A DNA stretch of 63,781 bases, the filler included, from Octopus bimaculoides (lineage: Eukaryota), in the NCBI RefSeq assembly GCF_001194135.2. It is 8 parts of 7 records of this genome, joined end to end, with 100 filler letters (N's around TTAATTAATTAA, not from the genome) between each part and the next. Parts side by side here need not be neighbours in the genome. Positions count along the whole stretch, not along the records: positions 11,958 to 27,942 come from NC_068982.1; 7 more parts are not named here. The stretch is one strand, 5' to 3'. The position numbers and the translations under genes were made by a program. Shown here in pieces: positions 1 to 63,781 of the stretch; the stretch's first letter is position 1; the number at the start of each line of letters is the position of its first letter. The notes below the pieces were generated by a model, which saw only the letters and a program-made list of their open reading frames with translations, was not told the origin of the DNA and ran no database searches.

Positions 1-12329: not shown

Positions 12330-12806
12330 TCTGCAAAATCTTTGTAAGCCTAGCGCTTATTCTATCGTTTTCTTTTACTGAACTGCTAAGTTACAGGGAC
12401 ATAAACACACCAGCATCAGTTGTCAAGTGATGGCGAGAGGAAAAACACACACACATACACACACACACACACATATACATATATAAATATTTTAATCATT
12501 TGATAAAACTTTTTTAGTTGTTGGATATTTTATTTTATCTTAGTCTATTAGTTTTTTGGTAGTATGGGACACCTTGGAATTTTTATGAATTTTTAGTCGT
12601 TTATATTTACCTTTTTGATAGGTCGTTCTATTTGTATTTCATTCGCATAGATATTTTTACCTTCTGTATTTTTATGTATATTTTGTGTATATTTTTTATG
12701 TGTTTAAGAACCATGGTGATATTTATATATTACAAAATGTTTGAGGTATGGTGTTATATATAAAATCATTGACTTGCATTTAATGTTTGTTCTATAACCA
12801 GTGTTT

Positions 12807-12840
<34 letters not shown>

Positions 12841-12995
12841 CAGGCTTCTTTCAGTTTCCACCTACTAAATCCACTCACAAGGCTTTGGTCAGCCTGAGGT
12901 TATAGTAGAAGACACTTGCCCAAAGTGCCACGCAGTGGGACTGAACCCAGAACCATGTGGAAGCAAGCTTCTTACTACACAGCCACGCCTTCATC
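12330..12995 (-). mobile_element. Two SINE fragments (12330-12450 and 12835-12995)
   Basis: Reverse complement of the full SINE at 55485-55795 (gtggctgtgtggtaagtagcttgctt...ccacatggttccgggttcagtcccactgcgtggcac). Confidence 0.8.
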
Positions 12996-13530
12996 TATAT
13001 ATGACATTGATTTAACTGATTAGGCTCTCCCCTAAAAACTGCTGGCCTTATGCCTAAAATAGAAACAATTTTGTACGTTTAAAACTTATTTGGAGATGCA
13101 TATACAATAGGGTACCTCACATTTCATGATGCATATCAGCGAAATGATTTTGTACCACACACTTTCCAAAATAAATATCTAAAACCTTCAAAGCTGAGGT
13201 TGCCCAATATCCAGTTATTTCCAATGGCTACCTCACATGTATGTAACAAACAAACCCAGTGGTGTAACTAGAGAGTGTCCATCACCTGGAATAACCCTTG
13301 AATTTGCTGACCCTCCAACAGGCTTCCAGATCTATTCAGACTTATATCACTGACCTAAATGTGCTGTCCCCCTCATACAAACATCATCCTTGGTGAATTG
13401 CACACCTTTGTCCCTCCCCTGAAGCTATGCTATAACTCCCACCACTTATAATTTGTTGGAAGGGAGCATTGTAGATTACAACCATTTCATTCCTGGTTCT
13501 TATTTTATCAACCCCAGTGGAATTTGAGTA

Positions 13531-13770
13531 TATAGTGGCGCGAAATTATGGCCGCCATTAAGGAAGTACAATCTACGCATGCGCAAGGGACTTGCCTTCT
13601 CGGAAGCCCCTCAAGTACGCATGCATAGTAAAACCAGTACTTAAAGCGTTTCTTTCATTTTCTAAACCTCTTCAGCATGATGCCTTCGGCGTAACAGCTC
13701 CTTGCTCCTCTGGCATGCATCAACGAGGCTCTTAACCTTCCCATGCCGATTATAAGACAACCAGCGGCTG
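13531..13770. mobile_element. Possible solo-LTR-like dispersed repeat
   Basis: GC-richer island starting tatagtggcgcg with paired gcatgcg motifs. A similar-looking island lies at 521-790. No coding support. Confidence 0.3.
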
Positions 13771-14866
13771 CTAAGCTGAATGACACAGGATTTTTAAAAC
13801 CAAGCATCACCAAAAATAAAACTTATTTTTATTATGTTGTTAATTGTTCTACTGTTTCCTTAATATATAATTTTGCTGAAAGGTGATAGAGAGAGACTAA
13901 TGTCTCTATTGCAACTATCAACCTTTTACAAGTACAAGAATGTAAAGTGGTGTAACTTAATACCACAGAAGACATTCGCCTGACTCCTTAGAGACTGAGC
14001 CACTTTTTAACCCTTGCATATATTAGCATTCCTGAAACTGCATCCCAAAAACTATGTTCTATTATCAGTGTTAGAAAATACTTCAGTTCTGATCACTTGC
14101 TTGTAAAATACAAAGTTCATTTGAAGCTTATATCAGAATATTTATCAGATATGGACACAGGACATAAAACTCACTGTAGGCCATCAGATCTTTTGTATGG
14201 ACCACTGGTGAGTGGGTAGGGTCCACCTGGATCACAGTGAGTATTAATCACTTCTCTAAAGCATATTACAATTATCTGCTTGTATAGTTTGCTGTTTCTA
14301 ATTCACTATGTTTGCACATATGTTCATGTGTAGGGCACTGCCCAGGGACTGTAGATGAACTGTAGACAAGAACTTCACTGCAGGCTAGCTAGTGTACTGG
14401 TCAGCAGAAAAAAGTACTTCCTGATTGGCAGAAAACACGACAGGGTTTCCACCAATAGATTGAAACTGGCCCATCTCCATATTGACAGCCTCAGCAAAGG
14501 GCTCAAACACCAAACAAAGGCTGACCTAGGTAAATCACACCAGCCCCAGACTACAAACAGTCGCCAAACAGCCGAATAACCACACACACAGGCAGGGTGG
14601 TTAAAACACCCTCCCAGTTCCAATGACAGTCAACAGTTTTGGCAGGGAGCTATATGTAGGGCACTGCCCAAGGACAGTAGATGAACTGTAGACAGGAACT
14701 TCACCGTGGGCTAGCTAGTGTATTGGTCAGTAGAGAAAGGGGTTTCCAGTTAGGAACGGAAAGGAAATGGTGATGTTGGATGGTTGAAGGTATTTGCCCT
14801 CACAATATAAATACACCAACACACTCTTGTTAGTAGTCGTTTTTTATGTTTAGCATAACAAAGTTA

Positions 14867-15708
14867 TACATGTATGTATAAGTATCTGGACTGTTGCCAT
14901 AGTAATGAAGCTAAAGCACTCATTGACCTTGAACTCTACTGTGCACGTGCACTAACTTTTAACATTCTAGCTCACTTCTGCTGCTTACAGCAGTGCTTGG
15001 AAGGAACGTGTGTAGCATGTGATCGTCGCATTGACAATGACAGAGAAAGTTACCATGGTGGTCCCTGCTCAGAGACCTATGCAATGTTGCAGAAAGTATG
15101 GTGAGGAGTGTATGAGCCACATGCAAGTGTATGAGTGGTTCAGATGTTTCCAAGATGGCCGGAAACTGTTGATATTGATGAATGTTTTGGGAGACCCGCA
15201 ACCAGCAGAACAAAGAGAAACATCACAGATGGACATGCAGCTGTGAGGGGAAATCATTGAATCATCATCCATAAGTTATCAAAGGATGTGCAGGTTAGTT
15301 ATGGTTCAGTTCAGTCCATTATCACTGAAGATTTGGGTATGCGACACATATCTGTTAAGTTTATGCCAAAATTGCTTTCAGCTGACCAAAAAGACACTTG
15401 GGTTTCGGTTGCACAAGATCTTGATTGTGTTAAGAGCAATGATAACTTTTTGAAAACTTTGCATATGCCTCTGTGCAGGTATCGCCAAGCTTTTGGCAAA
15501 ATTTGATACAGATTCTCTGGTCAACTTTCTCTGTGATGGGCAATGTGCTAATCACATACTACACACCTTCCTTCCAAGCACTGCTGTAAACAGCAGAAGT
15601 GAGCTGGAATGTTAAAACAAGGTCAATCTGTGCCAAGCAGCTTCACTCTCTCTGCTTTAGCTTCGTTACTATGGCAACAGTCCGGATACTTATTGATCAG
15701 ACCACGTA
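14867..15708 (+). mobile_element. Internally deleted mariner (long-TIR non-autonomous element) retaining the HTH-coding region
   Basis: About 170-bp inverted arms (ataagtatctggactgttgccatagtaatgaagctaaagc / gctttagcttcgttactatggcaacagtccggatacttat), right end cacg|TA, and mariner N-terminus ETYAMLQKV...VYEWFRCFQDGR...EDLGMRHISVKFMPKLLSADQK. Confidence 0.88.
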
Positions 15709-16289
15709 TATGTTTGTGTGAGTGTAAGGACTTGAATATATACACATATGTATATGTGAGCCATGTGAAAAACACTGGTACTGCTGCCACATAAAAAGTG
15801 CTGGTGCTATGTAAAAAGCATCCAGTACACTCTGTAAAGTGATTGGCATGAGGAAGGTAATCCAACTGTAGAAACACACAAGTGTGTGTTTATAATGTAT
15901 TTGAACATGCATACATGTGCATACACACCACAAGTAACAAAATAAGTATAAAAAGCTAAGACATCAAGATAAGATAGTTCAAAGTGTCATCACAAGTACA
16001 TTATGTGACATAATTTAAGCTCTTTAATTATCTGATAACATATTTCAACAAACACAATGGAAGTGATAGGTAGTGGCTCTCGTGACTTCTGATCTGAACT
16101 GATTGGAAGTGCAAACATGTATATGTTTTGAAGTAGAATAATACTACTGTTAGTTAGACTTAGGAAGCTGCACTGCTTCCTGTCGGCCTTGACACATTTC
16201 CTGTGTCCTTATGTTTACAAAGGAGAGACAAGCACCTCCACCCAGTTAAGCCTGCATCATCATCATTGTTTAATGTCCACCTTCCAAGC

Positions 16290-16685
16290 TGACATGGTTA
16301 TATATATGAGCCTTATGGAGACAGTTCTTTTCAAGTGTTGGGCCTCTTGGAAGCAATGACCTAGACTTATGGCATTATGTGGTGCTTAAGAAGAAGACCG
16401 ATCAAGCCGATCAAATTGCAGTCATGGAAGAAACTGATGTCATGTAAATTGGCACCCATGCTGGTGGCACATAAAAGCCCCTTGGTGTCACACAAATGGC
16501 ACCAGTGCCGGTGGTATGTAAATGCACCCATTGCATGCTCAGTGTGGTTGGCATTAGGAAGGGCATCCAGCTGTAGAACACCATACCAAATCAGACTGGA
16601 GCCTGGTGCAGCCTTCCAGTATGCCAGCTCAGTCAAACTGTTCAACCCATGGACAGTGAACGTTAAATGATGATGATGATGATGA
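16290..16685 (+). mobile_element. RTE LINE 3' end with (ATG)n tail
   Basis: Ends ...DLWHYVVLKKKT, followed by the same 3' UTR as 21071-21497 and a (gat)n tail. Confidence 0.75.
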
Positions 16686-17639
16686 TATATATATATATAN
16701 NNNNNNNNNNNNNNNNNNNNNNNNNNNNNNNNNNNNNNNNNNNNNNNNNNNNNNNNNNNNNNNNNNNNNNNNNNNNNNNNNNNNNNNNNNNNNNNNNNNN
16801 NNNNNNNNNNNNNNNNNNNNNNNNNNNNNNNNNNNNNNNNNNNNNNNNNNNNNNNNNNNNNNNNNNNNNNNNNNNNNNNNNNNNNNNNNNNNNNNNNNNN
16901 NNNNNNNNNNNNNNNNNNNNNNNNNNNNNNNNNNNNNNNNNNNNNNNNNNNNNNNNNNNNNNNNNNNNNNNNNNNNNNNNNNNNNNNNNNNNNNNNNNNN
17001 NNNNNNNNNNNNNNNNNNNNNNNNNNNNNNNNNNNNNNNNNNNNNNNNNNNNNNNNNNNNNNNNNNNNNNNNNNNNNNNNNNNNNNNNNNNNNNNNNNNN
17101 NNNNNNNNNNNNNNNNNNNNNNNNNNNNNNNNNNNNNNNNNNNNNNNNNNNNNNNNNNNNNNNNNNNNNNNNNNNNNNNNNNNNNNNNNNNNNNNNNNNN
17201 NNNNNNNNNNNNNNNNNNNNNNNNNNNNNNNNNNNNNNNNNNNNNNNNNNNNNNNNNNNNNNNNNNNNNNNNNNNNNNNNNNNNNNNNNNNNNNNNNNNN
17301 NNNNNNNNNNNNNNNNNNNNNNNNNNNNNNNNNNNNNNNNNNNNNNNNNNNNNNNNNNNNNNNNNNNNNNNNNNNNNNNNNNNNNNNNNNNNNNNNNNNN
17401 NNNNNNNNNNNNNNNNNNNNNNNNNNNNNNNNNNNNNNNNNNNNNNNNTTGCTCGACTAAAGGCGGTGCTCCAGCATGGCCACAGTGAAAGTACAGAAAC
17501 AAATAAAAAGAAGGAAAGATGCAATATAGCATATAATACATTCAGAGAAGATAAATAAAAGACTGGGGGGTGGGGGGTGGGGGAATTAATAAAAATAAAA
17601 ATACATTTGAATGACACCACTAGATGGTTAGGTGAGTAG

Positions 17640-17790
17640 GCTAACTTTTCCCTCTGACTGACATGGGGACTGTAGCAATGTGAAATGAAGCGTTGTGCTC
17701 AAGAATACAATGCATTGCCCAGCCTGGGAATCAAACCTATGCTCTAGCAATTGTGAGTGCAACAGCTTAACCACTAGGTCACACATCTTC
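17640..17790 (-). mobile_element. tRNA-derived SINE head
   Basis: Minus strand gacctagtggttaag (A-box-like) ... ggtttgattccc (B-box-like) ... ttcttgagcacaacgcttcatttcac. Confidence 0.75.
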
Positions 17791-17844
17791 ACAAAAAAAA
17801 ACATAAAGATGGAACTAGATATAAGTAGATATTTAAATACATAC

Positions 17845-17930
17845 ACTATGCAAATTATTGTTCCTGTTGACAGGACAAAAGTGTTTTTTCTTGTCCAGTG
17901 ACAAAAGTGTTTACTCTGCAGTTGAAATTT
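17845..17930 (-). CDS. M6PR-like: Exon of an MRH-domain (CD-MPR/ATG27-like) receptor: end of MRH domain + start of TM helix
   Basis: Acceptor ctcttattttcag|; 86 nt KFQLQSKHFCHWTRKNTFVLSTGTIICI+GT; donor |gtatgt. Phase 0 entry matches the previous exon. LSTGTIICI resembles the LSVGSILLV TM start of CD-MPR. Confidence 0.8.
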
Positions 17931-18249
17931 CTGAAAATAAGAGTTAAAAAATTAGTGGGATTTATATAAAACAAAAGAAAAACTAATTATATAAAAATAA
18001 AAAGAACCAAAAAGAAAAATCTAAGGTAAGATAATTGGTGATTGTTATTATTTAAGACAGGGGTCGTAATTGCACTTGGGAGACAGGTAAATTTATACAA
18101 AATCATGAGTTAAAATAGTAAGATAAAATAGGTATAATGTTGGTTATGTGTTCATGAATTTAAATATTTACAAACACCAAAATTGTGTATTATATTCAGG
18201 CATGGTTTGTATTTTTCAATAAATATATTTTCTTTATTTATCTGTTCTT

Positions 18250-18800
18250 GTATAGAAATTGTTTCCTTGCATTAGTAGATGGTTGGAGATTCTCTGCACA
18301 TCTACCAAAGTGTTCATTCAACGGTGTCTGTCTATGCCTTGGGAAATGGATCTGTTGCTTATGCAGTGTAGCTCTCCATCTGTGATGTCCTTGTTTGGCC
18401 TATATAATTGTGTCCACAACATGGTTAAGTTATCATATAAATTAAATTTTCAGATGCACAAATGAAATTGGTCTTAAATGTGAATCTTTGTCCATGTTTG
18501 AAATGGAATTCTGAATATATATATATATATAAGGATTTATTTTTTGCAATGAGATAAAAAACCCAAAGCTATTTCCAGGATATTTATTATATCCCTTCAT
18601 TGGAGACAGTGTGAGAGGATGGTTGAGCAATAGTTAATTTAGATAAGATAGGAAATAGAGAGTGAATGTAGGGATATTGTATTTGTAAATCTATTGTTTA
18701 GGCAGAATGGTATACATATAAGATTCCAATACCTTGTGAGTAAAATCCAACAGTCTTTAAGATTGGTCATTGCATTTGTAAATCCATTATTAACCTCTGG
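18250..18800 (-). mobile_element. Highly degraded non-LTR RT remnant
   Basis: PLTLSPMKGYNKYPG resembles the GYKYLG motif; many stops. Confidence 0.3.
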
Positions 18801-18831
18801 GTCTAATTGACACCACTACCGCTCATAACCT

Positions 18832-18869
<38 letters not shown>

Positions 18870-18873
<4 letters not shown>

Positions 18874-20260
18874 TCATCATCATCATCATCATCATTGCTT
18901 AATGTCAGCTTTCCATTCTGGCATGGGTTGGATAGTTTGACTGAAGGCTGGTGAAACAGAAGGCTGCACCAAAATCCAATCTGATCTGGCAAAGTTTCTA
19001 CAACTGTATGCCCTTCTTAACGCCAACCACTCCAAGAGTGCAGTGGGTGATTTTACATGCCACTGGCATGAGGGCCAGTCAGGCGGTACTGGCATTCACC
19101 ACGCTCAAATGGTGCTTTTTATATTCCACCTGCACAGGAGCCACTCCAGCAGCACTGGCAATGACCACGCTTGAATGGTGTTTTTTATGTGCCACTAGCA
19201 CAGGAGCCAGTCAGGCGACGATGGCAGCAATCACGCTTGAATGGTGCTTTTTACGGACCACCAGTATGGGAGCCAGTCAGCGGCCCTGGCAATGATCATG
19301 TTCAAACGGTGCTTTTAACATTCTAGGGCCACAGATGCCAATCAGGCAGTACACGATAATGGTTTCAATTTCACATGCCTCAACAGGTCTTCGCAAGCAC
19401 ATTTTATTGCCGAATGATTGAAGGGGACTCTTAAATGGGTTGGTTATACAACACTGACATAGGCCACGGGTTATGGTCTCACTTGGCTTACCGGGTCTTC
19501 TCAAACACAGCATATCTCCAAAGGTCTCGGTCACTAGTCATTGCCTCGGTGAGGCCCAATGTTTGAAGGTCGTGCTTTACAACCTTATCCCAGGTTTTCC
19601 AGGCTTTACCTCTTCCACAGGTTCCCTCAACTGCTAGGGTGTGACACTTTTTCACGCAGCTGTCTTTATCCATTTGCAATACATGACCATACCAGCACAG
19701 TCGTCTCTTTTGCACACCACATCTGATGCTTCTTAGGTCCAACTTTTCTCTCAAGGCACTTACACTCTGTCCTGTAGGCACACTCACATTACACATCCAA
19801 CGGGGCATACTGGCTTCATTCCTTGTAAGCTTACAAACGTCTTCAGCAGTCACGGCCCATGTTTCACTGACATGTAGCATGGCTGTTTGCACACTTGCGT
19901 CATATAGTCTACCTTTGACTCTGAGCGAGAGGCCCTTTGTCACCAGCAGAGGTAGGAGTTCTCTGAACTTTGCCCAGGCTATTCTTATTCTAGCAGCTAC
20001 ACTCTCAGAGCATTCACCCCCACTACTGACTTGGTCACCTAGGTAACGGAAGCTATCAACTACTTATAGTTTTTCCCCTTGGAATGTGACAGAAGTTGTT
20101 CTCTGCACATTTTCAGTGTTTATTGCTCCTGAGCATTTGTCACACACAAAAACTATCTTCCAAGTTAGCCTTCCTTTGATAATGCTGCACCTCTTATGTG
20201 ACCATAGCTTACACTGGGTACAAACTGTTACTCAGAGTTTCATGTGATCATTTATCAGTC
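18870..20260 (-). mobile_element. RTE-clade LINE, 5'-truncated, with tandem-repeat 3' UTR and (ATG)n tail
   Basis: VDSFRYLGDQ, AWAKFRELLPLL, ORF 19488-19943 LYDASVQTAMLHVSETW...DRDLWRYAVFEKTR; (CAT)n at 18871-18895 on the plus strand. Confidence 0.92.
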
Positions 20261-20484
20261 AGTTATGATAAGGTTATCACAGCTGTCTGATGAATGGTCA
20301 CATGAAATTCTGAGTAACAGTTTGTGAAGGTTTTTTCAGTCTCTTAATGAAGTAGTATATTCCTCTATTTCTGGTATTTGTGTTCTATTTTGTTCACCTT
20401 GTTTTGCATGTATGTGGTTGCTTGTGTGTGTGTGTGTGTGTGTGCATTTAATCAAAAATGTTGGAGTGAACAAGAAGAGTATGG

Positions 20485-20563
20485 TTGGACATTTATTTGC
20501 AATCGCTAGAATTGTTTCTACACAATGTAGAAACAATTGTAGTGACTGCAAATAAATGTCCAA
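20485..20563. repeat. 38-bp-arm hairpin with 3-nt loop
   Basis: ttggacatttatttgcaatcgctagaattgtttctaca-caa-tgtagaaacaattgtagtgactgcaaataaatgtccaa; 3 mismatches. Confidence 0.9.
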
Positions 20564-21070
20564 TAATAAATGTACTCCTTCTTGTTGATTCCAATTTCTT
20601 TTAGTTATCTATTCACACACTACAGAAGCCCAAACTCAAAACTGTTAATATGTAGAATACTACTAGTGTACAGCATGATGAAATCTGAAGGTAAATGAGC
20701 TTTATACTGTACTCTGCTATGTTTGCAATGGAATATATCATAATTAGAGGTACGCCATTGCCTACTGGCAGCCCCCCCCCACACACACACAACTGACGTG
20801 CGGGCTGGGATGTTGGATCGCCTCTGCAACTCAGTGTCAGGGAGGGGGGAATCACAAGGAGGAGTCGATTGAGGTTGGTGCTCTCAGACGCTTAGCCTCT
20901 CCGGCGTGCAGGTTGCTTTCGAGGTAGACCCTACTCAAGCGCAGCAGGGAACCCCAATGTGGAAAATTGGCCACACATCAGGGCCCCTATATATGTGTGT
21001 GTGTGTGTGTGTGTGTNNNNNNNNNNNNNNNNNNNNNNNNNNNNNNNNNNNNNNNNNNNNNNNNNNNNNN

Positions 21071-21497
21071 NAACCATCCCATTTAAGAGTACTCTTCAAT
21101 CATTGGGCAATAAAATGCACTTGCAAAGACCCATTGAGGCAAGTGAATTCATTGTCATGGCCGACGACAGTACTGCCTGATTGGCGCCCATGCTGGTGGC
21201 ACATAAAAGGCACCATTTGAGCGTGGTCGATGCCAGTGCTGCCTGACTGGCTCCCATGCCAGTGGCACATAAAAAGCACCAATCTAGTGTGGCCGATGCC
21301 AGTACCGCCTCACTAGCCCTCATGCTGGTGGCACGTAAAAAGCACCCACCACACTCTTGGAGTGATTGATGTTAGGAAGGGCCGGATTGGAGCTTGGGGC
21401 AGCCTTCTGGCTTGCCAGCCCTCAGTCAAACCGTCCAACCCATCCCAGCATGGAAAATGGACGTTAAACAATGACGTCGACGACGATGCTGATGATG
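21071..21497 (+). mobile_element. RTE 3' UTR copy (same family as 18870-19400, opposite orientation)
   Basis: Collinear match to the reverse complement of 18890-19400, including the about 65-bp tandem units and the tail. Confidence 0.85.
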
Positions 21498-21609
21498 GTA
21501 TATATTAATGACATTTAGGAACATGGCATTTTGCCATGCAACCATAATATGCTATAATGCATACTAAGTGTTTTTATACTACTAAGTATAAAATTAATAA
21601 ACACATATA

Positions 21610-22880
21610 TGTGACACGGGATGAATTTGTGAGGACCAATCTCAGGATGTTGAGCCTCACAGAAGAAGTGACAATAGGCTGAGATGTCTGGCGATATGAG
21701 GTTCTTGAGAAGACCCACCCACGTCAGTGAAACTGAGTTCTAAAAGCGCTGTGTGTCTCACCCACATATGACAAGAAACCATCTCACACACTCTACCATA
21801 ACAAACCAAACTACATCTCACTTTGCTTCCTCACATTTCCACTTCATGCATTATGCTTACCTCCCACTCCCCAATCCTGTCCTCTTGGCCCTGTCTCACA
21901 GTGTCATTGCTATCCTCTAGCCCCTGACCTGAGTGTGCCATCCACATGTAACAAAAAAACTTTTCGCACACCCTACCTCAACAACCCCACCTGCATCTTC
22001 ATATCTCTTCTCTTCCTCACCTTTCCTCCTTCATACACTATGCCTACCTCTCACTCCCCAATCCTGTCCTCACAGCCATGTTTTTCTGAATCATTGCTAT
22101 CCGGTAGCCCCCTCACCCCCACTCTATATATCCAAGTTTTCACCACTCCCTTTCCTCACTCTCTAATCATGCTTCTTTGGCAATATCGTACCGCTTATAT
22201 TATGATCTTTGAACCTCAAGGTGATGCCCTGGTACTAGCCATCATCTATATCTCTCTCTGTCTTTACTCAACCATCCCATTTATATTCTGATCCCTGTCT
22301 CTTGGGAGTATTTCCAGCACTTTGCAATCCTGATATCTCCCACATTCTCCCTCCTTTTCCTGCACTTCCCTCAGGCTGGGTAACCATGAACCCCCTTTGT
22401 GGCAGCACACCTGCTTCTCCCTTCATTCTTTCTCTCTCTCTCTCTCTCTGACCAGGTAACCTTGTACCTCCTCTACAGCAAGATACCAGTGTTTTTCTCT
22501 GTCTCATTATAACCTTTCATTATCTAACACAGGATCACCTCCTCCAATGCCTCCCCCCCTCTCAAAAGAGTTTTGTCTTGCAGGATTCTTGGTGACCCTG
22601 TCAGTGCAGGTACCACTTAAAAAGCATCCAGTCCACACTATAAAGTGGTTGGCATTTGGAAGGACATCCAGCTATAAAAACCTTGCCAAAACTGACCTCA
22701 CCTATGCTTGTGCCATGTAAAAAGCCCTAATTCCACACTGCTGAGTGGTTGGTGTTAGGAAGGGCATCCAGCTATAAAAGTCTGGTGCAAGCTTCTGCCT
22801 GGTCAGTACCTGTCAAACTGACCTACCCATGCCAGTATGGAAAGTGGTCATTAAAAATGATGATGATGATGATGATGATA
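21610..22880 (+). mobile_element. RTE 3' end(s) with pyrimidine-rich duplicated UTR and (ATG)n tail
   Basis: Coding end ...WRYEVLEKTHPRQ*; about 186-bp-period duplication (21826-21927 / 22012-22114); UTR tail at 22590-22880. Confidence 0.7.
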
Positions 22881-22898
22881 TATACATACATACATACA

Positions 22899-22966
<68 letters not shown>

Positions 22967-24500
22967 AAGTATAAAGCTAATAAGCACACACACACACACA
23001 TATATATATTTGTTTGTTTGTGTGTGTGTATGTGCATCATCATCCTCATCATTTAGCACCTGTATTTGCGTGCTGACATCGATTGCATAGATTGAATGGT
23101 TTGACAGGAGCTGACAGATTAAATGATTAAATCTTGTACGTAAAGTGCAATTTTTATCTGTCAATCTGTCTGTTACCATCTTGCTGCCTACATAAGTGAA
23201 TCAATCTTGACAAAACTTTACATACAAGTTAAACTAACATCCAGTTCAATTACAGGCTAATTGGATTTCAATAAAAATCTATAATGGGCTCCCTAGTTGG
23301 GCTATTATTTGATAAAATGAGAAAGATGCAAAGAGTGTCAGTGTGAGGGAAATGTGGTGGCATAGTGAGTGTAGTTGATATCAGGGAAGGGGAAAACAGC
23401 ATTGTTTAAGTGACAAATATGGAGTGGCAGTGGGATGATAACTTTAATACAGCTGTCATTCATGGATATACACGTGACACTGCACACATACTTTCATAAA
23501 TACATAGATGCATGCATAGACACACACACACACACACGCAGATACACACACACTACATGCACACACATGCACTTACGCATAACTAACTTTTAAAATGCCA
23601 AAGAAGAGAAAGAAAGGTGGGTGTGAGGAATATGTAGCTTTAAGGAGAGATGGGGTAGGTGGCTATTCTGCTGTCCATTGCAAAAAAACACTCACACACA
23701 GATACACACACACAGATACACACACACACACATACATACATACATACATACATGCATACATATATACATACATCTACTATACACAATTTTAAACTCATTA
23801 CTTGTGTGTACGTTTGTTAATGTGTGCGTGCATGCATGCATGTGTGCGCGCGTGTGTGTGTGTGACGTCCTATAGATGTCTGTCTTTCTACTTTTGTAGG
23901 GTCTTCCCTGTGCTGTTACATATTGTGAAATTTTAAAATTATATCAAAATTTTTAAATTTGATATATTGAAATAATTTTCTACATTAAATCCAATTTCGT
24001 TATTTATTTGTTCCAGAAAAACAGCAGGAAAATATTATTGAGGTTTAAAGTTTAATCAACTTTACCTAATCAGAAAACAAGATTCGGAAGCTAGCATTAG
24101 CTGTCTATCACAAAATGAAAGCAAAATCATTATGAGGAGGAATTTTTATTAAACATACAAAAGCAAGACATCACGATGACCAAAGTTGTAAGAATTTCTG
24201 GAATTTTAATAAGTCGTAATGAATAAAGTCTTGTCAGATGGTAGAACAGACATGTAAATAATTTAAAAAGGAAAAAATCCTCAACAAAATTTTTTTGAGT
24301 AAAATTGCACAACCCTGGCCTGATCAAGAGGCTTATCTGTAGGGGAAGGCATGGTCTGAGATGGTATAAACAAAAATTTATGTAAGACATTCTATTGTAA
24401 AAATTGCCTGGCAATGACAGGCTCTTCAGCTAGTAAAAAATATAGAGAGAACAACAAAAATATGAAAGATTAGTCAATGAGAAAGAAACAAACTACTTAC

Positions 24501-24585
24501 ATAATTTCGATAATCTAACAAGGCATATTGTCCAGTAAAAAAAAAGGTTGCTTCCTCTTCTTTAGAGCAGACCAATGTTACTGCA
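24501..24585 (-). CDS. M6PR-like: Internal exon of the MRH-domain receptor gene
   Basis: Acceptor aatcag|; 85 nt = T + AVTLVCSKEEEATFFFTGQYALLDYRNY; donor |gtaagt. The first base completes codon AG|T from the upstream exon. Confidence 0.85.
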
Positions 24586-24917
24586 CTGATTTTGGGTACC
24601 ATACAAAATAAGATTGTAAATGTTCAGTTTTATTATTTGTAGTAATCCATGTTTGCTACTTCTTAATTACTATCTCATTTTCCTTATCCTAAGAATTAAA
24701 GTATTATGCTAAGTTTAATGAGCCAAAAGATTTTTTCATCTGCAATAAAAAATTTGAAGCTTTTTAGATTTTTGAAAATAAAGATTTCTTACTCATTTGA
24801 GCTACGGAACAATTTTCTTTGCTTACAATATATTTTTCATACTTGAATGGTTTTGATAATACGAAAATTTGACAGAGCAGGTATTTTACAGTTAGGTGAG
24901 AATTCACTATGGCTTAG

Positions 24918-25253
24918 TGAAAGATTAAACTTTATATAACTTAAATCATAATAAAACAATTAACTATATTGTATAATCAAAGAAATTAAATAAAAAGACT
25001 AGTTATTTATCCTATAAAATAAAAAGAAATATTAAACAGTATTAATGGAAAAAATTCAACCCTTATCTAATCGAAGTCTTAGTTTAGGCTAAGATGATAA
25101 ACTTACACCTAATTAATTCTTTTTATTTTATTCACTACTAATTAATTCTTTTTATTTTATGGGATAAATACCTAGTCTTTTTATTTAATTTCTTTGATCA
25201 TACAATATAGTTAATTGTTTTATGATTTAAGTTATATAAAGTTTAATCTTTCA
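24918..25253. mobile_element. AT-rich MITE-like element: about 108-bp near-perfect inverted arms, about 117-bp spacer
   Basis: Arms 24918-25028 and 25146-25253 differ by 3 substitutions and one 3-nt indel. Confidence 0.85.
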
Positions 25254-26439
25254 TTCATAATAAAATTTTCATTCATGTTTTTATATCTATTTATTCTATT
25301 CTTTTTCTTTACGCAATATTTTCACGAGACTTCTTTTGAATAAACGTTTTAGTCTAAAATCTTTTAGTTTAAACTATAGCATCGTTTAGATATGTGCTAC
25401 TTCTGTCTTTATTATTTTAACCTAAAACTTCGTTCAAATTGTATTTTAAACGAAAGATTCGTTAAAATTAGTTTTTGCATATAATATTCCTGTTAGTTTA
25501 TATTATAATAAACATAAAGTTAATTATGGAACGCTTATAATTTTGATATTTTTAATAATATTTTTCTAGCTTAATATAATAAGTATTTTATATACGTTCA
25601 TTTGTTATTTATTGTTGGTTGATATATACATTCTTTTATTATTATTATTGTTGAATTTGGACCTGAAGACTAGCTATATTTTTGAAAAGAATTGATTTTC
25701 GATAGTTTTAATCGATTTAAATATTCCTTCTATTTGAAAATTGGTTATGAAACACGTGTAGTCGTTTTATTATCATTATCTTATGATATTTACTTTGTAT
25801 TATATTATACTTATTTATTGTGCTTTTACTTATTAATTTTTCTATATGTGATAGTGGATTTTCATCAATGAGTTCATGAACCTTGGTTCTTTTCCCTAAA
25901 ACTATNNNNNNNNNNNNNNNNNNNNNNNNNNNNNNNNNNNNNNNNNNNNNNNNNNNNNNNNNNNNNNNNNNNNNNNNNNNNNNNNNNNNNNNNNNNNNNN
26001 NNNNNNNNNNNNNNNNNNNNNNNNNNNNNNNNNNNNNNNNNNNNNNNNNNNNNNNNNNNNNNNNNNNNNNNNNNNNNNNNNNNNNNNNNNNNNNNNNNNN
26101 NNNNNNNNNNNNNNNNNNNNNNNNNNNNNNNNNNNNNNNNNNNNNNNNNNNNNNNNNNNNNNNNNNNNNNNNNNNNNNNNNNNNNNNNNNNNNNNNNNNN
26201 NNNNNNNNNNNNNNNNNNNNNNNNNNNNNNNNNNNNNNNNNNNNNNNNNNNNNNNNNNNNNNNNNNNNNNNNNNNNNNNNNNNNNNNNNNNNNNNNNNNN
26301 NNNNNNNNNNNNNNNNNNNNNNNNNNNNNNNNNNNNNNNNNNNNNNNNNNNNNNNNNNNNNNNNNNNNNNNNNNNNNNNNNNNNNNNNNNNNNNNNNNNN
26401 NNNNNNNNNNNNNNNNNNNNNNNNNNNNNNNNNNATATA

Positions 26440-26475
<36 letters not shown>

Positions 26476-26479
26476 CACT

Positions 26480-26660
26480 CATATATATGTATGTGTGTGT
26501 GTGTACTTTTGTGTCTCTTTTTATGTCCCTGTAACTTAGCGGTTCGGCATAACAGATCAATAGAATAAATACCAAGCTTAAAAAAACTAGTGGTGGGGTC
26601 GATTCGTTTGACTAAAATTCTTCAAGGCCACAGTATAATGACTGAAGCACATCAGGAATT
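26480..26660 (+). mobile_element. SINE 3' fragment
   Basis: ctgtaacttagcggttcggca...tagaataaataccaagctt matches the SINE tail at 55720-55795. Confidence 0.75.
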
Positions 26661-26881
26661 AATATTCAAGTGAAAGAGGAATTTAATCATTACAATGACA
26701 GCCAATGTGCTGTATCACTTTGTAAGGTATTTGCATTAATCTACCTGACTAATAATTTACAGCTGACCAAAATTCATCCAAAAAACTAGATACCCAAAAG
26801 CAAGAAAACATATAAGCAAGACAAAAATAATAATAATGAAATAAATGCAGCAAAGAAAACCATTACAATTTTTAATCATAC

Positions 26882-27012
26882 CTTTGAGTTTTTCCTGATG
26901 GATCGCTGTATGTCAAAATTACATTTCCTTCATCAACTGTAAAGTCAGCAGACTTTATACTTCCTAAGTTACGTGGATTTTGTACAGGAGATATGACATT
27001 GAATTGGCAGAT
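26882..27012 (-). CDS. M6PR-like: Internal exon of the MRH-domain receptor gene
   Basis: Acceptor tctctttatttcatacag|; 131 nt ICQFNVISPVQNPRNLGSIKSADFTVDEGNVILTYSDPSGKTQ+AG; donor |gtatga. The xCQ...LG...G.(V/L).L.Y pattern is that of MRH domains. Confidence 0.85.
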
Positions 27013-27089
27013 CTGTATGAAATAAAGAGATACAAATGAATTAAGCTGAATAAAAGAAGTATAATAAAAAGAAGAAAAATCCAATGATA

Positions 27090-27240
27090 AATTTTCGGAT
27101 AATACCGATTTCAAATTTTGGCACAAAGCCAGCAATTTTATGGAGAGTGGGTAAGTCGATCGCATCGACTCAAGTGCTTAATCATTTTATTGACCCCAAA
27201 CGGATGAAAGGCAAAGTCAACCTCAGTGAAATTTGAACTT
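27090..27240 (-). mobile_element. SINE fragment
   Basis: ttcaaattttggcacaaagccagcaatt...ggatgaaaggcaaagtcaacctc, reverse of the SINE consensus. Confidence 0.75.
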
Positions 27241-27431
27241 TAAATGCAAAAATTTAACTTATGATGAAAGTAAACAAAGTTTGCTTAAGAAGCGTTGAGA
27301 TATTTTGAAAGATACAGAAATAATTTATTCTCAAACACATGATGATGCTAATATAGCATAAACAGGATAAACTAGTTATATAGTGCAGAAAAAATCACTA
27401 CCGGCCAGCCAGCCATGTGAGTCAAACTCAC

Positions 27432-27493
27432 ATCCTTGTGATTACACGTCAAGTGCTTTACCTTTAAGCTAAACTGCCCAGTAACGAATTCTT
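27432..27493 (-). CDS. Tentative upstream exon of the MRH gene (AA+EFVTGQFSLKVKHLTCNHKD)
   Basis: Strong donor GAT|gtgagt in phase 0; joining gives C-NHKDI-CQ (C-x5-C before CQ). The acceptor atattgcag| is weak and abuts an RTE insertion. Confidence 0.35.
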
Positions 27494-27494
27494 C

Positions 27495-27942
27495 TGCAAT
27501 ATATATGAGCTTTGGAAATATTCTGTGCGTGAGAAGACCCAGAAAGATAAGTGAGACCATAACATGTGGCCTTTACCAGGGGTGTAGCCAGCCCACTTAT
27601 GCGTACCTTTTCTTATTTGGACACAAAACCCTGCTTGCGAAGACCTGTTGAGGCAAGTAAAATCGAAATCGAAAATTGAACCAAATTCAATGACTGGCAC
27701 CCATGCCAACCTTCCTTAAGTGGATACTAAACTCAGCTTGCGAAGACCTGTTGGGGCAAGTGAGATCGAAACTAAACCAGATTTGATGACTGGCACCTGT
27801 GCCAGTGGAGCGCTAACAGCATCATCTAAGCAGGATCGCTGACAGAGCAGCAGTCTTGCTTCCGTGCCAGTGGCACGTAAGAAGCACCATTTGAGCATGA
27901 TCGTTTCCAGCTTCGCCTTACTGGCATTTGTGCTGGTGGCAT
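27495..27942 (+). mobile_element. RTE 3' end + tandem-repeat UTR (truncated by gap)
   Basis: tttggaaatattctgtgcgtgagaagaccc...gtgagaccataac matches the reverse complement of 19460-19520. Confidence 0.8.
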
Positions 27943-28042
27943 NNNNNNNNNNNNNNNNNNNNNNNNNNNNNNNNNNNNNNNNNNNNTTAATTAATTAANN
28001 NNNNNNNNNNNNNNNNNNNNNNNNNNNNNNNNNNNNNNNNNN

Positions 28043-28079
<37 letters not shown>

Positions 28080-28080
<1 letters not shown>

Positions 28081-29751
28081 CTTTAATTGTTTCAAGCATT
28101 TGACTGCGGCCATACCTTAAAGGGTTTTAGTTGAACAAATCTACCTCAGGACTTGGTTTTTAAGAGTAGTACTTATTATATCGTTTGCTTTTGCAGCACT
28201 GCTAAGTTGCGGGGACGTAAACACACCAACAATGGTTGTCAAGTGTGATGGGGGGAGGAGACAAACACAGACAAAACACACACACACGGACACACACACA
28301 AAAATACACACACACACACACACACGCACACACACACCCACACCCACACACCCACACACACATATATATATATACATGTATAAAGACAGAGAAAGGGGGA
28401 GAGAGAGATATAGATAGATATAAATATAAATACATATAGATAGATATAAATATAAATACATATAGATAGATATAAATATAAATACATATAGATAGATATA
28501 AATATAAATACATATAGATAGATAGAAAATTATATATAGATATGCATGTGTTTGTGTGTATGTATGCGTGTGTGTGTGTGTGTGTGTGCATGAGTGTGTN
28601 NNNNNNNNNATATACAGGTAGATATATAGACAATCAAATCTCCCACCTTGTTTACGCCAATGCCGATCAAACTTCAAAGGCAACAACAAAAAGTGAAGCT
28701 ATGAGCGTGAAAAACAAAGCAAAAAGAAAACACAAAAACCAAAACAAGGGAACTTGAAATTTCAAAGAAGCAGACGATATGACAAATTTGTCTGATTGTG
28801 TGCGTCATTTATGTGTGTTAACGTTTGGAGCATATAGGTGGGGTATGTGTGCTTGTGTAACCTTCTGGTTGTCTGGATGTGCTTGTCATTGTGTATGTGT
28901 ATGTATTAGTATGTGATAATGTGAGATAAACAGGTAGAGAAAAAGAGAAGCGCATAATTTTGATGAGTGCTGTTTATTGTTTTACTGTTGATGTTATTCT
29001 TGTTAAACACCAAGTAAGCCACTATAGGACATATACCTGTGATCGAAAGGATTCTTAGTCATGACTATCCCGTTTATTTAATTACAGTATATCCAGAACA
29101 ATATCTGTCTTCCAAACTAGCCGATGTTTTCAGAGAAAAAAAAAATCTATACGCGTCAAATATTTCATTTAATTTAAAATATTGAATAAAGATTGATAAA
29201 TAGTGAAACAAATATTGATTTCAAATTTTGGAACAAGGCCAGCAACTTCGGGAGAAGGGATAAGTCGATTACGTCGATTCCAGTGACCAACTGATACTTA
29301 TTTTATCAACCACGAATGGATACAAGGCAAAGTCGAGTCCGGCGGAATTTGAACTCAGAACGTGAAGACGTGCTAACGATTCTGCAAGCTCGCCGCCTTA
29401 ATAATGAAATAATAAGAATTACTTCTCTATTGACCAAATATGAAGATAGAATGAGAAGAATTCTTAAAAAAAAAAAAAACTCAAAAAACTCGAAGACATT
29501 ATTGAAGGGGAAAATCTCAATCCCAATGTTTAAATAGCGGGACCCAAATTTAAGAATGTGGAATACAAACTACTTATTTGTATTAACAAAAATATAGAAA
29601 ACCTGTATGGGATTTTATGGCTTACAAGACATACACCCGTTTCGCTAAATTTACAAGCAGGATTACAAAATTGCTTGATGAAAATTATGCAATTTTATTA
29701 AGTAGTCAATTACCATCCATAGAATTTAGCTAACTCTGTTATATGTGTGTT

Positions 29752-29791
<40 letters not shown>

Positions 29792-30365
29792 TCACACACG
29801 TATTCACATATATGCTTACAAACTCTTATATGTCTACATGCGAACATGTGTGTACGTGTATGTGTGTGCATGATCATGGAAAATGAATAACGAAAACCAC
29901 TGTTTCTTTGATAATGTTCTTTGCGATATTTTTGTGGAACCAAGGCCTCCAGTTATGAAATTCAGTGAGCTATGTGTCCATTAGAAAGTGGTGATATGTT
30001 GGGGCAGACACAAGATCAGGTATAAAAGAAAAAAAATAAGAACACATTAGGTAATGTAACTTATACCAAAACGAAATAGAAAAATGTGAAAAAGTGGGAT
30101 GGACGTGCCCAGAATATCTATGATATGAAGATAATATACTTGTTCGATTATGATCGATTTGGAGTTCAATATACTTTGTACTATAGGCACAAAGCTTGAA
30201 ATTTCGGGGGAGAATTTAAGTCGATTTAATCGATCGCACTCCATAACTGGTACTTATGAAAGGATGAAAGCAAAGTTGACCTCAGCAGAATTTGAACTCA
30301 GAACGTAAAGGCGGACGAAATACCGCTAAGCATTTTGCTCGACGTGCTAACAATTCAGCCGGCTC
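28080..30365 (-). mobile_element. Three SINE copies (28080-28260, 29215-29400, 30180-30365) among microsatellites
   Basis: Each matches the reverse complement of the SINE consensus. Confidence 0.75.
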
Positions 30366-31439
30366 ACTGCTTTGCTTTTTTTTGGGGNNNNNNNNNNNNN
30401 NNNNNNNNNNNNNNNNNNNNNNNNNNNNNNNNNNNNNNNNNNNNNNNNNNNNNNNNNNNNNNNNNNNNNNNNNNNNNNNNNNNNNNNNNNNNNNNNNNNN
30501 NNNNNNNNNNNNNNNNNNNNNNNNNNNNNNNNNNNNNNNNNNNNNNNNNNNNNNNNNNNNNNNNNNNNNNNNNNNNNNNNNNNNNNNNNNNNNNNNNNNN
30601 NNNNNNNNNNNNNNNNNNNNNNNNNNNNNNNNNNNNNNNNNNNNNNNNNNNNNNNNNNNNNNNNNNNNNNNNNNNNNNNNNNNNNNNNNNNNNNNNNNNN
30701 NNNNNNNNNNNNNNNNNNNNNNNNNNNNNNNNNNNNNNNNNNNNNNNNNNNNNNNNNNNNNNNNNNNNNNNNNNNNNNNNNNNNNNNNNNNNNNNNNNNN
30801 NNNNNNNNNNNNNNNNNNNNNNNNNNNNNNNNNNNNNNNNNNNNNNNNNNNNNNNNNNNNNNNNNNNNNNNNNNNNNNNNNNNNNNNNNNNNNNNNNNNN
30901 NNNNNNNNNNNNNNNNNNNNNNNNNNNNNNNNNNNNNNNNNNNNNNNNNNNNNNNNNNNNNNNNNNNNNNNNNNNNNNNNNNNNNNNNNNNNNNNNNNNN
31001 NNNNNNNNNNNNNNNNNNNNNNNNNNNNNNNNNNNNNNNNNNNNNNNNNNNNNNNNNNNNNNNNNNNNNNNNNNNNNNNNNNNNNNNNNNNNNNNNNNNN
31101 NNNNNNNNNNNNNNNNNNNNNNNNNNNNNNNNNNNNNNNNNNNNNNNNNNNNNNNNNNNNNNNNNNNNNNNNNNNNNNNNNNNNNNNNNNNNNNNNNNNN
31201 NNNNNNNNNNNNNNNNNNNNNNNNNNNNNNNNNNNNNNNNNNNNNNNNNNNNNNNNNNNNNNNNNNNNNNNNNNNNNNNNNNNNNNNNNNNNNNNNNNNN
31301 NNNNNNNNNNNNGTGTGTGTGTGTGTGTATGTATGTATGTATATATATATGTGTGTGTGTGTGTGTGTGCATATATATATATATATATACATACATACAT
31401 ACATACATACATATGTATAGGTATGTAATGTATATCTAT

Positions 31440-32530
31440 ATAAATGTGTGTAAGTATGTGGGTTTGCCCCCCACCACGTCTTGGCAACCGGTGTTGGTGT
31501 AATATTGTCGCCGTAACTTTGCGGTTCTGCCAAAGTGTCGGATACAATAAATATCATGATTAAAAAAAAATGCCTAAGTACTCTGGTCGATTCATTTGAC
31601 AGAAATTTCTTCAACACGGTGTCTTAGCATGGCCACACCCTAATGCCTGAAGCAAGTAAAAGATTAACCATTATTTCAGGTGGTGAGCTGGCAGAATGGT
31701 TAGCACGCCAGGCGTAGTTCTTAGCGGCATTTCGTCTGTCTTTACGTCTTGAGTTCAAATTAAGCCGAGGTCGACTTTGCCTTTCATCTAATCGAGATCG
31801 ATAAAATAACTAACAGTAAAGTACTGGGGGCGATGTAATCGACTATCACGCTATCTCAAAATTCCAGCCCCTGTGCCTATAATACAAAGAATTATTGTAT
31901 GTTATTTAAACGAGGCGAGCTGGCAGAATCATTCGAACGCAGGATGCAATGCTTAGTGACATTTTGTCTACCTTTGCATTCTGAGTTCAAATTCCACCGA
32001 GGTCTACTTCGCTCTTTATCATTTTGGGGTCGATAAAATAAGTAACAGACGAGCACTAGGGTTGATGTAATTGATTAGTCTCCTTTCTTGAAATTTCAGA
32101 CCTTGTGCCTGTAGTGGAAATTATTATTTTACCTTATCTACTCATTATACCGCAGACAGGCAAAGGTGCTGTATGGAAGGATTTTGTCGTTAAAACCGTT
32201 CTAGGAATTTACTTTTGAATTTGGTAATTACACTGTCCTCTCCTTTCATCGAAACCTAACTTACAGGGAATCATTATATTAATATAAGCTATCAAGATAT
32301 GAGCTTGTGACTTTATATTTGCAAACACACACATATACATACATACACAAAACACCCTCCCCCATACACACACATACACATATGTGGAGGCACATGGCTT
32401 AGTGGTCAGCGTGATGGATTTATAATCTTAATATTGTAGTTTCAATTCCTGTACCGATCAATAAGCCATGTTATTAAATAAGGTGCTACTCCAACATGGC
32501 CACAGTCCAATATGTGAAAGAAGTAAAAGA
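31440..32530 (+). mobile_element. Cluster of co-oriented SINEs (31440-31670, 31680-31890, 31915-32125, 32385-32530)
   Basis: Repeated heads ggtgagctggcagaat / ggcgagctggcagaat and bodies gagttcaaatt...ggtcgactttgcctttc. Confidence 0.85.
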
Positions 32531-32594
32531 ATAGATGAATATTAGGAAAAAAAGAGATAGTCATAATTTTGTATAATTATTTATTTAACAATCT

Positions 32595-32647
32595 CATCTC
32601 GTTTCAGAGAATCATCAGAAATCCTGACGATCCTCTGAAACGAAATG
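32595..32647 (-). other. 24-bp stem, 5-nt loop hairpin; fully paired (3 G:U) as minus-strand RNA
   Basis: catctcgtttcagagaatcatcag-aaatc-ctgacgatcctctgaaacgaaatg; all three DNA mismatches are A/C pairs, which are G:U on the minus strand. Confidence 0.7.
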
Positions 32648-35258
32648 GAAGTAAATGGTTCAACTAATGGTTACGTACGTTCTTCGTGATTAAAAAAAAA
32701 CAGTAGAAGAATAAAGAAAAACGAAAAAAAAAATTGTATAGATTCTGCTGAAAGTTTGGTCTAATCGTATTATCGAATTTCAGACTAGATCTCTGAAAAG
32801 CAAAATTTTAACTCTCCACCTTCGATCACTATTTTTCTTTATATATATATATATNNNNNNNNNNNNNNNNNNNNNNNNNNNNNNNNNNNNNNNNNNNNNN
32901 NNNNNNNNNNNNNNNNNNNNNNNNNNNNNNNNNNNNNNNNNNNNNNNNNNNNNNNNNNNNNNNNNNNNNNNNNNNNNNNNNNNNNNNNNNNNNNNNNNNN
33001 NNNNNNNNNNNNNNNNNNNNNNNNNNNNNNNNNNNNNNNNNNNNNNNNNNNNNNNNNNNNNNNNNNNNNNNNNNNNNNNNNNNNNNNNNNNNNNNNNNNN
33101 NNNNNNNNNNNNNNNNNNNNNNNNNNNNNNNNNNNNNNNNNNNNNNNNNNNNNNNNNNNNNNNNNNNNNNNNNNNNNNNNNNNNNNNNNNNNNNNNNNNN
33201 NNNNNNNNNNNNNNNNNNNNNNNNNNNNNNNNNNNNNNNNNNNNNNNNNNNNNNNNNNNNNNNNNNNNNNNNNNNNNNNNNNNNNNNNNNNNNNNNNNNN
33301 NNNNNNNNNNNNNNNNNNNNNNNNNNNNNNNNNNNNNNNNNNNNNNNNNNNNNNNNNNNNNNNNNNNNNNNNNNNNNNNNNNNNNNNNNNNNNNNNNNNN
33401 NNNNNNNNNNNNNNNNNNNNNNNNNNNNNNNNNNNNNNNNNNNNNNNNNNNNNNNNNNNNNNNNNNNNNNNNNNNNNNNNNNNNNNNNNNNNNNNNNNNN
33501 NNNNNNNNNNNNNNNNNNNNNNNNNNNNNNNNNNNNNNNNNNNNNNNNNNNNNNNNNNNNNNNNNNNNNNNNNNNNNNNNNNNNNNNNNNNNNNNNNNNN
33601 NNNNNNNNNNNNNNNNNNNNNNNNNNNNNNNNNNNNNNNNNNNNNNNNNNNNNNNNNNNNNNNNNNNNNNNNNNNNNNNNNNNNNNNNNNNNNNNNNNNN
33701 NNNNNNNNNNNNNNNNNNNNNNNNNNNNNNNNNTATATATGCATATACGAATTAGTAACCAAAATTAATTGAATATTAAACATTTCTTAACGTGTAGATA
33801 CCATCTGATAAGAACAAATAAGTTACAGAGACAAAAATTAACAAAAGAGAACAGAATAACACTATGGCTGGTGGTTTTTGATGCATTTCACATATCATGC
33901 TCATGACGGAAATCTGTTTGAACAGAGAAAAACTCATGTACAAAATTTTCGGCATGTAATAAATGACTAGTGCTATTTTGATTCACGCTTGCCACGCATG
34001 TATATTTACATATTCGTAATATTTCCATTCATAGGAGAGAATATTAGTCGTCGACTTTATCTCGTATCCGAAAATTTATTTTATTTTTTTGCTTAGTGCT
34101 TACCTTAGGTGAGCTCTGTAGATCAAATCTTTTTCTTTTCTGATATTCATAATCATATAGAGTGTTCATAATCTTCATGGGACCATTTGCTTCTCGTTTT
34201 CTCATTTTGCATCATCATTTTGAAGTATTTCGCTTAATATTTTTACTTGCAATTGATTGATAACATAAAGTCTGACATTTCAATTCCAATATTTTAGGTA
34301 AAGAGTTATGCAATTACAACTATCTTATGACTATTATTTTAGTGGCATCTTAAATCTAATATTATTCAAAATTTTCCACTCAACACTCATCCATAGATTT
34401 GAGGAAGAGAAAATCTCCTTCGAGTTCGATAATTTTCTGTNNNNNNNNNNNNNNNNNNNNNNNNNNNNNNNNNNNNNNNNNNNNNNNNNNNNNNNNNNNN
34501 NNNNNNNNNNNNNNNNNNNNNNNNNNNNNNNNNNNNNNNNNNNNNNNNNNNNNNNNNNNNNNNNNNNNNNNNNNNNNNNNNNNNNNNNNNNNNNNNNNNN
34601 NNNNNNNNNNNNNNNNNNNNNNNNNNNNNNNNNNNNNNNNNNNNNNNNNNNNNNNNNNNNNNNNNNNNNNNNNNNNNNNNNNNNNNNNNNNNNNNNNNNN
34701 NNNNNNNNNNNNNNNNNNNNNNNNNNNNNNNNNNNNNNNNNNNNNNNNNNNNNNNNNNNNNNNNNNNNNNNNNNNNNNNNNNNNNNNNNNNNNNNNNNNN
34801 NNNNNNNNNNNNNNNNNNNNNNNNNNNNNNNNNNNNNNNNNNNNNNNNNNNNNNNNNNNNNNNNNNNNNNNNNNNNNNNNNNNNNNNNNNNNNNNNNNNN
34901 NNNNNNNNNNNNNNNNNNNNNNNNNNNNNNNNNNNNNNNNNNNNNNNNNNNNNNNNNNNNNNNNNNNNNNNNNNNNNNNNNNNNNNNNNNNNNNNNNNNN
35001 NNNNNNNNNNNNNNNNNNNNNNNNNNNNNNNNNNNNNNNNNNNNNNNNNNNNNNNNNNNNNNNNNNNNNNNNNNNNNNNNNNNNNNNNNNNNNNNNNNNN
35101 NNNNNNNNNNNNNNNNNNNNNNNNNNNNNNNNNNNNNNNNNNNNNNNNNNNNNNNNNNNNNNNNNNNNNNNNNNNNNNNNNNNNNNNNNNNNNNNNNNNT
35201 ATACACACACACATATATGTATATATATACTTATAAATATATATATACATAGATATAA

Positions 35259-35331
<73 letters not shown>

Positions 35332-35845
35332 CGCGTATATATCAAAGAGTTGAGCCTACCTGAAGGGATACGCTTCGCTTCTATGAATATTTACTTGAAA
35401 CGTAACTCAATCAATACGTGAAATTTTACGTAATACTTAATTTCATTTGCGTATTTGTCCTTTAGACTACTTGTATTAAAAGCCGTGCATGTTTAAGAAC
35501 TGAAATATATTTGAATATTAGAAAGTTAGAATCAACCTATCAATGTATAAACAATGGTATGTACAACACCTTTTATACATATGGAAGCATTTGTACAGAG
35601 AAATATAGCAACATATATAGAAATATTAATACTATTTTATCAAATATAGGTACAGAGAAGTGTAGATTCATACACTGCATATGGATAGATACTGGTACAA
35701 ATATATTACATATAGAGTTACATATAAACATAGGTTAAAATATACGTGTCCGCGTGTGTGTATATATACATATGTATATATGTATGTATGTATGTATGAA
35801 TATATGTATATATATTTATATATATCCTTATAAATAGATACATTA

Positions 35846-35877
<32 letters not shown>

Positions 35878-37539
35878 TGTTGTACTTCGGGATGGTCATA
35901 TTGCCAGTTTAGTCAATACATATATATATNNNNNNNNNNNNNNNNNNNNNNNNNNNNNNNNNNNNNNNNNNNNTTAATTAATTAANNNNNNNNNNNNNNN
36001 NNNNNNNNNNNNNNNNNNNNNNNNNNNNNTATAATGTTTGCCTGGGTGTTATAAACAATACGGATCACTACGTCCATCAACAGGTCAATGTCAGGACACC
36101 CAACCAATTAACACTGCTACTATCATAGCACTCCTTCTTCGAACCCACAAGAGTTAACAAGTGAAACAGAGACAGGCAGAAACAAGAAAATGCCGCTGTT
36201 ACTTGAATACTATACAAATGTGTCTTTACAAAGATTTTTCTTTTAAATTTACCAAAATTTAAATTTTCAATAATTTTTGAAAAATCTATTATTCATATTT
36301 ACTGTTGAAAAGATCTCAAGGATCGAAACCGGTTCTGTAATGTTCTTTATAAAAGTATTTTAGCATTTTCTACTTTGTCTTTTTTCCATATCCATACATA
36401 GACATATATACATACACACACAACCATACAGATTTGCATACGTAACACTTTGAGATAGGACATACGTTTAGAAAAAATGCATTTCTCGTGCGCATATACA
36501 CATACTTACCTATATATTTGTAGATATTCACACAAAAATCACAAAGAAGCAAATGCATATGGTAAAAGATTTTCTATCAGCTATATATTTGCCCGATAAG
36601 AATATATTCTACATGTTTTAAATCCGGCATCGCCGACATATGACACGCGGACCAATTCACAGTGTCAAACACGCCTTTTGGAAAAAATAAACGTAAATAT
36701 TTGTTTATAACTATATTTCAGGAAGCGACATCATAATAATTAAATTACATAGTTAAACGTCTTTTTTATGATCCATCTTTTCTAACCTCAACTATTGGAA
36801 GTTAGATGTATTTGGCAGTATTACATTTACTTAAAAATATAGTACTACTGAACTCAAATAATTCTGACGATATCAATTTATAAATGTTAGCACAATTAAC
36901 TTGTTGTTAGTAAGCTAGAGCTGAAAGCATTTATATGTACTTTATTACTTAAGCCAGGAGCTAGAGACGCGAACGCCTATTTTTTGAAATCTGTTGAATA
37001 TTTAACAGTGCAGATCATGAGATGTTAAAATTAGTTAACCACCTTACAGCGGCCAGTCTAAAAAAAGACATCCTTAAAAATTGGCTCCTACTTTGCGGGT
37101 CATCTATAAGTAGACATTTTAAAAATTATTATCTCATTTTGAGGCCAGTTTTATATTAAACGGAAAGAAAAAGTGGTATTGACATGGGTTTTCAAAGACA
37201 AACAAACATTAAAAGTCAAAAATTATAATTATTTTCTTTGGTTTCAATTTCTCCTTTGTGAGTCAAGTTGTTTGATTTTTTTAGTGTATTTCTTTTTTTT
37301 TCTGTTTATTCATACCATTTATTTTAGTCTAATTATTTTTATTATTAAGAAAATTTATTCATTAAATCTATTTAATTCTTTTTTTTTTTTTATTCATTTA
37401 CTATTAATTTTATTCTAATTATTTTTATTTAGTCATTTTTATTTGTAGAATCTGGTTTAAGGGCTTATACACCTTTTAATACGAATTATCAATATATAGT
37501 GCCGCAAAATAAATAAAAGACAAAAACTTGATTTTCGTT

Positions 37540-38371
37540 CATTTCAAGATTTCCGTAGAACTGAGTATTGATTTGTACAACGAAATGATCATGCTGTGTG
37601 TGCATTCTGCTGTGAATCTGTCGTATGTCGTACATGAAGTGTACAAAGACACTATCAACTTAGGCACCAGAATACATTTTTAAAACTCTGATGAGAAAAG
37701 GAAAGCCATAAAAGCGCTATTTCTAGTTACAATAAAAGTACTTCTGTTTTTTGTTCAAATGCTTGCAGACAAAAATAAAGCCATCGAATGTAGTTACACA
37801 ATTGCTCAATGTACAGCTGAGAAAAGTAAACCTTTTATAGATGGAGAATTTATCAAAATGGCTTTTCTTTTCAGTAATTTACCAAACGCTAAAACAATAC
37901 TGTCTCGAAATCAAGAAATATCAGCATGTGCAAGGTCAATTGAGAGACATATAACTGATAAAACTGAAAACATAACAATAAAAGAAAAAAGTTATATTAC
38001 AAAAAGCTGCTGCATTCAGTGACGTGAACGAAACGGCGCGCCTAGCAATTTTTGCAAGTTATTGTGGCAATTATCGTATTTATAAAGAATTATGTTTTCT
38101 GATTCCTCTTACTAATACAACTTCAGGACAGAACATTCTGACTGCATTTGTAAATCATTTTGAAAATGAAGCCATTAATATAAATAAAATATTTTGTATT
38201 ACTACTGATGGTGCACGTGCAATGGTTGGAAAGGAAAAAGGATTTGTTAAGCTTCTTGAAAATCATGCTGGACGCAATGTAATGAGTTTTAATTGCATTA
38301 TACATCAGGAAAATTTAGTTGCAAAAATTTCGTCAAAAAACTTGAGTTCTCTCATGGACACTTTTAAATAG
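37540..38371 (+). mobile_element. hAT (Buster/Charlie, GTF2IRD2-like) transposase remnant
   Basis: KSKPFIDGEFIK, DVNETARLAIF, TTSGQNIL, ITTDGARAMVGKEKGFVKLL and CIIHQENL; frameshifted and truncated. Confidence 0.9.
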
Positions 38372-38831
38372 ATAACTTCGTAGTTTTTCGATCTTAGAAA
38401 GTCCTGTACTATTCATTTTGTTTTGGTCCCAGAATGTCGATTCATGGCTCGCGATTCTTGATTTAATGCAATTTTGTGTCTATCCGGTATAATAGAATTT
38501 AGGCAAATCCCGTGTTATTATTGTTGTCTGGTATACTACATGTTTTGTTCTGCAATCCCCGTCTAACTTGATTGTGTTTGGGTCTCTAAAATTAAGTTTA
38601 TATTTTCTGTAGATAATGAAATATTATTATTCTTCTTTGTTGATTTATATAAATTATTGTTAGTAGGGGTATTTATATTGTTAAAGTTGTTATTTACACT
38701 ATTATGTTATACGTTTTTGTTGTGTGCTTTAGTATCAATTTCGGTTTTTCTTTTATTTTCATAGAATAAATCGAGTTTTCTATTATCGAAGGAAGATATT
38801 TTCCTAAAAAGGTTTTGAGAAATTGAAAATC

Positions 38832-38870
<39 letters not shown>

Positions 38871-39124
38871 TATACATATATTATTGCAGCACATAATTCT
38901 AAAGTTCTTAAGACAGGCATGAATGGAATGANNNNNNNNNNNNNNNNNNNNNNNNNNNNNNNNNNNNNNNNNNNNTTAATTAATTAANNNNNNNNNNNNN
39001 NNNNNNNNNNNNNNNNNNNNNNNNNNNNNNNTTATTTATTTTGTATTTTATTTTGATTGTACATTTTATGTGTCCCCAATGTAGTTGTATTCCTCCTCTT
39101 TGTTGGCCCCTTTGTGGGTAATAA

Positions 39125-39285
39125 AAAATAGAAGTGTTAGAACAGATAAACTTAGAATTAGGGAGACTAGAAAAAATCGGAATTATCCAAAAAGTGGAAT
39201 ACTGTCAATGGGCAGCACCAAACGTGTACGTTAAGAAAAAGAATATTAAAATCAGAGGGTGTGCTGATTTCTCCACGGGTTTAAC
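39125..39285 (+). mobile_element. Gypsy RT N-terminal fragment
   Basis: ELGRLEKIGIIQKVEYCQWAAPNVYVKKKNIKIRGCADFSTGL (WAAP...KK...R.CAD motif). Confidence 0.85.
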
Positions 39286-39735
39286 CGAAAAAGCTAAGCG
39301 TACGAAAACCCTTGCTAGAATTGCTGCTTTAGATGTTCTTACTGATAAATAGCAAGAAAAACCTCTCAGTGGCAAATACCCAAAGAGAGTTGATCATGCT
39401 GATGTTGAAAAAGCCCTTACCCATCAATGGTTAGTGTCTGTTGGCTTAAAATCGGAGACAAAAGGGTTTATCATAACAGCCCAATCGACATAGATGTATC
39501 TGTCAAGACCTACCAAAAACTGAGCAAGTATAAAGATCTTGAAATAGAAATTGGAAAATGTGGAACCTCAAGACTAAAACAATACTTGTTGTCACAGGTG
39601 CCCTAGCAATCATAGGAAAAGGGATCGATTGCTACCTAGCTCAGATATCGGGGGAAATCCAAAATTGGACGAAATTTAAAAAAATAGTGCTCATGGGAAC
39701 TGCTCATATCCTAAGAGAATATTGTGCATGTAATC
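39286..39735 (+). mobile_element. R4/Dong-like non-LTR 3' fragment (REL region, internally deleted)
   Basis: LSGKYPKRVDHADVEKALTHQWLVSVGLKSETKGFIITAQ, then MWNLKTKTILVVTGALAII...KIVLMGTAHILR. Confidence 0.8.
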
Positions 39736-40974
39736 CCCAAAACATTTCAATCTGTAAACCGTATTAAAATATTGGGTTGAGGAATAATTCGTGAGTGTTT
39801 TTTTACAAATTCAAAAATGCGCGCAGATATAAAACGCATTGGCAAAATGTTTTGTTACTTAAAAGAGTTTTTGCTCTACAAGATAAAGTTTTGATTTTTT
39901 TTTTTTTTTTTTTTTTNNNNNNNNNNNNNNNNNNNNNNNNNNNNNNNNNNNNNNNNNNNNNNNNNNNNNNNNNNNNNNNNNNNNNNNNNNNNNNNNNNNN
40001 NNNNNNNNNNNNNNNNNNNNNNNNNNNNNNNNNNNNNNNNNNNNNNNNNNNNNNNNNNNNNNNNNNNNNNNNNNNNNNNNNNNNNNNNNNNNNNNNNNNN
40101 NNNNNNNNNNNNNNNNNNNNNNNNNNNNNNNNNNNNNNNNNNNNNNNNNNNNNNNNNNNNNNNNNNNNNNNNNNNNNNNNNNNNNNNNNNNNNNNNNNNN
40201 NNNNNNNNNNNNNNNNNNNNNNNNNNNNNNNNNNNNNNNNNNNNNNNNNNNNNNNNNNNNNNNNNNNNNNNNNNNNNNNNNNNNNNNNNNNNNNNNNNNN
40301 NNNNNNNNNNNNNNNNNNNNNNNNNNNNNNNNNNNNNNNNNNNNNNNNNNNNNNNNNNNNNNNNNNNNNNNNNNNNNNNNNNNNNNNNNNNNNNNNNNNN
40401 NNNNNNNNNNNNNNNNNNNNNNNNNNNNNNNNNNNNNNNNNNNNNNNNNNNNNNNNNNNNNGTGTGTGTGTGTGTGTGTGTGTGCGCGTGTGCGCGTGTG
40501 TGTGCGTGCGTGTGCGCGCGCGCGTGAGAGAGTCACGGCTAAAATACTTAGATATAATTTTCACCTTTTGGATGGTAAATAAATTACAAAATAAATGAGT
40601 TGTAACTGATAGAAATAACACGATGTTTTATCAGGAGAGAAAATCTTTCAGATTGAATATTGTGATACGTTTGATTGTAATGAATATTAGATTAGTTTTA
40701 GTGATTACTATACCTGTAATTGACACTCCGTCGGTTACAACGACGAGTGTTCCAGTTGATCCGATCAACAGAACACCCTGCTCTTGAAATTAACGTGCAA
40801 GTGGCTGAGTACTCCACAGATATGTATACCCTTCACGTAATAATCGGGGAGATTCAGTGGCACAATGTGACAATGCTGGCCCCTTTGAATTATAACTCAT
40901 TTTTGCCAGCTGAGTGGACTATACATGAGACTCTAGTTTGCTATCTTAGTTTTAACACACAGACATTGTACCTG

Positions 40975-41365
40975 TCTGTCTAGTCAACATCTACATAATG
41001 TCTACCTACCCAGTCAACATCTATACACTTTGTCTATTTAACTAGTCAACATCTACACACTGAGTCTGTTTACTCAGCCAACATCTACACATAGCATTTA
41101 TCTATACACGCAACAACTACACATCGTGTCTGTCTATCCACTCAACATTGTGTGCATCTATCCAATCAACATCTACATACTGTCTTTTTATCCAGTCAAC
41201 TCCTATATCACTCCAGTGAACATCTATATACTGTCTTTTTATCCAGTCTACTCCATCACCTCTACATCCCGAGTCTATCTATCCAGTCAACATCCACACA
41301 TTCTTCCTACCTACCCAGTCAACGTCTGCACACCACGTCCATCCATGCAGTCATCATCTACACAA
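40975..41365 (+). repeat. Degenerate about 30-bp minisatellite (cagtcaacatctacacactgtctatctatc), roughly a dozen units
   Basis: Recurring cagtcaacatcta core; related units at 41575-41610 and 43945-44060. Confidence 0.85.
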
Positions 41366-41772
41366 TACATATGTCTATCTGCACCAAACTATTCACTAGG
41401 CCTTTCATTCCATCCAGTCACCAGCATACACACATAATAACCGAACAATTCTCTCTCTCTCTGTCTCTCTCACTCTGTCACTCTCTCCGGTCAGTATCCT
41501 GTACATTATATCTATCAATCTACACAATCAACATTAACACAAAAGTATTTTTACAATCAACATTCCCCGACTGTTTATCTAAGCAGTCAGCATCTACACA
41601 CAGTATGTCTATTTATTTCGCACCTGCAGACTGTGCGTCTCGAGTCACTAACTCCATGCTGTAATTATCAAAATTGGAGACTATATTCAGAAACTATTCC
41701 ATGCGTAACAAATGTCCGTTTTTCAGTTTTATACATTCTATTTATTATCTAATGATGATGACAATATATATA

Positions 41773-41809
<37 letters not shown>

Positions 41810-42386
41810 NNNNNNNNNNNNNNNNNNNNNNNNNNNNNNNNNNNNNNNNNNNNNNNNNNNNNNNNNNNNNNNNNNNNNNNNNNNNNNNNNNNNNNNNNNN
41901 NNNNNNNNNNNNNNNNNNNNNNNNNNNNNNNNNNNNNNNNNNNNNNNNNNNNNNNNNNNNNNNNNNNNNNNNNNNNNNNNNNNNNNNNNNNNNNNNNNNN
42001 NNNNNNNNNNNNNNNNNNNNNNNNNNNNNNNNNNNNNNNNNNNNNNNNNNNNNNNNNNNNNNNNNNNNNNNNNNNNNNNNNNNNNNNNNNNNNNNNNNNN
42101 NNNNNNNNNNNNNNNNNNNNNNNNNNNNNNNNNNNNNNNNNNNNNNNNNNNNNNNNNNNNNNNNNNNNNNNNNNNNNNNNNNNNNNNNNNNNNNNNNNNN
42201 NNNNNNNNNNNNNNNNNNNNNNNNNNNNNNNNNNNNNNNNNNNNNNNNNNNNNNNNNNNNNNNNNNNNNNNNNNNNNNNNNNNNNNNNNNNNNNNNNNNN
42301 NNNNNNNNNNNNNNNNNNNNNNNNNNNNNNNNNNNNNNNNNNNNNNNNNNNNNNNNNNNNNNNNNNNNNNNNNNNNNNNNNNNNNN

Positions 42387-42418
<32 letters not shown>

Positions 42419-42529
42419 TTGTCAAATCTCTCCCAAATTCTTGTGTCTATTTAATCATCTTCTCCGTTTTTCTAAATTTCTGGTTTCGCGCCCATGTTGA
42501 AAACGATTATCATTATTGTTGTTGCTAAG

Positions 42530-42745
42530 GCGGTGAGCTGGCAGAATCGTTAACACACCGGGCGAAATTCTTTGCAGTATTTCGTCTGCCGCTACGTTCT
42601 GAGTTCAAGTTCCACCGAGATCGACTTTGGCTTTCAACCTTTCGAGGTCGATAAATTCAGTACCAGTTACGCACTGAGGTCGATGTAATCGACTTAACCC
42701 CTTTGTTCTTTTTCATTCCCTCTATGTTTAGCCCCTTGTGGGCAA
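42530..42745 (+). mobile_element. Full-length SINE
   Basis: ggcggtgagctggcagaatcgttaac...gtgggcaat head-to-tail. Confidence 0.85.
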
Positions 42746-42762
42746 TTATATGTGTATATATA

Positions 42763-42796
<34 letters not shown>

Positions 42797-43379
42797 NNNN
42801 NNNNNNNNNNNNNNNNNNNNNNNNNNNNNNNNNNNNNNNNNNNNNNNNNNNNNNNNNNNNNNNNNNNNNNNNNNNNNNNNNNNNNNNNNNNNNNNNATAT
42901 ATATATATATATATGCAGCGCAGTGTAAAGCCTTACCAAAAGAAAGGTAAAGTTTAATTGTCATTAAGTACTACTAAATGTGTTAGAAGCACCTGTATTG
43001 CTAGAAATAAGAGCAGATTGTTTTGTTGATCAAATCAGCTGGATCCCTTGTCATTCTGGCCGATGCAGTGTTAGTAAAGATATTATATTTGCGCACAAGC
43101 ATGAAATAAAAACACTGAAACCTTATTTTAGTTTTTATATATTTTATTAATAAAATAAAAAGAAAATCGGTTGATAATTCACAGAGGAAAAAAAGTACAG
43201 TTTGTCATAAATGTATAAAACCTGAACTATTGCAGATAAAAGATTTGTTGGCCTACATACATCTCCTTAACAGCTCTCTTGACAGGAAGTTGTAGTAATT
43301 CATTAAATTTCTACCAAATTTTACTAAATCACACTACCAGCATCATAAAATAGTAATTATCTACTATAAACAAAAGACC

Positions 43380-43750
43380 TGCAATTTAGGGAAAGAATGC
43401 TCAGTTGACTACATCGTTCCCAGTAGTTAACTGGTACTCATTTTATAGACCCCAGAAGGATGAAAGACAAACTCAACCTAGGCAAAATTTGAACTCTGAA
43501 CTTTGACAAAATGCCACTAAGCATTTTTTATGGCATGCTAACGATTCTGCCAGCTCAATGCCCTGTTAATAATAATAATGATAATGATGGTTTCAAATTT
43601 ATGGAACAAGACCAACAATTTTGAGATGAGGGGACTGACTGATACCATTGGTCCCTCAACTTGACTGGTACTTTATTTTACCCACCCTGAAAGGATAAAA
43701 GCCTGCCACGAAGCATTTTATCTAATGCTCAACTGATTTAGCCAACAGGT
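43380..43750 (-). mobile_element. Two degraded SINE copies
   Basis: ggatgaaagacaaactcaacctaggc...aacgattctgccagctc, and a second copy at 43580-43750. Confidence 0.7.
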
Positions 43751-44057
43751 CACTATAATAATAATCTTTGAAAATGCCAGACTATATCAGAGATATTATT
43801 TAATAGATAAATATGCACTGTCTGTCTATTCTATGTGTATATCTTCTTACATATATATATATATATATACATACATAGAGAACATATCTTTCATCAGCTG
43901 CCACCATTAAAACACCGGCGTTATATATATATATACATACATATATACACAGTGTCAATGTATGCATTGTCTATCCATCTACTATACACAGTCTGTCTAT
44001 CTAGTCAGCATCAATCCATCCAGCTGACATCGTCACAACAAACCTTAACCAGTCTAG

Positions 44058-44141
<84 letters not shown>

Positions 44142-44405
44142 GCACACACACGTATTGAGTCTACCCAGATAAATATAAAAATAAAGCTATTATTTTCTGT
44201 ATGATTCGGATAATATTATTAAATGATTTTCATATAATCAATACAACTACTATTAATACTACTACTGCTGCTACAGAAGTGGGGAGTAATTTTTATTTTA
44301 AAACATTCCGCAGACAGATTTGAACTCTGCAAGCCATATTAATGAAAATACATCAATTATACCTGTCCATGTTTTTTTTTTTCCTATTTACAGTCATGTG
44401 GACCA

Positions 44406-44542
44406 ACCTATCAAGTGATTGTGCCTTGACCTTAAAACTGCCAGTTATAATGTGAGCTGATGCATATATATATATATGATGTGCACCAACTCACCATCAT
44501 AACTGGCAATGGTTAATATCAAGTCAAAATTACTTGCTAGGT
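44406..44542. repeat. Degenerate palindrome centred on (TA)n
   Basis: acctatcaagtgattgtgccttga...tgccagttataatgtgag pairs with ctcaccatcataactggca...tcaagtcaaaattacttgctaggt. Confidence 0.7.
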
Positions 44543-45024
44543 GTGTAAATATATATATATATACATACATACACACACAATATATATACACACACACATA
44601 CATATATGAAAATATATAAACATACAGGGCTTTGATATGTTCGCATCTTTTTGGGGAGATATCTCCTACAAACGGTGTTTAACCCAATTGGATATATGCA
44701 GGATTGCACCTAAGGACTCATACTCTGGTTTCAACAACTTTGGTAAGTTGAACTATGAACTTCTATGCTTCTTTATTCTTTTACTCCCTTCCTCTATGTT
44801 GTCATCTTATTAATATATACCATTCTCATTTTCCCTATTTGTCTCTGATTACAGAATATCCCTCATTCAAGGACGTCCCAGAAACAGCTGTAAAGATTTT
44901 GAATTTCTTCCTATAATAATATTGTATATGACTTGATGTTTACCTTGCCTTAATGCTTATTGTCCTGTTTAACAATTATGTAAATATATGTGTATATACA
45001 CACATATGTATAAAAATATATATT

Positions 45025-45093
<69 letters not shown>

Positions 45094-45600
45094 NNNNNNN
45101 NNNNNNNNNNNNNNNNNNNNNNNNNNNNNNNNNNNNNTTAATTAATTAANNNNNNNNNNNNNNNNNNNNNNNNNNNNNNNNNNNNNNNNNNNNTATATAT
45201 ATATATATTAAATTCAAATTACGATATAACGTAAACAAACAAACGAATTTGCTTTTTAGAAGCGTTGAGATGTCTTAGAAAATTAAAGAAGTGATATTTA
45301 AATTCTCAATCGCAGGATAATGCTAATAGTATAGCCTGAACAGGATAAACTACCCCTATTTTGCAGAAAAAAGTGTAGGTGGTAATATATAGTTCGTAGA
45401 TGAGAATCAGTTATTCTCCGTATACTTTGTAGTGCTCAAGAGAATTAAACTTGAACGGGTACAGAAATAAATGTAGGGACAAGCAAGTTAGAAGATCAGT
45501 ATATAAAGTTTTACTACATTAATACATGAAATATAAAAAAAAAATGTATATTTGTTTCCTTACAAAACAGTGGGACTTACACAGAATGCAAACGATATAT

Positions 45601-45798
45601 AGGATTAAAGGGGTTGACGAAAAGTATTACAAATCCAACAGCTGTTCCTGGGGGCTTGGTGCTTCAATGTTTGTAAATTGATTCCATCATAGGATGAGAC
45701 GAGCCTCCGTCTTCAGAGAAGAGATCTTACATTTGAGGTGTTAAAGGAAAGAAATGGCTGTTGGATTTGTAATAATTTTCTCTAATCCCTTTAATCCT
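45601..45798. mobile_element. MITE-like element with 42-bp terminal inverted repeats
   Basis: aggattaaaggggttgacgaaaagtattacaaatccaacagc (45601-45642) vs 45757-45798; 5 mismatches. Confidence 0.75.
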
Positions 45799-46189
45799 TA
45801 ATTTCATTTGTATTCTATGTTAGTCGGATCATTTTTGCATGAAAACATACTCTTGTTTTTTTTTTTAATTTGTTTTTACTCTTTTACCTGTTTCGGTAAT
45901 TTGACTGAGGCCATACTGGAGTACCACCTTTTAGTCGAATAAATCGACCCCAGGACTTATTCTTTGTAAGCTTAGTACTTATTCTATTGGTCACTTTGGC
46001 CGAACCGTTAAGTTACGGAGACGTAAACGCACCATCATCGGTTGGATCCGGCTGAGGACTACTGCTCTAAATCGTCTTGTCCCATTAAGAACGCTGTAGG
46101 GAACCATATATTTGACCCTTTCATGTTAGCTCCTAGCTTAGCCTGTCTTAAAAATGAAGGGAGATGTTATCTCAGAAGGCTTTCTCATA

Positions 46190-46402
46190 GGTTTCAGATT
46201 TTGGCACAAAGCCAGCAATTTTTGTAGAGGAAATAAATCAATTACATCGACCCCATTGCTCAACTGGTACTTATTTTATCGACCCTGAAAAGATGAAAGG
46301 TAAAGTCGACTTCGGCAGGATTGGAATTCAGAACGTACAGAGCCGGAAGAAATGCCGCTAAGCATTTTGCTTGGCGCGCTAACGATTCTGCAAGCTTGCC
46401 GC
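46190..46402 (-). mobile_element. SINE, head-to-head with the next copy
   Basis: Full reverse-complement consensus ending aacgattctgcaagcttgccgc. Confidence 0.85.
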
Positions 46403-46436
46403 ATTAAAACTGATGCGTTATTGGAGCCGTCTAAGG

Positions 46437-46941
46437 AGGCGAGCTGAAAGAAACGATAGCATGCCGGGTGAAATGCTTAGCGGTATTTCGTCTGTCTTTA
46501 CGTACTGAGTTCAAATTCCACCGAGGTCGACTTTGCATTTCATCCTTTCGGGGTCGATAAATTAAGTACCAGTTGCGTATTGTNNNNNNNNNNNNNNNNN
46601 NNNNNNNNNNNNNNNNNNNNNNNNNNNNNNNNNNNNNNNNNNNNNNNNNNNNNNNNNNNNNNNNNNCGATAAACTAAGTACCAGTTACGCACTGGGGTCC
46701 ATGTAATCGACTTAATCCGTTCGTCTGTTCTTGTTTGTTCCCTCTATGTTTATCCCCTTGTGGGCAATAACGAAATAGGTATTTCGTCTGTCTTTACGTA
46801 CTGAGTTCAAATTCCGCCGAGGTCGACTTTGCATTTCATCCTTTCGGGGTCGATAAATTAAGTACCAGTTGCGTATTGTGATCGATCTAATCGACTGGCA
46901 CCCTCCCCAAAAACTTCGGGCCTTGTGCCTAGAGTAGGAAA
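46437..46941 (+). mobile_element. SINE insertion (nested or duplicated across a gap) with about 20-bp target-site duplication
   Basis: Flanks gttattggagccgtctaagg (46417-46436) and gttattggaaccgtctgaagg (46942-46962). Confidence 0.8.
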
Positions 46942-47609
46942 GTTATTGGAACCGTCTGAAGGTAGAGTAATGCATAATAGAGAATGAAACGTCAAAAGCA
47001 CGAGATGGCTACGACTGCAACACTGTGGATCAGACGTTTACTATAACTGATCTGGAGTGAAATACGGCTGGAACGCCTTCGGTTATAGGTCTCTCTAACA
47101 GCATCAAGACCACCACCATCAATACAACCAGCCAAGTCAAAGTGGGCGTTTTTCCTAAAATGCTAAACATCACAACCAAATCTTTTTTAAGTGACACTCA
47201 ACAGTCACAGAAAAAGATAGACTGAATTCATTATTAACGCGGTTCTGAGTTCTCTTCGCTTAGGGAAGAGTGCGAAAAGTCGGGATAGTTACGGCTGAAA
47301 TGGCTTGGATATTTAGCCTTGTTCGACCAGTACTGACATGGGGTTAAACAGCAATAAGAACACTTTATAACTGCACTCCTTCTACCCTTCCACTCTTCCT
47401 CCTCCTCCTCCGCCTCCCTTCATTCTCCCTGTTTTAACCCCCCTCACTTTCCTCCCTCGCTGTTCTTCTTTCCCTCACCCTACCACCCTCGCTTTCTATT
47501 ACATTATTTAACCGGCTTTCATTGCGCTCCTCCCCTTCCTCGTTTTACTATACTACTGAAGAAAATTATATACGTTCACACTGGCAATACACATGATCTA
47601 TCTGAATGT

Positions 47610-47628
47610 ACCACGTGGCTCACGTGGT
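47610..47628. promoter_or_regulatory. Dyad of two CACGTG E-boxes (accacgtg-gct-cacgtggt) in a GC-rich, (CCG)n-containing patch
   Basis: CACGTG at 47612-47617 and 47621-47626; further acgtgg/gcgtgg half-sites follow; (CCG)n near 47752-47770. Confidence 0.4.
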
Positions 47629-48176
47629 GCTGAATTGTGAAACGTGGAGGTGTGTGGTGACGCGCTGTGGCGCGTGGCATTGTGCCGTTTATACTTCTAC
47701 CTTGACGCTCATAACGACAACGACGATGGCAGTGACAATCCCCCATCACCACCGCCGCCGCCGCCGCCGCTGCCGCTATTACTACCTGGATTGTGTGCGT
47801 GTGTGTGTGTGTATTTGCGTATGTATGTCTATGAGTAAATGGTTTGTGTGTGCGAGTGATTGCGTGAGCGATAGTGTGAGTGTGTGTGCGTGTGTGTGTG
47901 TGTGTTTGCGTATGTGTGTCTATGAATAAATGGTTTGTGTGTGCGAGTGATTGTGAACGATAGTGTGTGTGTGTGTGTGTGTGTGTGTNNNNNNNNNNNN
48001 NNNNNNNNNNNNNNNNNNNNNNNNNNNNNNNNNNNNNNNNNNNNNNNNNNNNNNNNNNNNNNNNNNNNNNNNNNNNNNNNNNNNNNNNNNNNNNNNNNNN
48101 NNNNCGTGTGTGTGTGTGTGTTTGCGTATGTGTGTCTATGAATAAATGGTTTGTGTGTGCGAGTGATTGTGAACGA

Positions 48177-48213
<37 letters not shown>

Positions 48214-49343
48214 CGCGTGTGTCTGTGTGTGTGTGTGTGTTTGCGTATGTGTGTGTGTGTGTGTGTACAAGGAAAGTGCGCGCGAGTTGTTTGCAATCAT
48301 CAGATGAGTGAACTCCTATGGTTGTTCGTGTTTATAGAAATAGCAGTCAAATATCCATTAATCTCACTCAATCGTCTTAAAAATAGAACACTACAGTGGT
48401 AATGTAGTCCTACGCTGCTTCTAAAACAGACGTGTCTGAATGCATTTGATCATGATCTGCTCAACCATGGCAAACCTAGGGTTAAACTATGACATCTATA
48501 ATAACACAATCACAAACAAAACTAATATATAACCAACAGCACTACACCACCACCACCAACAACAACAACAACACCATGATCAGTTCCCATCAACGAGAGA
48601 GCCTCAATGTGGTTGCTCATCTTGCTAGAAGTAGCCACCAAATCTTCCTGAGATCACACCCTACTCTCTTAAAACAAGAACAAAAGTAATATTATACAAT
48701 GCAGTCTTAGAAACTGCCTAGAAAGGTGCAATAGTCATGGTTAGGATGACGCTTGATCAAGCAAACAAAACTTCTGGATATAATATCATGGCTTCTTTAC
48801 AGAAAGTCACATGAGAAAATATATCCTTAGATGCGCTATGCCTAAGAAGAAGGTGTGTTCATGTGATCGCGGGTTCAATGTTTTGATCATAAGTATTCTG
48901 GATCGGAGCTACTCAGAACTGATTTAGAGCTGACAAAAACAACTACACTGTGCCACCACCACCTCTATCATCATCATCATCATCATTATCAACGTCAGCA
49001 GCAGCAACAAGAGCTGCAACAGTAAAATCAACGCCACAACGACAGTGACAACAACAACGCCATAATAACTCTAATGCCAACATCAATGAGAAGTCTATAC
49101 GTAATTATTCGGGCTGCTAAAATTAACGGCCAAATCATCCTCAAATTACATCTACCGTCTTGGAAAATGGAAGGACATATTGAGCAATGCATTTCAAGAA
49201 AGTCCTAAAATCATAGGACCTTGACTGGGACACTTTTGATCATAGGCTTTCTCGAAGCCGACAGACCTGGATCCAAACAGCAACAGTAACAAGAATATAC
49301 GCACTATATAAAGTAATCGTGTCTGTTTATTTGGGGAGGGGTT

Positions 49344-49375
<32 letters not shown>

Positions 49376-49383
49376 ATGTGTGT

Positions 49384-50028
49384 GTACACTAGCTATATTT
49401 TGGTTCGGAGAAATTTCCCAAAGAGAACTATGAGTTAAAAACACAGCTTCGCTCAGATCTCCGGAGGATCACCAAACACGGTGTTTCGATTTCATTTGGT
49501 CACTTCAGTGACGAATAACAGGGACATGATGAGCTAATACGAAAGCCTCTGGTTCCGATATAAGAACCACTAAGCAAAATACTTACTGATTTGTATGAAA
49601 GCTAGCCAGGCTAGAATTAAACCAGTAAATGCACTTGAAAATAAAAGGCATAGATTGAAATATTATATGTAACATTTATACACGTGTACGTATACGTGAG
49701 GCAATACTAGCTGTAATATTTTGTCACAGAAAACTTTTCAAACAGACAGTTGTGTTAAAAGTACAGAGCTTCCATAAGAACACCGATCGATCGCCAGACA
49801 CCGGTGTTTTGACTTGATTTGGTCTACTCAGTAACACATACTCAGAACATTCTAATCTAATTCGGAAAGTATTCTTTCATACATAGAAATCGGTAAACAA
49901 GATATTTACTAATTTGTGCGAAAGCTTGCCAGGTTATAATTGTTATTCGCCAAAAATTTAAATACTGGTGTGTTTATGTTGTATATGTATATATACTTGG
50001 TGAGGTACTAGTTGTAATATCTTGTCTA
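49384..50028 (+). repeat. Diverged tandem duplication, period about 320 bp
   Basis: acggtgtttcgatttcatttggtc ~ ccggtgttttgacttgatttggtc; atacttactgatttgtatgaaagctagccagg ~ atatttactaatttgtgcgaaagcttgccagg; actagctgtaatattttgtc ~ actagttgtaatatcttgtc. Confidence 0.75.
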
Positions 50029-50059
50029 AATTATACAGCAACGACAAGCATAACTATGG

Positions 50060-50225
50060 TGAAGCAGCTCGTTTCGGGTTCATTCCTACCGCATGGCACC
50101 TTGCTCAAGTGTCTTTTGCTATAGTTCCGAACCGACCAATACGTTGCGAATGAATTTAGCAGACGGAAACTGTACGGAAGCCCGCTACATATCAGTGCGT
50201 GTCTGAGTGAGTGTTTGTGTGTGAG

Positions 50226-50273
<48 letters not shown>

Positions 50274-50460
50274 ACCATCGCTTGAGAATCGGTATTGGTT
50301 TGTTTACGTACCCGTAATCTCGTAGTGTTCGCTAAAAGAAACCGATAGAATAAGGCCCAGTCTTTAAAAAAAAAACTAAGTACTGATGTCGATTTGTTCA
50401 GCTTAACCCTTCAAAGTTGTACTCCAGCATGGTCGCAGTCCAATGACCGAAGCAAGGAAA
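50060..50460 (+). mobile_element. SINE with internal (TG)n
   Basis: ttcgggttcattcctaccgcatggcaccttgctcaagtgtc...ccagcatggtcgcagtcc matches 55485-55795 and 61520-61740. Confidence 0.8.
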
Positions 50461-51827
50461 AGGTAAAAGATTACACGACCGTCTCAAATAACACCACCAT
50501 CACCACCACCATTTATTTCACCCTCACCATCGCCTTTTCTACCACTCAATCTCTACCACCACTGCTAACACATCTACTACTACTACCTCTACTCAGCAAC
50601 ACCACCACCAACACCACCTCAACTCTCTTGCCTTCACTGTTCTAAACTAGTCACGTGTGCTCATAAAATAAATAAAACATAAAACATGTAATTTAGTTTC
50701 GTTCCGTTTTCTACCTTTTGTATAGGTTTATTCTTTTCGTTTCGTTACTTTCAACAATCCATTATTTATATGTTTCTTAATGTCTATTGAAATCTTTACG
50801 GCTTTTATTTTAGTTTTTTTTTCTTTATTTATTATTCATCTGTAAGACTTATTAGGGTTTTTTATTGCTTTTTGTTATTGTTTTTATTATTGTTTTTGTA
50901 CTTTTTCATGTTACCTTGGTTGTTATTGTATATTCTGTGTTTGTTTTTGCTGTTATGTTCAGCTGTTGTTGTTTTCATTATTGTTGTTGTTGTTGTCACT
51001 TGTGCTGTTGTTGTTGTTGTTGTTATTAATGAAACGTTCATGCTTCTCTTCTTGTTGCACTTTTTCCTATTTTGTTGCCGTTGTTGCATCACATTTTTAT
51101 ATGATTTTGATCATGTCTGGTGGTAGGCGGGGCTATGTCTTGAAGCAACAAAATACACACACGTGCTTGAATTATGAATAGATAATCACATATACACACT
51201 CATATATACACACGCATGCACAAGCACGCATACATACACGCACACATACATACATACACGCACACATACATACATACATACATACATACATACATACATA
51301 CATACAAACATACATGTATACACACAAATGCATACATACACACACAGCACGCACGCACATACATACATATATACATACACGCACACATACACACGTATGT
51401 TTAAACACATTCACAATCGTAAACCAGTATAAACATCCGCAGATATCTACACCCACCCACACGTGCATATACTCCATCCCCCACCGCCACACTCATATGC
51501 ACATGCATTTGCACATTTACATATAAGCACACTGGCAAGTACCCACTCACACCCTTACACGTACAAACACATACACATTCACATACACATACACATATAC
51601 ATACACTTGGATAATCGCACCCAACCTTCCTCGTTTCATAAACAGCGAGTATACTACACTCACGACATTCTCAAAATGCACACGCATACATATAAACATT
51701 CATACGGACATACATGCATACAAGCAACCTCTTTACTTTTGTTCGACCTACGCCCCTTCTCTCTCTCTCTCACACACACACTTACTCTTGCTCCGCATAC
51801 ACACATATGTATGTATGTATGTATTAT

Positions 51828-52403
51828 GTACTGACAGCACTTGTTTACTCATGTGAGACATGGACCCTTTACAAACGTCATGTAAAGGTCCTTGAACGCT
51901 TTCATCAGAGATGTCTAAGACACATTCTGAATGTTGGCTGGACCTTAAAAACTCCAGACACACAGGGCCTGAGGAAAGCTGATATCTCAAGTATTGAGGC
52001 GATGGTGCACAAGCAGCGGTTACGTGAGACTGGACATCTTATTAGAATGAAGGATTGTAGGATCCCTAAACAGATGCTATATGGAGAACTTGTTAGTAGA
52101 AAGGGACCTCGGCAGAAACCAAAGCTGCGATTTAAGGACTCATTAAAGGAGTGTAGTATGCAGGAGACCGACTGGGAGAGCAATGCCTGTCATCGCCACA
52201 GATGGAGGAAGCAGGTTAAGGAGGGGCTTGACACCTTTGAGAGAGCACATATTCTGCATGAAGAATTTAAGCGTGCTGCTCGAAAGCACACTGCTGGTGT
52301 AGTGAATGGGGAAAGCTTAGTTTGCAGTGTTTGCAGTCGGGTGTGCTTGTCAAGAGTACGGCTCATTAGCCACCAACGGAGTCGCAAATGCAAAATATGT
52401 TAG
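51828..52403 (+). mobile_element. RTE-clade LINE 3' end with C-terminal C2H2-like finger
   Basis: LVYSCETWTLY...LERFHQRCLRHIL...RIPKQMLYGEL...GPRQKPKLRFKDSLK...CSVCSRVCLSRVRLISHQR. Confidence 0.9.
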
Positions 52404-52965
52404 TCCTAGAGCGCACAATGTTCCTGAAGGTCAGCAATGGTCTTCCTCGGTCACGAGTGGGTGGCCATCATGTATGCATGTTCTTTTAAGTATTGATGCA
52501 CACAGCTGGAAATTGAATGCAAATATGTATTACGCATGTACTTTATACGTATGCATGTGCAGACATGCGCACACAAACACATATTCCTTCTTGTGTGCAT
52601 GTATGGATATGAGTGTGTGTATTTGTATGTATTAGTACATGCCAGTGTGTATACGTATAAGAGTATGTCTATGAATACGAAACTCTTTTTCCATGCAAGA
52701 TAATCCTCTCCCTTAAGCGTAGGGTCCTAAATTCTTACTTGTCCCTTAAGTCTTCTACTCTAAAATAAGGCCCCTAAGTCTTCAAATCTATAGTATATCA
52801 TTTACATATATTACCATAATTAGTTACATTGATCTCATTATGTGATTGCCACTTTATTTTATCCTTCTCAGAAGAAAGAAAATGAAAGTTGACTTCGGTG
52901 TCATTGATTAACTCTCAAAATATTGGCTCTCTCTGATTGGTTCAGATTAGCTCTCTCTAATTAAC

Positions 52966-53678
52966 ATGACCTTCTTCAATGACGAGGCTTCGATTCACCT
53001 ATCGGGATACTTAAATTCGCAAAACACTCACATCTGGAGTGCTCTCAATCCTCACGACTTTGTCGAATCACCCTTACAGGCAGTAAAGATTGGTGTATAG
53101 AAGGTTATCAGCAAGCGACGAATAGTAGGACCGATTTTTTTTCAAAGAAACCTTGAATTCAGAATGTTATTGTGAGATAATAGATCAGTTTGTTGAGCAG
53201 CTAACTGAGAATGAAATGAGTAATGCATGGCTTCAACAGGACTCACCAATATGTCATGTTAGCAACAACATTTTGTTTCACTTATGACAAACTTTTTAAC
53301 ACAGGTTGATCACGAAAGGCCTCTGACCACCCTGATCGCCAGACTTAACGCCTCTCGATTTCTTTTTATTCGGCTATATCAAGGACGCTGTGTTTGCAAA
53401 GAATCTGCATACACTTGATGAACTGTGTACGGATATCGTTGATATTATCCGAACTATCAAACGCGAAGTTTTGATTAGTGTGTTCCAGAACAAACGTCGT
53501 CCCGTTGACTTATGTCTTCAATATGGCGGTCAGCAATTTCAACACCTTTTGTAACCAGTTTGACGTTGTAACTTTTAAATGAGCATTTTAATAAAAGTAG
53601 GTTTGTCCATAATATTGCACATTTTTTATAACTATTAATAAATACAATTGAGTCAACTTTTACATTGAGCACCCTGTA
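52966..53678 (+). mobile_element. Tc1/mariner-superfamily (rosa/DD41D-related) transposase remnant with right TIR
   Basis: FFNDEASIHLSGYLNSQN, WLQQDS, PP*SPDLTPLDFFLFGYIK; ends caccctg|TA (TA CAGGGTG TIR). Confidence 0.88.
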
Positions 53679-53729
53679 TACTACAAGATAATTAATTAGG
53701 CGTTCTACTGATTTTGTCATCAATACCTC

Positions 53730-54556
53730 TATATTCTTATGATAATTAAAAACCGTTTATGTCGACCATGTCTATCGTTGAAGTCATCTCACTCCCTTCT
53801 TTTAGCAAGAAACAGCAGGCATTTTTCTTCTGGTAGTATAGGGTACACGATGAATGAAACAAAGTACAAATATCTCTCAGATCAATATTTTCATCAACTT
53901 CTTAAAAACGATGTTTCTCAAAAGAAATATATCGTACTTGGCGGGATGGTGTAAAAAGGATTGAAAAAGGGATGAAAAAATTGATAAATTTTATAAAATC
54001 AAGATGGCTTCCAATATTGTAAACAAGTCAAAGATCTTGGTGAAGAAGGCACGATTATGAGGATGCTAAACCTATTTTTATCTTTTCAATAATGAAGAGG
54101 GGATACTGAAAAATTTCATGAATATATTGGGATGGGATGGGATTGGTATTTAATTATTTGAAAACGGCTGACTTAAAGAGGAAGTTCAGAGTGTAAAGGA
54201 AAATACTGTACCTTAGCAGAATTTCCTAATGAATGCGTGAGATACACGAATTTATCAAGACAACAATATCGTAAAATCTCCTTGAGCGTGAACATACAGC
54301 TGGAGCCCTTATCGCTTCACAAACTATCTCTGCTTCTGAGAGTACATCTTCAAAGTAGCCAAAACAGCATCAGAAATATTGGCCTTCCTCGACAGAGCCC
54401 CCAAAAAACAGTACAACCGCCATCTATCTGTGTGTGTATGATTCTTGAAGTTAACTAACCATCTTATTTTTAGAAAGTGGGTATAATTTTAACGCATCAT
54501 GAATTCAAATTTTATTTAATATACGCAATTTCATTTTTTACCAATGGCCACCCCTG
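53730..54556 (+). mobile_element. Probable degraded hAT 3' end
   Basis: Ends ...atggccacccctg (CAGGGGTGGCCA-type TIR); QTISASESTSS resembles the hAT dimerisation motif. Confidence 0.4.
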
Positions 54557-55484
54557 AGTCATTTTTCTGAGCACATTATCGTTGCTTATACTCCACACTC
54601 ATATGAATATACATATATATATATATATATANNNNNNNNNNNNNNNNNNNNNNNNNNNNNNNNNNNNNNNNNNNNNNNNNNNNNNNNNNNNNNNNNNNNN
54701 NNNNNNNNNNNNNNNNNNNNNNNNNNNNNNNNNNNNNNNNNNNNNNNNNNNNNNNNNNNNNNNNNNNNNNNNNNNNNNNNNNNNNNNNNNNNNNNNNNNN
54801 NNNNNNNNNNNNNNNNNNNNNNNNNNNNNNNNNNNNNNNNNNNNNNNNNNNNNNNNNNNNNNNNNNNNNNNNNNNNNNNNNNNNNNNNNNNNNNNNNNNN
54901 NNNNNNNNNNNNNNNNNNNNNNNNNNNNNNNNNNNNNNNNNNNNNNNNNNNNNNNNNNNNNNNNNNNNNNNNNNNNNNNNNNNNNNNNNNNNNNNNNNNN
55001 NNNNNNNNNNNNNNNNNNNNNNNNNNNNNNNNNNNNNNNNNNNNNNNNNNNNNNNNNNNNNNNNNNNNNNNNNNNNNNNNNNNNNNNNNNNNNNNNNNNN
55101 NNNNNNNNNNNNNNNNNNNNNNNNNNNNNNNNNNNNNNNNNNNNNNNNNNNNNNNNNNNNNNNNNNNNNNNNNNNNNNNNNNNNNNNNNNNNNNNNNNNN
55201 NNNNNNNNNNNNNNNNNNNNNNNNNNNNNNNNNNNNNNNNNNNNNNNNNATATATATGTATGTATGTATATATATATATGTATGTATGTATGCATGTATG
55301 TATTTATGTATATATATGTATATATATATATATATATGTATGTAAGTATATATGTATGTACACACATTATATATATACACACACATGTATCTATGTATAT
55401 GTGTGTGTGTATCTGCATATGCATACAACCACACGCACACGAGAACACGTTTGTCGTAGACATAAAAGTATAGCAGAAGAACAT

Positions 55485-55795
55485 GCAGGAGTGGCTGTGT
55501 GGTAAGTAGCTTGCTTACCAACCACATGGTTCCGGGTTCAGTCCCACTGCGTGGCACTTTGGGCAAGTGTCTTCTACTATAGTCTCGGGCCGACCAAAGC
55601 CTTGTGAGTGGAGTTGGTAGACGGAAACTGAAAGAAGCCCGTCGTTTATATGTATATATATATATGTATGTGTGTGTGTGTGTCTGTGTTTGTCCCCCCA
55701 CCATCGCATGACAACCGATGCTGGTGTGTTTACGTCCCCGTAACTTAGCGGTTCGGCAAAAAGAGACCGATAGAATAAGTACTAGGCTTACAAAG
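55485..55795 (+). mobile_element. Well-preserved tRNA-derived SINE with internal microsatellite
   Basis: A-box gtggctgtgtggt, B-box gggttcagtccc, body to ...aagtactaggcttacaaag. Confidence 0.9.
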
Positions 55796-55894
55796 NNNNN
55801 NNNNNNNNNNNNNNNNNNNNNNNNNNNNNNNNNNNNNNNTTAATTAATTAANNNNNNNNNNNNNNNNNNNNNNNNNNNNNNNNNNNNNNNNNNN

Positions 55895-55895
55895 N

Positions 55896-55951
<56 letters not shown>

Positions 55952-56386
55952 AAACGATGAATACCTGTGCGAATTTAAGCAAACAGGTTTCACTGTTTCC
56001 ATATATTGTTACTTAACAAGAACGCAATAACGTCCTTCGTGTGACCACACACACACACGCACATACTCACGCCCATAGCTTTATGTCCCCTTCCAATAAA
56101 CACACACTCACGCACCTGCTCGTATATACACAAAGCTTCATCTCACGCAACATAAAATATACATACATGCGAAGACTAGAGGTATGTACTGGAAACTCTG
56201 TGAATGCGCGTGTGTGTTTGTATAGGAGTCTTAGATGTGCATGCTTATGTGTATGTATGTGTACGTAAACGTGTATGTGCTTATGTGTATGTATGTGCAC
56301 ATAAAAGTGTGTTGTCTGCATGTGTATGCATAACGGTTCTGTAAGCATGTGTTCGTGCTATTGTTCGTGTGTGCGTGAGTGTGTGC

Positions 56387-56425
<39 letters not shown>

Positions 56426-56626
56426 CTTGTGTGCTGCGAGTCTGCAGGTGTGTGTATTTGTGTGTGATGGAGGAGAGCTATATATATGTATATATTGCGT
56501 ATGCGTGTGTATGTATTGAGTGTGTATGTATGTGTATGTGGACTGCATAGTGTATGTGTGTGTGTGTGCGCGTGTCTATGAATGTGTGTATGTGTATATA
56601 TATATATATATATGTGTGTGTATGTG

Positions 56627-56667
<41 letters not shown>

Positions 56668-57328
56668 ATAAGTGTGTAGGTGTCTATGCTTGTCTATGTA
56701 TGTATGTGTGTATGTATGTATGTGTGTCTGTATGTATGTATGTAAGAGTATGCATGTATATATTTCTTGTGTGTGCGTATATGTATGTGTGCAGCAGATC
56801 CTTGCGTGTGTGTATGTGTGTCTTCATGTATGTGTATTTGTGGGCGTGTTATATATATGNNNNNNNNNNAGCAGATCCTTGCGTGTGTGTATGTGTGTCT
56901 TCATGTATGTGTATTTGTGGGCGTGTTATATATATGACGATGTGCATGCGTCAGTATATGTATATGTATATGTGTGTGTGTGTCTATGTGTTCGTGTGTA
57001 TTCGTGTTTGTGTGTTTGTGGGCGTGTGCTGTATATGTAATGTCTAAGTATAACTGTATGTATGTATGTATGTATGTGAGTATGAATATATGCATGTGCG
57101 TGTTTGTGTATTTGCGAGTGCGTGTATGTTTCTGTCTGTCTGATTACAGATATGTATATGTGTATGTGTATGTGTGTGTGTGTGTGTGTGTGATGTGTGT
57201 TTGTGTGCATGTATTCATGTTTGCGTGCTTGTGTCTGTATGTACATATGTGTGTGTGTGTGTGTGCTTGTGCATGCGTGTATGTGCGTGTATGTGTATGT
57301 GTATGTGTAGGTGTGTATATGTCTGTGC

Positions 57329-57360
<32 letters not shown>
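55895..57360. repeat. Long (TG)/(TATG)-rich low-complexity field
   Basis: Direct reading; all ORFs are CV/YM-type repeats. Confidence 0.9.
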
Positions 57361-57363
<3 letters not shown>

Positions 57364-57469
57364 GGTTTTTTTCTGTTTTCCTCCACACAGCAAAAACAAT
57401 TAATTACTGCAAGACTTCGCCCTCAAATGCATTCAGTTGGAACAGCGTAGATAATAAATAATAAATAAC

Positions 57470-57720
57470 GTTAACAACAACAACAACAACAACAACAGAA
57501 ACAGCAGCAGCAGTAGCAGCAACAACATCAACATACAAACAACATCAACTACTACAACAACAACAACAACAACGAGAAGACCAACAAAGGCCATTATTAT
57601 AAAGGGGAAAGGCTTGTTTGCCAACATTCCTACGCTGTGGAAATTGGTAGAGAGAGAGAGAGGTGGCGCTCAAGTTGTTTGGGTTACTACTACTTGACTT
57701 TACTCTCTAAGTGCAGAACC

Positions 57721-57763
<43 letters not shown>

Positions 57764-57765
57764 GA
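57470..57765. repeat. (CAA)n/(CAG)n trinucleotide arrays
   Basis: Direct reading. Confidence 0.9.
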
Positions 57766-58097
57766 AACTGCAACTACAATGACCATGACGACCACGGCGG
57801 CGGCGAGGGGATGGAGGAAAAAAAAAAAACAACACAAAGGTTAGCTTCTGCCATGTGGTCAATCGACTCGCTAGAAATAACAATCAAGTCGCCCTCCCCA
57901 CTTCTCTTTCTCTCAAAAATGACGAAGTGAATTGGCCACGACGCCATTTTTGATTTAAACAAGCAAAGAATCAATGCTTGAGATAATGTTGTTATTGGTG
58001 CTGCTACTGCTGCTGCAGTATTATTATACTGGGATCGATGTAATCGACTAGTCCCCTCCCCTCAAATTTCAGGCCTTGTGCCTTTAGTAGAAAGGAA

Positions 58098-58155
<58 letters not shown>

Positions 58156-58158
<3 letters not shown>

Positions 58159-58700
58159 TGAGAAAGTAATGCATACCATCAAAGTCACACGGGTAAAATA
58201 TACGAAGCCCAGTATACCCATCATGACTACCCGTCTGATAAGGGTACACCAGGCACATGCATCGCAATCATATGTGCGCGACATGGTGATCTCATATCAA
58301 GGTAAATAGTGCATGACCTTGCAGGTGGGCCCTAGTTAGAATTTTCTTCAGGTCGAGTCGCCCGTCCCGCTCAAAAGGTTCCTGAATAAGGGTTGTTTAA
58401 GGATGTTGAGCAAAACACCCATGTTTCCAAAGGTGAATTATTCAAACCCCCCAAAAATTCCTCTCACCACATGGCTATGATGCTCCCCCACTATTTCTGC
58501 TCATGATCAGAGATGCACATATCATCAGCCACCAAGGGAGATTCTCAACTGGTTACGGTCAAACAACTGACAAGCAAATCTGTGGTATTGAGCAGAATAT
58601 TTGCTGTAGCCCATCTTTTTATACCAAGACAAAACAATGTACATGATAACACTTCCAATCAGTTAAGATCGGAAGCCATGAGAGCCACTGACTAGTATTG
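58156..58700 (-). mobile_element. Second copy of the 808-1382 element, between (ATT)n and (AAT)n and inverted SINE tails
   Basis: Collinear with 815-1330; SINE tails at 58035-58100 (+) and 58760-58824 (-). Confidence 0.8.
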
Positions 58701-58720
58701 CAATAAAAAAATAAAAAAAA

Positions 58721-58762
<42 letters not shown>

Positions 58763-59365
58763 ATTTTCTACTATAGGCACAAGGCCTGAAATTTTGGGGA
58801 GGCAGGGCTAGTCAATTACATCGACGCTACTGAGTAACTGGCACGACTTATAGGATGGGCTTCTATACAGTTTCCGTCAACTAGGACTTTGGATCACTCA
58901 AGGGTTATGGTAAGTGATAGGTGTCAAGATTCTGCGATTGGAGATCGGTTCCGGAACCCAATGACTGTGAAAGGAACTTCTTAACTATTCAACCAAGCAA
59001 GCTACGCGTCATTATCTTAGATTTTAATTACCTTAGAACAAATTTAATTAAATCACGATATCCAGGGTGAAAATGTACAATGGAAGTTTTTGACATCACG
59101 TAAGATAAAGGAAAACATAACAGTGTGTGTGTGTGTAACGTGTGCCTGTGTTTGTATGTGCGTGTCTTAAACGTCTGTCATGACACTTTCTTGATATAAT
59201 TACATCAATTTCAACATACGATCTCGGATAAAGTCGCTACTTCATATATGTATACACACACACTCGCACAAAGACCCCCCCCCCCACGCGCGTGCACACA
59301 CACACACATACACACATACACACATACATATATATGTATAAATGTGTGTGTACGTATATATCTAT

Positions 59366-59500
59366 GTGCGAGGGGTACTGAAAAGTTCCTGGCTTCGGAT
59401 AAAAGAAAATACAGGAGGATCAATTAGTCCTGATCTTATTCAACATATTCCCACTCTCAGATTCACACAGTTATTGCAAGTCCTTTAGTTTATCTACGCC
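59366..59500 (+). mobile_element. Mariner terminal fragment
   Basis: cgaggggtactgaaaagttcctggctt resembles TA-CGAGGGG...GAAAAGT mariner TIRs. Confidence 0.55.
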
Positions 59501-59531
59501 GTGTAAATGAACTCATACATACATACATACA

Positions 59532-59640
<109 letters not shown>

Positions 59641-60082
59641 ATATGTATTTTATATATTATATGTACAGAGTCAGATACATGTATATGAATGTGGGTATAT
59701 ATATATATGTGTACCTGCATGATGTGTGTATACATATAAATGTATTCATGAATCTGCTCACACATACACATTCATTCATGCATACGTCCACACATACACC
59801 CACACATATACCTACACATACATCTACACATCTACACATACATACAGATTTCATAAATCGTAAATAACTTCATCAGACAGCGTGCGTCGAATCTGTTTCA
59901 ATTTCAAGGTGGAAAGGAGGTGATGACCGCCATTTAAAACACATTCGTGACCTTTATATATTTATTTCGTTACGAACGTCAGAAATCCGTCTTCGTACAG
60001 CTACATCACGATTATAGTCCTTTGTTTAAATCCTTTATAACAATGTGTATTCTTCGTTTTTGGATTTCGTTTGCAAGATTCT

Positions 60083-60931
60083 TTATGGGAGTTGTGTGTT
60101 GTGTGCGATTATATTTTTTAAATTAGGAGTTGAGCTGAAACTGATTTTTATGTTAAGTCTATTGAAGAGCTTTCTGTAACTATGGTTGACTGGAAAGTGC
60201 CTATCTATCAGTGCTAAGAAATACTTGCCTATATTAAAGGTCACTTCGGGTGAGTAGGGGTGTGTGAACCAGATAGTTTTCCTATTTCTATGTTTTCTTT
60301 TCTTTATTACTGGACTGGTGGCAGGTGTATAGGTTATTTCCTCGCTAAAACCACTATATTTTAGAGCCTTATTATTTACTGGGGCAACGCTATTAAAAAT
60401 GTCCTTATCGGAGGAGAGGTTAGAAATTCTTTTGCTAATGTTTTTAACTAAATTTTTAAACACTATGGGGGGATGGCAGGGCCCCACATTAATATTACTA
60501 AGTCTATCGTTGGGTTTCCTATAAGGTTTATAAATATTCTTATTTAGATCTAAGGATACACCTAGGAAATTGACAACCGTCAGGTTGGTATCTGTAGTTA
60601 TGCTAAGGCCGAAAGTTTTCATCAAATGGATAATGTCCTTCCTAAACTGATCCTGTGCTGGTCCATCGGTATTTGCGGTTAAAGCTAGGGCATCATCTTT
60701 GCAAATGGCGAAGTATACATCAGGAAAAGTCTTGACCAACGTACCGAGTAGGAATAGTCCGGTAAGATCGCATATCTTGCTCCATCATATGACCCCATGC
60801 TCACATCGAAAGCACCCTCTGTATCGGTAGTCTTGACCCACTCTGCGTTCTCGCTGAAGAGTAAAGTCTTTCTAGCATGGAAGATTATGTCCTTATCCTG
60901 TGTACTGATTTCTATGAATTCGCTTGCATAT
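60083..60931 (-). mobile_element. Penelope-like element RT/thumb/linker remnant
   Basis: FDVSMGSYDGA, ICKDDAL (degenerate YRDD), VVNFLGVSLDL, YKPYRKPN, HPP and RKTIWF...PYS...IGKYFLALIDRHFP; one frameshift near 60780. Confidence 0.88.
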
Positions 60932-61519
60932 NNNNNNNNNNNNNNNNNNNNNNNNNNNNNNNNNNNNNNNNNNNNNNNNNNNNNNNNNNNNNNNNNNNNN
61001 NNNNNNNNNNNNNNNNNNNNNNNNNNNNNNNNNNNNNNNNNNNNNNNNNNNNNNNNNNNNNNNNNNNNNNNNNNNNNNNNNNNNNNNNNNNNNNNNNNNN
61101 NNNNNNNNNNNNNNNNNNNNNNNNNNNNNNNNNNNNNNNNNNNNNNNNNNNNNNNNNNNNNNNNNNNNNNNNNNNNNNNNNNNNNNNNNNNNNNNNNNNN
61201 NNNNNNNNNNNNNNNNNNNNNNNNNNNNNNNNNNNNNNNNNNNNNNNNNNNNNNNNNNNNNNNNNNNNNNNNNNNNNNNNNNNNNNNNNNNNNNNNNNNN
61301 NNNNNNNNNNNNNNNNNNNNNNNNNNNNNNNNNNNNNNNNNNNNNNNNNNNNNNNNNNNNNNNNNNNNNNNNNNNNNNNNNNNNNNNNNNNNNNNNNNNN
61401 NNNNNNNNNNNNNNNNNNNNNNNNNNNNNNNNNNNNNNNNNNNNNNNNNNNNNNNNNNNNNNNNNNNNNNNNNNNNNNNNNNNNNNNNNNNNNNNNNNNN
61501 NNNNNNNNNNNNNNNNNNG

Positions 61520-61985
61520 TGTGTGTATGTGTGTACATTTGTGTATCTGTGTTTGTCCCACCAACCATCGCTTGACAACCGGTATTGGTGTGTTTACGTC
61601 CCTGTACATTAGCGGTTCGGCAAAAGTGACCGATAGAACAAGTACTAGGCTTACAAAGAATAAGCCCTGGGGTCGATTTCTTCGACTAAAGGCGGTGCTC
61701 CAGCATGGCCGCAGTGAAATGACTGAAACAGGTAAAAGAATAAATTAAATGTGAAGTGGCAGAGTATTCTACAGGCACATGTGCCCTTAATGTAGCTCTC
61801 TGATAGACTCAGGCTGACGCAGTGTGACAGGCTTCTTCACAGTTTCCATCTCTCCAACTACCTCGTCGCAAAGCTTGACTGGGAAGGAGGTAGGAGTAAA
61901 ATACAGTTCTACTAAGTGGCAAGCAGTGGTATTGAACCTGACACCTCACGATTGCGAAGAGAACGTCTTAAACCATTCGGCCATG
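61520..61985. mobile_element. SINE tail (+, 61520-61740) and degraded SINE (-, 61790-61985)
   Basis: Match to the SINE consensus in opposite orientations. Confidence 0.7.
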
Positions 61986-62366
61986 CTTAAGCCTATACCA
62001 CCACCGTAGCACACACACACACACAAGCACACACACAAGCACACATACAAAACCACACACACACACACAAAGCCACACACAGACAGACATAACACTCGCA
62101 CACACATACCTATACACACACAACCACACACACAAAACTACACACACATATAACCAAACACACGCACAAAACCACACACACACACAGCACTTACACACAA
62201 ACACACAACCACACCCACAAAACCAGGTACACACACTCACACACACACACACTCACACACACAACTACACATGCACACACATACACACTCACACACACAA
62301 GTACACATGCACACACATACTCACACACACACACACACACACAACCACACTCAACCACACACACAA

Positions 62367-62398
<32 letters not shown>

Positions 62399-63229
62399 NN
62401 NNNNNNNNNNNNNNNNNNNNNNNNNNNNNNNNNNNNNNNNNNTTAATTAATTAANNNNNNNNNNNNNNNNNNNNNNNNNNNNNNNNNNNNNNNNNNNNCT
62501 ATCTATCTATCTATCTATGTATCTATCTATCTATCTATCTATCTGCCTATATATGTGTGTGTGTGTGTGTGTGTTTGTGTGTGTGCATATGTTTGTGTGT
62601 TTAGATACACACACACACACACATACATACACATATACATGCACCCACGCTCATATAATATACATAGATCGAAATATTTCTTTATCCCATAAACGAAGGT
62701 GATAAATAAAATTAATTGTCTGAGCTTTTATGATCAGGAAAGTTCTATTGATTAACAGAAGTTGGTATATGGAAAATTTGAGTTTTACCATTTTGAAAGT
62801 ATCAGGGAGAAAATAATTTAGCTATAACATAGAATTAAAATAGAATATGCAGTTGGTTCTTGTCTGATTAGAATCTACACTAAGAAGCTTGATATAGACA
62901 TCTGTATATTTATTCATAGATACACGCATACATATGTATTAGTATACATATTTACATTCACATATACTTACATACATACAGACTGATGTAATTACATGCA
63001 TATGTACTTACATGCATGCATGCTTATCTGTATACATGCATACGTATAAACAGTTAAATATTCATGGGATAGTCACACATACATGTATACATACATACTT
63101 ACATTCATGCATAAATACATGCTTCCACAAATAATAACATTTGTACATTCATACATGAATACATGCACATACAGAGATATACATTCACACATTCACACAT
63201 GCATTTGTACATGTACATATATATATACT

Positions 63230-63600
63230 TACATACATACATACTTACCTTCATACATATATGCATATATACATACACATGTAGTGATGCACATTAACAC
63301 ATGCATACATATGTTCATACATATATACAAACAGACACACATGCATACATAGTTACATTCATATATACATACATACATACATACATATGTACATACAGAT
63401 ATAGCAATATACATTAATACATGCATACACATGTTCATACACATANNNNNNNNNNCAAACAGACATATATGCATACATACTTACATTCATACAAGCATAC
63501 ATACATATATACAACCATACATACACATGTAGCAATATACATTAATACATGTGTACGTACTTTCAAACACTTATACATACAAACAGACATGCATGCATAC
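63230..63600 (+). repeat. About 110-bp-period tandem repeat built on (CATA)n
   Basis: Units containing gtagcaatatacattaatacatg and caaacagaca recur 3-4 times. Confidence 0.75.
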
Positions 63601-63781
63601 ATACAGTCATACATGCGTGCATACATATATACATAGGGGCATATATTAAAACATGTGTACATACATTCACATACGTATACACACATGCTTACAGAAATAC
63701 ATTCATGTATGCATACCTACAGACATGTATATATGTATTTCTTATTTCTTTATTGCCCACAAGGGGCTAAACATAGAGGGG

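What the first reader, a model, noticed from the sequence alone, without database searches (positions are those of the whole stretch)
17845..27012. Hidden MRH-domain receptor gene (CD-MPR/ATG27-like) invisible in the ORF track
Three small exons with canonical splice sites and matching phases (2 then 0) join into ICQFNVISPVQNPRNLGSIKSADFTVDEGNVILTYSDPSGKTQ-S-AVTLVCSKEEEATFFFTGQYALLDYRNY-KFQLQSKHFCHWTRKNTFVLSTGTIICI-V. This follows the MRH pattern (xCQ...G...G.L.L.Y...I...C...FTG(E)...Y.F......C), then a TM start after a very short stalk. MRH followed directly by TM fits either a single-domain CD-MPR/ATG27-type protein or the last repeat of a CI-MPR.
Basis: partly seen in the sequence, partly recalled or inferred. 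Interest (0 to 1): 0.75.

Follow-up and report, generated by a model that had tools for sequence, protein, structure and literature searches.

The report
Octopus CD-MPR-like lectin receptor gene
The three small exons are real, spliced and expressed, and form the middle of a duplicated, fast-evolving octopus gene for a one-domain membrane receptor of the mannose-6-phosphate-receptor fold; the gene is already in the public annotation, but only as truncated models because assembly gaps hide its ends.

Summary
Confirmed. The three minus-strand exons (27012-26882, 24585-24501, 17930-17845) have AG/GT sites.

The window is Octopus bimaculoides chromosome CM046602.1. NCBI already models these exons as "uncharacterized protein LOC106871643", so the gene is not unknown.

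The joined peptide has no Pfam hit. A control shows this is a truncation effect. Its relatives are 239-aa single-domain type I proteins: a same-species paralogue (LOC106874633), an O. vulgaris orthologue and an Argonaut protein. All pass Pfam Man-6-P_recep and ATG27. AlphaFold models of the paralogue and of the window product match CD-MPR crystal structures best.

The exons are numbers 3-5 of a 7-exon gene. Exon 2 lies beyond a gap and exon 1 was not found. Exons 6-7 (rest of the TM helix, cytosolic tail) are probably in the gap at 16700-17448, because RNA splices from 17845 into an exon-6-like sequence that is not in the assembly.

Only two of the four canonical M6P-binding residues (Gln, Tyr) are kept; Arg and Glu are lost. 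The luminal exons diverge about twice as fast as the introns (dN/dS 1.2-1.6). The CI-MPR last-repeat alternative is rejected.

The parts
26882..27012 (-). It is 3 nt shorter than in the paralogue and orthologue (134 nt).
   Evidence: Splice sites. RNA contigs X1, X2 and X3 cover it with 0 mismatches. X3 joins it upstream to exon 2: the loose end equals L001 9998-10027. It aligns to exon 3 of L002 and L003.
24586..26881 (-). Intron 3, containing the assembly gap 25906-26434. Its true length is unknown: the same intron is 9.1 kb in O. vulgaris and 5.5 kb in the paralogue.
   Evidence: X1 joint 24585/26882 'skips 2296, CT..AC'. No exon lies here in L002 or L003.
24501..24585 (-). Coding exon 4 of 7 (exon B), 85 nt: (S)AVTLVCSKEEEATFFFTGQYALLDYRNY.
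   Evidence: It has the same length as exon 4 in L002 and L003.
17931..24500 (-). Intron 4, containing the assembly gap 21017-21071 and repeat-derived ORFs.
   Evidence: The B/C junction is shown by loose ends at 17930 that equal the last 30 nt of exon B in X1, X2 and X3, and by a continuous X1 contig.
17845..17930 (-). Coding exon 5 of 7 (exon C), 86 nt: KFQLQSKHFCHWTRKNTFVLSTGTIICI(V). It holds the last luminal Cys, a short stalk and the start of the TM helix. It is 15 nt longer than in the paralogue (71 nt).
   Evidence: The donor at 17845 is used in X2 and X3, which continue into GCTTTTGTGTGTGCT (V-LLCVL). That sequence equals the start of exon 6 of the paralogue (L003 32499 onward) and is absent from the window and from L001.
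17457..17844 (-). Start of intron 5, retained in the main X1 transcript. Reading through adds 71 codons, with the stop at 17628-17630. This gives Gnomon isoform X1 (181 aa).
   Evidence: Nt 220-693 of the X1 693-nt contig lie on 17930-17457 without a break. P0002 equals exons plus ORF 17628-17846.
16700..17448 (.). Assembly gap (N; length only estimated) that most likely hides exons 6 and 7, i.e. the rest of the TM helix and the cytosolic tail. It corresponds to about 3.8 kb in the paralogue and about 11.7 kb in O. vulgaris.
   Evidence: The left flank aligns to L003 up to 30819 and L002 up to 40178. The right flank aligns to L003 from 34665 and L002 from 51907. Exons 6 and 7 of both relatives lie in between. 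tblastn finds no exon 6 or 7 anywhere in the 105-kb locus L001. RNA shows that an exon 6 exists.
12959..16573 (-). Transcribed region downstream of the gap, probably the long 3' UTR. It is homologous to the sequence downstream of the stop codon in the paralogue and orthologue, with blocks 91-96% identical to O. vulgaris.
   Evidence: X1 contigs at depth 38-74 cover 12959-16573, while introns 3 and 4 have depth 0 in the same run. Collinear matches are L001 23966-24790 with L003 34665-35528, and L001 24534-27481 with L002 51907-54372. A>G changes in the minus-strand sense support transcription from this strand.

Best explanation
The three exons are coding exons 3, 4 and 5 of a seven-exon Octopus bimaculoides gene, LOC106871643 on chromosome CM046602.1.

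Predicted protein (inferred from its relatives). A type I membrane protein of about 240 aa: a signal peptide, one luminal MRH (P-type lectin) domain held by four disulfides, a very short stalk, one TM helix, and a cytosolic tail of about 50 aa that ends in a YxxPhi motif. This is the CD-MPR/ATG27 family architecture.

Why the public models are wrong. The models (118 and 181 aa) start at an internal ATG in exon 2. They end either in a retained intron or in an exon 73 kb away. The likely cause is that exon 1 and exons 6-7 fall in assembly gaps.

Origin. The gene is one of two copies from a duplication that arose after the split from the O. vulgaris lineage. The other copy is the full-length LOC106874633 on CM046608.1.

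Likely function (inferred). It is a cargo or glycan receptor that cycles between Golgi, endosomes and lysosomes through adaptor binding to its tail. It probably does not bind mannose-6-phosphate in the canonical way, because the essential Arg and Glu are replaced. Its ligand-binding domain is changing at or above the neutral rate.

Shown: the exons, the junctions, expression, family and fold, the duplication, the residue pattern and the rate pattern. Inferred: the hidden exons, trafficking and ligand.
For: Exons and junctions.

Identity with the NCBI models and the O. bimaculoides chromosome.

Family and fold:
- phmmer gives E 1.7e-12 to P0003.
- Pfam PF02157 and PF09451 hit P0003, P0007, P0009 and P0013.
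- The family profile hits CI-MPR MRH domains in the PDB at E 1.7e-17.
- hhalign gives probability 96%, E 3.5e-9, against a non-cephalopod profile.
- AF2 plus Foldseek put CD-MPR on top for both the paralogue (2rlb_A, E 1.2e-7, TM 0.66) and the window product (3k41_A, E 3.9e-4).

Gene structure:
- The relatives have seven exons of 155/79/134/85/71/127/69 nt. The window locus is collinear with both.
- Exon 2 (L001 9949-10027) is open and spliced to exon A in X3. A further 182 nt of transcript lies upstream of it, which is the size of exon 1 plus a short 5' UTR.
- The X2 contig ends exactly 10 nt into exon 6. Its last 31-mer therefore still contains the window-specific A at position -21 (the paralogue has G). 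This means the exon 5/exon 6 junction belongs to this copy.

Signs that the gene is intact: 126 codons are open despite 47 substitutions relative to the paralogue, both indels are in frame (-3, +15), and all five Cys encoded by exons 2-5 are conserved.

Duplication: intron divergence is 5.7% to the paralogue and 8.8% to O. vulgaris. Only one cluster was found for O. vulgaris and O. sinensis.
Against: - The window peptide itself gives no Pfam hit. The control explains this only indirectly.
- Exons 1, 6 and 7 of this copy were never seen as DNA. Only 10-15 nt of exon 6 and the length of the 5' transcript are known.
- In run X1 the dominant form retains intron 5 and would give a tail-less protein.
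- dN/dS of 1.5-1.6 is also what a decaying copy could show.
- Expression was seen in only 3 of the 14 organism-A RNA runs examined.
- The binding-residue mapping rests on a sequence alignment through loops.
Confidence: 0.85

Rival explanations
1. The window copy is a truncated or decaying duplicate (a transcribed pseudogene) of the intact paralogue LOC106874633. On this reading its exons are kept only because the duplication is recent, and no working receptor is made.
For: - The public models are truncated.
- Exons 1, 6 and 7 are absent from the 105-kb locus.
- dN/dS against the paralogue is 1.53, and the exons diverge faster than the introns.
- The main X1 transcript retains intron 5, and a minor form splices into a sequence not found in the window, L001 or L003.
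- Expression is patchy.
Against: - There is no stop or frameshift in 126 codons with 47 substitutions and two indels. My rough estimate is a chance of about 0.02 under neutrality.
- All splice sites and all five Cys are kept.
- In X2 and X3 the transcript is spliced correctly into an exon 6 and extends 182 nt upstream of exon 2.
- The missing exons coincide exactly with assembly gaps.
- The same high luminal dN/dS (1.17) is seen between the two full-length genes P0013 and P0009, whose TM and tail are constrained (0.56). A fast rate is therefore a property of the family, not a sign of decay in this copy.
Confidence: 0.12
2. The exons are the last MRH repeat of a large multi-repeat receptor of the CI-MPR (IGF2R/Lerp) type.
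For: The MRH domain is followed directly by a TM segment, and the 'xCQ' motif is typical of CI-MPR repeats. The family profile's only PDB sequence hits are CI-MPR domains.
Against: - The orthologue and paralogue are 239-aa proteins. Their exon 1 encodes a signal peptide immediately before this single domain.
- The X3 transcript has only about 182 nt upstream of exon 2.
- The structure search ranks the single-domain CD-MPR first.
- The tail is homologous to the CD-MPR/ATG27 Pfam models.
Confidence: 0.01
3. The two O. bimaculoides copies are not a true duplication. They could be two deeply diverged haplotypes of one locus that the assembly placed on different chromosomes.
For: - The assembly is gap-rich.
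- The two loci are collinear over at least 18 kb at 87-93% identity.
- O. vulgaris and O. sinensis show only one gene.
Against: - Intron divergence of 5.7% and protein divergence of 29% are very high for alleles.
- The copies sit on different Hi-C-scaffolded chromosomes.
- The RNA contigs in X1-X3 match the window copy with 0 mismatches.
- Whether single individuals carry both copies at full dosage was not tested here.
Confidence: 0.05

Closest known systems
[quoted passage not shown]
   Same: - Single luminal MRH beta-sandwich, short stalk, one TM helix and a short cytosolic tail.
- It is the best structural match for both AF2 models.
- Relatives pass the Pfam cut-off.
- Gln and Tyr of the binding tetrad are kept.
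- The tail has a Trp at the position of the CD-MPR Phe-Trp signal and a nearby Cys (family alignment, for the paralogue).
   Different: - The essential Arg (R111 equivalent) is Thr, and the Glu (E133 equivalent) has no acidic counterpart.
- The Cys that normally precedes the conserved Tyr is missing. There are eight luminal Cys instead of six.
- The paralogue's tail ends in KEYNEI (YxxPhi), not in the acidic-cluster dileucine motif.
- Sequence identity to solved CD-MPR is only 14-16%.
- The luminal domain evolves at dN/dS of 1 or more.
ATG27 (Pfam PF09451), yeast MRH-like type I membrane protein of the Golgi/endosome/vacuole cycle
   Same: - Relatives hit PF09451 over the luminal, TM and tail regions: P0007 66.5 bits, P0013 28.8 bits.
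- There is a C-terminal tyrosine-based motif. From my own knowledge, ATG27 is sorted by a C-terminal YSAV.
- There is no canonical M6P tetrad.
   Different: - The scores for the octopus proteins are only just at the cut-off of 27.
- No role in autophagy is known for the animal members.
- No ATG27 structure appeared among the fold-search hits for comparison.
Non-M6P-binding MRH domains (most CI-MPR repeats, Drosophila LERP, OS-9, XTP3-B, GNPTG)
   Same: The MRH fold is kept while part of the Gln/Arg/Glu/Tyr tetrad is lost. CI-MPR domains are the only PDB sequence hits of the family profile, and OS-9 and Yos9 appear in the fold search.
   Different: Those proteins are either multi-repeat receptors or soluble ER-lumen proteins. 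This one is a single-domain membrane protein with a CD-MPR-type tail.
NCBI gene models LOC106871643 (this gene), LOC106874633 (paralogue) and LOC115215234 (O. sinensis; same cluster as O. vulgaris CAI9727388.1)
   Different: Both LOC106871643 isoforms are truncated or aberrant, with no signal peptide, no complete TM helix and no tail. They are named 'uncharacterized', and no paper mentions them.

Membership tests
MRH / P-type lectin domain fold | Flattened beta-sandwich of the MRH type, recognisable by structure comparison | tested here: met
   AF2 of the window product P0001 gave mean pLDDT 72 (core blocks 81-92). Its top 38 Foldseek PDB hits are all MRH proteins, with CD-MPR 3k41_A first at E 3.9e-4. 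For the paralogue P0013 (pLDDT 80), 2rlb_A is first at E 1.2e-7 and TM 0.66.
MRH / P-type lectin domain fold | Significant sequence or profile similarity to MRH families | tested here: met
   The direct Pfam scan of the window peptide is negative. However, phmmer gives E 1.7e-12 to a PF02157 protein, hhalign gives 96% / E 3.5e-9 against a non-cephalopod profile, and the family profile hits CI-MPR domains at E 1.7e-17. The control shows that relatives trimmed to the same exons also fail Pfam.
MRH / P-type lectin domain fold | Conserved disulfide-forming cysteines | tested here: met
   The five Cys encoded by exons 2-5 (LPC, HC, ICQ, LVC, HFC) align with invariant or nearly invariant Cys columns of the family. 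The three Cys of exon 1 could not be seen for this copy.
CD-MPR (functional mannose-6-phosphate receptor) | Gln, Arg, Glu and Tyr tetrad essential for M6P binding (Q66, R111, E133, Y143 in CD-MPR; PMC11422237) | tested here: not met
   An hmmalign alignment with CI-MPR domain 9 gives: Gln present (ICQ), Tyr present (NYKF), Arg position Thr (GKT|QSAVTLVC), and no acidic residue at the Glu position. The distant relative P0007 keeps all four. The mapping through loops is by sequence only.
CD-MPR (functional mannose-6-phosphate receptor) | Type I topology: signal peptide, single MRH domain, one TM helix, short cytosolic tail | tested here: inconclusive
   For this copy only the MRH part, the TM start (exon 5) and the first 5 codons of exon 6 (from RNA) are seen. 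Exon 1 and the tail lie in gaps. The full topology is present in the paralogue and orthologue.
CD-MPR (functional mannose-6-phosphate receptor) | C-terminal acidic-cluster dileucine sorting signal and Phe-Trp signal in the tail | tested here: not met
   This was tested on the paralogue and orthologue only. Their tails end in ...KRKEYNEI / ...KKKEYNEI (YxxPhi) with no dileucine, and have Ser-Trp where CD-MPR has Phe-Trp. The tail of the window copy is not in the assembly.
CD-MPR (functional mannose-6-phosphate receptor) | Binds M6P-bearing lysosomal enzymes, enhanced by divalent cations | not testable with these tools
   This needs a binding assay.
ATG27 family (PF09451) | Pfam PF09451 match above the cut-off | tested here: inconclusive
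   Paralogue 28.8 bits, P0003 27.0 bits (cut-off 27), P0007 66.5 bits. The window fragment alone gives no hit. An illustrative chimera of window exons 2-5 plus paralogue exons 6-7 scores 37.2 bits over residues 41-179.
CI-MPR / IGF2R (last repeat) | Many tandem MRH repeats upstream of the TM-proximal one | tested here: not met
   The orthologue and paralogue have a signal-peptide exon directly upstream and are 239 aa in total. The X3 transcript extends only about 182 nt beyond exon 2.

The most novel reading that the evidence does not exclude
Octopuses may carry a CD-MPR-derived single-MRH receptor that has given up canonical mannose-6-phosphate binding (Arg and Glu lost). On this reading its luminal domain is under diversifying selection: non-synonymous divergence is 2-3 times the intron divergence and dN/dS is 1.2-1.6, while the TM and tail are constrained. 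O. bimaculoides has recently duplicated it. That would make it an MRH scaffold re-purposed for a fast-changing ligand, such as a pathogen or symbiont glycan or a rapidly evolving endogenous cargo, rather than a housekeeping lysosomal sorting receptor.
Probability: 0.2. Interest if true: 0.55.

Novelty: new member of a known kind. Interest (0 to 1): 0.33.

Why it matters
For annotation. LOC106871643 can be renamed from 'uncharacterized' to a CD-MPR/ATG27-family MRH receptor. Its two public protein models are artefacts of assembly gaps: an internal start codon, and either a retained intron or a terminal exon 73 kb away.

For biology. Lysosomal sorting receptors are normally slow-evolving housekeeping genes. 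This family combines three unusual features: a lineage-specific duplicate, loss of two of the four M6P-contact residues, and luminal exons that diverge twice as fast as their own introns while the TM and tail stay constrained. That pattern is an inexpensive, testable lead on how the MRH fold acquires new specificities outside vertebrates. It is not a new kind of system.

Tried and rejected
- Direct Pfam scans of the 100-aa, 118-aa and 196-aa versions of the peptide gave only noise: aRib, DUF4367 and IstB, all with E > 0.04. I do not take this as evidence against MRH, because P0013 and P0009 trimmed to the same exons also give nothing.
- The word-index homologue search with the peptide found only the gene's own NCBI models.
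- tblastn of the Argonauta, O. vulgaris and paralogue proteins against the 105-kb locus found exons 2-5 only. There is no exon 1, 6 or 7, and the 14-mer from the RNA loose end is absent from the window and L001.
- The three 2026 raw-read RNA runs (about 6% sampled) and runs X4, X5, X6, X7, X9, X11, X13 and X24 showed essentially no coverage of the exons. I therefore could not read more than 15 nt of exon 6.
- The PDB sequence search did not reach CD-MPR itself even at E 10; only the fold search did.
- Literature searches for the locus and protein accessions found nothing. General searches on invertebrate CD-MPR gave nothing specific.
- I rejected the CI-MPR last-repeat reading. I considered a pseudogene and mis-assembled haplotypes and rated both unlikely (see rival explanations).
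- The ORF at 19488-19943 in intron 4 gave no Pfam hit.

Full report
**1.

On the minus strand, 27012-26882, 24585-24501 and 17930-17845 are each flanked by a polypyrimidine tract plus AG upstream and by GTATGA, GTAAGT or GTATGT downstream.

RNA supports the junctions:
- Run X1 has a 693-nt contig (depth 50) that runs exon A, exon B, exon C. The A/B joint is reported as 'skips 2296, CT..AC'.
- X2 (depth 35) and X3 (depth 17) show the same junctions, through loose ends identical to the neighbouring exon.

The two N runs inside the finding (25906-26434 and 21017-21071) lie in introns 3 and 4. RNA joins the exons straight across them, and the gap-free O. vulgaris locus has no exon there. They affect only the intron lengths.

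**2. The gene is not unknown**

The piece is 100% identical to Octopus bimaculoides GCA_001194135.2, chromosome CM046602.1. The peptide is 100% identical over its full length to NCBI's 'uncharacterized protein LOC106871643' isoforms X2 (118 aa) and X1 (181 aa). No paper mentions these accessions.

**3. Family**

Pfam finds nothing in the peptide. An exhaustive phmmer search, however, finds an Argonauta hians protein, P0003 (238 aa, E 1.7e-12), and P0007 (261 aa). Both pass PF02157 Man-6-P_recep; for PF09451 ATG27 (cut-off 27 bits) P0007 passes clearly and P0003 scores exactly 27.0.

Further searches found two closer relatives:
- a second O. bimaculoides gene, P0013 (LOC106874633, 239 aa, chromosome CM046608.1).

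They also found about 70 insect proteins, all carrying both Pfam domains.

Tests on the window peptide itself:
- With exon 2 added, it is 71% identical to P0013 and 60% to P0009 over exons 2-5 (BLASTP 52% over 151 aligned positions, E 3e-45).
- It aligns to a profile with no cephalopod sequences at probability 96%, E 3.5e-9.
- Control: P0013 and P0009 cut down to the same exons also give no Pfam hit, so the negative Pfam result reflects truncation.

Profile and structure tests:
- The family profile hits CI-MPR MRH domains in the PDB (6z32, E 1.7e-17).
- The AF2 model of P0013 (pLDDT 80) matches bovine CD-MPR best (2rlb_A, E 1.2e-7, TM 0.66). All 39 top hits are MRH proteins.
- The model of the window product P0001 (pLDDT 72, core 81-92) also matches CD-MPR best (3k41_A, E 3.9e-4). 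Its 38 top hits are all MRH.

**4. Gene structure and what the gaps hide**

P0013 and P0009 are each encoded by seven exons of 155/79/134/85/71/127/69 nt. The window locus (L001) is collinear at nucleotide level with both: 85-88% identity to O. vulgaris and 87-93% to the paralogue.

Relative to the relatives they carry a 3-nt deletion in exon 3 and a 15-nt insertion in exon 5, both in frame.

Upstream end:
- Exon 2 (79 nt, open, (V)FQNVTNSSIYKWLPCGQMHCNNVNQT) lies at L001 9949-10027. That is beyond the 2.1-kb gap that ends the window piece.
- X3 RNA joins exon 2 to exon A and extends a further 182 nt upstream, the size expected for exon 1 plus a short 5' UTR.
- The Gnomon models simply start at the ATG inside exon 2.

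Downstream end:
- The left flank of the gap at 16700-17448 aligns to intron 5 of the relatives. The right flank aligns to sequence downstream of their stop codons. Exons 6-7 fall in between, in about 3.8 kb in the paralogue and about 11.7 kb in O. vulgaris.
- No exon 6 or 7 exists anywhere in the 105-kb locus.
- Even so, X2 and X3 contigs cross the 17845 donor into GCTTTTGTGTGTGCT (V-LLCVL). This is the start of exon 6 as in the paralogue, and differs from O. vulgaris exon 6 at 2 of 15 positions.
- The X2 contig stops exactly 10 nt into exon 6. This is where a 31-mer last contains the window-specific A (G in the paralogue) 21 nt before the exon end. The junction therefore belongs to this copy.

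Other 3' forms:
- In X1 the main form retains intron 5, which gives isoform X1 (stop at 17628-17630).
- A minor X1 form (depth 2.9) splices from 17845 into a sequence not found in the window, L001 or L003.
- Gnomon isoform X2 ends in a 9-codon exon 73 kb away. I regard that as an artefact of the gap.

**5. Function**

By homology the full protein is a signal peptide, one MRH domain with eight luminal Cys, a short stalk, a TM helix, and a tail of about 50 aa ending in YNEI.

I mapped the four residues needed for M6P binding in CD-MPR (Q66, R111, E133, Y143; PMC11422237) through an hmmalign alignment with CI-MPR domain 9:

| Residue | Window gene |
|---|---|
| Gln | kept (ICQ) |
| Tyr | kept (NYKF) |
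| Arg position | Thr |
| Glu position | no acidic residue |

The O. vulgaris and Argonauta proteins even lack the Gln. The distant relative P0007 keeps all four.

The most likely mechanism is a tail-sorted Golgi/endosome/lysosome cargo or glycan receptor that does not bind M6P canonically. This is an inference and was not tested.

**6. Evolution**

| Comparison | Exons 2-5 divergence | Flanking intron divergence | Fisher p | dN/dS |
|---|---|---|---|---|
| Window vs paralogue | 12.9% | 5.7% | 1.4e-6 | 1.53 |
| Window vs O. vulgaris | 17.6% | 8.8% | 3e-7 | 1.6 |

- Against the paralogue, non-synonymous sites alone differ from intron at p = 1.5e-9.
- Between the two full-length genes P0013 and P0009, omega is 1.17 for the luminal part and 0.56 for TM plus tail.
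- Fast luminal evolution is therefore a property of the family and does not mark this copy as a pseudogene.
- The open frame, the in-frame indels, and the conserved Cys and splice sites argue for a maintained gene.
- Caveats: synonymous divergence (0.12-0.18) is also above the intron divergence, dN/dS is not significantly above 1 on its own, and BLAST-alignable intron sequence may understate the neutral rate.
- The two O. bimaculoides copies are closer to each other than either is to O. vulgaris. Only one gene was found in O. vulgaris and O. sinensis. This indicates a duplication after the split from the O. vulgaris lineage.

**7. Verdict**

It is a new, mis-modelled member of a known family. 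The modest added interest lies in the duplication, the lost M6P-binding residues and the rapid luminal evolution.

Noticed in passing
window 14878-15051 and 15523-15693 (editing sites 14892-15031): In run X1, a 1423-nt RNA contig (depth 52) shows 14 T>C changes on the plus strand (A>G in the minus-strand transcript) at full depth, clustered within 140 nt. They lie on one arm of an inverted repeat: a 95-nt arm at 88% complementarity and a 41-nt arm at 95%. The repeat is built from remnants of a Mos1/mariner-like element (HTH_48 hit at 15019-15246). This looks like ADAR hyper-editing of a double-stranded stretch in the gene's 3' UTR.
   Followed up: partly
window 17457-17844: Intron 5 is retained in the dominant X1 transcript. 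The read-through ORF (stop at 17628-17630) gives NCBI isoform X1 a C-terminus encoded by intron sequence that looks to me like a tRNA-derived SINE (gtgacctagtggttaagctgttgcactcacaat...); the SINE identity is my reading of the sequence and was not tested. A minor X1 form (depth 2.9) splices from 17845 into a sequence not found in the window, L001 or L003.
   Followed up: partly
L001 95692-95715 (outside the window, 73 kb downstream of exon 5): The last exon of NCBI isoform X2 (RNTYQMGM*) lies 73 kb beyond the 17845 donor. It has no counterpart in the paralogue or orthologue. It is probably a rare or spurious splice, picked up because the real exons 6-7 are missing from the assembly.
   Followed up: partly
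window 13183-13530, 13932-14225, 15874-16130: These blocks downstream of the gene are 91-96% identical to O. vulgaris, clearly above the 85-88% seen in introns, and they are transcribed in X1. They may be conserved 3' UTR or regulatory sequence.
   Followed up: no
window 26435-26505, 12358-12557, 12758-12957, 16358-16699, 17449-17557: The sequences next to the assembly gaps and some other spots are simple TA/CA-type or dispersed repeats. They collect RNA word depths of 10^4 to 10^5 and hundreds of spurious 'joints'. Depth there says nothing about this gene.
   Followed up: no
protein P0012 (O. sinensis LOC115215234 isoform X2, 195 aa): The O. sinensis orthologue has an annotated isoform that reads exon 6 in another frame (…IICIVLLCACIISRPRSCYQYICTT*), presumably through an alternative acceptor, and would lack the cytosolic tail. 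Tail-less variants may therefore recur in this gene family.
   Followed up: no
proteins P0007 and P0014 (Logan assemblies, organism unknown) and P0008 (466 aa): P0007 keeps all four canonical M6P-binding residues and scores about 67 bits on both PF02157 and PF09451, unlike the octopus proteins. P0008 has three tandem copies of a similar Cys-patterned domain but no Pfam hit at all.
   Followed up: no
L001 8489-8677 (minus strand, upstream of exon 2, outside the window): This ORF has a mariner-transposase-like C-terminal sequence (…SPDIAPFDYHLFCSLQNHL…) and lies in intron 1. It was read by eye only and not scanned.
   Followed up: no
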